Shown in pieces: positions 1 through 58,928 of a DNA stretch of 58,928 nucleotides. The notes under the pieces were generated by a model, which saw only the letters and a list, made by a program, of their open reading frames with translations, was not told where the DNA came from and ran no database searches. How positions within the stretch are numbered: the first letter of the stretch is position 1; every line of letters begins with the position of its first letter. Source of the DNA: Perkinsus chesapeaki ATCC PRA-425 (lineage: Eukaryota > Protista > Perkinsozoa); contig JAAPAO010000168.1 in the NCBI GenBank assembly GCA_013115145.1, forward strand, positions 1-58,928, read 5' to 3'. Made by a program: the position numbers and the translations under genes.

Positions 1-2
1 CA

Positions 3-1715
3 AAGTCAGCCGGGGAAGGTGCTATCAGTTGGCAGTTCTATAACGCTCTCACAAATCGGAACCCACTATTCCAGAAAACGGTTGCATTTGAGACCGAGTT
101 CTACTCTAAGGATAATGGATCTCTATGGGAGCTTGCTGAGGCACCTTCCACGGAAGGTTTTGATGCCTCCACGCTGGACGCTATCCTTGAGCGCTCGAAT
201 GAAAATCTAATGAGCGCTGACCTACTTGGGACGAGTACCTCCGCCACGTTCGAGAATCACACAGCTTGGAAGAATGGCACAGGCTACCAATATGTCCTTC
301 TGGATGACACCGTGATCGTTTTTGTTCCAAGTTTCGTCCCGGCTGAAACCTTCTCCCTTCCAGCTGTTCTGTATGAGAACTTTTCTGAAGTTCAGGACTT
401 CGCTCGAGAGAATAACGTTACGAGGCTTCTCTTTGATGTGTCTTCTAATGGTGGAGGACACGCTCTTTCGACCTTTGCTCTGCAATGGTATGTTATATCG
501 AATACCGATGATATTTGCCCTCCAATGGTCCGTCATATGACAGATAACTGGCAATCATGGGTGGAATCATTTGGTATTAACTTCAACAATACGATTGATA
601 CGTTTTTTGAAAATAATCCCCGTCTTGTCGAAGACCCTGGTTTCATTCATGAAAGGTTCCAGCAACTCTATCTTCTTATGAACTATGCTGACCAACTGCT
701 TCTGACTAATCTATCGGATCCGGAAGCGTATCATATTGAAACCAATGAAGTAGCTCGTTTGAAACTCATTGAGAAGTCTATACTGGACGAAGGGAATGCC
801 GCTTTACGGGCATCAGCATTCAAATCTTTCCTGACAGAGAGGCGTTTTCTTAACACTTCGACTGACTTCGGAGGCGAGATTGCTCCACCTCACGGTTGGT
901 ACTTGTTCGATAATACCGAGTTGGTGGACCGCAAAACCAGAAGTCCTTTCTCCCCTCCTCTCAGTCAGTTCACAAATTGTCGGTCTCGTCCGTGGGGCAA
1001 AGAATCTAATTACTCCGCTGAAGGTACGTGGGGTTTCTGTTATCGCTACTTGAATGATGAAATGCCAAAGATGGTGGACCCAAACTATGAAAAAGATTAC
1101 TGGACCGAAGTTGCCTTTGTTACGAATGGGAACTGTGGATCGGCGTGTTCTCTTTTTACTGAGACGCTTCAACTAACTGGTAGGGCAACTGCTTTTACAT
1201 TTGGTGCTCTTGCTGATCAACCGATGGATGTGGCATCTTTTGGAGGTGGTAATGTATACGAATATGATAACATATCACCTTACTTGAATATTGCTAGTTA
1301 TTGGGGGTATTGGGCTACTTTTGGTGAATCTAATTGGTCCAAAAAGCATGCTCATTCTTGGGTTAATAAACCTATACCTTTCCCTGCCAATGTCCGAGCA
1401 AGATTCACGTGGAATATCGGTCTTTCGGATCGTTTGGGACCAAATGCTCTGCCACGCCAGTTCTATAGTATACCTCCTCATAAACATTTGAATATGTGGG
1501 CTAGAAGTCTAGAAGAAAGAGCTCCTATCCATAAGGAGATTGTGAGCTATAAGAATTGGAGTCAGCTACGCGCCAAGCCCCAGTTCCCAGATCTTGGCTA
1601 TTGTCCTGCTTATAATGAACAGGAGAGTGGAAAGTCGTCACTGGCGATACAGGACGTGCCGTCGCTTATATTAACGATCTCTATAGCTACTCTTCTTGTG
1701 TATCGCTCATCTTGA
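3..1715 (+). CDS. Peptidase S41 (CPAF-like) protease, 5'-truncated, probable GPI-anchor tail
   Basis: The frame is open from nt 3 (KSAGEGAISWQFYNAL), upstream of the ORF-track ATG at 210, and matches DGLSWRPYNAL in the paralogue at 34079. Motifs are DVSSNGGG and GNCGSACS. The C-terminus is hydrophobic (SLILTISIATLLVY). No introns in the visible part. Confidence 0.8.
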   Translation, partial: KSAGEGAISWQFYNALTNRNPLFQKTVAFETEFYSKDNGSLWELAEAPSTEGFDASTLDAILERSNENLMSADLLGTSTSATFENHTAWKNGTGYQYVLLDDTVIVFVPSFVPAETFSLPAVLYENFSEVQDFARENNVTRLLFDVSSNGGGHALSTFALQWYVISNTDDICPPMVRHMTDNWQSWVESFGINFNNTIDTFFENNPRLVEDPGFIHERFQQLYLLMNYADQLLLTNLSDPEAYHIETNEVARLKLIEKSILDEGNAALRASAFKSFLTERRFLNTSTDFGGEIAPPHGWYLFDNTELVDRKTRSPFSPPLSQFTNCRSRPWGKESNYSAEGTWGFCYRYLNDEMPKMVDPNYEKDYWTEVAFVTNGNCGSACSLFTETLQLTGRATAFTFGALADQPMDVASFGGGNVYEYDNISPYLNIASYWGYWATFGESNWSKKHAHSWVNKPIPFPANVRARFTWNIGLSDRLGPNALPRQFYSIPPHKHLNMWARSLEERAPIHKEIVSYKNWSQLRAKPQFPDLGYCPAYNEQESGKSSLAIQDVPSLILTISIATLLVYRSS

Positions 1716-2596
1716 GTAGCCCATGACCGTCGTCTTACAATTTCTGAAATTTCGGGGATGGTTATTCTCGCTGTCCCGCCAGTCCCAGCCAACTTGTCAA
1801 GTCTGAAAACGTTTTGCGTTCGAATGGTCATATCACGTTGAGTTTGAAGGTAACTCTAATAGTTCCTACCTGCTCCCCGAATCTCGGGTTTGGCAACCCA
1901 CATAGTACTCGACATACATTACGAGTCGTAACCTTTTTCGTTCTCGCAATAGGTTTTTCATAAAAGCAATGAGGCCAGTGATTTCGCGTTTACCAGGCGC
2001 CGTTGGCTGGAGGTAAAATATCCGCTTCACACAACGAAGAGGAAACCGCCGCAATGAGCACAGCAGGCAGAAGCTTTTAGCCAGTTCACCCGTTGACCCG
2101 GCAACTATCGACATCGGTTTTGCAAAATTTTATGAAGTTGTCATACCGCGTCTCTTGCAAGGAGTATATTCGGAGAATATCCTGATAATAGGAGAAAAGG
2201 GTGTGAGTCATCGGAAGACGCACCACCTGCTGCTACCAATAGACAGACACTTTACATCATAGTCACAGGCCTGATGAGATGAACCAGTCGCGGGGGTCTA
2301 AGCAGTTCTCATTGGACAATTCAAGTTATGGGATATGATCTAATATGAACTTGATATTATGAAGCGTTGCTCAAGGTTGGGGCCCAAGGGATATTGGCTG
2401 CTCAATGTATTCGTAATTGTCAGACCAGTCAGTTGAGCTACTGGCGTTACATCGGCAGTGCTGAATGACTATAACAAGCGCAACAAGAAGCCTCAGAATC
2501 AACGAAACTGTTCTCAGTATAAAATCATGAACTATTGAGAGTGATAATAACTGATGCTTCCTTCAAGTGGCGATGCAGGATGAGATTGGAAAGGGG

Positions 2597-3794
2597 CTAT
2601 ATCCTGCTTGTGAATCTTCGAATACATTCGGATTTGCCGAGGTCAGCGCCAACCCTTGCTTCAACATACTTGTCCCGAGCCTGACCCAACATATAAGCAT
2701 ATACATACGAATTTCGATTACCTGATTTGTTGAGTAGCTTACGATATCTGCGATCTGTACATGTTTAGGTCGCGTAACAGCGTAAATTATCTGGTCGGCG
2801 ATGTCCTCAGGGTTGAGATACACGATGTTGTTATAAACAGAATCGGCAACTGAGAACATCTCAGGCGAGTGATTGAAACGTGCCTAGGGAAACCAATAGA
2901 ATGGGTATGAAACTTAAACCAGCCTACCCGCTGAAACTCGGTGTGAACCATTCCAGGGGAAATATTAGTGATTCGGATGGGCGTGTCAACAAGATCCATA
3001 CGTGCGGCCATCGCATACCCATTTAGTGCGAATTTGGTTCCAGTGTAGATAGAAGAATGATCACATGGCTGAGGAATGCGTTAATAAAATGAGAATAGTT
3101 AGTAATAATACGACTACCTCAGTAGCCGATATCGAACTGACATTTACCACATGCCCACAACCCTGCTTTAGCATATCAGGTAAAAACAGCTTCGTTAAAG
3201 CCATGTATCCGATGACATTAACCTGCCAAGGCAGGGCAAATATGAAATGAAACAGGAAGACAAGCATGCAATCAAAGGTTACGTTGAACATATCCTGAAT
3301 GTCGGCAACTTCCGCTTCCCAAGCTGCGGGCCTACCAACTGCATAACCGGCATTGTTAACCAGAATATCCAGAGGACCGGCGACCTGAGGAAATCTTATG
3401 TCCTCATTGGGGTCTATCACTTTACCTGATGAACAATCTCCTCGAGTCGGCTGATATCCTTTAGATCAAAGACTATAGGATGGACTTTGACAGGAAACGA
3501 TGCCTCAAGTTCAACCTTGAGAGAAGTAAGGCGGTCTGATCGACGACCAACCTACAAAGCGACCAATGCTCAATGCTGCTTTAAACCACCAATATCTATG
3601 TTATCTATGATGAACGGTGTAGAGCAGAAGCTAATATCGTCGATACTATGATCACTTACCAAGTACAATTCACAACCCAACTCAGCAAACCTTCGAGCAG
3701 TTGCCTCCCCTATGCCAGCGGTGGCTCCTGTAATAAGGACTCGGGACCCCTTTATATCAACCACGGGATAGAGAGTGCTTTTACAAGTTGTCAT
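2597..3794 (-). CDS. Short-chain dehydrogenase/reductase (YdfG-like), copy 1, multi-exon
   Basis: TGATAGIG Rossmann motif, LVNNAG, catalytic YTGTK, and PEDIADQIIYAVTRPKHVQI. Short GT-AG introns join the exons. Confidence 0.9.
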
Positions 3795-4017
3795 AACAAA
3801 AAACACGTAGTATCTTTATAGCGAAAAGCATAGAAACCAACAGTGGGGTCGATGACACTGTATGAGGCCTATCTTCGTTGCTGATTGGTACTAGTATATG
3901 CTATGATGCGAATTCTCGAGATTGATAACGCAACGGAGACGAGTCAAATGAGACAGCTTTCACAGAAGATGAAAGGGATGAGGTAAGAATTGTGACGATG
4001 AAAGAAAGAGATACTCT

Positions 4018-5147
4018 TTACTGAACCTTCGACTTGCCGTTTTCAGCCCCGAGATCTTCACCCATCTTTGCTATACAGTATTTGGCGTGCGCCTGAGAGT
4101 AAGTGATAAAAATATAGTTACAGGAGGATAAATTGCAGTATTTACCTGATTAGTGGCATAAGTGGTGATATCAGCAATTTGGACATGCCTTGGGCGTGTG
4201 AGGGCATATACGATATTATCGGCTATGTCTTCGGCGTTCAAGGGAACTATACCGTCATACACAGCATCAGCTGCCTTCTTATCCTCAAGTCTAACCTACA
4301 GTTAATAATGTTAAGTAAGGGTCATTGGAAAGGGTTATACCAGTGAAAATTCGGTATGAACAAGACCGGGTGAGACGCAGGTAACCCGGATAGGTGTGTC
4401 GACGAGATCCATTCGAGCTGCCATGGAATAGCCAGTAACAGCAAACTTGGTTCCGTTGTAGATTGAACCACCAGTATAAGGCTACATTACAAGAACAATC
4501 CACATCACGTCATGTTATGAGTAATGACTCACCTCACTGCCTGCTACAGAACTAACATTAACAATGTGACCCTTACCAGCTTTTAACATACCAGGGACGA
4601 AGGCTTTGATCATTGCCATATATCCTATAACGTTAACCTGACAGTGGGAATGGCAACACCAACACATGAGAGTGAGGGTATACTTCAAACATACTGCGAA
4701 TATCATCAACATCAGCCTCCCAAGCCATCGGCACTCCAGCGGCATAACCAGCGTTATTGACCAAAATGTCGAGGGGCTCACCAATCTGACAAAGGACATC
4801 CGAGGGCTGCCTCCAGGCTTGGACAAAGAGCGCTAACCTTATTTGGTAAATCCTGAATGGCTTTAGTATCTTTAACATCAAATGGAATGCAATGGACCTT
4901 CACACCAGGAAACTTCCCTTCGAGTTCCTTCTGGAATGCATTAAGTCTATCCGCTCGACGGCCCAACTGACAAGGTATATCATATCTACTTTATCTTCCA
5001 AAGACCACTCACGAGAAAGAGTTCACAACCAAGCTCGGCCAGCCTCCTAGCAGTTGCCTGACCAATACCCGCCGTGGCACCAGTGACGAGAGCTCGACTG
5101 CCCTTAAGATCTATTGGGTGATAGTACTGTGAAGTCGACATAGACAT
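4018..5147 (-). CDS. Short-chain dehydrogenase/reductase (YdfG-like), copy 2, multi-exon
   Basis: [19 protein letters not shown] and [20 protein letters not shown]. Tandem paralogue of copy 1 with a similar exon layout. Confidence 0.9.
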
Positions 5148-5411
5148 ACTATACGAGTAGGTATAATAATAATAAAACTAACTTACGCATCATACAATAA
5201 GTAGCTATCAACAAACAATTTAAACCAAACATCAAGTCACGCACAAACCAGCCTAGATGGAGACAAACAGCACAAAATATCTTTGTACGTGAGCACGACA
5301 TTCGGAGGGAGTGGACGCTAAGGTGAGAGCCCAATCGTCATGTGATCAGATGTTTTTATTCTTTCGAGCAGTCCGTCGACGCCGGTTCGGATTGTTCAAA
5401 CTTACGGTCGG

Positions 5412-6534
5412 TCAAGGGCGCGACTTTGATATGGATCGGTGCACTTCGTCGAACCATGGCCAATCTTTGATGGATAAGGGTCTATACCACGCCGGGTAAT
5501 TTCCGGCTTTCAATATTCCTGATCAACACTAGATTATCGCTGTCACTAGCTGAAGGCCTACCAGTAACACAAGATCTGTCCCTATGCCTCACAGCGAGTT
5601 CAAGCTCCTCGACGACGTCTCCTTGTGCGGCCGCGGCGGCCAGAATCTCACAAGTTAGCTCAACAACTTCATCAGGTATCGTTCCAGAATGCTTGGTTAT
5701 ATGAGAGCTAACCTGCAAACTCGATCTAAAGGAAAGATAAGAACCACCGCAAGTTCATTTAACGCATTTTCCGAGAAGCTGAGAATTTAGTAATGATGTC
5801 GTATCCCAGGAAAACGAGAGCGACGAGGGTCAACGGATCTAGTCCTTTCCTGTGGAGTTGAAAAAACAAGACAAACGTAGGCCTTACTGCATTCCATAGC
5901 GCTGACTTCTCCTCGCCATTTGATGCCCTACCCTTAGACGACACTCCATGCGACAACATGGCATCGATGTTCTTAGGACAGAATCGTCGAGCTGCCTCAT
6001 GGAGAGCCCCCACAGACTCCGGATCGGCGTTAGTTTCATTTAGTAAGAGTTTAAGCATATCTGATATTAACCTATACTCCTGGCAATCCTATTCCCATCA
6101 ACTCACCATTCTTGCTATCAGTTTTAGCACATAGGTAAAGTGCAGCCGAGCAAGCCGCAACATTCCTCGACAAGCCCGTGAAATATACCAGAGCTGCTCG
6201 AGCCTCTACCACACCACCGCCTTTAAGCGCTATTTCTAGGATGCATCTTGCCGGCCCTATGTGAAGGTTTCGTGCCCTGTGCTCCCGGAAGTACAAGAGA
6301 CGATAGAACTCGTAACATTCGAGGGTAAGGCCTGAAGGATACTATAAAGTGTATAATAATAGACAGGACATCACCGGCAGTGGGAGCTTCGGAATAGTCT
6401 CGATTGAGAAGTATCTCCCATATATAGTCCGGGCAGTCTTTTGATGATGATTGTGTGGTTAAATAGCTTACTACACTTTTCACATCCAAATACGTTATAA
6501 TAATACATGTCACATCGAATGATAAAAGAGGCAT
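5412..6534 (-). CDS. F-box-like plus ankyrin-repeat protein, multi-exon
   Basis: N-terminal LLSFDVTCIIITYLD...IWEILLNRDY (F-box-like). Ankyrin-like segments are MLKLLLNETNAD, ALHEAARR and ELAVRHRDRSCVTGILKAG (the last after removing a 43-nt intron). One internal junction is unresolved. Confidence 0.6.
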
Positions 6535-6703
6535 TACTCGACTATCCAAATGATAACTTGAACAACTCAACAAGAGTTGATCAGATACTGTAGTGTTACA
6601 AATGATGACAAATGATACTATATCCTGGTTTACAAGCACCATCTAAAATAGGCTTGACTAAGCCCTAAGAGGGCTCTTTTAGAGCCATGATAGGGCTGCA
6701 GCC

Positions 6704-7740
6704 CTATCCACGACAAGCCAGAGGATTATATAGGAAATATATATAATTGTACAAGAGATTTATAAACTTCAAGATCTCTCTCTTCTCCTTCGCAAGGGCA
6801 GCTCGAGTAGCAACAGCCTCCCGAGCTCGCTGAGATCCATAAGCTAAGCGTTCTATCTTAGCGTTGTACCGAGCCCTATGGCGGTGTCGAGCTTCGAACT
6901 CCTTTAGGAGGGAGTCCTCCCAATTCTGTGAGGATGTACACTTGCCTTCACGGAGACCCCATTTTTCGTCACTGGCTCGCCGGGCAGCTTTACCCCGTAC
7001 TTTTTCTTCATAGCGCTTGGACGCCTTCCACGAGCCTCGAGCACGGTCAAGATCGTCTCTAGCCTACAATATGAGCCATCCCGGTGGACTCCTAGTTCCC
7101 CTACTGCTGCTTCATCCCTCCTCATCCATTGCCAGTTGTTGCCTGGTAAAGTGAAAGGTTGTCCATTATCCTTAAAGTACTTTAATGCATCTCTATAAAC
7201 TCTATAGCCAGTATCGTCATCGGCAGCGGTCTCCGAAAGCAAGACCGATATTGTATCTATCATACAGATTGGCAAGGAAAACTTATCGCCGCGCTGTACC
7301 AAGCTTTCCTAATCGCTCAGCTAACATCAACACAGCAGAGCAAATAATCTCATCATCTCGAATAACGGGTCTGGCTTCCAGGTAGAGGCTAACCATACGG
7401 GCACTTCCATGAAGTGATAGCATCATTAGCTCTATTGCAGGAAGCTCTTCGCCTCGTGTGAGCAGCAATAGGAATACGACAAGCTCAGATGGTAAACCTC
7501 GCAAGGCAGCACAGTGACTGAACTACCAGCTATATATCACACACCTTCAAGGGTGCTTCGGAGAGGTGCAGGATGATCCCTTTTGAGAATGGCAGACCAG
7601 AGATGTTCGCTTGTCCAGGCAGGGCTTCTCACAATTGATCTAAGCCTGCCCATGTCTCTAATGTTCAGCCATGTGGCAATCTTGATGATTAGGACTTCTG
7701 GAAGAGAAATCAGGGAGGGCTTAGAACGTGGCCGAGCCAT
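6704..7740 (-). CDS. F-box protein, tandem paralogue of 5412-6534, multi-exon
   Basis: Clear F-box (LISLPEVLIIKIATWLNIRDMGRL...LWSAILKRDH). Its first two introns sit at the same positions as in the neighbour (before GL, and before DTISVLLSETAAD vs DMLKLLLNETNAD). The 3' end is approximate. Confidence 0.65.
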
Positions 7741-8324
7741 ACCAAATAAGCTCTAATCTTCGGATTCATTCAGAACCCCGGCAATAGCGAAATGTTCGGT
7801 TATTTTGAGGAGACTATTTCCGGAGATATATTTCCGAGTTTATGGATGATACTTCGATAGGAGGGACTGCTCTATCATGCATCAGCAGACCCGTACACTT
7901 TGACCATGTCTTAGGGTTTCCCAGGCACTAAGTGACTATCAGAACAAGTAAAGGTGAGCCAGGTTCTACAAGTAACTTTCTACTAGAGGATAACTCATGT
8001 TTGGCCCCCCAGCAATGATCGAAAGATATCCCAGTAACTGAACTGATCACATGACAAGACATAAGAAACCCTTAATCTCATTCTATTCCCATGGCGAGTT
8101 TTACCACTAGAGTGGCACAGTGGGAACTGTCGGCGTTCGCCGGAGACGGGACTCACCATGAGTGGTGGCAGAGATTGTTAATAAACAAGAGAACAGATCC
8201 TTCCAGACATGCTATCAGTCGCACGCATACGTCGCGTGTGCATGCGTGCAGAGGATCGTTGGTCATTGGTGACACCTGGTATTGTCCCGTTATGCTCATG
8301 TATTTTAGGAGTTGTTAGTTCACG

Positions 8325-9443
8325 ATGCCGGTCTCGCCTGAGCATGTAGCTAACGAGTGTTTCATGAACGCCGCTGTAATGAGCTCAATGGCTGGTATGC
8401 TCATTTCTTGTACATGACTTTTCATCGTCTATCATCCATCAGGTGTTCACCTTAAGCAAGGAGGCCCATTCGGTGCATCTATAGTCCGCAACGGTGTCCT
8501 TATAAGTTGTGCTCATAACACATTCTCTGATCGGGACCCTACTTGCCATGGGGAGGTAAGTCGGAGGATATCTTTACATAAGAATACATTTGTTAGATGA
8601 ATGCATTACGCCTAGCCATGCGGTGCTTGGGTACAAGTGATCTGTCCGATTGTGTCATATATTCCTCATTCGATCCATGTCCAATGTGCTGGGGTGCTAC
8701 TCTCAAGAGCGGTATTAAAAAGGTTTACATGGGATTAGATCGGTATGAGGCAGCAAAGGGTGGAGTGGATTATCTATCCTTCTATGATGCTTTATTGAAT
8801 CCAAAGAACAACGATATGATCAATGTGAACCCTTCAGCTACTGATGCTGATAACAGTGTTATCAAATTGGTAAGTAGGAACCTTTATGGCCACATAATCA
8901 TCCTGCCATCGTCATTTCAGCTCAATAATAATTCCTCCGAGCACTGCATTATCGTTGACAAGGATTACAATGTGATAGCTGATAGCGACTCACCATCCAT
9001 TGGACGATTCTGTGACCCTGTGGATACACCAATGGTCAAAGCCATTCGGATGGCATGTGAATCTATTGGATCACCTTATCTTAATGGTTGTAAAGTGTAA
9101 GTGCAAGTTGAGGAGGCGTATATTGCACGCATGTACACGTATCAGTTTCACCCGTACGGAACCAGATGTAGAGTCGTATGCTGCCTGTTTGTGGGCTTTT
9201 GCTGACTCCCTTTTCTATTGTAAGGATGCTCCCGAAGGAACTCGGTAAGCTACCGGCTAAAGTATCAATGCTTTATGATTATTTCTTAGTGCTCGTTATC
9301 AACACGATCAATATAAATTGGAAGAGTCTCGAAGAGACCTTCAAGTCGTACATAATTGTTCAATTGCTACTTGTCTCATGGCAATATCTGTATGGCAGGA
9401 CAGTGAATTACTCAAGGAGCACCCACAGCTTAAGGCATGTTGA
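8325..9443 (+). CDS. Two-domain guanine/nucleoside deaminase (GuaD-like), divergent copy 1
   Basis: GGPFGA, TCHGE and DPCPMC zinc motifs in domain 1. Domain 2 is degenerate (DTPMVKAI, EPDVESYAACLWA). Five introns. Confidence 0.8.
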
Positions 9444-9860
9444 TGGCTTACCTTCCTTTTACAGGACTAACCGGTTCTCTATTTTAAGGACCACCTGATG
9501 CGTCCATTCTCGTTTATTAACTAGAGCTTAGTGCTTCTAACATAGCTTGATCAACATCATATTGTTGGGTTCGGGCAGTGCCAGAGGAAACCTAAGGAAG
9601 ATTATTAAAATCTAAGCAACTTAGCCACGTGACCATCTATCATGACTGATACCTAGTGCCACTAGACTGACACCGTGGACGTGAACGAGACTCGTAGTTA
9701 AATGGCGCTCGCCATATAAATCGATTTCCTCGCTGCGCATAGATATCTCCAAAATCGTTACTAGCGGTAAGCCTGTAAGCTGTGTAGGTCTCCATTAATT
9801 AAGCGTTAAAGTACAATTTTGTTGTGTAGTTTCCATCACATTATTATACCAACCTCAATC

Positions 9861-10904
9861 ATGTCATCTGAGCAACAAGAGCAAGCCTCGTCCTCCAAGT
9901 TAGCTATTACCAAGGTTGATGAGTGTTTCATGACAGCTGCCTGTATGAGTGCTAATGCTGGTGTGATACTACGTCATGGTGGCCCTTTTGGTGCTTCGGT
10001 TGTCCATAATGGTATGCCTGTTAGCTGTGGTCATAACACAGTCCTTTTTGACAAAGACCCCACCTGCCATGCTGAGGTTAATGCTATTCGTCATGCTGTT
10101 CGCGATCTTGGACGATCGGAGTTGTCGGATTGCGTATTGTATACGACCTGTGAGCCTTGCCCTATGTGTTGGGGTGCCATAATGGCCAGTGGCCTCAAAG
10201 TAAATAACTAATGCATCTTCCTATTAGCTAACCTATGATGTCATTCAGGTCATGTATGTCGGCGCTGATCGTTACTGTGCTGCTCGCTTCGGTTTTGATG
10301 ATAAGGCCTTTTACGATGAGTTTGCCGGCCCCGCCTCGGGTACTATGATGCCAGTTAATCCTACCAAGACTGATGAGGATGAGAAGTGGATGTCTAAGGT
10401 AACGTGTGTCTGCTGTTGGTTATACCCATGCATTAACTCCTCCGTGTAGCTCGCGTCGCATTCCCATGTTATTGTGGTATCTGCTGCTGGTGAGCTTGTT
10501 GGTGATAGCCTTTCTCGCGGTTCTGATCTTGGTGATGCTCTCGATACCCCAATGGTCAGAGCCATCAGGATGGCTGCTATGACCCTTGGTACCCATGAAC
10601 TTAGTGGATGTAAAGTGTAAGTCACCACCCTTTGCGGCGGTCCCTTGTGATTTCTCTTATTTCTTATATCAGGTATGCAAGCACTCAACCTGATGTTTTC
10701 TCTCACTGTGCTTGTCTTTGGGCTCGTATCTCCGAGTTGTTCTATGCTGAGCCCGCTGCTGATGAGTCTGAGGCTAGTTACGAGAGACAGCAATTGGCAT
10801 TGAAGGCCGAAGACCGTGACTTGACTACTGTCTGGGGTTGTGCTGTCGACGAATGTGAAAATGTTTTCAAGCAATGGAAGAGTCTATCAGGCCAAATCTA
10901 TTAA
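9861..10904 (+). CDS. Two-domain guanine deaminase (GuaD-like), copy 2
   Basis: GGPFGA, TCHAEVNAIR, EPCPMC and GFDDKAFY in domain 1. Domain 2 is degenerate (DTPMVRAIR, QPDVFSHCACLWA) and ends FKQWKSLSGQIY. Three introns. Confidence 0.88.
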
Positions 10905-11165
10905 CTTTACTATGGAAGGTTGTTACTTGAATCATCTTGACAGTCTCGTCGGCCACGGAATCGAGGTTGCGACGTTCCTACTACTGTTGATGATGACGGT
11001 GATGATGATGATGTATGTACTGTTACCAACTTAGCATCATCCTTTCGCTCTGTTTCCTTCTCCCCATTATTGTATTTATATTACGTCTACGAAAGTAGAT
11101 ACTGTCTAGTAATCATTGAAAGGTTGTGTAGTTACATTAATTAACAGCCACTTTTATTGTTATTA

Positions 11166-12128
11166 ATGCCTCCTTCGTATGGCGGGAATATGATGATAAA
11201 AGGTAAAGGCAGGTAATGTATAATAGGAGCAGCAGCAGCTCGCATCTACAGATAGTGGATCGTCTGCTTTAACGAGGAGAGCTGTGGTAGGCAGGAGTAC
11301 TATGACACAAGACCAGTTAGAAGAGGTCCTTCAAGGAGTGTTAAACTGGTTTATTATTGTTGTTGTCGTCGTTGTCAGGTGAGGGAGGCATTTGCTTTAT
11401 TTGATAGTGATAATAGTGGATGTATTGATGCTAGAGAGATTAAAGCAGCTATGAGAGCATTGGGCCTAGAAGAGGTCTATCAATAGATGGTTTGTTATCT
11501 ATCAAACCATTTGCAGGTTAATAAGGATATGGTTGCAAGGATGCTGGGTGATATAGGAAAGCATCCGAGTCAGACGGTAACACTTGATGAGTTCTGCGAT
11601 ATGATGGCCCCAAGAATGGTAGTCAAGGAGGCTTCAAAGGATGGGGTGGGCATGGAGCTGCCTGCGCAGTATTTTTAATCGTACAATAGTCTCTTGTGCA
11701 TTTTGTGCGATAGTCTAGGTTGCATCTTCTCATGTTGTGATGACTCTGTATTAGGCAAGTAAAGATTCTCGTGAGGAGATAATGAAAGTGTTCAAACTAT
11801 TTGACGAGGAAAATGTTGGTAGTGTGGTGGTAGCTGGCAGCAGCAGCAGTTAATTAGTGTAACGATGCTGCTGCCTTCAGGAAAGATTACATTTAGAAGT
11901 CTCAAGAGGGTTTCAACGGAGCTGGGTGAGAATATCCCAGATGATGAATTGATGGAGATGATAGAAGAGGCCGATCGATCCGGTATGAAGGTCTTACTAG
12001 CAGTTAGGATGGAATAAGATTGCCCAGGTGATGGAAGTATATCATTCGATGAGTTCTACCGAGTTATGAGACGAAATGGCAATGGTAGTAGCTTACTTGA
12101 TGATTTCGATTCAGATGAAGACATTTAA
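11166..12128 (+). CDS. Centrin (EF-hand protein), multi-exon
   Basis: [29 protein letters not shown]; [54 protein letters not shown]. The start exon is uncertain. Confidence 0.9.
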
Positions 12129-12220
12129 TAATACTAATTAAATCATTTCGCGTCTGTTTATTATTGTTATGTTGAAGAATAACACCACTGCGGTATTACG
12201 GTAGTCTAGTTCTGTGTACT

Positions 12221-13213
12221 ATGGCATACTCGACAAAAGCTGATCTTGCCAATCCAGACGTCGCCGAGGTTTTGAGGAAAGCAAAACCATTCATTCGATA
12301 CCCTATGTCGACACCTTATTTAATCCGTAGCATAATATTTGGTTTGGTTCTGGTACCAATAAGGCTGTTTCTCTTCTTGAGCAGCATGTTCATATCCGGT
12401 GTTGTATTCTATATTGGCCATTGTACCCGTTCTGATGCCTTAGCATTTGGTGCTATGAGGTTCTGGGGTAAATTCGCGGTCCTTACTTTGGGAATTATTC
12501 CGACCTATACTGCGGATCCTGCAGCACCACAGCCGGATGAAGTAACCAACAAATCTCATGTCATCGTATCTAATCATATAAGCTTTGTTGAAGTCCTTTA
12601 TCTATTATCGACGTATCTGCCAGCATTTGTAGGAAAATATCCTCTCAGGAATGTATTGCTTATCGGCGACTGTATGAGATATTTAGATTGTATATTCGTG
12701 AATCGTCTTGATGGCAAGAAATCAAAGCCGACAACTCAGCTGCTTAAGGACCATGTGATAGATGGAACTGATCTTAGACCATTGCTACTATTTCCTGAGG
12801 GAACTACTTCTAATGGATCGGGTTTGATATCCTTTCACACTGGAGCTTTTTGTCTGGGTATACCAGCTCTTCCAGTTGCAGTGTGGTATCCTGATTATGT
12901 TAGAGGTGCAATGTTTGATCCGCATTGGTCACATGGTAGCATCGTTACATTTATTATTGGAATGATGGCTCAACCATACACTAGAATGAGGGTCCATGTT
13001 ATGGCACCGGTTGCAGCTGAAGAATCAGAGGATCCTCGTCATTTTGCTGAGAGAGTTCGCAAGCTCCTCGGGGACGAGATTGGGATCCCGTTGATTGATG
13101 GTGATTATAAAGATAAGGTTCGACTTAATAAGATTATATCATCTGGTTTGGTGAGTGATAACGATGTTTATGAGTATGCTAGAGAGAGTTTGCATAACAA
13201 GAAGAACGATTGA
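12221..13213 (+). CDS. Lysophospholipid acyltransferase (LPCAT/LPEAT, PlsC family), intronless
   Basis: N-terminal hydrophobic segment, NHISFVE, FVGK, FVNR and FPEGTTSNG motifs in a 330-aa uninterrupted ORF. Confidence 0.9.
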   Translation: MAYSTKADLANPDVAEVLRKAKPFIRYPMSTPYLIRSIIFGLVLVPIRLFLFLSSMFISGVVFYIGHCTRSDALAFGAMRFWGKFAVLTLGIIPTYTADPAAPQPDEVTNKSHVIVSNHISFVEVLYLLSTYLPAFVGKYPLRNVLLIGDCMRYLDCIFVNRLDGKKSKPTTQLLKDHVIDGTDLRPLLLFPEGTTSNGSGLISFHTGAFCLGIPALPVAVWYPDYVRGAMFDPHWSHGSIVTFIIGMMAQPYTRMRVHVMAPVAAEESEDPRHFAERVRKLLGDEIGIPLIDGDYKDKVRLNKIISSGLVSDNDVYEYARESLHNKKND

Positions 13214-13630
13214 AGCTTTGTTGATAGTATTTGGGTACAGTTGAAAGATGCCACTGACATAACGTTTGTACAGTACACTCCATAATTGTTGTGTTAAACG
13301 GTTAGTATGTGCAGAGATTAAACGAACTATCATCATTGAGATAAGCTGTTCCAACGTATTCACATTCTCAAGCTTGCTAATGCATGAAGTAGGCCGCGGC
13401 TCTGCCCATTGGCACAGAGAGAATAACACATTCAATTTTCGAACTAATCGATATCGAGCAGGACGAGTATTCGATAGTTTCAAAGGCACAACCTGTGCTG
13501 TTCAAGATTGTGTGGTTGTCATACATGAGGTCCCTTAAGGAACCTACTTCGACTCCAATTGAAGGCGAGCGAGTTTACTTGACCATGTCTCCCCTGGAAT
13601 TTGTGGGAAATACGGTATGAAATAGCCTTT

Positions 13631-13644
13631 TGCACGCATGCGCA
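13631..13644. promoter_or_regulatory. Recurrent 14-mer TGCACGCATGCGCA (also at 15810, 15973, 27540)
   Basis: Four exact copies on either strand, all outside the annotated genes. Function is inferred, not shown. Confidence 0.4.
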
Positions 13645-16428
13645 TCCTCTTCGGGCGCAAAAACTGTCTTCATGTTTCGGCACCCATCCAACTGCGCTAT
13701 GCTTTCCGGACAAACAAGGTTCGTTCGCTCTCCTGAGTTTCACACTCAATAGATGTTCGTTGGTCACTTGGGTGAGATCGGGTATCCAGAAGGTTTTAGA
13801 TTAAATCATTGATTCTAGAAGAGCACCAACACATCACAATGAGCACACAGAAATCGCATGTAACCCTCTGCTTTGTGGATGGTGACAGACGGAGGCCGGA
13901 AGCATGGTGTTTCCATCGCTGGGGGGTCCAAAGCACACGATTCATCTGAACAACTCGAGCCCTTGAACGCAGAAGAAATCATGGTACTCGGACAGTTTTT
14001 GAATAGTCACAGTCGGCGGTAAGAAATTGGAACCCATTTCTGGAGGATCTCCAACTCCAAATCGATGCGGGCAACCACAGTTGCCACCCTCAGGGGTGTC
14101 AACGTAAGCTATCTTGTAACAATGTGTCTCTTGCAAGCAACTTCTTACCTTTCCCTATAAATGATGTTCCTGCGTAGCTTGTACCCGGAGGACTCGGCGT
14201 GACCCTAAAACGATCATGTAATCTATCCACCACCATAAGAACAGCTTACACAGCTCTATGCAATGGCTCGGGAGATACCAACATGGCTTCATCTTGAGTA
14301 GTGAAGGGGCTCATCCTCGGGCCTGTAGGTTGAAGATGACTGTGTATGCCTGGTTGTGGTGATGGATGGTGATTGTCATCAGTATATGCTCGAGTGCCAT
14401 GTGATGGATGACAGAGAACCTGGATGCGAACTCAGAAGGCCTCGTCTTCTCGGTTAGCTGACTTGTGCTGCATGCACGCAGTTGCTGCCATGCATGCACC
14501 CATGTGGTGTAGGCCCCAACATGATAACACGGTACAGACCAGCCTGAATGTTGAGAGATAGATAACAAGAACTTAGTTGATCCTACTTTCATTCGCAAAG
14601 TCTCATCCAATGGGTGTCCACCACCAGCATTAACAGTTACCTTATACCTAGTCTAGCCTATTGGGAAGATTAGCATTCAATTACATCGTACATGTGAGGC
14701 ATGTTCAACTTGGAACAGAACTTTTGAAAAATGGGCATCTCTCCACCAATAGGCTTGAGGTCCCCTGGCAGCTCGTTACTGCCGCCTTCTATACCATCAC
14801 CCGTCCCCAATCCCCCTTCTGCTTGGGTTTCAGCGGGCCTGCCCAGCATGATCGTAAACTGTCGCACAAGTCCCTGTCCCATTACGCGTTTTCTTCCCCA
14901 AGTGGTGGACCCAAGCGAAACTTTGCATCCCATTTAATCATAGCTCGCTGAGGATGAGTTATATCAAGAACTCTGATATGGACGTCCGTCACTGGCCTGA
15001 ATCAAGGTTGACCTAAAAGTGCCTGTATGCAATCGGGTACCGTGCGAATCGAAATGCTGGATGTGGTGTGTTAGCCAGAGCCCCTGGAAAGGAGTCGGGG
15101 ACACCTCCACTCCCACCGGGTATCATAACACCAGGATAGACCTTCCCTTCTGGGCCTATCGATCCGGCCTCCCCATTTCCTGACAACACCACTTATTGTA
15201 CAACTTGAAGCGCGCAAGAACTGCGCGCGTCACGCCGGCACGTCACGAGCAAAGAATCTTCCCAAATTGGTATTATTAAAGGGGATTTGGCAAGGCTCGA
15301 AGTATGCAATGCCACGAGGAGGAGTCAACCGGGACACAATGGCGCTTGGCAATCGTCATATGCGTGGGACAGATGAATTACACAATCCGAAGACAAGAAC
15401 TGTGTCATACCGTATTTCCGTCAAATCACCGCCTGATAGCGCCTGTGGGGGACAAGAATAGTTGTCTTTGTTAAACCTTAGACCGCAACATTTGTCTATA
15501 CGACTATTCCACCGATGATGAGACATACGCTACATCCGAACCAATTTATTGGATACTGGATGAAAATCTTAAGATAGCTGAGGTGGCAATATTCAAATAC
15601 ATTTGTTAATCAAGCACCTCAAACAGTTTTGTGGAAAGGTATTTGGTTCAGTAACCAGCTGCAGTGAAGTAAGCGTTACTCCTAGCAGGCTCCTAATTCC
15701 AATTCGACGTCTCTTATTCCGAATGCTCCTGTACACGCAGTGTACTTCAGCAGATAAAGTTGAGTTTGTAGGAGATAATGAAGATAAGTGGAGAATATTT
15801 CAAATCCAATGCGCATGCGTGCAGGGGTGTAAATACTTCCAAGCCGCATTCAACGGAAGAATAACCATTGGGAAGTGTAACGGGCGTAGGGAAGGTATGC
15901 AACAGTTCTATACAACAGCCATTGGCTCCATGAAGGAGTGGTGCACTATCATAATCGTGAAATTGTTCGGCGTGCGCATGCGTGCAGACGGAATTTGCAT
16001 CTACTCACCACATCCACAAGCTCCACAACAACGATGAGCAGTTATTGTAGGTGAATCGCACACAAAGCTGTCATCTGATATATTAGTCGATACGACGAAA
16101 TTAAGAGGACCACCTAAAATGCGTAAATGGGCTTAAACGTGGGCTTCAAGAGCGTGACCAGGCTGAGTGGTGTACGGTGATTCGTCTCGCGGCATTATCT
16201 CGGCCTTTTTTATTAGCTGATGTTGTACATGATTAATAAATGATGTCCATGGGTGTTGCTGTGATGATGCTATTATAGCTGCCACCATTAAGGCATAATG
16301 TACCCTAGTGAAGGAGGCAGCAAAGCTTTTTTATTAACTACTAACACAAACCCTGACTTCGTCATATTCAACTAGTGTGATCATAAAGCACCCCTCCTTC
16401 TCATCATCATTATCCTTAAGCATTCTTT

Positions 16429-17811
16429 TCAATATCTTCCGCGCCCACGAGATCTTGATCGCCTAATAAGAAAATTATGAATGATAAGAGTGTTGATATA
16501 AAAACAACATGTATTAAGAAAGGCAGTGGTAGGATGGCGGCGGCGGTGATTAACTATAATTGTTGTTGTTGTTTTCTTACCACCACTTCCTATCCGAAAA
16601 GACTATAGAGTACACTTCAACTTGAAAAGGCCGGCTTGCCGACTTCTACTCGACTTCTACTCGATAGACGCTAATTTATTGCTCTTGTTATGCCAAAGAC
16701 TGCCAAGAGGAGCTCTTCCACTTGAGTTGAATTCTCGAAGATTCCACTTGAGTAACCAAATATCATCAACATCATAGCCTCGATGATAATAATAACTTGT
16801 TGCTCCTCCTCCTCCTTCTGGTCGAGTACGAGTATGCCATCAATGAACTCCCTCCTCACCTATCATCATCATAACTTCTACTTCTTCCTCTACTTCCTCT
16901 ACGACCAGATGAATAATCGCTACGATCCCTTAAAAACCCAATATGATAAACAATAGATTGGTAACACTCACCTATTATAACCACCACCACCTCCTTTATA
17001 ATAATCATCTCTACCATATCCACCTCTACCATATCCTCCTCCACCACCTCGGCCTCGACTACTACCTGACAATCAATCATATGACCAGTATACCACTATA
17101 ATATACCTCTATAATCATCATCCATTCTTCTCATAGTCTTGGGGGATTTACGTCTCTCTTTAGCAATTTCAACCTCTAAACATAACTCAGTTACCCTTCA
17201 TAATTGCACACACACAACTCACCAATAACACTTCCATACATACGTTTGCCATCCATTGCCGCCTTAGCCTCATCAGCGTCTCTTGGATCAGTAAATTCCA
17301 CGAACCCAAATCCTCGTGGTCGCCTCGAATAGTAATCCAGAGGGATGTAAACATCACGTATCTCTCCATATTTCTCAAATGTTTCACGAAGCATCATAGG
17401 ATTGCAGTCATAAGGCTAAGATGTTAGCATATCCACAACACCAACAACAGTCAAGAGACGACTTGCTTACCAGATTCCTCACCAAAAGACTGGAGGAAGT
17501 CTCTCTGGATGGTCCTCTTCCACCAGGTGTTCGGGATCGGCTGCGCTCACGTCGACGATGTGGTGAGTCTCCTTCTGGAGAGCGAGTGGCGGCAGCTCTA
17601 CCTGAACCACCAGAGCTGGTTATTAGTCCTATGTAGGACAACATGCCCTACTACTACTACTACTACTACTACCACTATCATCTCTGCTGCTACGCTCTCT
17701 AGGTGATTCACTTCTACCTCTTCTGTAGGATGATGATGCACTTCGACTACGTGAGTAGGATTTCCGAGATGAGGAACGGCTCCTACTGCCAGAGGATCGA
17801 GAGGAGGGCAT
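16429..17811 (-). CDS. SR-family splicing factor (RS-RRM-RS, SRSF2/10-like), copy A
   Basis: RS-rich N-terminus, SLLVRNL (RNP2) and DVYIPLDYYSRRPRGFGFVEF (RNP1). The terminal exon RSRSRGRGRY* lies at 16429-16462. Confidence 0.85.
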
Positions 17812-18019
17812 TGATAGCAGTGATATAGACTATTAAAATGACATTAGTTGAGACTAAAACTCAACAACAAAATGTGTATTGCTGTTTATAACTATATCTA
17901 TAGTGATGGGGGATGATGGTCTCATCAGAGATAATTAAACCTCCAATAATGCTGTTGCCTTATAACATCTAATGACACACTGATGTTATATCTGCTCAAG
18001 TATTATTATTAATACTTAC

Positions 18020-19174
18020 TTAACGTCTATCACGAGAGTAGCTTCTTGAACGCCTTCTTGGGCTACCACGGCGATCATCTCTACCATATTCATCTCTATA
18101 ACCACCCCGTCCACCACCACCATAATAATCATCATCACTGCGTCTTCGAGGACTATATCCACCACCATATCCATCACCACGTCTAAAAGAAACAATTGAG
18201 AATTAGGAAATAGCCCTTTATATTTCTACCCGTATCCTCCACCACCGTATCCTCCACCACCATATCCTCCTTTGCCTTTACCATAACTTGCTCTGCGACT
18301 GATTAGCCTTCTCATTGTACGGGGAGACTTCCGACCACGTTGGGCGACATCCACTTCTGAATCATCCGAGGAGGAGGAGCTTAATCATCAACATGATTAT
18401 CATCGATTAAACTTCATCATCAATCGTGCTTCTAACATCCCCGCTTTGAACCATCATCACAAAGCCCTGACATTTCGATGTCGATCTGACGCCACTTCGA
18501 ACCCTTATTTCTATCCTTTCTTAACTATACACTAGACTACTACCCAAACAAAAGAGCAACAACATCAACAACAGGAGTGATGATGTTGTTGACACTTGTT
18601 GTTATTATTACGAATCGCATTTCCATCCACAACTTTTCCATCCATACCATTCTTTGCTTCAATAACATCACGATGGTCACAGAATTCAACGAACCCAAAT
18701 CCCCTAATAAGAATGCATGTAAAGCAACAAAGACTGCAGTGTCCCCCCTTTCACTACCTAGGTCGGCCTGTATTGTAGTCCAATGGGAGATAGACATCTC
18801 TAATTTCACCATATCTACTGAAGAGACTTCTAACATGTTGAGGGGAGGTATCATAATTCTGACACCTCTAGCTATTACAACACCATCCAGTTAGATGATA
18901 GCTTACCAGATTCCTAACAATTAAACTACACGTTTCTCCATCAGCATAAGTATCGTCTCTTGGCCTATCACCATCGGCATCACCACCTCGACCTCCACGG
19001 CCACCATCTACCACCAACCAATTAACCTGGTCTAAGGTTCACGATCCTATTACCTCTAGATCTACTCCTTGATGGGTCACCACCACCATCCTTCTCATAA
19101 CGTTTACCTCTACTGTACGATCTGGAGCGAGAGCGACTGCTACCTCTGGAGGATGAACGACTAGGCGAAGGCAT
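18020..19174 (-). CDS. SR-family splicing factor (RS-RRM-RS/RG), copy B
   Basis: MPSPSRSSSRGSSRSRSRS, SLIVRNL, DVYLPLDYNTGRPRGFGFVEF, and the tail RRRSRSYSRDRR*. Confidence 0.85.
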
Positions 19175-19272
19175 TGGACGGAGACCGGTTAAAGGGTACT
19201 GGAAAATATATGTCGCGCGCCAGGAAATTCAAGACAGTTAAATGAGAAACTGGCTAACAAATTAACATATTA

Positions 19273-22200
19273 TCATCCTCCATCCTCTTCGGCAGATTTT
19301 AAAGTTTCCTTCATCACTTTTGCCCGCTTGTAGACAATGGCTGCTTCATGAGTTCGGTTCTGCTGTTTTAACTGAAGTAATATATTTTCATGGCGCAGTG
19401 AAAAGTATTATTCCTCCTTACATTTATAGCTAGTTTTATATCACTATCAATACTAGCTTTCATCGTCTCAACATACTCCTCAAATGACATGTCTCCCGAT
19501 TGAATCTGTCATGTTTAGATTGGCAATGGTATTAAGACGGTTTACTGTAACTGACCTTAGCAATCAATTCATTCATTCTACACTCAAGAGGCGTTCTTTC
19601 TGATTCCTCTGTAACCACTCGTAACCGATCCTCGATTGCCTCAACCGAAACCCATAGAGATGGGTCCAAGGGAGACACATTGGGGTCAACGACACAATTA
19701 TCTGAAAAAAGACTTGCAACACCCAACAATATAAACGTCACGCGCCACAAAACTCACCCTCTTCCTTGACTTGCTCCAAATCATGATCATTATCATCATC
19801 CTTCTCATTAGCAAAAGTGTTGTTGATGGTGGGAGGGAGAGGTGTTGGTAGAACACAATAGGATGCGGTAGCTCGAGTAAGCCAAGCTGAACGATGTGAT
19901 GGGGCTCTAAGTTCACATCTTATCTACACATCAAATAATAATGTTTATATAACAACAATTATTAATACTAAAACAAATGGGGATTCACTTGAAGAGGTTG
20001 ATGATACATGACGTTTTGGTCGCTTCTCTGATGATGACGATGATGATGAATTATCATTATGTATACGAGCCAATGTTAACCTATATAACAGCTAACCTCA
20101 ATCCAACCTAAAGATACTTACTCTCCTTCCGTACTAGTTCCTGTTTGAAGGGCATCCAATTTCAAGCCTCCTGGAGTGGCGGCGATTTCCTTCAAGGAAC
20201 TCCCGAACAGGCTAGCCAGAGCATTCCGTTGACGATAGAGCTGAACAAAAAAAGAATCTTTGGTTGAAGATGTAAGATTCAATTGAGGTCAGATGTAACT
20301 CACCTTCTCACCTTGACTGTTATCTTCGCCTTCCCAAATGCTCTCTCAATGCTTGTTTGTCGCATATGCGAAAAATTAACATCATCCTCGAACCCATTAC
20401 CCTGACCATAGTAAACATCAAGTACAAACGTCACGCGCCCCAAAATTACCGTCAATTCCCTCTTAATAAGGTAAGGCTCCGATCCACTAGGTATACCATG
20501 TAATGTAAGCTCGCAGTAAATAGGATAGTCCTCAGACCATTCACGAATGTATCTCATACTACTTGAAGGTATCTATCAACCTACTACTAGTGATATTAGA
20601 TATAGTTAATCAAGCTACATCAAATGATATCTTCATATGGCCCATTTCATCAACTTGATCATTCTCATTCATAACGGTATACCTTACAGCTCGCTTTTCT
20701 AGCTCTAAAAGATACCAAGGCTCCTACCGTATAACCGACATTTAGTTTACCGTTAGGAACGAATTGCCATCGATCATTACGGGACTCTTTCAACCAACTA
20801 ATATCCTTCTCGGCATTCTTACGAAGTGTGTTGTGCATCTGAAAGGAACCTTAGGTTGACCCTTGAAAGATTCAAAGTAAGTCAAGTTGAAATTGAATCT
20901 ACCACAGCTTCATCCTTTAATTTCTTTATTTCCTCTATCTCTTCAGGTTTATTCTTCCCTGTCGCCAATCGCCTCGCTACTTGACCATGAGCTGGTGGAT
21001 CAAGTAACTCTGGGGACTGTGATAACCTGAAAGGGTCCTAACAGTAATACCAACTTTAATATTCATTACTTCAAACAGAATAGTGCATGATCCTTATGCA
21101 TTTGAGCAACCTCTCCAAGTCTTTGCTCCAGTTGGTCTATCAAAGCTCTTCGATCAACCTCTGACTGTCCCATCAACACCTCATCTGTCATTGATGGTGG
21201 TATCTATCAAGAAGACTATCAATCCCGAATAAGACTAAAATCATACCAGATTCTCCTTGATAGCAAGTCTACATTGTTTCGCTCCTCCTTCTAAAATATT
21301 CTTCAATTCAAGTGCTTTATGTAGCATATCCCTACCAAAAGATGCTATTATCATCTAAGTCCTTCTGTGTTGCCCACACTCTAACCTTGCTCTATCACTA
21401 AAGCCCACTCCAGCTAAAGCTGCTGCTGCCCTTTGATACTCCTTCAATCGCCTTAACACTACTCTTCTATAATCCTCATACTTCTCATCATTCTCGGCTG
21501 GCTCCTCCTCCTCTTCCTCCTTTATCTCATCTAATGGTTAAAGTGTTATTACATCCATATAGTAGAATACCCAATCACCTTTGGCAATTGCTATCCGCTT
21601 TTCGACAATAGTTCGATCTTCTGGTGTAAGATACTCCAACATTGCTTCATCTTTATTAATCCTATCCTTCACATCTTCAATATATCTATCAAGCAATGTC
21701 ATACCATAACACCTCAACATGATGATAGGTCACTTCTCTGGTGATAGCCTCCCTGATTGAGCATCGAGTGTGATAGTTCTAACTTGTAGGTTCAATTCTG
21801 AGATCAGAACCATCACTATCATTGACTATCCCCTATATCAAACTACCTTCCTTTTCATCATCTGTTAGTTTAATCGGTCCATCACCACTTAGGTACCATT
21901 CCATAACAGCCAGACTAACGAGTAGCTCTGGCGCGTGAGGATCTGCTGCCTCAACAGCTGCCATACTACCTAATATGAAGAGCTATCCCTCAATAGATGC
22001 CACAGTACTACTATCTTCAAGGTAGTAGTCATCCTCTTTATTCAACCCCAGAGACACCAGAAGCTCGTCACTGGTGGGACCAGAAGTCGACTTAGGTTTA
22101 CTCTGTTAGATAACTCATCTGCTATAACCATTGTCATCATTACCTTAGCAGCCTTAACTATTTTATCAACTTCTCGAGGGTCTTCTTCTTCAGACATGGC

Positions 22201-22578
22201 TGCCAATTCATTAAGTAATGTTGGATCATTTAAACTATCCATCGATGATGAGCTTGATAATCGTCTACCTATTAACAGCAGCAGCATCACCATACTAACC
22301 AAGATTCCCCCAATAGGTGGATTGTCGAACATGTCGAACCACCGTGGGCTCCAGAATGTACAATATTGACCACGAGTAGTGGTGGTATTACCTTTAGGTG
22401 TAGTTGCTTCCTCTATAAGCCTTCGAATATCATCATCTGTATTACCTCGTTTAAACAATGTCTCTATACCGTCCCCCTCACAATCAGCGCCGGTGGCGAT
22501 GGCGGCGAATCCCATATTACGAAGCTCTGCTTCCAAGGATGCCTCATCAAACTTAGGAGCATTTGGTAGATTTGACAT
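19273..22578 (-). CDS. Coiled-coil plus C2-domain protein, CC2D1/Lgd-like, multi-exon
   Basis: DM14-like LIDQLEQRLGEVAQMHK; KNAEKDISWLKE; C2-like IERAFGKAKITVKLY...GLKLDALQ; C-terminal helix HEAAIVYKRAKVMKETL. These resemble recalled CC2D1A segments in the same order. Confidence 0.6.
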
Positions 22579-22675
22579 AATACAAAAGCTAATGGCAAGT
22601 AAGGGAATGAAGGATAACACTGATAATGATGATATATAAGAGGAAAACTCTGATATTGATGTATGGTATAGACTA

Positions 22676-25600
22676 TCACATTTTAACACCTGATGTCAAC
22701 CAGATGCCACGAACGCTGTTGAAGCACTAAGGAAGAAGGCATGAAGTGAATCCTCATTATTGTTATTACCAATATATCATGACCATTATTGATGAACTCC
22801 TTCAACATTGTTAAAGTTATGATACCCTCAATCGCCTGACCAGTGTCTAATAACATTTGACGATAACAGCCAGGGAGAAGCCCACACTGTTTCGAAGGCG
22901 TCAATATTATACCATTATCCAGCCTAACTCCAATATTAGCTATAGATGTCTCAGTTACTTCACCACGTTCATTAAATAATAATTTATCAATCTCTAAGGG
23001 ATAGATACTTCTATCAGTTGTCTTATGATATAGCCTAATATCAGTATGATCAACAGCTATTGAAGATAGCTGTAAAAGTTGATGGTTCATTGTATCATCA
23101 GGGCGGCAGCAGCAGTCCTCAGACTTCCAGCTCTCTACTGTAAGACTGGAACTTATTTCAATTCGTATCCGCTTTGGGTAATTAGATACCAACAACGTGG
23201 CTATACGATTGCTCACTTCCATTCGAAAGACACTCTCAGCTTTATTTATGTCAACTCCCCATAGACCAGCAGCACTACTAGCAAACCTTTGAGCATGCTC
23301 ATTAAAAAGGTATATAGTACCATCGCTCTCCAACAACATTGTTTCAAATAGCCTTAAATTACTACAATTAGATATTTTAGGATATAAGATGGCATTAACA
23401 CCAACATCTGTATTCAGTAAGATTGGTTTACCAGTGATAGACCAAAGCTGAGGTCGAGCCTTAACTAATATCTCATCCCATTCCTCACTGGGATTCGAAC
23501 CTGCGACTATCGCACCACCACAGCCAGTAGTAACCGTTCGACCATCATCACTGAAGACCAAAGTTCTGATAATAACTGCAAAATGTGTTGAGCCATTAAG
23601 AGGTGATATATAACCAATAGCACCGGAGTAGATGCCTCTAGGCCCACTTTCAATACTGTTCAATATATCACATGATCTCTGCTTTGGGGCACCTGTCATG
23701 CTACCAGCTGGGAATAAAGCATCAAGGGCTTCGACCGGTGAAGCATATTCACCAATTGCAAGATACCCACATACAGTTGAAACTAGCTGATGATAATTCT
23801 TGTAACTTTCAATTTTCATAAGCTTGGGACAGCGTACACTTCCTGTCTCACAAACTGTATTGAGATCATTTCGGACCAAATCGACTATCATCAGATTCTC
23901 AGCGAAATCCTTCGGACTTGTTCGTAACTCTTCTATTAACTTATCATCCTCCATCTTATCTCGCCCCCTTGGCCTAGTCCCTTTAATTGGCTTCATTTCT
24001 ACCCTACCATCCATTACTTTACAGAATCTTTCAGGTGACCCAGATGCTATATAACCAACTTTAGGGAGATACATGAACGCTGAGTAATTGGTAGGGTTGT
24101 GCTCCCTTAATCTTATATATGAACATAAAGGACAGACCTCAGATATACGACCTGTTATCTGAGTAGTAAGACATAGTTCATAACTATCACCAAATGCAAT
24201 ACACTGTTGACATGCTTCAATCTTTGACATGTAACATTGTCGAGAATCTTTTACTCTCATTGCAATTGGGTCTCGAGGTGTGGGACAGAATGCATGATGC
24301 TCATGGATGTGCTCATGGCTGACGGCCTCTACAGCCTTCGCAATGTTATCAAACCACAGACTACTACTCTCAGCATCATCATCATCCTTGGATACTTCCA
24401 TACCAATCACTGAATTCATTACATGATCAATAGCAATAACTCTATCAGTTATAAGATAAATAGTAGATTGCTTGTTGCTATCATAGCCTAAGGTGCCCAT
24501 AATACACGGAGGGATAAGTGGTGGTAACGATGCCGACGACGATGTCATCACCTCTCCACCCACATATATCCTTGACTTTAGATCATCGCACAACTGTCTC
24601 AAATTATCGAATTTATTAGATGAGCCCACTTCAGTCGGTGCCAGACCGCTCCCATGGCCCCAAAGAACATCTAGATTCTCATCCAAGACGCACAGGTTCG
24701 ATCCCTGCTGGCGGCGAGCTTGTCTCCCACCAGCCATAAAAGTGTAACGGCCATCGGTAGAACTCTGACTGGGTTTAGCCGCCGCCGAGTCCAACCAAAC
24801 AACTGGGGGAGTGTCAGATCCTATGTCACCGCAATCATAAAATAAGGCCTTGAAAAATCGCAGATCATCAAAGTTGTCACCAAAAGGGAATGACTTCCAG
24901 GAGAACTTGAAGTTACTGCTGTTGTTGGGGATAGATCTTTGGTAGTTAGGGATTGGGAGGCCAAGAGCTTCCCTCGATGTTCGGCTGATGATATTTGATT
25001 TCCTTGCCTTAGCCATTTGACATATATTATAGCACATTTGCCAACCAAATTCAGAACACACCGATTCTGGATGGAATTGCACTCCAAAAATAGGTAGTCT
25101 TGTATGACGTAAAGCCATCAACACTTTCCGCTCAGATGATGATGGCATATCCTTCCTCATCGTGTAGGAGTTCTCTCGTAGATTCCTCAACCACGACGGA
25201 CTAGTATTATCGATCGCATGATCGATTTTTTCTGTCTCAATAACTACCCCGGTAGTGTCCCAGGTCCACGCCAATGGTAATATCGACTCTGGTAGACTTT
25301 GAGGATCTACTTCTAATGAATGATAGCGTATAGCTGAGAAATGTGTTGGTATATCATAAAAAATTCCCCTACTCCCATGATCATTATCATCATTGCGTGA
25401 TGATGATTGTTGTATAACCATAGCCAGATAACCATGTCTTGATGGATTGGATAATATAATACGACCACCAAAGGATGCTGCTATAGCTTGATGGCCAAGA
25501 CATACACCAAAGAGGATTGGTAGACCAACAGTATTATCATCTTCTTGTTGAGGACTGCTAGTATAAGAAGATAGTATAAAAGATGTTAAAGATCCCAAAT

Positions 25601-25829
25601 CATCTCGGTTCTCAGGGTTACCAGGACCAGGCGATAGGATGATAATACTGTAATCCGAAAGGTTTATATGATGATGATCTTTATCATCACATTTAATTTC
25701 ATCCACATTATCTACACCTAAGATACCTTGAAAAATATCTTTAAGATTATGTGTATATGAATCGTAATGATCAACCAAGAGGCATCGGATAGAAGACTGC
25801 TGCTGTTGATGTTGGAGGCCTATGGTCAT
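22676..25829 (-). CDS. pabABC: Trifunctional pABA synthesis protein: GATase (PabA) + ADC synthase (PabB) + ADC lyase (PabC)
   Basis: GVCLGHQ and HPES (GATase); PIKGT, ENLMIVDLVRNDL and SMTGAPK (PabB); LFETM, HKTT, NERGEVTETSIAN and CGLLPG (PabC). A 43-nt intron at 22727-22769 restores the C-terminal CFNSVRG. Confidence 0.92.
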
Positions 25830-26012
25830 GGGGTAGGGGGGTTATACTAATAATAATGAGGACCAATACAGCAATTGCAATCCCCACCTGGAGGGCTCAA
25901 CGCAAAATATGGTAATGAATCTGTATGAGCGTTTATCTAAAAAAGGTGTCCCGCTCTTCTTCTTCTTCCTCCTATGTTGATCTCCACCATTCATCAGCTA
26001 TCTTATATCATC

Positions 26013-27496
26013 CTAGAAGGTGTTCCCTTGGTCAGTTGTAATCCAACCTCTTTTATATGTATCAGGTGGATAAAATGTAGATGACATTGCCCTAAAGTAT
26101 ACTAGTAATGATGACAGTAGCCCTTCCCCCTACCATCCGGTCTTGGTTGCATACATCTCAAAAACTGCCCACATACACCCAAGACTAATAATAACCAATA
26201 TTATTTGTAGAGTGGCTAATCAACAAGATAATACCTCCCCATGATGATGATGCCAAATGATTCTACTTACCTGATTTCTTACTCCCTTGAAAATACTTAA
26301 CATTAGGCAACCTAACTGCTATCAACATACATACACCAGATGCTACCATCATTAATGATGCTGCCAAACCTTCACCAAGGTATTGTCCACGCATCTGATA
26401 GAATAACTCTAAGTTAAGTGATATCATTAGATATTACCCCAGACATGATCCATTCAGGATTACCTTTAGAATCTTTACCATGTAAAATCATACCCTGTAA
26501 AATATTGAAAAATATACCAGACATCGAGACGAACTAAATATAACATACGTGGCAAGCACCTCGCCAGCTTCCCATATATGACCTCAATGCAGAGTGCTAC
26601 AATAGCACATGTAATTGGCCAAGTCCTCGCAGAGTAGATACCAAAAATACCAGCTGCTACCAATAAGACAGCTCCAAAAGCCATTTTAAGGGCACCCTAC
26701 AATATACCCACAACAATACTACTACCGTATAGGGTAGGTGTTATTAAGCTTACAGATAACCTTTCATTTCTGGTCTTAAAAACCTTAACATCTTGGCCTG
26801 TCTTCTTATTTATCCATTCTAATATGTCAGCTGCCGAATGATCATATTTGGTTATAGGGAAGGAATCTTTAAGTGCTAAAGCACCAGATTTCTTCTTTTT
26901 AGTCGACTGTCCAGCTTTCTGGCTCAAATGTGCCTGTTTGATTTCTAGTATATACTAACCCTTATTCCAACCGTTATTACCAGAATTGGTACAGACTTCA
27001 ATTCATGAACCCTTTGCAACTCACTGTTGGTATAGGCATCGATAATACCAAAAAATACAGGCTTTCCATCAGCAACCATCTTGTGACCACCAACCTAAAC
27101 AAGAGTATATGTGATTGCATTATAAGTAACTATTACAGCATAATATGATAGAGATGCTCTATCAAATGCTCTTTCAAGATTTGGGCATACTCTACATACT
27201 CCAGCATTGGCAGTTAATAGAATAAATAAATGATAGGGTTTAGGCTCTGTTAATACAAACTCCTTATAGCCTGTTATATTAAACTTGATTACGGATGATC
27301 TAATAATGGACATTAATTATTATACTATATATTATTATTACAGATCAAAGCTGTTATAATAGGCATTTTCACTTAGTTCGATTAGTTGAGATATTTTCCC
27401 ATCAGACCCATCATCTGACCCATAAACGAATGTTGACCACGTGAGGAGATAAAATGCAGCAGTTATGGAGCAGCCCATTAACTTGAAATGCATCAT
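26013..27496 (-). CDS. Oligosaccharyltransferase subunit OST3/OST6 (MAGT1/TUSC3 family), multi-exon
   Basis: Signal peptide MMHFKLMGCSITAAFYLLTW, thioredoxin-like CRVC, several TM segments, GQYLGEG, and a C-terminus FYPPDTYKRGWITTDQGNTF*. Confidence 0.8.
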
Positions 27497-27537
27497 AAGC
27501 CAAAAAAACTACATAATACAAGTGCGGGTGCCAAATC

Positions 27538-27583
27538 TCTGCACGCATGCGCAGACCCGAGTTCGATCCCCGGGAGCGGCACC
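27538..27583 (+). pseudogene. tRNA-like 3' half (anticodon-like stem, T-arm, GCGGCA end), no 5' half
   Basis: TCTGC-loop-GCAGA, then CCGAG-TTCGATC-CCCGG, then GAGCGGCACC. It shares GACCCGAGTTCGAT with tRNA-Gly at 29215. Confidence 0.35.
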
Positions 27584-27720
27584 GTAGATATTGGTACACT
27601 CGATGGATGATGATTAAATGCACTACTATGGGTTGGATAGTCATTAATTATCATCTGTCCGATATCCAATAACTAAACATCCTTTTATAATGAAAAGGAT
27701 TATTATTAAATAGAACATCA

Positions 27721-29010
27721 TCAATTTGTACCATCATCACTCGAGTCGTCAATCGATCCTTGACGTATAAGTGCTGTAAAAGGCATACCATCTTCACTGC
27801 TAGAATCTAATACGATAATATCAATACAACATCTAACTACAATAATACAATACCACTTAAGACCGCCGCCTCTCGACCTTCTATTGCTGATCTACCAGAA
27901 CCATTACGTGTTGCTGTGGCAACACCGTTTGATGATGATGTTGTTGTTTGCGAATTAGGTTTCATTGAAAATGTGCATCTTTGTAGATCGGTTAACTGAG
28001 GTATGCTGCAGATGGCATCACCACCACCCTGAGGACTATGTTGAGTAGAATTATTTTCATTATTTTTGTACATTTGAAGGGGCCTTTGACTGTTCCATTG
28101 CCATATATTTAACTATTGATGTTAACAGAGGTGTGGGGCTCATATCAAAATGCTCGAGAATACAACCATCGACATCTTCTGCTAGTTTACGTATAAAACC
28201 ATCATCATATAGACTATCTGTCATCAAGTCATGATCGAATAACAACATACAGTAGTTTCAACCCACTCTTGTTTCCAAATGTGATTAGCATCATAGCCTT
28301 CTCCAGAATCATTGTCGAAGTATTATTATCATCAATCTCAGTCAATGGGGTAATCTCCTCTTGGACAAACTTCAACAGTTCAGCTGGAGTCTACAAACGA
28401 CTCACATCAACGATTCACTTCATCATCATCACCCGTTCATTGCCATCCACTAGTTTCACTAATTGAGCCAACCGCAATTGTAAATGTATAAAAGGGTTAC
28501 GTATGAGTATCTAACATCTTAAATGGGTGTCAAATATCCATGATCAATCTGACCTCGGGATCGACATCATTGACCATACGCTCAGTCTTAAATGGATCAT
28601 CATCCTCCATTAGAGAACGTCGTATAGCTGCTCGCCTTCCTGGTGGTATAGATAACGGTGAGTTGAACGATGAATCTTCTTCCCCATTATGCAACATGCT
28701 CGGTGCGGAGGATGACGAGTGTGATGTATGTGTATCTGTAAGAGCATGCTACTTTGTCTGCTACCATGCCGGCGCCGCCGCTCGTCGTCTACCACAATGT
28801 ATTCTCTCGTTTGATTTAGAATCACCAAGACCTGCTTCCTTAATAAACTCCTCTGCTGCCTCACTGCGTTCAGTTACTTGAAAATAATCGAGTACTAGAC
28901 GGGCAACATCCCTACGTCAGAAAATATCAAGTCTTAGATACCAATAGTCAACATATTCTACTCTTCATTCAACTCGACACCCGCTAGCTTCTGTACCCAT
29001 TCTCGGCTGA
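27721..29010 (-). CDS. LisH-CTLH-CRA protein, GID8/TWA1-like (CTLH E3 ligase complex)
   Basis: SREWVQKLAGVELNEEDVARLVLDYFQVTERSEAAEEFIKEAGL (LisH) and RKLAEDVDGCILEHFDMSPTPLLTSIVKYMAMEQ (CRA). The start is not resolved. Confidence 0.72.
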
Positions 29011-29214
29011 AAAAGACTATAATAATATACAAAGTACATAAAGTACTCCGCTAAAATACAATGTTGAGGAGTATAACCATGCAGATCCAACTGGAAGGAG
29101 CTAATTCAACAGGCGCGTACGTTAAATCAGACTGACATATGTCACGTGCATCCGTTGGCAGGATCGGGCTGTAGTGCACCGATCGACAAAGTAAACTACT
29201 TCCAACTACTAAGA

Positions 29215-29285
29215 GCATCATTGGTCTAGTGGTAGAATACAACGTTGCCATCGTTGTGACCCGAGTTCGATTCTCGGATGATGCA
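29215..29285 (+). tRNA. trnG-GCC: tRNA-Gly(GCC)
   Basis: GCATCAT/ATGATGC acceptor stem, TGGTCTAGTGG D-loop, CAACG-TTGCCAT-CGTTG anticodon arm and GTTCGATTC T-loop. Confidence 0.97.
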
Positions 29286-29531
29286 GTGCTTTTCAATAAT
29301 AACACGTTGAATTTGTGTTACCGTTAACTCTGGCTGTCTCCTCTTGTGCAGTTGCAAAGCGCGCATGATCGGGCTCAGGCAAGGCGATATCAGATGAAGT
29401 AACGAGATGCCTGATTCCAGCTCACCTCGAGAACTTTAGCTGACCTCCAGTGGATATCCTCGGCGCAGATGGGGTTTCGTCCCACCCCGTTCCTGTTCTT
29501 AAACCTCGACGCCTAGTGATAAAAATTACTC

Positions 29532-29640
29532 AAAAAATACCCGGCCTAGAATCGAACGCGTGCCCTACCCACCTTGCCCGAGACTCTGTCATCTCTGCGT
29601 GTGCGGAGAGTACAGAGTAAGGATGGCCACGTCCAGTCAT
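29532..29640 (-). ncRNA. Possible Pol III-type small RNA (hairpin, B-box, T6)
   Basis: Inverted repeat 29583-29589/29612-29618 with an inner stem, GTTCGATTC at 29549-29557 and a T6 run at 29532-29537. No family recognised. Confidence 0.25.
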
Positions 29641-29776
29641 TGAGCGGAAAGGAATAAAACCTCCGTAAAGTAAATGGCCCCCGAGAACATCCCGAGAACC
29701 TAATACCATGTTGAATGGTTGTACAACATTAGTAATGGGCCATGCATATCGAAGAATGAAATCAATTGTAACGACA

Positions 29777-30373
29777 CTAGAAGTAATGCAACATGAGAAG
29801 AGTTAAAGGAAGGAGAGCTGCTGATGTTGGAGGGGAGTGTAATATCTTATTATAGGCGGCTGAAGGTATAGGCGAAGTCGTAGAGGGTGTATTAAAATCT
29901 ACGAAGGGGTCTTCTCTAGGAGTCGTTGTTGTTTCGGGGCAAACAACGATACTGACAATAAATGATTAATAAATAATATATTGATGGTTGCTCACCCATC
30001 AGGATCACACTTATCCCGCTGTAATAACCACCTCCAATGCTGCCCATACATTTGACAACATCTACTAGGTAGTTCCGAATATAACTGATAAAAATGTAAT
30101 GGTACAAGTAAGTTATCCTACCTTCTGGCATGACACTGAACAAGTATGACGAACCGTTACTATAGACGTAAAAAGGCATCTAAAAAGATCTCCAAGATAA
30201 TTCTCATCCTTCGGCAGCAACACTTACCCGCTGGAGCCGACCTCTAAAGTGCATTCATCTTCAATTGCATCTCCTTCCTGAGTTAGGATAACCTTAGCCA
30301 GGAAGCACCCTATTATCATTATCGGCTCATATCGTAATAGATGATACATTGATAGCACTTTATTCCGACTCAT
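29777..30373 (-). CDS. Small Cys-rich, putatively GPI-anchored surface protein (4 exons)
   Basis: Three GT-AG introns join an open frame: N-terminal hydrophobic IMIIGCFLAKVILT, 8 Cys, a Thr/Pro stalk and the tail SAALLPLTLLMLHYF*. Confidence 0.6.
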
Positions 30374-30543
30374 ATACCTTAGATTTAACAACAACACAAT
30401 ATGAATATTTGAGGTCGTCGAAACTTGTAAAGAAATGCTTGCTTAAGTTATTTGATACAGCCTATTATGAATAACTAGCCGATTGCCTATCTATTAACCA
30501 GTAAGTAGTCATCAGTTAAGTATGTAGATATTGATTCGTCAAG

Positions 30544-33500
30544 CTACAGATTCACTACTGCGTATTGATGACCGTATCTAACATTGGTGGTAGAAATGTG
30601 ATGCCATAAATAATAATTATCTACCTCGGGAACAGCATAGGTGGAGCAGGCATCCATGTATCGGATACAGGATCATATGTTTCAACCGAGGTTTGAACCT
30701 GACACCAAATCAATACCATCAACTATAATAATAATTACCTCTCCATTCTGGCCACCACCAAGTAGTATTTTATCACTGTAAACTGCAGCAGCACAGTCCA
30801 TACGGTTAACAGCTAAAATGATTTAATAATAGATTAATGCACTGAATCAGCGAGTATCATCAACGTACTGGGAGAGGCTCTGAAAGACCATCCTTTGGTA
30901 ACTTCAGAAACTCTTAATGTCTCCATTGTAGAATGAATATCTTGTTCGTTATCAATACCACCAAATGCAAAGATATTGCCAAGGTAGTTAACAGCAGCAC
31001 CGGCAGATCTCTCTTCAAGGAGGTCACACCCTTGGGCTGGCATCCATTTGTTAGCTCTCACATCATATCTATATAATAATAATGTTAGTTCTGGTGGTAG
31101 GCCCTCATTGCTTACACTTCTACTGTCCTTAATCTAGATCCTGATGTACCACCAATAGCCCATATATTGCCATCGACAGATACAGCTGAACAACTAGATC
31201 TAGGAGTGGATAATGGAGCAACTTCCATCCAATTACGCATACGGGGATCAAATCTAAATATATGAATAATGAATACATTAAGCTTATTATTATTATACAA
31301 CCCTACGCTTCAACACTTGAGAGGATATGAGTACCATCAAAACCACCAAGAGCGAATATACGTCCATCATCATATGATACACCAGCACAGTTACGTCTCG
31401 GTGTATTAAGAGACGCCTAAAAATAATACATAGTCAGACTTGTAATATAATCAAGTTAATAATCTACTCTACCCCTAACATCCATGTATCACGGAGGGTA
31501 TCATAGACCTCAGTTTCACTAAGCGCTTTGTAATCAAGGTTTTGTCCACCAAATGCATACACTCGTGAATTGGCTACGGCGCTGCCAAAATATGAGCCTG
31601 AGAAGAATACACAAGATGAGATATCGACGGCGGTGATATCATAGTGTAATGTTATTACGTTCAGTGCTCATCTGCCTACATGGCCTCCAACATTGGTTCG
31701 CCAAGTCCAAGACCTGATAGAAACACGTCTGGTGATTTATAGCAAACAAATGAAGAACCTACCTCAACTGATCGCAGATATTCATTTCCTGAGTTACCTC
31801 CGAGGGCGAACACTAATGGGAAAGGGAAGAAGCGTATCTGACAGGTCAGGAACAGTGAGAATGAATGACAATGCAAAATGCCCAGACCCAGGATCGAACT
31901 GAGGACCTCCAGATCTTCAGTCTGGCGCTCTCCCAACTGAGCTATCTGGGCTATAACTTTTCGGTGCGAAAAGAGAATAATGAACTCTTCGGAATTTTGT
32001 TTTATTTCATCTATTTCTCAAGTATTCGGACGACAAAATTGAATGCACAGCGACCACAAAACACGGTGAATTAGATTCCCTTTCCTACCCCATAAAAATC
32101 AGCTTCTCGAGCTAGCAACATCGATTCCGTAGCATCTCGTGGGCAAGGTGGAGTCTGAAAAGGAGACGCGGATGAAGTCCACTTCCAATCGATAAGAAGA
32201 AAAGAGGACTAGGCTTTAAGGTAGCATCCATGTCTCACCATAGGGTTCCTTAAAAAATTGAGAATCTGGCGGAACATCTCGGCATCCCTATCCAGGAACA
32301 CTTTACCCTGAGTTAAGAATAGAGATAAAACAACTTCCCATTTTTTATTACATCAGAGTCCTTTGGTACTTCATAACGACCCGATAACAATGCTTCCAAG
32401 AAAGAACCCTTCTGTTGGCATAATGTTTGACGCGAAGTCTCAAAAGTTGTACCTTGCGTATGAGTATGCCATTGACATGATCGGATGGTGGCTCTAAACC
32501 TATTATTACCTCCAACATTTAGAGTCACCATAGTCTCATTTGCCATGTTATGATCGATAATACGATTCTTATCGGTGTCAAACGATTTCTTATCCTAAAA
32601 TATCCAACCCTGAATATAAAAGAATGGCCTTTGGTATGGTATAACCTCATTATAAGCATCCTGCTGTACTGATAAGGCATACATCGCCTCATCTCTTTCA
32701 GACTCAAATCTCTGACGTTCATCCGCCATTTTCTGTCGAGCATCAGATCGCTCAACTTCAACCTAGAACAACCATATCTATTACTTCTGACTACCCTAGA
32801 AGATACTCCATGGATGAACTTTCCTTAACGAAATTGACAACCACATTGCAAGAATGTTAACTTGCTTTTAACTAAAACTAGAATGTTACTAAGTCATTGC
32901 AAGAATGTTAAATTTATCAGGAGCACCCAAGACGTTCCTTAATGCGCTTAAATACCCTCTACACCTTGTATCACCTGTCTAAGCTGATTCTGCATTTCTA
33001 GATCCGCCCTACGACGATCCTCCTCCTGTTTAGCAGCCTCACGTTGACGCTCTTGAACCTATACCATGCCGAGTAAGCTCATCCATAATACCATTTGAAC
33101 CCAATATTACAAATTGTTCCCATACACGACGCTTCTCATCCTCGAAGTCTTGTCTACTCGAGTGTAGTTCATCTCTTTGTCGAACCAACTAATTAGGGCA
33201 TTAATATTACGTATCCATGGTTTAATAATACCTCGAGCTCAGTCTTTTTGAGCCACCCTATGAAAGTCCTTCTTAAATCCCCAACTAACCCCTCAAAGTC
33301 ATCGCCTAAGATAAACCAACCTCATTATAACAAAGCCTCTCCTAGTGTTTCCCCGTTTATTTGAGGTTCTATGTATTATTATTACCAGCATTATTAACTC
33401 CATTTTGACTAGGGGCATCAGATCTTACTGTACTAGGTGGTATGCCGCCATCACTCTGCGGTCCTCCTCCTTGTGTTGGTGTAACATCTGTATGTATACT

Positions 33501-33834
33501 ACTACCACCATCATCCATCGGTGGTGTGGCCTTAGGAGCAGCAGCAGCAGCAGTAGGACCTCTACCACCTTTACGTGGTGGGGCAGCTTTTGGAGGAGCT
33601 GGATCAGGCTCCTCGAATGCTGGGAAATCAGCACCAAAACTATCTGCTGGTGTAACATCTGATAATATATTATACCTTATATATTATATATATTATACCT
33701 TCTGGAGTTGGTATAGCTGCAGCAAATACTGCCCCAATACCCCCAGGTGGATCGTTGGATGCAATACTACTACTCCTCACTGCCTTATTACTTCCTGCCT
33801 TGGATGTTGAATCTCCACTTTGCTTCCGAGGCAT
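30544..33834 (-). CDS. K13: Kelch13 orthologue (coiled-coil, BTB, Kelch propeller), multi-exon
   Basis: VTLNVGG, FETSRQTLCQQKGSFLEALLSGRY, VFLDRDAEMFRQILNFLRNP, FPLVFALGG, YFGSAV, DYKALSETEVYD, TPRSS and GGIDNE, ending YGHQYAVVNL*. All are co-linear with recalled Plasmodium K13. Confidence 0.92.
31879..31951 (-). tRNA. trnF-GAA: tRNA-Phe(GAA), inside a K13 intron
   Basis: GCCCAGATAGCTCAGTTGGGAGAGCGCCAGACTGAAGATCTGGAGGTCCTCAGTTCGATCCTGGGTCTGGGCA forms a full 73-nt cloverleaf. Confidence 0.97.
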
Positions 33835-34078
33835 AATTAACAATAAAAAGATACCCTAATGGAGACCTACTCTATATGTTAATAGTTATAAGCATCATCC
33901 ATCAAATAGGTAGACAAGCTCGTGCATTATGCTGCTACTACTGCGCGGGGTCAACAAACGTTGAGAGGACACAAGTTGGCATAAGATAGCAAGATTGTCT
34001 ATTGGCAACCACCGAGTAAATACGGTTTTTTAAGGTGATGTTATTACTCGAAAACTGGATGTTTGTGGTAGGCCCCTT

Positions 34079-36877
34079 ATGAACCTTTATAATGTCATTA
34101 TTATTACCATCCTATCATTTATATTTAATGGATGTGGAAATGATAAAACAGGATTATTAAACAGTGATAGGCCGTGGAATTTACCATTAATAGAACGTTT
34201 AGTTAGAGAATTACGAAAGTTATTCGGTTCAGAGGTTGAATTTGAAAGTGCTTCTGGTGCGGACCTAATTCATGATTATTGTGCTGATTTAAAAGAAACA
34301 TCTATAGTGGCTGGTAAAGATCATACAGGGTTAGCTGATATAAGATGGGCAAAAGGGGAGGATGTCATTAAATGTTTAAATTTATTAAACATTACTCGAC
34401 AAGATGCCTTATTTACGTTACATAACCTACGTTATGGTGTGGCAGAGGATTACTCATTCACAGCTATAGCAAAGGATTCTAAAAAGTCACAAGAGTCAAA
34501 TCATTGTGGATTTGGTATATATGATGTTAAGGTTGACCTTGTTGGATACCTTGATAATAAGATACGTCAGATAACAGATGGAATTAAACAAGCTAACTCG
34601 GATCATCATCGACAAGACATTCTTGATAGTAAAATACCAGCACTACAATTCCATAGTGAATTAATGGATGAATTCAATAAGCTTAATGATGCTCATACGC
34701 TTTATATTAGCCCATTTGATATGTTTACATGGTCTTTACCTATATGTTTTGATAGTGGTAAAATAGGTAATAAACAAGTAGTATGGTTATGTAACTTACA
34801 TATGGAAGTAGTATATACACAATTACATGGTCATGGTACAACAGAGGGAAGCTCTGGTGATGAGATTAGTGAAATTGATGGTATGCCTGTCATTCAATGG
34901 CTTAAATATATGGTATCAGATTCAGGACCATTAAAAGGCTTTTATTCAGATAAGAATCAAAGGATTAATCAAGCATTCTTTATAAGTGATTCTATACAGC
35001 TATCATTGGCATATCGAAGCCCTCCAAAAAAGCATTATATAGATATAACGTTCAAGAATGGTAATAAAGCAAAGGTTAACTGGTTGGTTAGATTTCTTGA
35101 TTATTCACCTAGTCTTGAGAAATACGGTATTAAAGATGGCCTATCATGGCGACCATATAATGCATTAGTCAATCTTAATGAGAAATTCGATTATGTCCTT
35201 GAGATCGAGCATGGTCTCTTACATCGTGACATGGCTAGTATATGGGATGTCACTTCTAGTAGTGGTGATAAAGAAATGGATAAAGCTGTTAGTCCAATAA
35301 TAAAAAGCCTAAATGAAATGCGACAGGAAGATCTATTAGAGCTTGAGGTTGCTGGATTCCTCGGCAAAAATAGGCATCTCAATGATACATACTTTACCCG
35401 AAAGAATACTAATAATAGGTCGGAGGCAGCAGCAGCAGCACTTACAAGGCTTAGTTCAACATATAGGGCATTATGGAATTATAATGGGGTAATACGATGG
35501 AAGATAGAAGGGTATACGGTTATTGTTATTATACCAACATTTTTAATACCAAATCAAGGTGATAAGAGCTCAGATGAGTTCCTTTATCTTCCTGTATTAT
35601 TTGAAATACAACAAGCTGCCAAGTTACGGAATATTACACGTATATTAATAGATTTATCTGCTAACTCTGGAGGATATGTCCTATCATCAATGGCAGCTTT
35701 ATGGCATTTTGTAGATTCACCAGAGGATGTCTGTCAACCACAGTCAAAGCATATGACTAAGCATTGGAGACTGTGGGTAGAATCATTCGCATCTGATTGG
35801 GAAGGTTCGGTAAAGGCTGCCATCAATTGGGCTGGTGATAGACTCGGCGATATGAGTTTTATAACACAGAAATTTGAAGAGTTGAAAATACTTTATAAAT
35901 ATGCAGTTCATATCATACCAGATTTCCGCGACTTTTCAAGTGAACTTAAATGGATTGAGAAGACATTAGTATCATTAGCCTCACTGTCATGGGAAGAGAG
36001 AAAGGAGGCATTCAAAAGGATACTAATTGATAGGGAATTTATACATGGTAAACATGCTAAAGAGATAGCACCAGAAGGGGGAGGATGGTATCCATTTACA
36101 CAGGATGAGTTATTGGTATCAGGTCATAATGTGACATTTAAACCAAGTCTAAAACAATACACTAATCCTGATACCTTTAAATGGGGGCCACAGTACTCTT
36201 ATTATTCAGAAAAGGGAGATTGGACATTCTGTAGGAAGGAAGTATTACCACGTATGGATAAGCTGAAGCTGAATAATAAGGAATGGCAACGAGGTTATTG
36301 GAGAGATATTGCCATATTAAGTGATGGTGGTTGTGGATCTGCATGCTCTATGTTTGCTATGGGACTTCATATGTATGGTAAAGCTACATCGTATACCTTT
36401 GGTGGTATAGCCGATGAACCTATGAGTGTATCAGCATTCACTGGGGGTAATGTTGAGAGTTATGCTAAAGTCTGGCCAAAGGTTAATTTCGCGGCGCATT
36501 TGGGGAATTGGGCAACATTTGGCAAGGCGAAATGGTCAGAGTTGAACGATCTAGATTGGGTTAATTATGCTACTGCATTTCCAACAAGAGCTACAGCAAC
36601 ATTTAATTGGAATATGGCATTCCATAGAGGCCTTGGTGATAAGGCATTACCTATACAATGGTATAGAGTACCAAGTCATAGACATATAGATAGATGGGCT
36701 AGAGGTGTTACAGAAAGGCAAGATATACATGATGATATTGCAATAAGAGATTGGAAGAGTGATCTTAATAATCCACAATATCCCTTATTAGGTTATTGTG
36801 TACCATCACATACTAAAGGACTATACAAGCATTTCTGGCCAAGCACAAAACAACAAAGGTCAATAAGAAGTCATTAA
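34079..36877 (+). CDS. Secreted peptidase S41 (CPAF-like), intronless, 932 aa
   Basis: Signal ending FNGC, LNDAHT (His), DLSANSGG and GGCGSACS (Ser). Confidence 0.85.
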   Translation: MNLYNVIIITILSFIFNGCGNDKTGLLNSDRPWNLPLIERLVRELRKLFGSEVEFESASGADLIHDYCADLKETSIVAGKDHTGLADIRWAKGEDVIKCLNLLNITRQDALFTLHNLRYGVAEDYSFTAIAKDSKKSQESNHCGFGIYDVKVDLVGYLDNKIRQITDGIKQANSDHHRQDILDSKIPALQFHSELMDEFNKLNDAHTLYISPFDMFTWSLPICFDSGKIGNKQVVWLCNLHMEVVYTQLHGHGTTEGSSGDEISEIDGMPVIQWLKYMVSDSGPLKGFYSDKNQRINQAFFISDSIQLSLAYRSPPKKHYIDITFKNGNKAKVNWLVRFLDYSPSLEKYGIKDGLSWRPYNALVNLNEKFDYVLEIEHGLLHRDMASIWDVTSSSGDKEMDKAVSPIIKSLNEMRQEDLLELEVAGFLGKNRHLNDTYFTRKNTNNRSEAAAAALTRLSSTYRALWNYNGVIRWKIEGYTVIVIIPTFLIPNQGDKSSDEFLYLPVLFEIQQAAKLRNITRILIDLSANSGGYVLSSMAALWHFVDSPEDVCQPQSKHMTKHWRLWVESFASDWEGSVKAAINWAGDRLGDMSFITQKFEELKILYKYAVHIIPDFRDFSSELKWIEKTLVSLASLSWEERKEAFKRILIDREFIHGKHAKEIAPEGGGWYPFTQDELLVSGHNVTFKPSLKQYTNPDTFKWGPQYSYYSEKGDWTFCRKEVLPRMDKLKLNNKEWQRGYWRDIAILSDGGCGSACSMFAMGLHMYGKATSYTFGGIADEPMSVSAFTGGNVESYAKVWPKVNFAAHLGNWATFGKAKWSELNDLDWVNYATAFPTRATATFNWNMAFHRGLGDKALPIQWYRVPSHRHIDRWARGVTERQDIHDDIAIRDWKSDLNNPQYPLLGYCVPSHTKGLYKHFWPSTKQQRSIRSH

Positions 36878-37028
36878 TAATGATAGTTATGACTTAGGTG
36901 CAGTTGTTGGCTTTAGCTATTAGTTAGTGTATTATAATGTTAATAATAGTACATGTGGTATGTTATTTATATTGTTATGTTGTGTTCGCATCCATTATGA
37001 CTATTTAAGGCCCCTCCCTTTTTTAACA

Positions 37029-39884
37029 ATGAATCATCCGATCCTACTATCCCTTACCCTCTTTGCCATAAGTGTATTATTCACAGGTTGTGGTCATTCA
37101 AAGTACTCTAATAAAGATGGTGATGAAACAGGAATAGATAATAGAATAAGTGCATCATCGACTGGTAGACTGTATTTAGAAGATGCTATTGACTATTGTG
37201 CGGCCCTTGCTAATATATCAAACGAGTATGATATACCAGGGAGTGAGTATACGGAGAGATGGTCTTCTGGGAGGAATCTTATGCGGTGTGTATCACAGCT
37301 TAAGATAAGTAGGTATGATGCTTTATTTACTTTACATAATCTTCGTTATGGTGTTGCTGAGGCCTATGCTTTTACTGATATTGCTAAGAATGCTCGACAA
37401 TCGGTTCAGGACAATAATTGTGGGTTTGAGATTTATGATATAAAGGTAGACTTAATAGACATTTTTGATAGAAAAATCGAAGAAATGGAGAGAATCACCA
37501 GAGGAATGACGGAACGAAGGAAAATTGATTACCTTAAAGGTGGTATATCTGCATTGGAATTTCATAGCTCTGTGATGGATACTTTAAATAGTCTTTATGA
37601 TGCTCATACTTATTATAAAAGCCCATTAGATATGTTCACATTTGTTATACCTATAGGATTTGAAGCAGTTTGTGGTGTTGATATTGATATAGATGAACAA
37701 TGTCCTCAAGGACAACAGAAAATACATCTTCGTGAGGTTGGACTTGATGTTGAATATCGTCATATCTTTTCAAAGTGGCCTACAGTATATCATTATGACC
37801 ACCTCACACCAGTATCTACTATTAATGGTGAGGATGTATTAGACTGGATGGGCTCTATGGTATCAGGTGTTTTAAAAGGTGTGCATCTAGGTCTAAATCA
37901 ACGTATTAATGATTGGTTCCTAGTAAGAGATGGTCCTATATATGTACCATTAGCATGGTATTCTGTTAATAATGCAGATTTAAGGCCATTAAGAATAGTT
38001 TATGAAGATGGTACCTCGGATACAGTCGAATGGTTGGCAAAGTTGACAGATTACAGTAAAGGGTTAAAGGCAAGAGGAGTTAATGACGGGCTAAGTTGGA
38101 GAGTATACAATTCTCTTATTAATCGTAATGAACAGTTCGATTATGTTATTAATATGGAACAGAATAGGTTTGGTAAAAGATTGGATACTCTACTTCTTAA
38201 AGCATCATCATCATCACCAGCAGCAGGTAGTAGTGGTGATATTACTCTTGATAAGGCTATTAATGAGGTATTAAGTAATGCTAATACCAGAAGGCGTAGA
38301 TTGGTGCCTACAGGCCTAAGGGTTAATAGTATGTCTTTTACTAGACAGATTAAATCAGCATTAGTTGATAAGAAGCTTAGACGACCTAATAATGCTACAT
38401 CCAGTGATCATCATTATACCCCAGCATCATCATATAGGGTACACGGTAACTCATTTAACCTAAAAGGAGGACCATCGGTAGTAAGTCCAATTGTATGGAA
38501 TGATGCATTAGGAGGTACATTGAAATGGAGGGCTCATGACAATGCTATGGTGGTAGTCTTGTCAAGCTTCTCTATTGATGATCGTTGGTCATCTAATGAT
38601 GGTGATTTACTACCACACTTTATGCAAATTCAACGTGAAGCTCGTAAGGCCGGAATAAGTAGGATATTATTGGATTTATCCGGTAATACCGGAGGCTCCC
38701 TTTCTACAGCATTTGCAATGTTATGGTATCTTTTAAAACCATCAGAAATATGTCAACCTCAATCAAAGCATATTACTAAGCATTGGAATCTATGGATCAA
38801 ATCATTTGCTCTAGATTGGTCAAAATCACTTGATGCTGGCGCTGATGAGGTATGGTATAAGTTAGAAGATGTAGATTTTATACGAAGTAAATTTGAGGAG
38901 TTACGAGCCATCATACGATATGCATCGGCAATAGACAGTGAATTGGTTGATGTTAATGCAGCATTGAAGAGTATTGATGGACTAGAAGGATGGGTGGTTG
39001 GTATGACAAATGGTAGGGATAGGCGATGGTCATTCTTACAAATGTTAAATAATAAATTATTTATGACAGAAATACTTAGAGGAGAAATAACTAAATCAGA
39101 GAGTGGATGGTTTCCATTTGGTAATATGGAGTTAGTGGATCCTGTTACTGGTGAACGATTCAATCCACCATTAAAGCAGTTTATGGATCCTGAAACACAT
39201 AAATGGGGGGACATGTTGTTACCATCTAATTATTCTAAAAGAGCTCCATGGGGGTTCTGTGAGGACCTTATCCATCACCAAATGCCTCATCTACAGCAAC
39301 GACATGAGTGTAAAGAAGGCATCACATCAGATGCACAACAGAGATATTCTAGAGACTATTGGAAGGAGATAGCAGTTGTAACTGATGGCAGGTGTGGATC
39401 CGCTTGCACCACTGTTGCTGCTACTTTGTACCTCTCACGTCGAGCAACAACTTATACGTTTGGTGGTGATACTCGTAAACCTACGGCATTCGCATCATAT
39501 GCTGGAGGGAATGTTATTAATTATGATTATTTCTGGCCTAGATTCTCGATAGCTTCTCAGTTAGCACATTGGGGTACATTAGGAGGCTCAAAATGGTCTA
39601 AAAAATATGGTGGTAAATGGATACATTATGCAACCATATTCCCTACAACTGCCACTGCATCCTTTACCTTTAATATGGCATTCCATAAAGCTTTAGGGAA
39701 GGAGTCATTACCTGTACAATGGTATAATATGCCAAGCGATTATAATGTTAGACTTTGGGCCCAAAACCTTGAACAAAGGGCAATAATACAGTCATATGTT
39801 ATCAAGCGTGATTGGGGTAATGATATGATTAATCCTAGTAATAGTGGAATGGGCATGTGCCCAGCTGCAGCAGCAGGCAGTTGA
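37029..39884 (+). CDS. Secreted peptidase S41 (CPAF-like), intronless tandem paralogue
   Basis: The likely start is MNHPILL at 37029 (the ORF track uses an upstream GTG). Signal ending FTGC, LYDAHT, DLSGNTGG and GRCGSACT. Confidence 0.85.
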   Translation: MNHPILLSLTLFAISVLFTGCGHSKYSNKDGDETGIDNRISASSTGRLYLEDAIDYCAALANISNEYDIPGSEYTERWSSGRNLMRCVSQLKISRYDALFTLHNLRYGVAEAYAFTDIAKNARQSVQDNNCGFEIYDIKVDLIDIFDRKIEEMERITRGMTERRKIDYLKGGISALEFHSSVMDTLNSLYDAHTYYKSPLDMFTFVIPIGFEAVCGVDIDIDEQCPQGQQKIHLREVGLDVEYRHIFSKWPTVYHYDHLTPVSTINGEDVLDWMGSMVSGVLKGVHLGLNQRINDWFLVRDGPIYVPLAWYSVNNADLRPLRIVYEDGTSDTVEWLAKLTDYSKGLKARGVNDGLSWRVYNSLINRNEQFDYVINMEQNRFGKRLDTLLLKASSSSPAAGSSGDITLDKAINEVLSNANTRRRRLVPTGLRVNSMSFTRQIKSALVDKKLRRPNNATSSDHHYTPASSYRVHGNSFNLKGGPSVVSPIVWNDALGGTLKWRAHDNAMVVVLSSFSIDDRWSSNDGDLLPHFMQIQREARKAGISRILLDLSGNTGGSLSTAFAMLWYLLKPSEICQPQSKHITKHWNLWIKSFALDWSKSLDAGADEVWYKLEDVDFIRSKFEELRAIIRYASAIDSELVDVNAALKSIDGLEGWVVGMTNGRDRRWSFLQMLNNKLFMTEILRGEITKSESGWFPFGNMELVDPVTGERFNPPLKQFMDPETHKWGDMLLPSNYSKRAPWGFCEDLIHHQMPHLQQRHECKEGITSDAQQRYSRDYWKEIAVVTDGRCGSACTTVAATLYLSRRATTYTFGGDTRKPTAFASYAGGNVINYDYFWPRFSIASQLAHWGTLGGSKWSKKYGGKWIHYATIFPTTATASFTFNMAFHKALGKESLPVQWYNMPSDYNVRLWAQNLEQRAIIQSYVIKRDWGNDMINPSNSGMGMCPAAAAGS

Positions 39885-40003
39885 GTCTAATTTACCATGT
39901 ATTACAGTGTTATAATGTTATTTTGGTCTAATGGTGGTGTTGTTGTTAAACTGTAATAGGTTGTAGATCTACTCATAGCTTAGTACTATTTTACCTTTTA
40001 AAA

Positions 40004-42042
40004 GTGTCGTATCCAAACCCACAACCATCACGAAAACGAATCCCTGAGGAGTTTGTTGACCAAGAGGAGATCGGTAGTGGTAATTTCTGTACAGTATACA
40101 AGGCAAAGGATGTTGATAGTAATAAGATAGTAGCATTGAAGGTAATAATAATAAAGGATGGAGGAATAATAGGAGAGAGGATAACAGTCAACAACAACAA
40201 TAACGAGACATTTCTATTGCCTAATTACTAGAGACAAGGATCATAAACTGCTGCTGCTGCAATTGCTTTCCATTTATTTACTGAGCTCTGCCACAGAAAA
40301 CCTATACTTGTTTGAGCGTAGACCTTTGATACTATGGTATTGTTATGGTAGGTATTCAACAAAGGGGAACTCAAACGTGCTAAGAAAGAGAAGGGTAATA
40401 TTAATAAGGGTGGTGGTTATGTTAATGATAATAGTAATTATGATATAGATGTTCTTATGGAGAAGCATGTATTATCTCGATTACACCATAATAACATAAT
40501 TAAGCTTCTTTATACCTTTGCTGATACTGATAACTGTTATATTGTTACTCAATATTGTGCTGGAGGTAAGACAATAATTATTATCATCTATATATATCAT
40601 AATCTAGTCTTTAGGTGAATTGTGGAATTTAGTGGCTCATAGTGGACTGGGTGATAAACAGTGTAAATACTATCTTAAACAGATGGCAGAGGCTCTTAGA
40701 TATTGTCATCAAGCTGGTATTGTTCACAGAGACGTGAAGGTATAGTAGTGCTGCTGAGTAGTAGTAGGGACAAATATTGTGTTATAGGCTGAGAATGCAT
40801 TGCTTACTGAGGATAGACGAACTTTAAAGTTATGCGATTTTGGTACAGCAAGAGATCTTTTAAATCCCCAAATTGAAGGTTCAGGGAATATGTGTTTTAA
40901 TAAGCATATGAAAGTAGGTGGTGGTAGTACCAGGGATCGAACCTGCGTCAACTATTTCCTTTTCAGCATTATGTTGGCACTGCTAATTTCCTTGCTCCAG
41001 AGGCTATCATGAATAAAGAGAATGATCAGCGTTCGGATATATGGAGTTTTGGTGCCACGGTCTATCAAGTCAGGTTCGGAATTCCACCTTATACTGCTGG
41101 TAGTAGGACAGTTAGGGTATCTAAAATCTTCAGGGGGCGCAAATCCTAACGTATCTTAGGTTCAGAGTATCTTATTTATCTTCGTATAAGGCATCATGAC
41201 CTTCAATTTCCAGCTGATGGTGTTGGTATTGAGAGGTCCTGTATGGATTTGATAAGGTTGGTATATCATCACAGTAGAGGTGGTTATGGTGTTGTCAATT
41301 AGATGGTGTAATAATGAGGGTTCTAGACCACAGACATTTGATCAAGTATTAGCTCATCAATGGTTTCAAGATACACCAAAGGAGGTCAGTTGGAGTCATA
41401 TCTATTAATGCTTTCAAATGCACGCTTGGAGTTTAGATACCCCCATTTAGTTTAGAGGAGCTGTCTATTCGGTCTTTAGCCCGTAGCGGTTATGATGACA
41501 TTGGCATGACCCATGATGATGACCATGAAGGTACATCAGCACCAACAACAGCAGCAAGTAGTAATGGCAGTAATGATTCGCCTAATAGTTGTAATAATAA
41601 TATTATGGTATATGACTGAGCTTGATACTAGGTGGAGGTGAGATGGTTGTTGATGATGATGATAGTGTACCAACATTACCGTATGATAATGATTGGATAA
41701 TAGAACATGAAAATGATTTGAGTAATGATGAAATAAATGCCTTGAAGAGGTTGTTAGTAGTTCGAGATTGGGAAAGGAAAAGCATGTAATGATAATAAGG
41801 TTATAATATTAATAAATACAGTATTAATAATAGGCCTGGTAGTGGTACAGCAATGCTAGATCACTTACATTTACCTGAGCTTATTGAAGCTAATAAGAGG
41901 TAATGAAGAATTAAGTAAAGATATATTATATATCAGGATGGAGTCATCAAATACTTCACCACCTATCCTCACATCTCCACCTTCCGCATCATCATCATCA
42001 TCATCTTCATCATTATCGAGTGCTGCCCCTCCTCCCGACTGA
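40004..42042 (+). CDS. PDK1-like AGC protein kinase, multi-exon
   Basis: IGSGNF, VALK, MEKHVL, HRDVKAEN, LCDFGTA, YVGTANFLAPE, DIWSFG and SEYLIYLRI. The start codon is unresolved. Confidence 0.8.
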
Positions 42043-42127
42043 CTATGTCTAAACTGACTCCGTTGAGTTATTAATGACCGAATATAACCCTTTTATTCCT
42101 TATCCTCTTCTATTAGTTATTCTTTTC

Positions 42128-43969
42128 ATGACCTTGACCCGTCGAGGGTTAAGCCACTCAAAGCCACTCGGCTGCTATATATTTATATGCTGCTTATTGA
42201 TCATTGTTGTTATACATCTTGAAGGATGTAACCCACGAACCCCTGATCTATTACCACCGAGTGAAGCTGATGGTGGTGGAGGTGGGGCAGGTGGTGGGTC
42301 TGAAGGAAGAGCTAATAATACAAGTAATAAGGGATGTGCTACTACTACTACTTCCTACTACTACTACTACCACCATGATGTGATGAGTGTAAGAGAACAA
42401 TAATAGTAATAGGCAAATGACAATAATGGTGATAGAGAAGGACGATAATACACGGACAAAGGTACAACAACAACAACAACAGCTATCACACAACAAGAAG
42501 AACAACAAGAACCATCATCAACAACACTACCTCCTTACTCTACCGCCACTACCATCATGACAACAACAACTGTTACTACCGCGGGACAGTTGGTTGAAGG
42601 GGATTCATTAATTACCTCATCTATGTCATCATCATCATCTACTACTACTACTACTACTATAAAAAGGTTTACTAGTAGGTACAGCAACAACAAGGGCAAG
42701 TTACACAACAACAACAAATGATAATATATGGACGAATAGTCCATTATCAGGTACTACGACATTTATGACAACAGTAACCACAACAACAATACCACCAACA
42801 ATACCACCAACAAAGCCACCAACAATACCACCGACAAAGCCACCAACAATACCACCGACAAAGCCACCGACAAAGCCACCAACAAAGCCACCGACAAAGC
42901 CACCGACCAATCCGCCGACTCAGGCGCCTGGGAAATGCTCTAAGGGAGAGCCTTCTACTAGGAGGGATGACTTAGTTATATATGGTGATTGGCCGCATAT
43001 GGATGCATTAACAGAGAGGAGGTATATGACACAATTACCTCAGTTTGTTGATGGTGATAGTTGTCTAAATGCCAAGTTTACAAGTAATAATAATAGCTTA
43101 GGATAAATATAATGTTATTATTATTAATAATAGGTGTATTATTGGATATTACACCAAATAAGTTTGCTGATTGGATTGAAGGAGGAACTAATGTTAATGT
43201 TGCTGATACTACTTCTGGTATAGGTAAAGGAGGTGACTTCAAAACAATGCTTAAAGGTCTAAAAGCTGCTAATGCGAAGTTGTCGATTGCTATATCACTT
43301 GGTCATGGTTATTATAATAATGTCTGTGGTGGTAGTGAAAGTATATCATGTATGTTTACTTTTATTAAGTCATGGGATAAGGAGGTACCTGGATCACTAC
43401 AAGGTGTAGTCGTATCTGGTATTGATAGTACTTCTAATGGTATTGATGAAGCTATGTCTAATGGTGGTAAAGTTAAGGGTTCATATGCATTAGGAATAAC
43501 AGTACCGATGGCATCACTTGGACAATATCAACAAAAATATAATACTGCTGATCGTTATTATTTATTACTCATGGATTTTTGGTGTCCATCAGTCGATTCT
43601 TATTCTGCATCAAATAATAATAATATATTTAAAACGAAGGGAGATGATCTAGGGCAATTTATGGTTCAAACTGCCAGTTGCCCTGGTGGTAATGATTCTC
43701 CTATACCACAGAAAGATGTTATAAATATTAATAGTAAGACTGCTCTTATATGGTCTACAAGACATAGTGGTGCATCATGTCCATATCCCCTTAATGATGG
43801 TACTTGTACACAGAATGGCAGAGCTGAACTAGGCAGCACTGATACGACAATAGTAGCAATGAAACTTATTGAATATATGACTAACTTATTCCCAACTTCT
43901 TCTTCATCATCAGCGGGCCATGGTTTCTACTACATGAGCCTGATGCCTGATTATTGGTTTCATGATTGA
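42128..43969 (+). CDS. Secreted Thr/Pro-rich (mucin/extensin-like) protein with an unknown C-terminal domain
   Basis: Hydrophobic segment ending LEGC, Thr-rich exons, 11 xPPT repeats, then a ~330-aa Cys-containing globular region. Confidence 0.7.
42789..42920 (+). repeat. Coding 12-bp tandem repeat, 11 units (IPPT/KPPT/NPPT)
   Basis: Direct repeats of ccaccracaaag/ccaccracaata read from the sequence. Confidence 0.95.
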
Positions 43970-44523
43970 TAATTATCACCACCACCATCGCAATCAAACG
44001 TCGCTATTACGTCATTATTCTTATTGATATGACGTTTAAACAACAGGAACGCTTATTGTTATAATAGTTGTATACGATTGTAGATATTTCGGATTTAATA
44101 CGCAAAGCCGTCGATGTCTGTCGGTTAATAATGAATATGTATTTATGCAACATTATTATCATCGTTGAGAATTACGTTAGATCTCAAAAGACATTTTTGG
44201 TCATCTTGGACAGCAGCAGCAACAGCAAGACGATAATCGTTGTTCATAGTAGTAGAGAATAATAATCACCATCATCACCACCACCACAGTATCTGTGTCG
44301 AATGAAGTGTCATTTGAGTTGTTGATTTAATTGTGTGAGTTGAAGAAGAAGGAGATAGAGTATATTATGTTATATGATAACACATCATCATCATCGGCTA
44401 ACATTAAACTACCATCAGTGGTAGCAATAAACCGTACAACAGCTTTACGTATTGCACATCGAACTTGCACACAAAAAGACATCAAAGTACATAATATAAT
44501 CATTAACCAATAGAAGTAGCATT

Positions 44524-45473
44524 ATGAATCAGAACGACGTTCCTATGATGAGGGGGGAGGCATACTGCCAGTTGGGAAGTGGGGGAGCAGAACGGCAGCA
44601 GGGTAGATGATGAGGTATAAACTTACTCTATCAATCATCGATTATTACAGGGCGTCTTCCTCCTAACACTCATCCAGACAACACTCATACCATGATGATG
44701 ACCAGGAGTGTTAGGCCTACTAGAAGGCTAATCGATGCTATAGTGCTTGATAAAGAAGAATTCCATTCGATAAGTGATAGTGAGTCTGATAAGGTTAGCA
44801 AACTTATTGTTATAATAATGCATGCTACCTTAGTCAGGTTACTATTGATAAGTCTACTGGTATGGTAGATGATAATGATGATATTGAATCTATATGTCAT
44901 GATACTGGTAGAGTATTGAATAGAGTGGTATCATTGCTAAGACGGGTGGATAGTTGTTGCTCGAATGTTGATAATACTCGTAGTCATCATTCACCAATAT
45001 CACCATCATCATCAGCTATTGGTAAAGTAGTTCATATAACACCACCACCACCACAACATCCAAGTACACAAAAGAAGTTAATTACTAGTAGAAGTGTACC
45101 TGATCTTAATCAATCAACTTGTAGAAGGAACAACAACAACAAGCAGCAAGAAGCATTATTACTGTCAACACCACAACGGAAAAGAATACATTCCCCCCGT
45201 ACCATAGCAAATATGAGCAATTATACACATGATAATGAGTTGTACAATACTCCTCCTCCTCCTCCCTTAACTAGTCTATCTAGTAGCTCATCATTCCGTC
45301 GACGTGTTAGAGGTGGTATTGTAGGAGTTCCTATATGGAGGAACCCAACTTGTGGTATATCTCAACATCTTGAACCAATAAGTATGATGGATAAAGTACC
45401 TCAAAGATCATGCCCAAAGATCAGGAGATCATCATCGTCAATTGGTGGTGTTCACGTTATGACTAATCGTTAA
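44524..45473 (+). CDS. Hypothetical low-complexity protein, multi-exon
   Basis: A 203-aa terminal exon preceded by short exons with GT-AG introns. No recognisable domain. Confidence 0.5.
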
Positions 45474-45560
45474 TATCGTTGTTACATGATGTTGCGTTGT
45501 TAGATATATTTAATACTTTATAACTCAACAACAATTATACAACTATTACAAGTATTATTA

Positions 45561-47845
45561 TTAATCATCATCATTGATACCCATTTTATCAACTTCCCCC
45601 ATAAATCTATTAAAATCATCATCTAAACTACCACTCGCTGGTACTGCTGCATCGTTAGCAGTAGTAGTAGTAGCTGTATTCTTCTTAACTTCTCTTTTAC
45701 TTATTATCATAGTCTTAGCTTCTTGTTTCTTATGCTTTAAATGCACTTTATCACTATCCAATGTAAGTAGCTCAGGTGGACCTGCTCCCCCTGCTGCTGC
45801 TGTTGTTGATCGAACTTGATTCGGTATCTGCTTATGATAACTAATACTAATTCCACCTCATAATAATGATTATCATACAAATAGTTTAAGTTGTGGTTTA
45901 ACAGGTTTAGCCTCTATTACTGCTCCGGATGCTCTTGATGCATCATTCTCTATAATATAACGATCAAGTATTGCCTAACATCATCTTCATCATCAGTATT
46001 AGAATTATTATACTATTAATAAGGCCGATTATAAGCTTACTTCTTTACGAGCTTCATCCTCCTTTCTAATCCTTTTCTCAGCTGCCACTGCTGCAGCAGC
46101 TGCTGCTTGTCTGGCCCCTGATATGTCATAATAAGAATACTAATAATAATAATAACAACACTCACTCTCATAACAACGTTCTTTATTCTTATCACCCTCA
46201 CCATTAACAGCTGCTGCTGCTGCTGTTAACTGCTCTGTTCGTATCTATTAATAATTATTATTGTTCATAATCATCATAACTTACCGTTGGTTGAGTACTC
46301 CCTACTGCTTGTGGGAGAGGAGGAGGAGGAGGGAAGCTAATAGATTATATAACGATTAAGTTATTGATATTACTACTACTACCTAGCAAGTGGGTGTATA
46401 GGAGGGGGTGGAGGAGGGGGTACGATACCAGCTCCTCCTCCTCCTCCTCCTCCTCCTGGTTGGAAATGATGTGATGGTAGTTGTGTTGTAAATAGTGCTG
46501 GTGGTGGTGGTGGTGGTGGAGGTATCTATATAATACTAATGTACTAGTGCAATAGTGGTATAATGTTACATTGGGGATAAAATGAGCTGGTAATGATGCT
46601 GGTGGAGGAGGAGGAGGAGGCATCATCATACCACCCACCATATTACCAGGCATTACCATAAATGGTGGGGGAGGAGGAGGTATACCAGGAGGTAGCATTG
46701 GTGGTATAGGTGGTATTGGTGGACCATTATTAATAATATCCTAACCACTTATAATACATTTAAATGAGGTTAGCTTGTGTTACCTGATCACCCTTATCTT
46801 CTGATGTAACTGATACTCCTGCTGCTCCTGCTGGTGTTGTTTTCTCCTCATCAGTTCGTCCCCGTTTCTCATTAGGCTCTACTTTACTTCCCTCATCATC
46901 ATCACTATCATCATCGCTACTGCTACTCGAGGACGATGAGCTACTACTACTACTGCTGCTGCTATCTGACCTTCTTTTACGTTGTGCAAGTGCTCTCTGA
47001 TGGAATAATAGTATTATTAATATTATTATTAGTTTATTACTTGTCTCATTACAGTATCAACTTGTGAATCCTCACTACTACTATCATCATCATCACTTAT
47101 GTCTGGTGGTGGATAATTATGTAATGTGCCATCTTTATGCCTATCATCAACATCATCATTAATAATAATACAATGATCTATACCATCTTTTACTTGAATA
47201 ATGTCTGTTTTCCAGGTGGAGGTATACCAAAAGGGTTAAACTGTGCATCATAATATACTGAGTACTTACCCTAATAATAATCACCCTCTATTATTACTCT
47301 CAGTACTACTACTACCTATTACCTGTATAGCTGCCTTACGTCGAGCTTTACTATCTGGATCTGCCCAATCAGCATTAATCTTTCTATTCTCTCTGACAGC
47401 CTAACACGCACCTTTATAACCTCATTATAAAGCATTAATAACTATAACCTCCAATTCCTTCCTCTTTTTATCCATAACCTCCATTTTAGGCTTCAACCTA
47501 TGATAAGCTGATTCTAGTTGTGACAGTTTACGTGATATTTCAAAGTCAGGTCTAATAACACCTTAATAACTATAATAATTATTATTATTTAATAATATAT
47601 TACCGTCCTTCCTTTCTCACACGCTTTAACATATTCTCCATCGACTTAATACTAGCTTCTACCTGTTCTGGACTATTCTTCATAACCCATCCTTCTAAAG
47701 CTGATAGACGGTGCCTAGGAGAAAGTCATACCAAAGTTACAAATTATTATATATACTTTTTAATTTTATTTTTCTCCCTCTTTTTTTCCAATCGTCTTTG
47801 TTGCTCTGCTGGATTACGTGCTTTCCTTTCCCTTTTACCTCCCAT
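45561..47845 (-). CDS. WBP11: WW-domain-binding protein 11-like splicing factor, multi-exon
   Basis: NPAEQQRRLEKKREKIKLK N-terminus, FNPFGIPPPGK motif, acidic Ser tract and poly-Pro region. Confidence 0.7.
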
Positions 47846-48044
47846 TATATAACTAGCATAATCCTCAATAATAACTTTTAACACAACACTAAGTATTCTG
47901 AGAATCTTATACGTCTTATTGGTGGAAGGTCCTCGATAAATGATAATGCCGTATAAAGGCTAATGCTTAGATGGTTTATTAAGGCCAGCTTCTTGTTTGC
48001 ATCGGGCGAGCTAAGAATAACAATAATCTATCATTAATAACCAG

Positions 48045-49665
48045 TTATATCATTAATACCGCAGCATCCATATCAAATCCACATGAGGGGGAATCTGGTA
48101 ATCTTGCTGTAAGTATTTCAACACCATCATCGGTGATAATAACAGTATGCTCAAATTGAGCAGATCGCCTAAAATTATATACTATTGGAATGGTTGTTAT
48201 TATCCCTTTATTACTTTCCATCAAGAGTAACTGATGTCCAATCATCAGGCCAAGTTCTATCTTTATATGTACCAAGATTAAGCATTGGTTCAACAGTAAA
48301 GGCATGACCCGGCTAAAATACATAATGATAATATATAATAGATTATTACTCATCTACTACTACTTACTCTCATAACACCAATAGCTTTATTCTTCGCATA
48401 ATGAGGGACATTAGGAGCACAATGGAATAGATCTCGTACACCATGACCACAATAACTAATAATAATAGTAATAGTAATATAGACCTTTTTCTTACCTCTT
48501 AACAACAGATAAACCTTGATGATTAGCAACCTTTTGTATAGTATTACCAATATCTCTATACATCATTCCTGGTTTACATTCTTGTATACCAGCCATCATT
48601 GATGCATATGTTCCCTCTACTAGGCGTTTAGTATCATGAGCTAATGCTTTATTAACCTAATATATACTATTATATATTATTATACAGTAGAACAACAACT
48701 TACAACACCATCATGATCAGGTACAATATATGTCTCATTAAGATCAGCATGCATACCATTATGATAAAGTGTTATCTAATATAATAATAATAAGAAGAAG
48801 AGCGGTAGTATTGATGCTACTTACATCAACATTAACTATATCACCCGGTTGAAATACACGTTCATCAGGCATACCATGACATATAACTTCATTAACAGAT
48901 ACACATACAGATCGAGGGAAATGATAATAGTTCAATGGACTTGGATAACAATCATGTTCAACCTAATTATTATATATTAATATACAATGCTGTGGTATAT
49001 TATTACACAGAAGTTATGAACAACTTCATCAACATCCATACCTCTAACAGGATGCTTTTTACTAGCTGACATAATAAGCCTACCACATTCATCGATACAT
49101 TGACGTCCAAGTAACTATATAATATTAATTATTATCCTATTTATCCTATTAATCCTATTACACAAGCTTCTCTTAATCTAGATATCTCCTCATCATTAAG
49201 TTGTTTAATGAAGTTAGATCTACGTAAAGCTACTTCACCATGAGGTATGCCATCATTAGCATAATCAGGTCTAGCTATACTATCAGGTAGCTCCCTTAAT
49301 GGTCCCAATTTAGCTGGTCTTAATGTACCAGTCCAACCATTATAATTACGGAATTTAGCAAGATGTTCATCTTCATCATCAGTAGATGCTTCAGCAATAG
49401 CGTGAGCTACTTCTTCTTTAAGGGCTGCTTTACCACTACCACCAGATAACATTTGTTTCATTATCTTATGTACTTCCTTATGTTGATCCCATGCCATTTT
49501 GAAACATTGTTGACAACAGAAGTATGATGGTGGTACACCAAGTTTAGTGCATGTTGGACATTTTAAGGTACATTCAGCATTAGTAGGTTTATTACACATA
49601 GGACAATGAGTCGACCCTTGAGGGCATCCTTGACATGTATGAGCACTTTTATCGTCACCAGTCAT
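48045..49665 (-). CDS. METAP1: Methionine aminopeptidase 1 with N-terminal zinc finger, multi-exon
   Basis: LKCPTC...[15 protein letters not shown]; IARPDYA; YCGHGV...[19 protein letters not shown]; [11 protein letters not shown]. Confidence 0.95.
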
Positions 49666-49880
49666 TATATAGAAATGAAGGACAAGAGGAGGAAGGAACA
49701 CTAATCAATAAAGATAACATAGCTCTTACTAATGAAGACATTTATGCACCCAATATTGGACATAAAACCCGCGCAGGTTCTATCCCCAGCACCTCCCACT
49801 TTCTTCCGTAATATTTAAACAAAGCAGTTGAGTTGATCGTAGTCTAAATGGGCTTGAATAGTCGAGGATCAGGATCATCT

Positions 49881-52800
49881 ATGGATGATACTACTATGAT
49901 AGGGGATGAAGGATCAGAAAGGTTAAATATGTTGAATGATATAATAGAATCAATAGAGTAATAATAATATTAATAATATTAATAATATATAATAATAAGA
50001 TACTATCACTCAATAGCACGTAAATCATTAGCAATAGACCAAGAGCAAGCTTCAAGCAAAGATATCTTAACATCATGGCTACTACTTTGGGAGCTATATA
50101 CATCTCAACGTAATATTATAATATGATATAATATAATATTTAACAGAGACCTGTCATGAGTTCCAAGAAACAATAGATGATGAGGAAGGTAATCCACCAC
50201 CATCAATGATGGTTGGTGAAGTACCAGGATGGATAGAAATAGGACAAGTAATCGAACATGTTATAATGTTGTTATTATTGTATATTAGCGTTTAAGATGG
50301 GCTTATTGTCATATACCATCATATAGAGTATTATTAGCTCTATTAAGATGGTTAAGGCAAATACAACGTGATGAATTAGAGGATAGTAATAATAATATAT
50401 ATAATATTATTATAAGTATTATTAGACCCTCCTGATAGCAATACAGGTGGCGTTTTAAAGGCGCTATTTGATATACTTCGTAATAATGATTATATTGATA
50501 ATAAATATAATATTATTAGGCACCGAAGGTGATGATGCTGCTATTAGAGCATTATCTATTCAAACATCTAGGGATATGTATAGAGCATTAGAATTAGCTG
50601 CAGTAATGGGATCACCCCATGCATCATCTAAAGATGAGGAGACGACACAAGCCTATATGGATTGGACTGAGAAGGTAATATGGTTATAATTATATAGTAG
50701 TAGGTAAGTGGATATCAGACTATGATAAATACTATGTCTGGTAATAATAACAACACAACAACTGCCGCCGCGACACAAGAGCAGCAGCAGCGAAGCAGTG
50801 GTGTATTAAATCCATTACCTTCAAGAAGGCTACTTGTTAAAGAAGGTGCTTTAATGCAGTTATCATGCAGTAACAATTCTAATAAAGAATCATCTATGTT
50901 AAGTGATGATGAAAAGGCATGGTTAGGGTAATAATAATAATAAATTGTATTATATGATATTTAATTTGATTATAGGTATTTAACTGGTGATATATCATCA
51001 TTATTACAATGTAAAGATAAATGGTTAAATAGTAATGATAATATAGGAAGGTCATCATCGCTTGTTACTGCTGGTACTGTCGATGGTAGTAGGAGAGTGA
51101 AAGGACAAGGGAGAGTTAGAGCTAATACTAGTGTATCATGGGCAATGGATAGAGGCAAGGATAATAGACAAGTTACACAAAGGCAGCATCATCCATTACA
51201 GTGGGTTAAATTACATTGTCTGAAGGAATGGTGTACAGAGCTTATATTAGAAGGGTAATAAGGGGAGGGAAATAATAAGGGACGTATTATTATAGATTAT
51301 TACCATCGCATACTAGTGATAAATGTAGTAAAACAGTCATTACGTCATTGGGCACATTGTCATATTTAAAGGGATGGTGGGATGTATTATCAAGAGCTTA
51401 TAATAATAATGATAATATTATGATTAAAGAGATAGAGAGTAGATTTAATAATGCTATACGAGAGAACTTGTTGCATATTATTAGCGATGATCATAACGAT
51501 GGTATATTTAATAAGGTAATATATTGATTATTTTATTAATTTTAACAAACTTCAGATAAATGAATGTTGGATAAATGCAATGACACTTTATGATGCTGAA
51601 CAGTCAAAATCGGCTAGTAAATTATCCTTTAAACATCTTATTCAACCAATGACCATAATATGGGACTGGCTAAATGAGGATTCACAACAACAGCAGCAGC
51701 AAGGGGATAGCTCAGATATCACAACACGACAAAGGCGCTATCAACTATGTAGGGCTCGGCTCTGCTCTATTCATCTTATAAATGTACTGTAGTTACTACT
51801 GCTGAGTTTGGGGGATATCTCTCTACATTATACCGTCAAGAAATATTACCATATCATGTTAAATGGTGTAATGAATATAATGATGAGGATTATATAGATG
51901 ATAATGTCGATGCATTATTAAATGGTTTAATAAGAGCTAAGCTTGAAGTAGATGATGATTATAAATATGATGTAATAATAATAATAATACGAAGAATAAC
52001 ATCAGATCTTTAATTAGGATCAACTACCTGCCTCAGTTATAGATGAAGCATTAGTATCAGCTTTAGTGGCTAATGAACAACTACATAATAATAATAATAA
52101 TCATTATCATGGAGTTAGACAATATAAAGGCAATGATGGTATGATGTTACTAGATAATAAAATAATAACAATATTTGAAGAAAGAGTTAATAATGCATCA
52201 TCACATATTCAAATGATTAAAGGATCGGCTGCACAAGTCGAAGCATGGGTATGGTTTATTAGAAGGTATACATGTTATTATTTATATACATGTCATTAAT
52301 AATAATTATAATATAGGTCATTTATATCGGATTGGTGTTGTTGTCCAGCTGTATCATCAACTCCAACTAACCCAATATCACCATCTATTCTTCAATCATT
52401 ATTCCATATACTTTATACATTAGCTATTATAGTAGCTAATAAAGTTGTTGATGAATTGGAACCTAAAGATTCTATACAAGTAACATTATAAAGTATATAA
52501 GTTATAATATGATGATGATAATAGATACTTAGAGAAGTTGTAGCATTGTGTGCTGAACTGTCCCCTGATGATGATACCTTGAAGGCCGAGAGTGGTCCTA
52601 CATCAATCGAATTAGGTATATTATTATGGTCATATTTAGATATAATCTATTATATAGATACTGGTGTTAGCTCATCACAATCAACACCTGCTGAACTTAT
52701 TGGTACTATAGCATTAGTTAGAGCCTGGTGGATGGGATATTATAAACATGAAATGCATGATGATGATGATGATGATGATGATGTGGGGGTGGAAGGGAAT

Positions 52801-53889
52801 GTTGATGCTGATATTATAACAGCACTAAGTACTATTAAAGAGAGTGGGGGTATGTCTTCTTCTAAAGGGTATGTAATGTATTATAGGTGCATGTTTGGTG
52901 TATCCTTTATTAGAGTTATTTATATTGGATCAAAAAGTATCATCTGATATACTAACATTATATTTACAAGATAAAGCCACTCGTAATAAGAGTTGTATCA
53001 GTTGAATAATTCTGAATAATAGACTTTTATATTAGCTGCTTTTTGGACTTCGATGGCAAAGACCCAAAGAGAGATATCATCTATTCGTGATGCGGGCAAT
53101 ACGAAAGGTCGAGACCGCAGCTGCCGTGGCCGCCGACGTAACAGTCTTACCGATGCCGATGTTAATGATATGTTATCAGTAATAATAATGTATTATAATA
53201 ATGATAATGTTGTTGTTGTTGATAGGTATATGAATCATTAGACTCTATTGTTTGGTTACAATCACTTGTACAAGATGCTATACTTCATCAACGTCATCTT
53301 AAAGTATTACAAGAAGCTCCACAACCAGCTACTGAAAATGAGATATTTGCTGCTCAATCATTGAATATTAAAGATGGTAGATGATTAAATTGATGAAGGA
53401 TAGGAGGGACGTAATTGGTATTTAGGGAAGCATAAGCAGCAGCAAGGAGAAGACGAAGGAGTACTACCTTTAGAGGTTCGTAGAAGAATGGCTGATGCTA
53501 GACGACATTATGAAAGGTTACAGAATTGTGAGGAAGAATCACGAAATAAAATAGTAACAATTATTATTGATGATAAGGTTATTAATTGGTATTAGATTGA
53601 ATCCTTACGAAATAGAGTTATGGATGAAGATACTTTCCTTCCTACCTTAAGGAAATCTCATCAAGGACGATTACAACTTGGTTATTGTGCATGGGTTGCT
53701 ATTGAAATAGGTTTAAGTGTAGATGAGGATAATATTATTATAGATGAATTAATTCATGTATGGTTACCACAATCCACTTGGTTAGAGTAATAATAATAAT
53801 ATTATATTTGTAATATATCTTTTAGATCATCATTACCAAGTGAAGTAACAAGTCAACTTAAAGACTTAGACAGTAGATTAGGCTCTTGA
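49881..53889 (+). CDS. Large hypothetical multi-exon protein
   Basis: A long series of short open exons bounded by GT-AG around AT-rich introns, ending DLDSRLGS*. No family recognised. Confidence 0.5.
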
Positions 53890-54038
53890 ATGTTGCTAAC
53901 GTTAATATGTTTTCCATTATAACATTTGATGGGTTTATTAGTAACAAAGGATGGGAAGAATGTAAGTGAAAACATTCAATTGAAATTATGAGATAATGTT
54001 TTTATTAACACAATAATAATATTCGATAAGAAACACGA

Positions 54039-54830
54039 TTAGTTATCTAGAAGAAGGAATGCTTTAAGTTGTTCTAAAGCTCTACTTCTATGAGATAGAC
54101 TATTTTTCTCATCCTTACTCATTTCAGCATATCTGATATATAAACTATACTAAAACATACTATTTAATTACGTCTTTCCGCTGGTCCCTTCTTCATTTGG
54201 TTGAAATATTGGATCCCATCCAAAAGTATTAGGACCTCTTGGTGGTACAATAATACCATTAGTTATACCAGTAAAGGTTAATGGTTCATCAGTAGTACCA
54301 TCATAATAAGCAAACGTGCATCTTGCTTTTGCACTTTTATCCTAAAATAATAATACATATCATTAAAAGAACATCAAAACATCACTTACATCAAAACCAA
54401 CTAGCATACGATTCAGGCCATCATGACCTAACTTCTCCAAAAACCATTTTCTGATAGAAAAACAATAATACTTGTTTAGTTGGTTGTTGTTGTTACATAT
54501 ATGGTCCTGGTAAACCACCCATTGCATTAAAACCGAGGCAAGTATCTTCAACTATAACCCTTTTATTATTTCCACCAAGTCCATTATATGCTTCCAGACA
54601 CTTTTCCTTACTTATCTCCTCGGGACTTGATCCTTGATATTCGGGTACTATAATGATATATAATTAATAATATATTATGGTATATTACAGTCTAGTTTGA
54701 CATTATCAAATTTGATAGTATCTCCAATGATCTGTTGAACCTCCCTCAATTTATTGACATTTCCTGTTACAAACGTTATAGCGCCTTTCATTAACTGCTG
54801 ATGTTGACGATTAGCAACGATTGGAGACAT
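54039..54830 (-). CDS. ITPA: Inosine triphosphate pyrophosphatase (Ham1 family), multi-exon
   Basis: [42 protein letters not shown] and SHRSRAL. Confidence 0.95.
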
Positions 54831-54975
54831 AACTGATATTATTATAATATTCGATAATAACTCAATAACTAGTTGATAATGCATGATGATTATTATTATG
54901 ATGTGCAGAATCTAGTGATAATGAATATGGATTCCATATGAAGAATATACGATAATAATTATCCTAGTAGATATA

Positions 54976-56412
54976 CTACAGGATATAATAAATAATTAAA
55001 ATAATAGTTATGAAGGTAATACGAGTATTAATATGATATGATTTACTATACTTAAATAACGGTACCTAATATGTGAATAATGAAATGGTATTGTAGTAGT
55101 GTGATTACGTTTGGCCAGATATTATTCATTTCTGGGCAAACATCTAGTAGATATCTTACTAGTCCACCACCTCCTTCTTTAAGTGTACTTCCACCAATTA
55201 AAGCTTCTGGTTGAGTTGCCAAAAAACTATGATGACAGTTAATCCTCAACTTGAATGATACTTCATATAAATGACGCTAATAATAAAGATAATATTAATA
55301 ATAATAGTTAATCGATTACTTTCATCTCAAGTTTGAGATCTTCTAATGGGCAATTAAAATATTGTAATACCTGGTATTGGTATATAATACAATATTATTT
55401 ATTAATAATAATTATACCTCATTATCAGTATAATCTCTAGTTGATGTACAAACATGATATGCAGCACATGATGCTGCACAGAATTGTGAAGGGTCACTCC
55501 TAATTCTATTATTATATTAATAAATTTTATTATATAACATTACGTATTAGTAGCTCTAACTTTAGCATCTTTAGAACATATATTAATAAGTGAATCACAA
55601 GATAAACCACTAACAACCTAATAATAATAACATATAGTTTAATTAATGATGGTGATGATCGTCATGATTATGTTATTACATTGAATATTAGAGTAATAAA
55701 TGGTATAACGGTAGTGGCAACAATCTTTACCATGATGATGATGATGACGATAAATAAGGAATACAACAATAACAACACTGTCGTTGCTCTTGTTGCTGCT
55801 GTTTAATAATATTAAAATAACAAAACAATTATCGAGCATGTGTGTTTTTATCTATCATCACCATCATCAACCCCATCTTCTCCTCCTCCTCCCCTGATAG
55901 ATGGTGTTATTATCCCTACGCTTGACTGTTGTGTATGTATATCATCTGCCTCCTCCTCCTCCTTCTGCTGCTGCTCTTCTACTTGTCTCATTCTATCTTG
56001 TATTTCCCACTTTTTCTCACAAAACCTCACCACAGACGCCAATGATGATTTATGTGGTAAGGATTGATTATCTTCATCATTTGATATATCATAATCATGG
56101 CCAAATGCACTCTAAACATATTGCAGCAGTTATTTAACAAGTTATTTATCATTAACTTACATTTATAATCCTTCTATTAACCTTCTTATTAATATCTTCA
56201 GAGGAGTCAGTAATTAGCATACGATAACAGTGTTGGTGATGAAGGAGGAGGAGGGGTGTTACTCTTCTATAGAGTATCATATAGAGTATGTCATGATATA
56301 AATGATGGTTCGATATTACTAACAATAGTATTATAATACTGACGCAAGCACCAGCAACAGCAGCAACAGGAGTAGCAGGAGTAGCAGGAGTAGCGAAAAC
56401 ACTAATGAGCAT
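54976..56412 (-). CDS. Hypothetical multi-exon protein
   Basis: Short open exons with GT-AG boundaries. Both ends and some junctions are uncertain. Confidence 0.4.
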
Positions 56413-56449
56413 GATGATGAAGGTGACAAACTATAGGCAAAATTATTAA

Positions 56450-58424
56450 CTAATAAGGTGGTATATCATAATCACATCGATTAATCCCTAAAAACTCTAT
56501 CGCCGTACCATTTAAAAGTTGTGATTTGACCTAAGACAATCACAGTACACTATATAATAACAACAATGATGAGTATTCGTGGGTACCTTATCATCCAAAT
56601 ATTCATTGTCCTCTATTAACTGACCAGGATATGCTGTAAGGATCTCACCAGTCTCTGGAGCGACACTTGGTACTTCACCAAGTGGGAATGGATAATCCGA
56701 ACCCAGTGCTACTCTATTGGCACCAAACTAATACAGTAATTATAATTGTTTATTGATATATATTATTATTACTACTACCATATCAACTATGATATTAAGC
56801 ATTCTTGGATCATGACATATACTATCAACATAAAGCTTCTTAACAGCCCTAATAAATAGCATACAGCAACTTAATTATTGTTACTATATAGTAGTTACAT
56901 TACTCTCTAGGATTAACCTTGGAATCCTTAGCAACCAGATCAGGTCGACAACGCCATCCCCATTCAATCCTTCCTAGTGTCCCCGGTATTGAACCACCGC
57001 CATGGGCAAACATTACTTTAAGTCCAGGTATCTAAAAAAAGAAGAGGAACATGGTGATGATGATGATGATGATGATGATGAAGGAACATAATAAGAAGGG
57101 CTGCTGCTTTGTTGTTGAATATTGTATTAGCCACCAGTTTCGTGGTGGTGTTGTTGTATTACTTTATCAATAACACCACCCAACATAATAGAACACATAG
57201 CTAGACTAACTTCAGTAGGCATACCCACTAACCATGGTAACCAATAACCTTGCCAACACCATTCCATATCCCAAGGATGTATAAATATACCAACATTAAG
57301 TGATCTAATAATAATATAAATAATAATATAAAGTAATAATATACTGTATTATTACTTTGCAGTCTCCCATATAGGTAGTAATCTTTTATCATTCAACATT
57401 ATATTATCAATACAACCACCACCACCATTGTTGTTGTTGCTACTATGAGATGATGAGTTAGTCCATGAATTAATGTGACTTCCTATTTGAAAGCCTCTCA
57501 TACCCTTTTCAATAACAGCTCTGGTCATCTCTTTAGCCGCTTCCTCTGGGTGTTGTAATGGTAATGTCCCTAATGATAAATGGTATGATGTTATTAATAT
57601 TTATTATAATAATAGGATAACCTAAAGCAACCATCCTTCTTGGATTACTCTTAACTTGTTCGGCTAATGAATCATTTAAAAATCTATAATAACAATAGTA
57701 TTATATAATTATTATATATTTATTACTTGCTCCAATATATCCCTAATGTTGGCTTTAAATGATAATTAAATAATACTGGTACTGTACATACTGTTTGTAC
57801 CTACTAACACCAACAAAAACTCAATATACACTATACTATTAAGGTGGTGCAGCAGCAGCAGATTAATACATTAACACCCCATCTATCGCATTCTTCTATT
57901 ACAATATTAGGATCGATACAGTTACTTTTAACCTAATAATGGTGTCTAAAGGTATACTACAGTATATTATGTATCATCATCATAGTCTTACTTTTCTAAA
58001 TAGTTTACCTTCACCAGGCGGGACAGATGATGATGCATTGGTGGTATTAACCCATTCCATCCTTTTAATAAATCCAGCCTTTCGACCAATATCATCATCT
58101 TTTGGTAGATCTACTATACGTAAATCAAAACCTTCCTGACATAATAATAACAATAACTATTGTAAATAATAACCTTATATCGGTACGTTACTATTGATGG
58201 CCAATCTTGAGGTAAAATATGTGTATGAATATCAATCTTACCACCACCACAACCATTAATAGATACTTCATCATTGTTATCAGCTACCTCCTCCTCCTCA
58301 TCATCTTCCTGATGTATGATGACTGGTTTTGTTGTATTATACATTATTATTATACCCACCGCCAGCCCACACCACCAATATCAAGGACCAAGATATTCTT
58401 GCTGGTCACAATACTACCACCCAT
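56450..58424 (-). CDS. ACMSD: 2-amino-3-carboxymuconate-6-semialdehyde decarboxylase (amidohydrolase-2 family), multi-exon
   Basis: KIDIHTHILP metal motif, HPWDM, AHGGGS...LGRIEWG, LGSDYPFPLGE, and the C-terminal LNGTAIEFLGI. Confidence 0.88.
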
Positions 58425-58842
58425 ACTTAATAACATTAAGACTTAACACAATAATAATTAATGGATTATTATTATCACGACGATATAACCGATTCAATAA
58501 TGATGAAGATGATGATGAAGATGATGATGGTACTGAACAAATGGTATTATTATTCGAGGAAAGTAATCACAATAATAGTGATGATAATGGAATAATAAGA
58601 ATAATAATACCAGCTCAATAACACTACTAACTAATAGTGGTGGTGGTGAAGCATTATGAATATATCATCAACATCATCATCAACATTATCAACATTAGTA
58701 AATACTATTATGAATGATGATGGTGAGATGATATTAGGAAACTATTTCCAATGTAATAATAACAATTACATTACAGCAGCACGCTACGTGCTAGTATCAT
58801 CAACAACAACAACAACAACAACAACAGCTAAGTAGTAGTCAG

Positions 58843-58928
58843 TTAGTTGGCCTCGTCAACAAGCTTTTGGAAGCTATTATCAATCTGGTTAACAAGATTA
58901 GCAAAGAACTTCTCAAAGTACTCTTCAC
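58843..58928 (-). CDS. 3' end of an unidentified gene running off the window
   Basis: Open frame EEYFEKFFANLVNQIDNSFQKLVDEAN* in non-repetitive sequence. Confidence 0.45.
   Translation of the reverse strand, partial: EEYFEKFFANLVNQIDNSFQKLVDEAN

What the first reader, a model, noticed from the sequence alone, without database searches (positions are those of the whole stretch)
22676..25829. PabA-PabB-PabC triple fusion: chorismate to pABA in one polypeptide
Seen: one frame carries the GATase (Cys in GVCLG, HPE), the ADC synthase (PIKGT, the PabB rather than TrpE signature) and a PLP lyase domain (Lys codon 23022-23024 in HKTT). A hidden 43-nt intron (22727-22769) replaces the ORF-track tail with CFNSVRGIWLTSGVKM, the typical fold-IV ending, and shows the gene is nuclear. 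The other ~3 kb has no obvious intron. Established: eukaryotes usually fuse PabA+B with a separate lyase, while many bacteria fuse PabB+C. I do not recall a characterised three-way fusion. Inference: substrate channelling, possibly a bacterial PabBC-derived module, and a self-contained antifolate target.
Basis: partly seen in the sequence, partly recalled or inferred. Interest (0 to 1): 0.8.

Follow-up and report, generated by a model that had tools for sequence, protein, structure and literature searches.

The report
Three-in-one pABA synthase gene, Perkinsus
This parasite gene really does join the three enzymes that turn chorismate into p-aminobenzoate (the folate building block) into one protein, but the same fusion was already tested in a bacterium and sits, under an incomplete name, in the databases for two sister Perkinsus species.

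Summary
One minus-strand gene (25829 to 22676) has a 3060-nt first exon, a 43-nt GT..AG intron (22769-22727) and a 51-nt second exon. It encodes a 1036-aa protein with three domains: class-I glutamine amidotransferase, ADC synthase (PIKGT lysine) and a fold-type IV PLP domain. All catalytic residues are invariant across 16 homologous triple fusions.

Homology supports the intron. The spliced tail CFNSVRGIW matches P. olseni gene models and intronless metagenome homologues. P. marinus has a 47-nt intron at the same position.

The novelty claim does not hold:
- A PabA-PabB-PabC fusion (Corynebacterium diphtheriae DIP1790) was characterised by complementation and enzyme assay in 2007.
- P. marinus (XP_002780928.1) and P. 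olseni orthologues with all three domains are already public.
- At least 14 proteins from an uncultured, gene-dense, probably alveolate eukaryote clade share the architecture.

In the tree, the PabB domain groups with PabA-PabB-type enzymes, not with bacterial PabB-PabC fusions. The "PabBC-derived module" idea is therefore unsupported.

What remains modestly new is that I found no paper describing a eukaryotic trifunctional pABA synthase. It appears to be shared by Perkinsus and a second eukaryote lineage. Verdict: a new member of a known kind, of low to moderate interest.

The parts
22676..25829 (-). Whole gene: exon 1, 43-nt intron, exon 2 with stop codon; spliced product 1036 aa
22770..25829 (-). 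Exon 1 (3060 nt, residues 1-1020), start ATG at 25829-25827
   Evidence: the N-terminus MTIGLQ aligns with P. olseni MTISAE
22727..22769 (-). 43-nt GT..AG spliceosomal intron; its position is conserved in P. marinus (47 nt there)
22676..22726 (-). Exon 2: CFNSVRGIWLTSGVKM plus TGA (22678-22676); this is the last strand of the fold-IV domain
25005..25787 (-). Class-I glutamine amidotransferase (PabA-like) domain, residues about 15-275. Triad Cys110 (25502-25500), His253 (25073-25071), Glu255 (25067-25065). It carries an insert of about 40 residues (about 193-240) with invariant W213 and L217, shared with the metagenome clade
23451..24500 (-). ADC synthase (PabB-like) chorismate-binding region, residues about 444-793; PIKGT with Lys616 (23984-23982)
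22679..23387 (-). Short fold-type IV PLP domain (PabC-like, putative ADC lyase), residues about 815-1036, interrupted by the intron. Invariant residues: Arg848, Lys936 (23024-23022), Glu960, Pro986-Gly987, Arg990

Best explanation
This is a nuclear Perkinsus gene for a trifunctional p-aminobenzoate synthase. Inferred mechanism: the N-terminal class-I amidotransferase hydrolyses glutamine to supply ammonia. The central PabB-type domain uses its PIKGT lysine to convert chorismate to 4-amino-4-deoxychorismate (ADC). The C-terminal short fold-type IV PLP domain eliminates pyruvate from ADC and aromatises it to pABA. Because fold-IV enzymes act as dimers, the protein is probably at least a homodimer held through this domain. 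Fusing the lyase keeps the labile intermediate ADC next to the enzyme that consumes it. The N-terminus starts directly at the amidotransferase fold, with no presequence, so the enzyme is probably cytosolic. What is shown: the domain content, the intact catalytic residues, the intron, and conservation of the fusion in three Perkinsus species and a second eukaryote clade. What is inferred: the three activities, channelling, oligomeric state and location.
For: There are three significant Pfam domains in one ORF. The top NCBIfam hits are PabB families, ahead of TrpE families. The best PDB hit for the first two domains is a 702-aa 4-amino-4-deoxychorismate synthase, 8hx6 (E 3e-99). In an alignment of 16 triple fusions (A1), Cys110, His253, Glu255, Lys616, Arg848, Lys936, Glu960, Gly987 and Arg990 are invariant. 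The PabC-domain profile matches E. coli PabC with hhalign probability 97.3% (E 2e-11), with the conserved Arg and Glu in register. The AlphaFold model of the domain has mean pLDDT 91.7. Its best folds are 3qqm, then the putative ADC lyases 3ceb and 3lul, and further down E. coli, P. aeruginosa and yeast ADC lyases. The fusion is conserved at 57-61% identity in P. marinus (1045 aa) and P. olseni (1003 aa), and at 32-37% identity in 14 metagenome proteins of about 1000 aa. The PabB-to-PabC linker is conserved as protein among the Perkinsus species. In bacteria, the same short PabC family lies fused to PabB or directly beside PabAB. A trifunctional enzyme of this domain composition has been shown to work (PMC1971073).
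Against: No activity has been measured for this protein or for any member of its clade. Scores fall below the NCBIfam equivalog cut-offs (TIGR01823 332 versus 442.55; TIGR00553 292 versus 328). The short HKT-type fold-IV family has no biochemically characterised member that I could tie to it here. Its best structure, 3qqm, is only a 'putative aminotransferase'. In the profile alignment, the invariant lysine lies two columns away from E. coli Lys140. Transcript structure was not examined.
Confidence: 0.8

Rival explanations
1. The protein is a bifunctional ADC synthase whose C-terminal fold-IV domain is not an ADC lyase. The domain could be a transaminase for another substrate, a regulatory module or only a dimerisation module, with pABA made by a separate lyase elsewhere in the genome.
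For: The closest solved structure, 3qqm, is annotated only as a putative aminotransferase. Fold-IV lyases and transaminases are hard to tell apart by sequence (stated in PMC1971073). The metagenome clade replaces the Perkinsus HKTxDRxxY motif with KxxDWxVP.
Against: The PLP lysine, the N1-binding Glu and the phosphate-binding Arg and Gly-x-x-Arg residues are invariant. This domain family is found again and again fused to PabB, or directly beside PabAB, in bacteria. The profile match to E. coli PabC has 97% probability.
Confidence: 0.1
2. The ORF is continuous in DNA, but the cell makes separate products. An internal spliced-leader acceptor, or proteolytic processing in the linker, would release the lyase from ADC synthase.
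For: None directly. From my own knowledge, Perkinsus uses spliced-leader trans-splicing.
Against: There is no stop codon at the junction in three Perkinsus species or in 14 or more other eukaryotic homologues. The linker is conserved as protein sequence.
Confidence: 0.06
3. The gene is bacterial contamination, or a very recent transfer of a bacterial PabBC-containing gene.
For: Apart from the eukaryotic triple fusions, the best full-length hits are bacterial PabAB proteins, mostly actinobacterial. The best PabC-domain hits are bacterial PabBC or stand-alone proteins. The gene is almost intronless.
Against: The gene has a spliceosomal intron conserved in position between Perkinsus species, and orthologues exist in three Perkinsus genomes. 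The PabB domain falls outside the sampled bacterial PabAB clade (SH-aLRT 90) and far from PabBC-type sequences. None of the best 80 GTDB loci is a bacterial triple fusion.
Confidence: 0.03

Closest known systems
Corynebacterium diphtheriae DIP1790, trifunctional PabAa-PabAb-PabAc pABA synthase (de Crecy-Lagard et al. 2007, PMC1971073)
   Same: One polypeptide combines amidotransferase, ADC synthase and ADC lyase. It was shown to complement an E. coli pabA pabB mutant and to make pABA from chorismate and glutamine without added PabC. Henry et al. 2016 list the fusion under unstable intermediates.
   Different: It is bacterial. I could not fetch its sequence, so neither its homology to the Perkinsus fusion nor the type of its lyase domain was tested. 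The one Corynebacterium locus I retrieved (L063) has PabAB only.
Perkinsus marinus XP_002780928.1 ('Para-aminobenzoate synthase, putative', 1045 aa) and P. olseni KAF4657867.1 / KAF4656223.1 (1003 / 998 aa)
   Same: These are orthologues at 57-61% identity with the same three Pfam domains. The intron is at the same position in P. marinus, and the spliced tail is the same in P. olseni.
   Different: They come from different species. Their public names mention only the synthase. The P. marinus model reads through the intron and so has a wrong C-terminus.
Eukaryotic bifunctional ADC synthase (PabA-PabB; fungi, plants, apicomplexans; NCBIfam TIGR01823)
   Same: It has an N-terminal amidotransferase fused to PabB. 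TIGR01823 is the top NCBIfam hit (E 5.9e-99).
   Different: Those enzymes have a separate lyase (PMC6451014). The score here is below the family cut-off (332 versus 442.55). No canonical eukaryotic ADCS sequence was available for the trees.
Bacterial PabB-PabC fusions (KEGG-style name 'para-aminobenzoate synthetase / 4-amino-4-deoxychorismate lyase', about 580-620 aa)
   Same: The lyase domain belongs to the same short HKT-type fold-IV family and is also fused C-terminal to PabB.
   Different: Their PabB domains form a different group from that of the triple fusions. They lack the amidotransferase, which is encoded separately, for example in Halobacillus L022.
Classical stand-alone ADC lyases (E. 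coli PabC 1i2k, P. aeruginosa 2y4r, yeast Abz2 4k6n)
   Same: Same fold-type IV PLP fold with lysine, glutamate and arginine in equivalent places.
   Different: They are 30-130 residues longer. Sequence identity in the structural alignments is only 17-20%.

Membership tests
Class-I glutamine amidotransferase (PabA/TrpG type) | Pfam GATase domain with the Cys-His-Glu triad | tested here: met
   PF00117 E 5e-30. Cys110, His253 and Glu255 are invariant in 16 sequences.
ADC synthase component I (PabB) | Chorismate-binding domain | tested here: met
   PF00425 E 1.9e-76. PDB hits to ADC synthases 8hx6, 3h9m, 4grh and 1k0e.
ADC synthase component I (PabB) | PIKGT lysine (TrpE has PIAGT; this distinction is from my own knowledge of the literature) | tested here: met
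   MKPIKGTRPRG is present, and Lys616 is invariant.
ADC synthase component I (PabB) | Score above a curated equivalog cut-off | tested here: not met
   TIGR01823 scores 332 versus 442.55 and TIGR00553 scores 292 versus 328.4. PabB models still outrank TrpE models.
ADC lyase (PabC), fold-type IV PLP enzymes | Fold-type IV domain | tested here: met
   PF01063 E 3.2e-17. The model has pLDDT 91.7. Foldseek top hits are 3qqm, 3ceb and 3lul, with 1i2k, 2y4r and 4k6n also at probability 1.00.
ADC lyase (PabC), fold-type IV PLP enzymes | Schiff-base lysine plus the Glu that binds PLP N1 and the Arg and Gly-x-x-Arg that bind the phosphate | tested here: met
   Lys936, Glu960, Thr977, Pro978, Gly987 and Arg990 are invariant in both alignments. 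Arg848 is invariant in the 16 triple fusions and at least 90% conserved in the 63 domain sequences. Arg and Glu are in register with E. coli PabC, but the Lys is two columns off.
ADC lyase (PabC), fold-type IV PLP enzymes | Lyase rather than transaminase activity on ADC | not testable with these tools
   The only evidence is context: recurrent fusion or adjacency to PabB and PabAB.
Trifunctional PabA-PabB-PabC pABA synthase (DIP1790 type) | All three domains in one reading frame, in the order A-B-C | tested here: met
Trifunctional PabA-PabB-PabC pABA synthase (DIP1790 type) | Common descent with DIP1790 | not tested
   The DIP1790 sequence was not obtainable.
Trifunctional PabA-PabB-PabC pABA synthase (DIP1790 type) | pABA made from chorismate and glutamine without added lyase | not testable with these tools
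   This needs an enzyme assay like the one in PMC1971073.

The most novel reading that the evidence does not exclude
The three-way fusion arose once in an early alveolate (myzozoan) lineage, independently of the Corynebacterium fusion. It arose by adding a short HKT-type lyase to an existing PabA-PabB enzyme. Perkinsus and a diverse, uncultured, gene-dense relative both keep it. That would make it the first eukaryotic single-polypeptide chorismate-to-pABA synthase, and a lineage marker as well as a self-contained antifolate target in shellfish parasites.
Probability: 0.45. Interest if true: 0.45.

Novelty: new member of a known kind. Interest (0 to 1): 0.3.

Why it matters
Perkinsus species are serious parasites of oysters and clams, and animals lack pABA synthesis. 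A single protein carrying the whole chorismate-to-pABA branch is therefore a tidy target and an easy enzyme to express and assay. The finding also corrects the C-terminus of the public P. marinus model. It shows that the fused lyase domain has been overlooked in the names given to the Perkinsus proteins. It adds a second eukaryote lineage with the same architecture, which would let the age of the fusion be dated. It does not change what is known about how pABA is made, and the fusion principle was demonstrated in 2007.

Tried and rejected
- **Bacterial PabBC origin.** I tested it with a PabB-domain tree of 77 sequences and rejected it for that domain. The PabC-domain tree gives no specific bacterial sister.
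- **Bacterial triple fusions in GTDB species genomes.** None of the best 80 loci is one. The apparent full-length matches resolve into PabAB plus an adjacent PabC (Binataceae L008) or PabA plus PabBC (Halobacillus L022). The Corynebacterium locus L063 has a frameshifted PabAB and no lyase.
- **Naming the metagenome eukaryote from neighbouring genes.** No named cluster members were found. A RuvBL1 search and tree place it only loosely among myzozoan alveolates.
- **Literature.** The held library has no paper with Perkinsus plus aminodeoxychorismate, or Perkinsus plus folate plus pABA. I found no paper on a eukaryotic ADCS-ADCL fusion.
- **Canonical eukaryotic ADC synthases and DIP1790.** Neither could be brought into the trees, so vertical descent versus ancient transfer is left open.
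- **Exact register of the PLP lysine against E. coli Lys140.** The profile alignment did not settle it.
- **A second hidden intron.** I considered this and rejected it, because the ORF is collinear with the orthologues. The only extra segment (about 9 residues near residue 155) is too short to be an intron.

Full report
**What is in the sequence.** The minus strand carries an uninterrupted reading frame of 1048 codons, 25829 to 22683. Pfam finds three domains in it:
- GATase, residues 17-192 plus a second stretch, E 5e-30.
- Chorismate_bind, residues 530-790, E 1.9e-76.
- Aminotran_4, residues 827-1012, E 3.2e-17.

In NCBIfam the best hits are PabB families (TIGR01823 'PabB-fungal' E 5.9e-99, TIGR00553 pabB E 6.9e-87), ahead of TrpE families. 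None reaches its equivalog cut-off.

**The intron.** Reading the minus strand...GGT CAT GAT ATA TTG is followed by a 43-nt segment, 22769-22727, that begins GT and ends AG. Removing it changes the frame. The product becomes 1036 aa and ends ...NNGHDIL|CFNSVRGIWLTSGVKM, with the stop codon at 22678-22676. Three lines of evidence support it:
- P. olseni gene models end ...GREIVCFNSVRGIWRAQVQV.
- Most of the 14 intronless metagenome homologues have CFNSVRG, or a close variant such as CFNGVRG or CLNALRG, at this position.
- The P. marinus contig L003 has a 47-nt GT..AG segment at exactly the same codon. Its removal gives CFNSVRGIWRAKIE. The GenBank P. marinus model instead reads through and carries an unrelated tail.

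The intron is therefore real and conserved in position, and the gene is nuclear. The rest of the ORF is collinear with the orthologues, so no second intron is needed.

**Whose genome.** Earlier notes of this scan call the genome a Perkinsus, and my searches agree. The two best full-length hits are P. marinus and P. olseni:
- P. marinus cluster: XP_002780928.1, 'Para-aminobenzoate synthase, putative', 1045 aa.
- P. olseni cluster: KAF4657867.1 and KAF4656223.1, 1003 and 998 aa.

They are 57-61% identical to the window protein, and both carry all three Pfam domains. The window therefore comes from a third, well-diverged Perkinsus-like species. The linker between the synthase and the lyase domain (KARPQLWS.T....LL.T.VGV...L.PK) is conserved as protein among the three. 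This argues against two genes that merely abut.

**Are the domains intact?** I aligned 16 triple fusions (A1). The following residues are invariant:
- Amidotransferase triad: Cys110, His253, Glu255.
- PabB: SPE (residues 598-600), Lys616 in PIKGT, and the GSMTGAPK and GGA motifs.
- Lyase domain: His845, Arg848, Lys936, Thr959-Glu960, Thr977-Pro978, Pro986-Gly987 and Arg990.

A wider alignment of 63 lyase-type domains (A2) keeps only Lys, Glu, Thr-Pro, Gly and Arg invariant. That is the expected PLP-binding set for fold-type IV enzymes. A profile comparison of A2 with E. coli PabC gives 97.3% probability (E 2e-11) over 204 columns. The conserved Arg (HxxR) and Glu (TE) are in register. The lysine is two columns off, so its exact register is not settled.

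AlphaFold with A2 gives a confident model (mean pLDDT 91.7, pTM 0.86). Its best structural matches are 3qqm (a 221-residue Mesorhizobium 'putative aminotransferase'), then the putative ADC lyases 3ceb and 3lul. Further down the list are the ADC lyases of E. coli, P. aeruginosa and yeast, alongside BCAT and D-amino-acid transaminases (sequence-level hits). The domain is thus a complete, short (about 220 residues) fold-IV module of an HKT-type subfamily. Nothing here shows directly that it is a lyase rather than a transaminase. The argument is context.

**Context of the lyase subfamily.** A search of 1.84 billion representatives with the domain alone returns two kinds of protein after Perkinsus. 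One is 570-630 residues long with the match at the C-terminus (PabB-PabC fusions). The other is 200-290 residues long and stand-alone (Pfam content of the fused ones). In GTDB genomes, a Binataceae MAG has PabAB (696 aa) followed 42 nt later by a 237-aa gene of this subfamily. Halobacillus has PabA (200 aa) followed by PabBC (602 aa). The recurrent linkage to ADC synthase is good genomic evidence for ADC lyase function.

**Is the architecture new?** No. De Crecy-Lagard et al. 2007 predicted and tested a triple fusion in Corynebacterium diphtheriae, DIP1790. It complemented an E. coli pabA pabB mutant. Extracts made pABA from chorismate and glutamine at the same rate with or without added PabC, whereas Arabidopsis ADCS needed PabC (PMC1971073). 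Henry et al. 2016 list the same C. diphtheriae gene among fusions that flank an unstable intermediate, 4-amino-4-deoxychorismate (PMC4921024). The Perkinsus orthologues have been public for years, although their names mention only the synthase.

**Other eukaryotes.** The full-length search also returned 14 clusters of about 990-1035-aa proteins with the same three domains, at 32-37% identity over about 95% of the query. All are from metagenomes or Logan assemblies.

One of them (P0073) lies on contigs up to 247 kb long. The 19-kb stretch I fetched is packed with plainly eukaryotic genes called as single ORFs and separated by only 3-70 nt on the + strand: RuvBL1/TIP49, EMC1, a CAP_C/TBCC-domain gene, a SUMO protease, AP-5 zeta, diphthine-ammonia ligase and ProRS. 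The neighbours have no named cluster members.

The best named relatives of the RuvBL1 are:
- Oxyrrhis marina and core dinoflagellates, 79%.
- Voromonas, Amoebophrya and Perkinsus, 75-76%.
- Volvox, 74%.

In a small tree the clade is a separate branch among these alveolates, with its position unresolved. I read it as an uncultured, gene-dense, probably myzozoan alveolate lineage. That assignment is weak.

Three further GC-rich contigs also carry amidotransferase-coding sequence upstream of a PabB-PabC ORF. In L086 and L087 (66% GC, JGI sample 3300017180) the frames differ; in L086 the break lies across a run of N. In L085 (74% GC) the break is an overlap of frames. These are probably more triple fusions of unknown origin.

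**Origin.** In a PabB-domain tree (77 sequences, quick IQ-TREE with a mixture model):
- The three Perkinsus sequences and the 14 metagenome sequences form one clade (SH-aLRT 96).
- This clade lies inside the PabA-PabB-type group. A long, fully supported branch (100, length 1.6) separates that group from 31 of the 32 sampled bacterial PabBC-type domains. The exception, P0026, is one of the probable triple fusions above.
- The clade lies outside the sampled bacterial PabAB clade (90).

In the lyase-domain tree, Perkinsus and the metagenome clade are neighbours, with all bacterial fused and stand-alone sequences on the other side of a branch with support 86. The amidotransferase domain of both groups shares an insert of about 40 residues with invariant Trp213 and Leu217. 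The bacterial PabAB protein I examined lacks it.

Together these results fit one fusion event ancestral to Perkinsus and the metagenome clade, built on a PabA-PabB enzyme rather than on a bacterial PabBC module. I could not include canonical eukaryotic ADC synthases or DIP1790. Vertical descent from the eukaryotic bifunctional enzyme, ancient transfer, and independence from the Corynebacterium fusion therefore all remain untested.

**Verdict.** The functional reading (chorismate to pABA in one polypeptide) is well supported by sequence, fold and context, but it is unassayed. The novelty claim fails, and the proposed PabBC origin is not supported. I found no paper describing a eukaryotic trifunctional pABA synthase. 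That, together with the second eukaryote lineage and the corrected P. marinus C-terminus, is the modest new content.

Noticed in passing
L003:10110-10170 (P. marinus-like Logan contig): The public P. marinus model XP_002780928.1 (P0183) reads through a 47-nt GT..AG intron, so it has a wrong C-terminal tail. Splicing restores CFNSVRGIWRAKIE.
   Followed up: yes
L001:1-19012 and L002: Contigs from an uncultured eukaryote (49% GC) carry apparently intronless genes only 3-70 nt apart on the + strand, in same-strand blocks. The genes include RuvBL1, EMC1, AP-5 zeta, an HslU-like AAA protein and the triple pab fusion. The nearest named RuvBL1 proteins are from Oxyrrhis and dinoflagellates (79%).
   Followed up: partly
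L086:1-3122, L087, L085:1-3548: GC-rich contigs (66% and 74% GC) have amidotransferase-coding sequence upstream of a PabB-PabC ORF in another frame. In L086 the break lies across a run of N. In L085 the two frames overlap. These are probably further triple fusions. The organisms are unknown.
   Followed up: partly
window 25110-25250 (residues about 193-240): The amidotransferase domain has an insert of about 40 residues with invariant Trp213 and Leu217. Perkinsus and the metagenome clade share it, and the bacterial PabAB protein I examined (P0079) lacks it. Its role is unknown.
   Followed up: no
window 34079-39884 (+) and 210-1715 (+): Two adjacent long intronless ORFs (932 and 985 aa) and a third ORF (501 aa) show weak, sub-threshold similarity to Peptidase_S41 and the CPAF-like PDZ domain. 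They lie in a region of low GC (35-38%) with strong positive GC skew.
   Followed up: no
window 22042-22581 (-): The next gene downstream starts about 95 nt after the pab stop codon (MSNLPNAPKFDEASLEAELRNMGF...). It has no Pfam match.
   Followed up: partly
L008:1498-4343 and L022:1495-3827: Bacterial operons carry the same three modules, only partly fused. Binataceae has PabAB (696 aa) plus a short PabC (237 aa) 42 nt downstream. Halobacillus has PabA (200 aa) plus PabBC (602 aa).
   Followed up: yes
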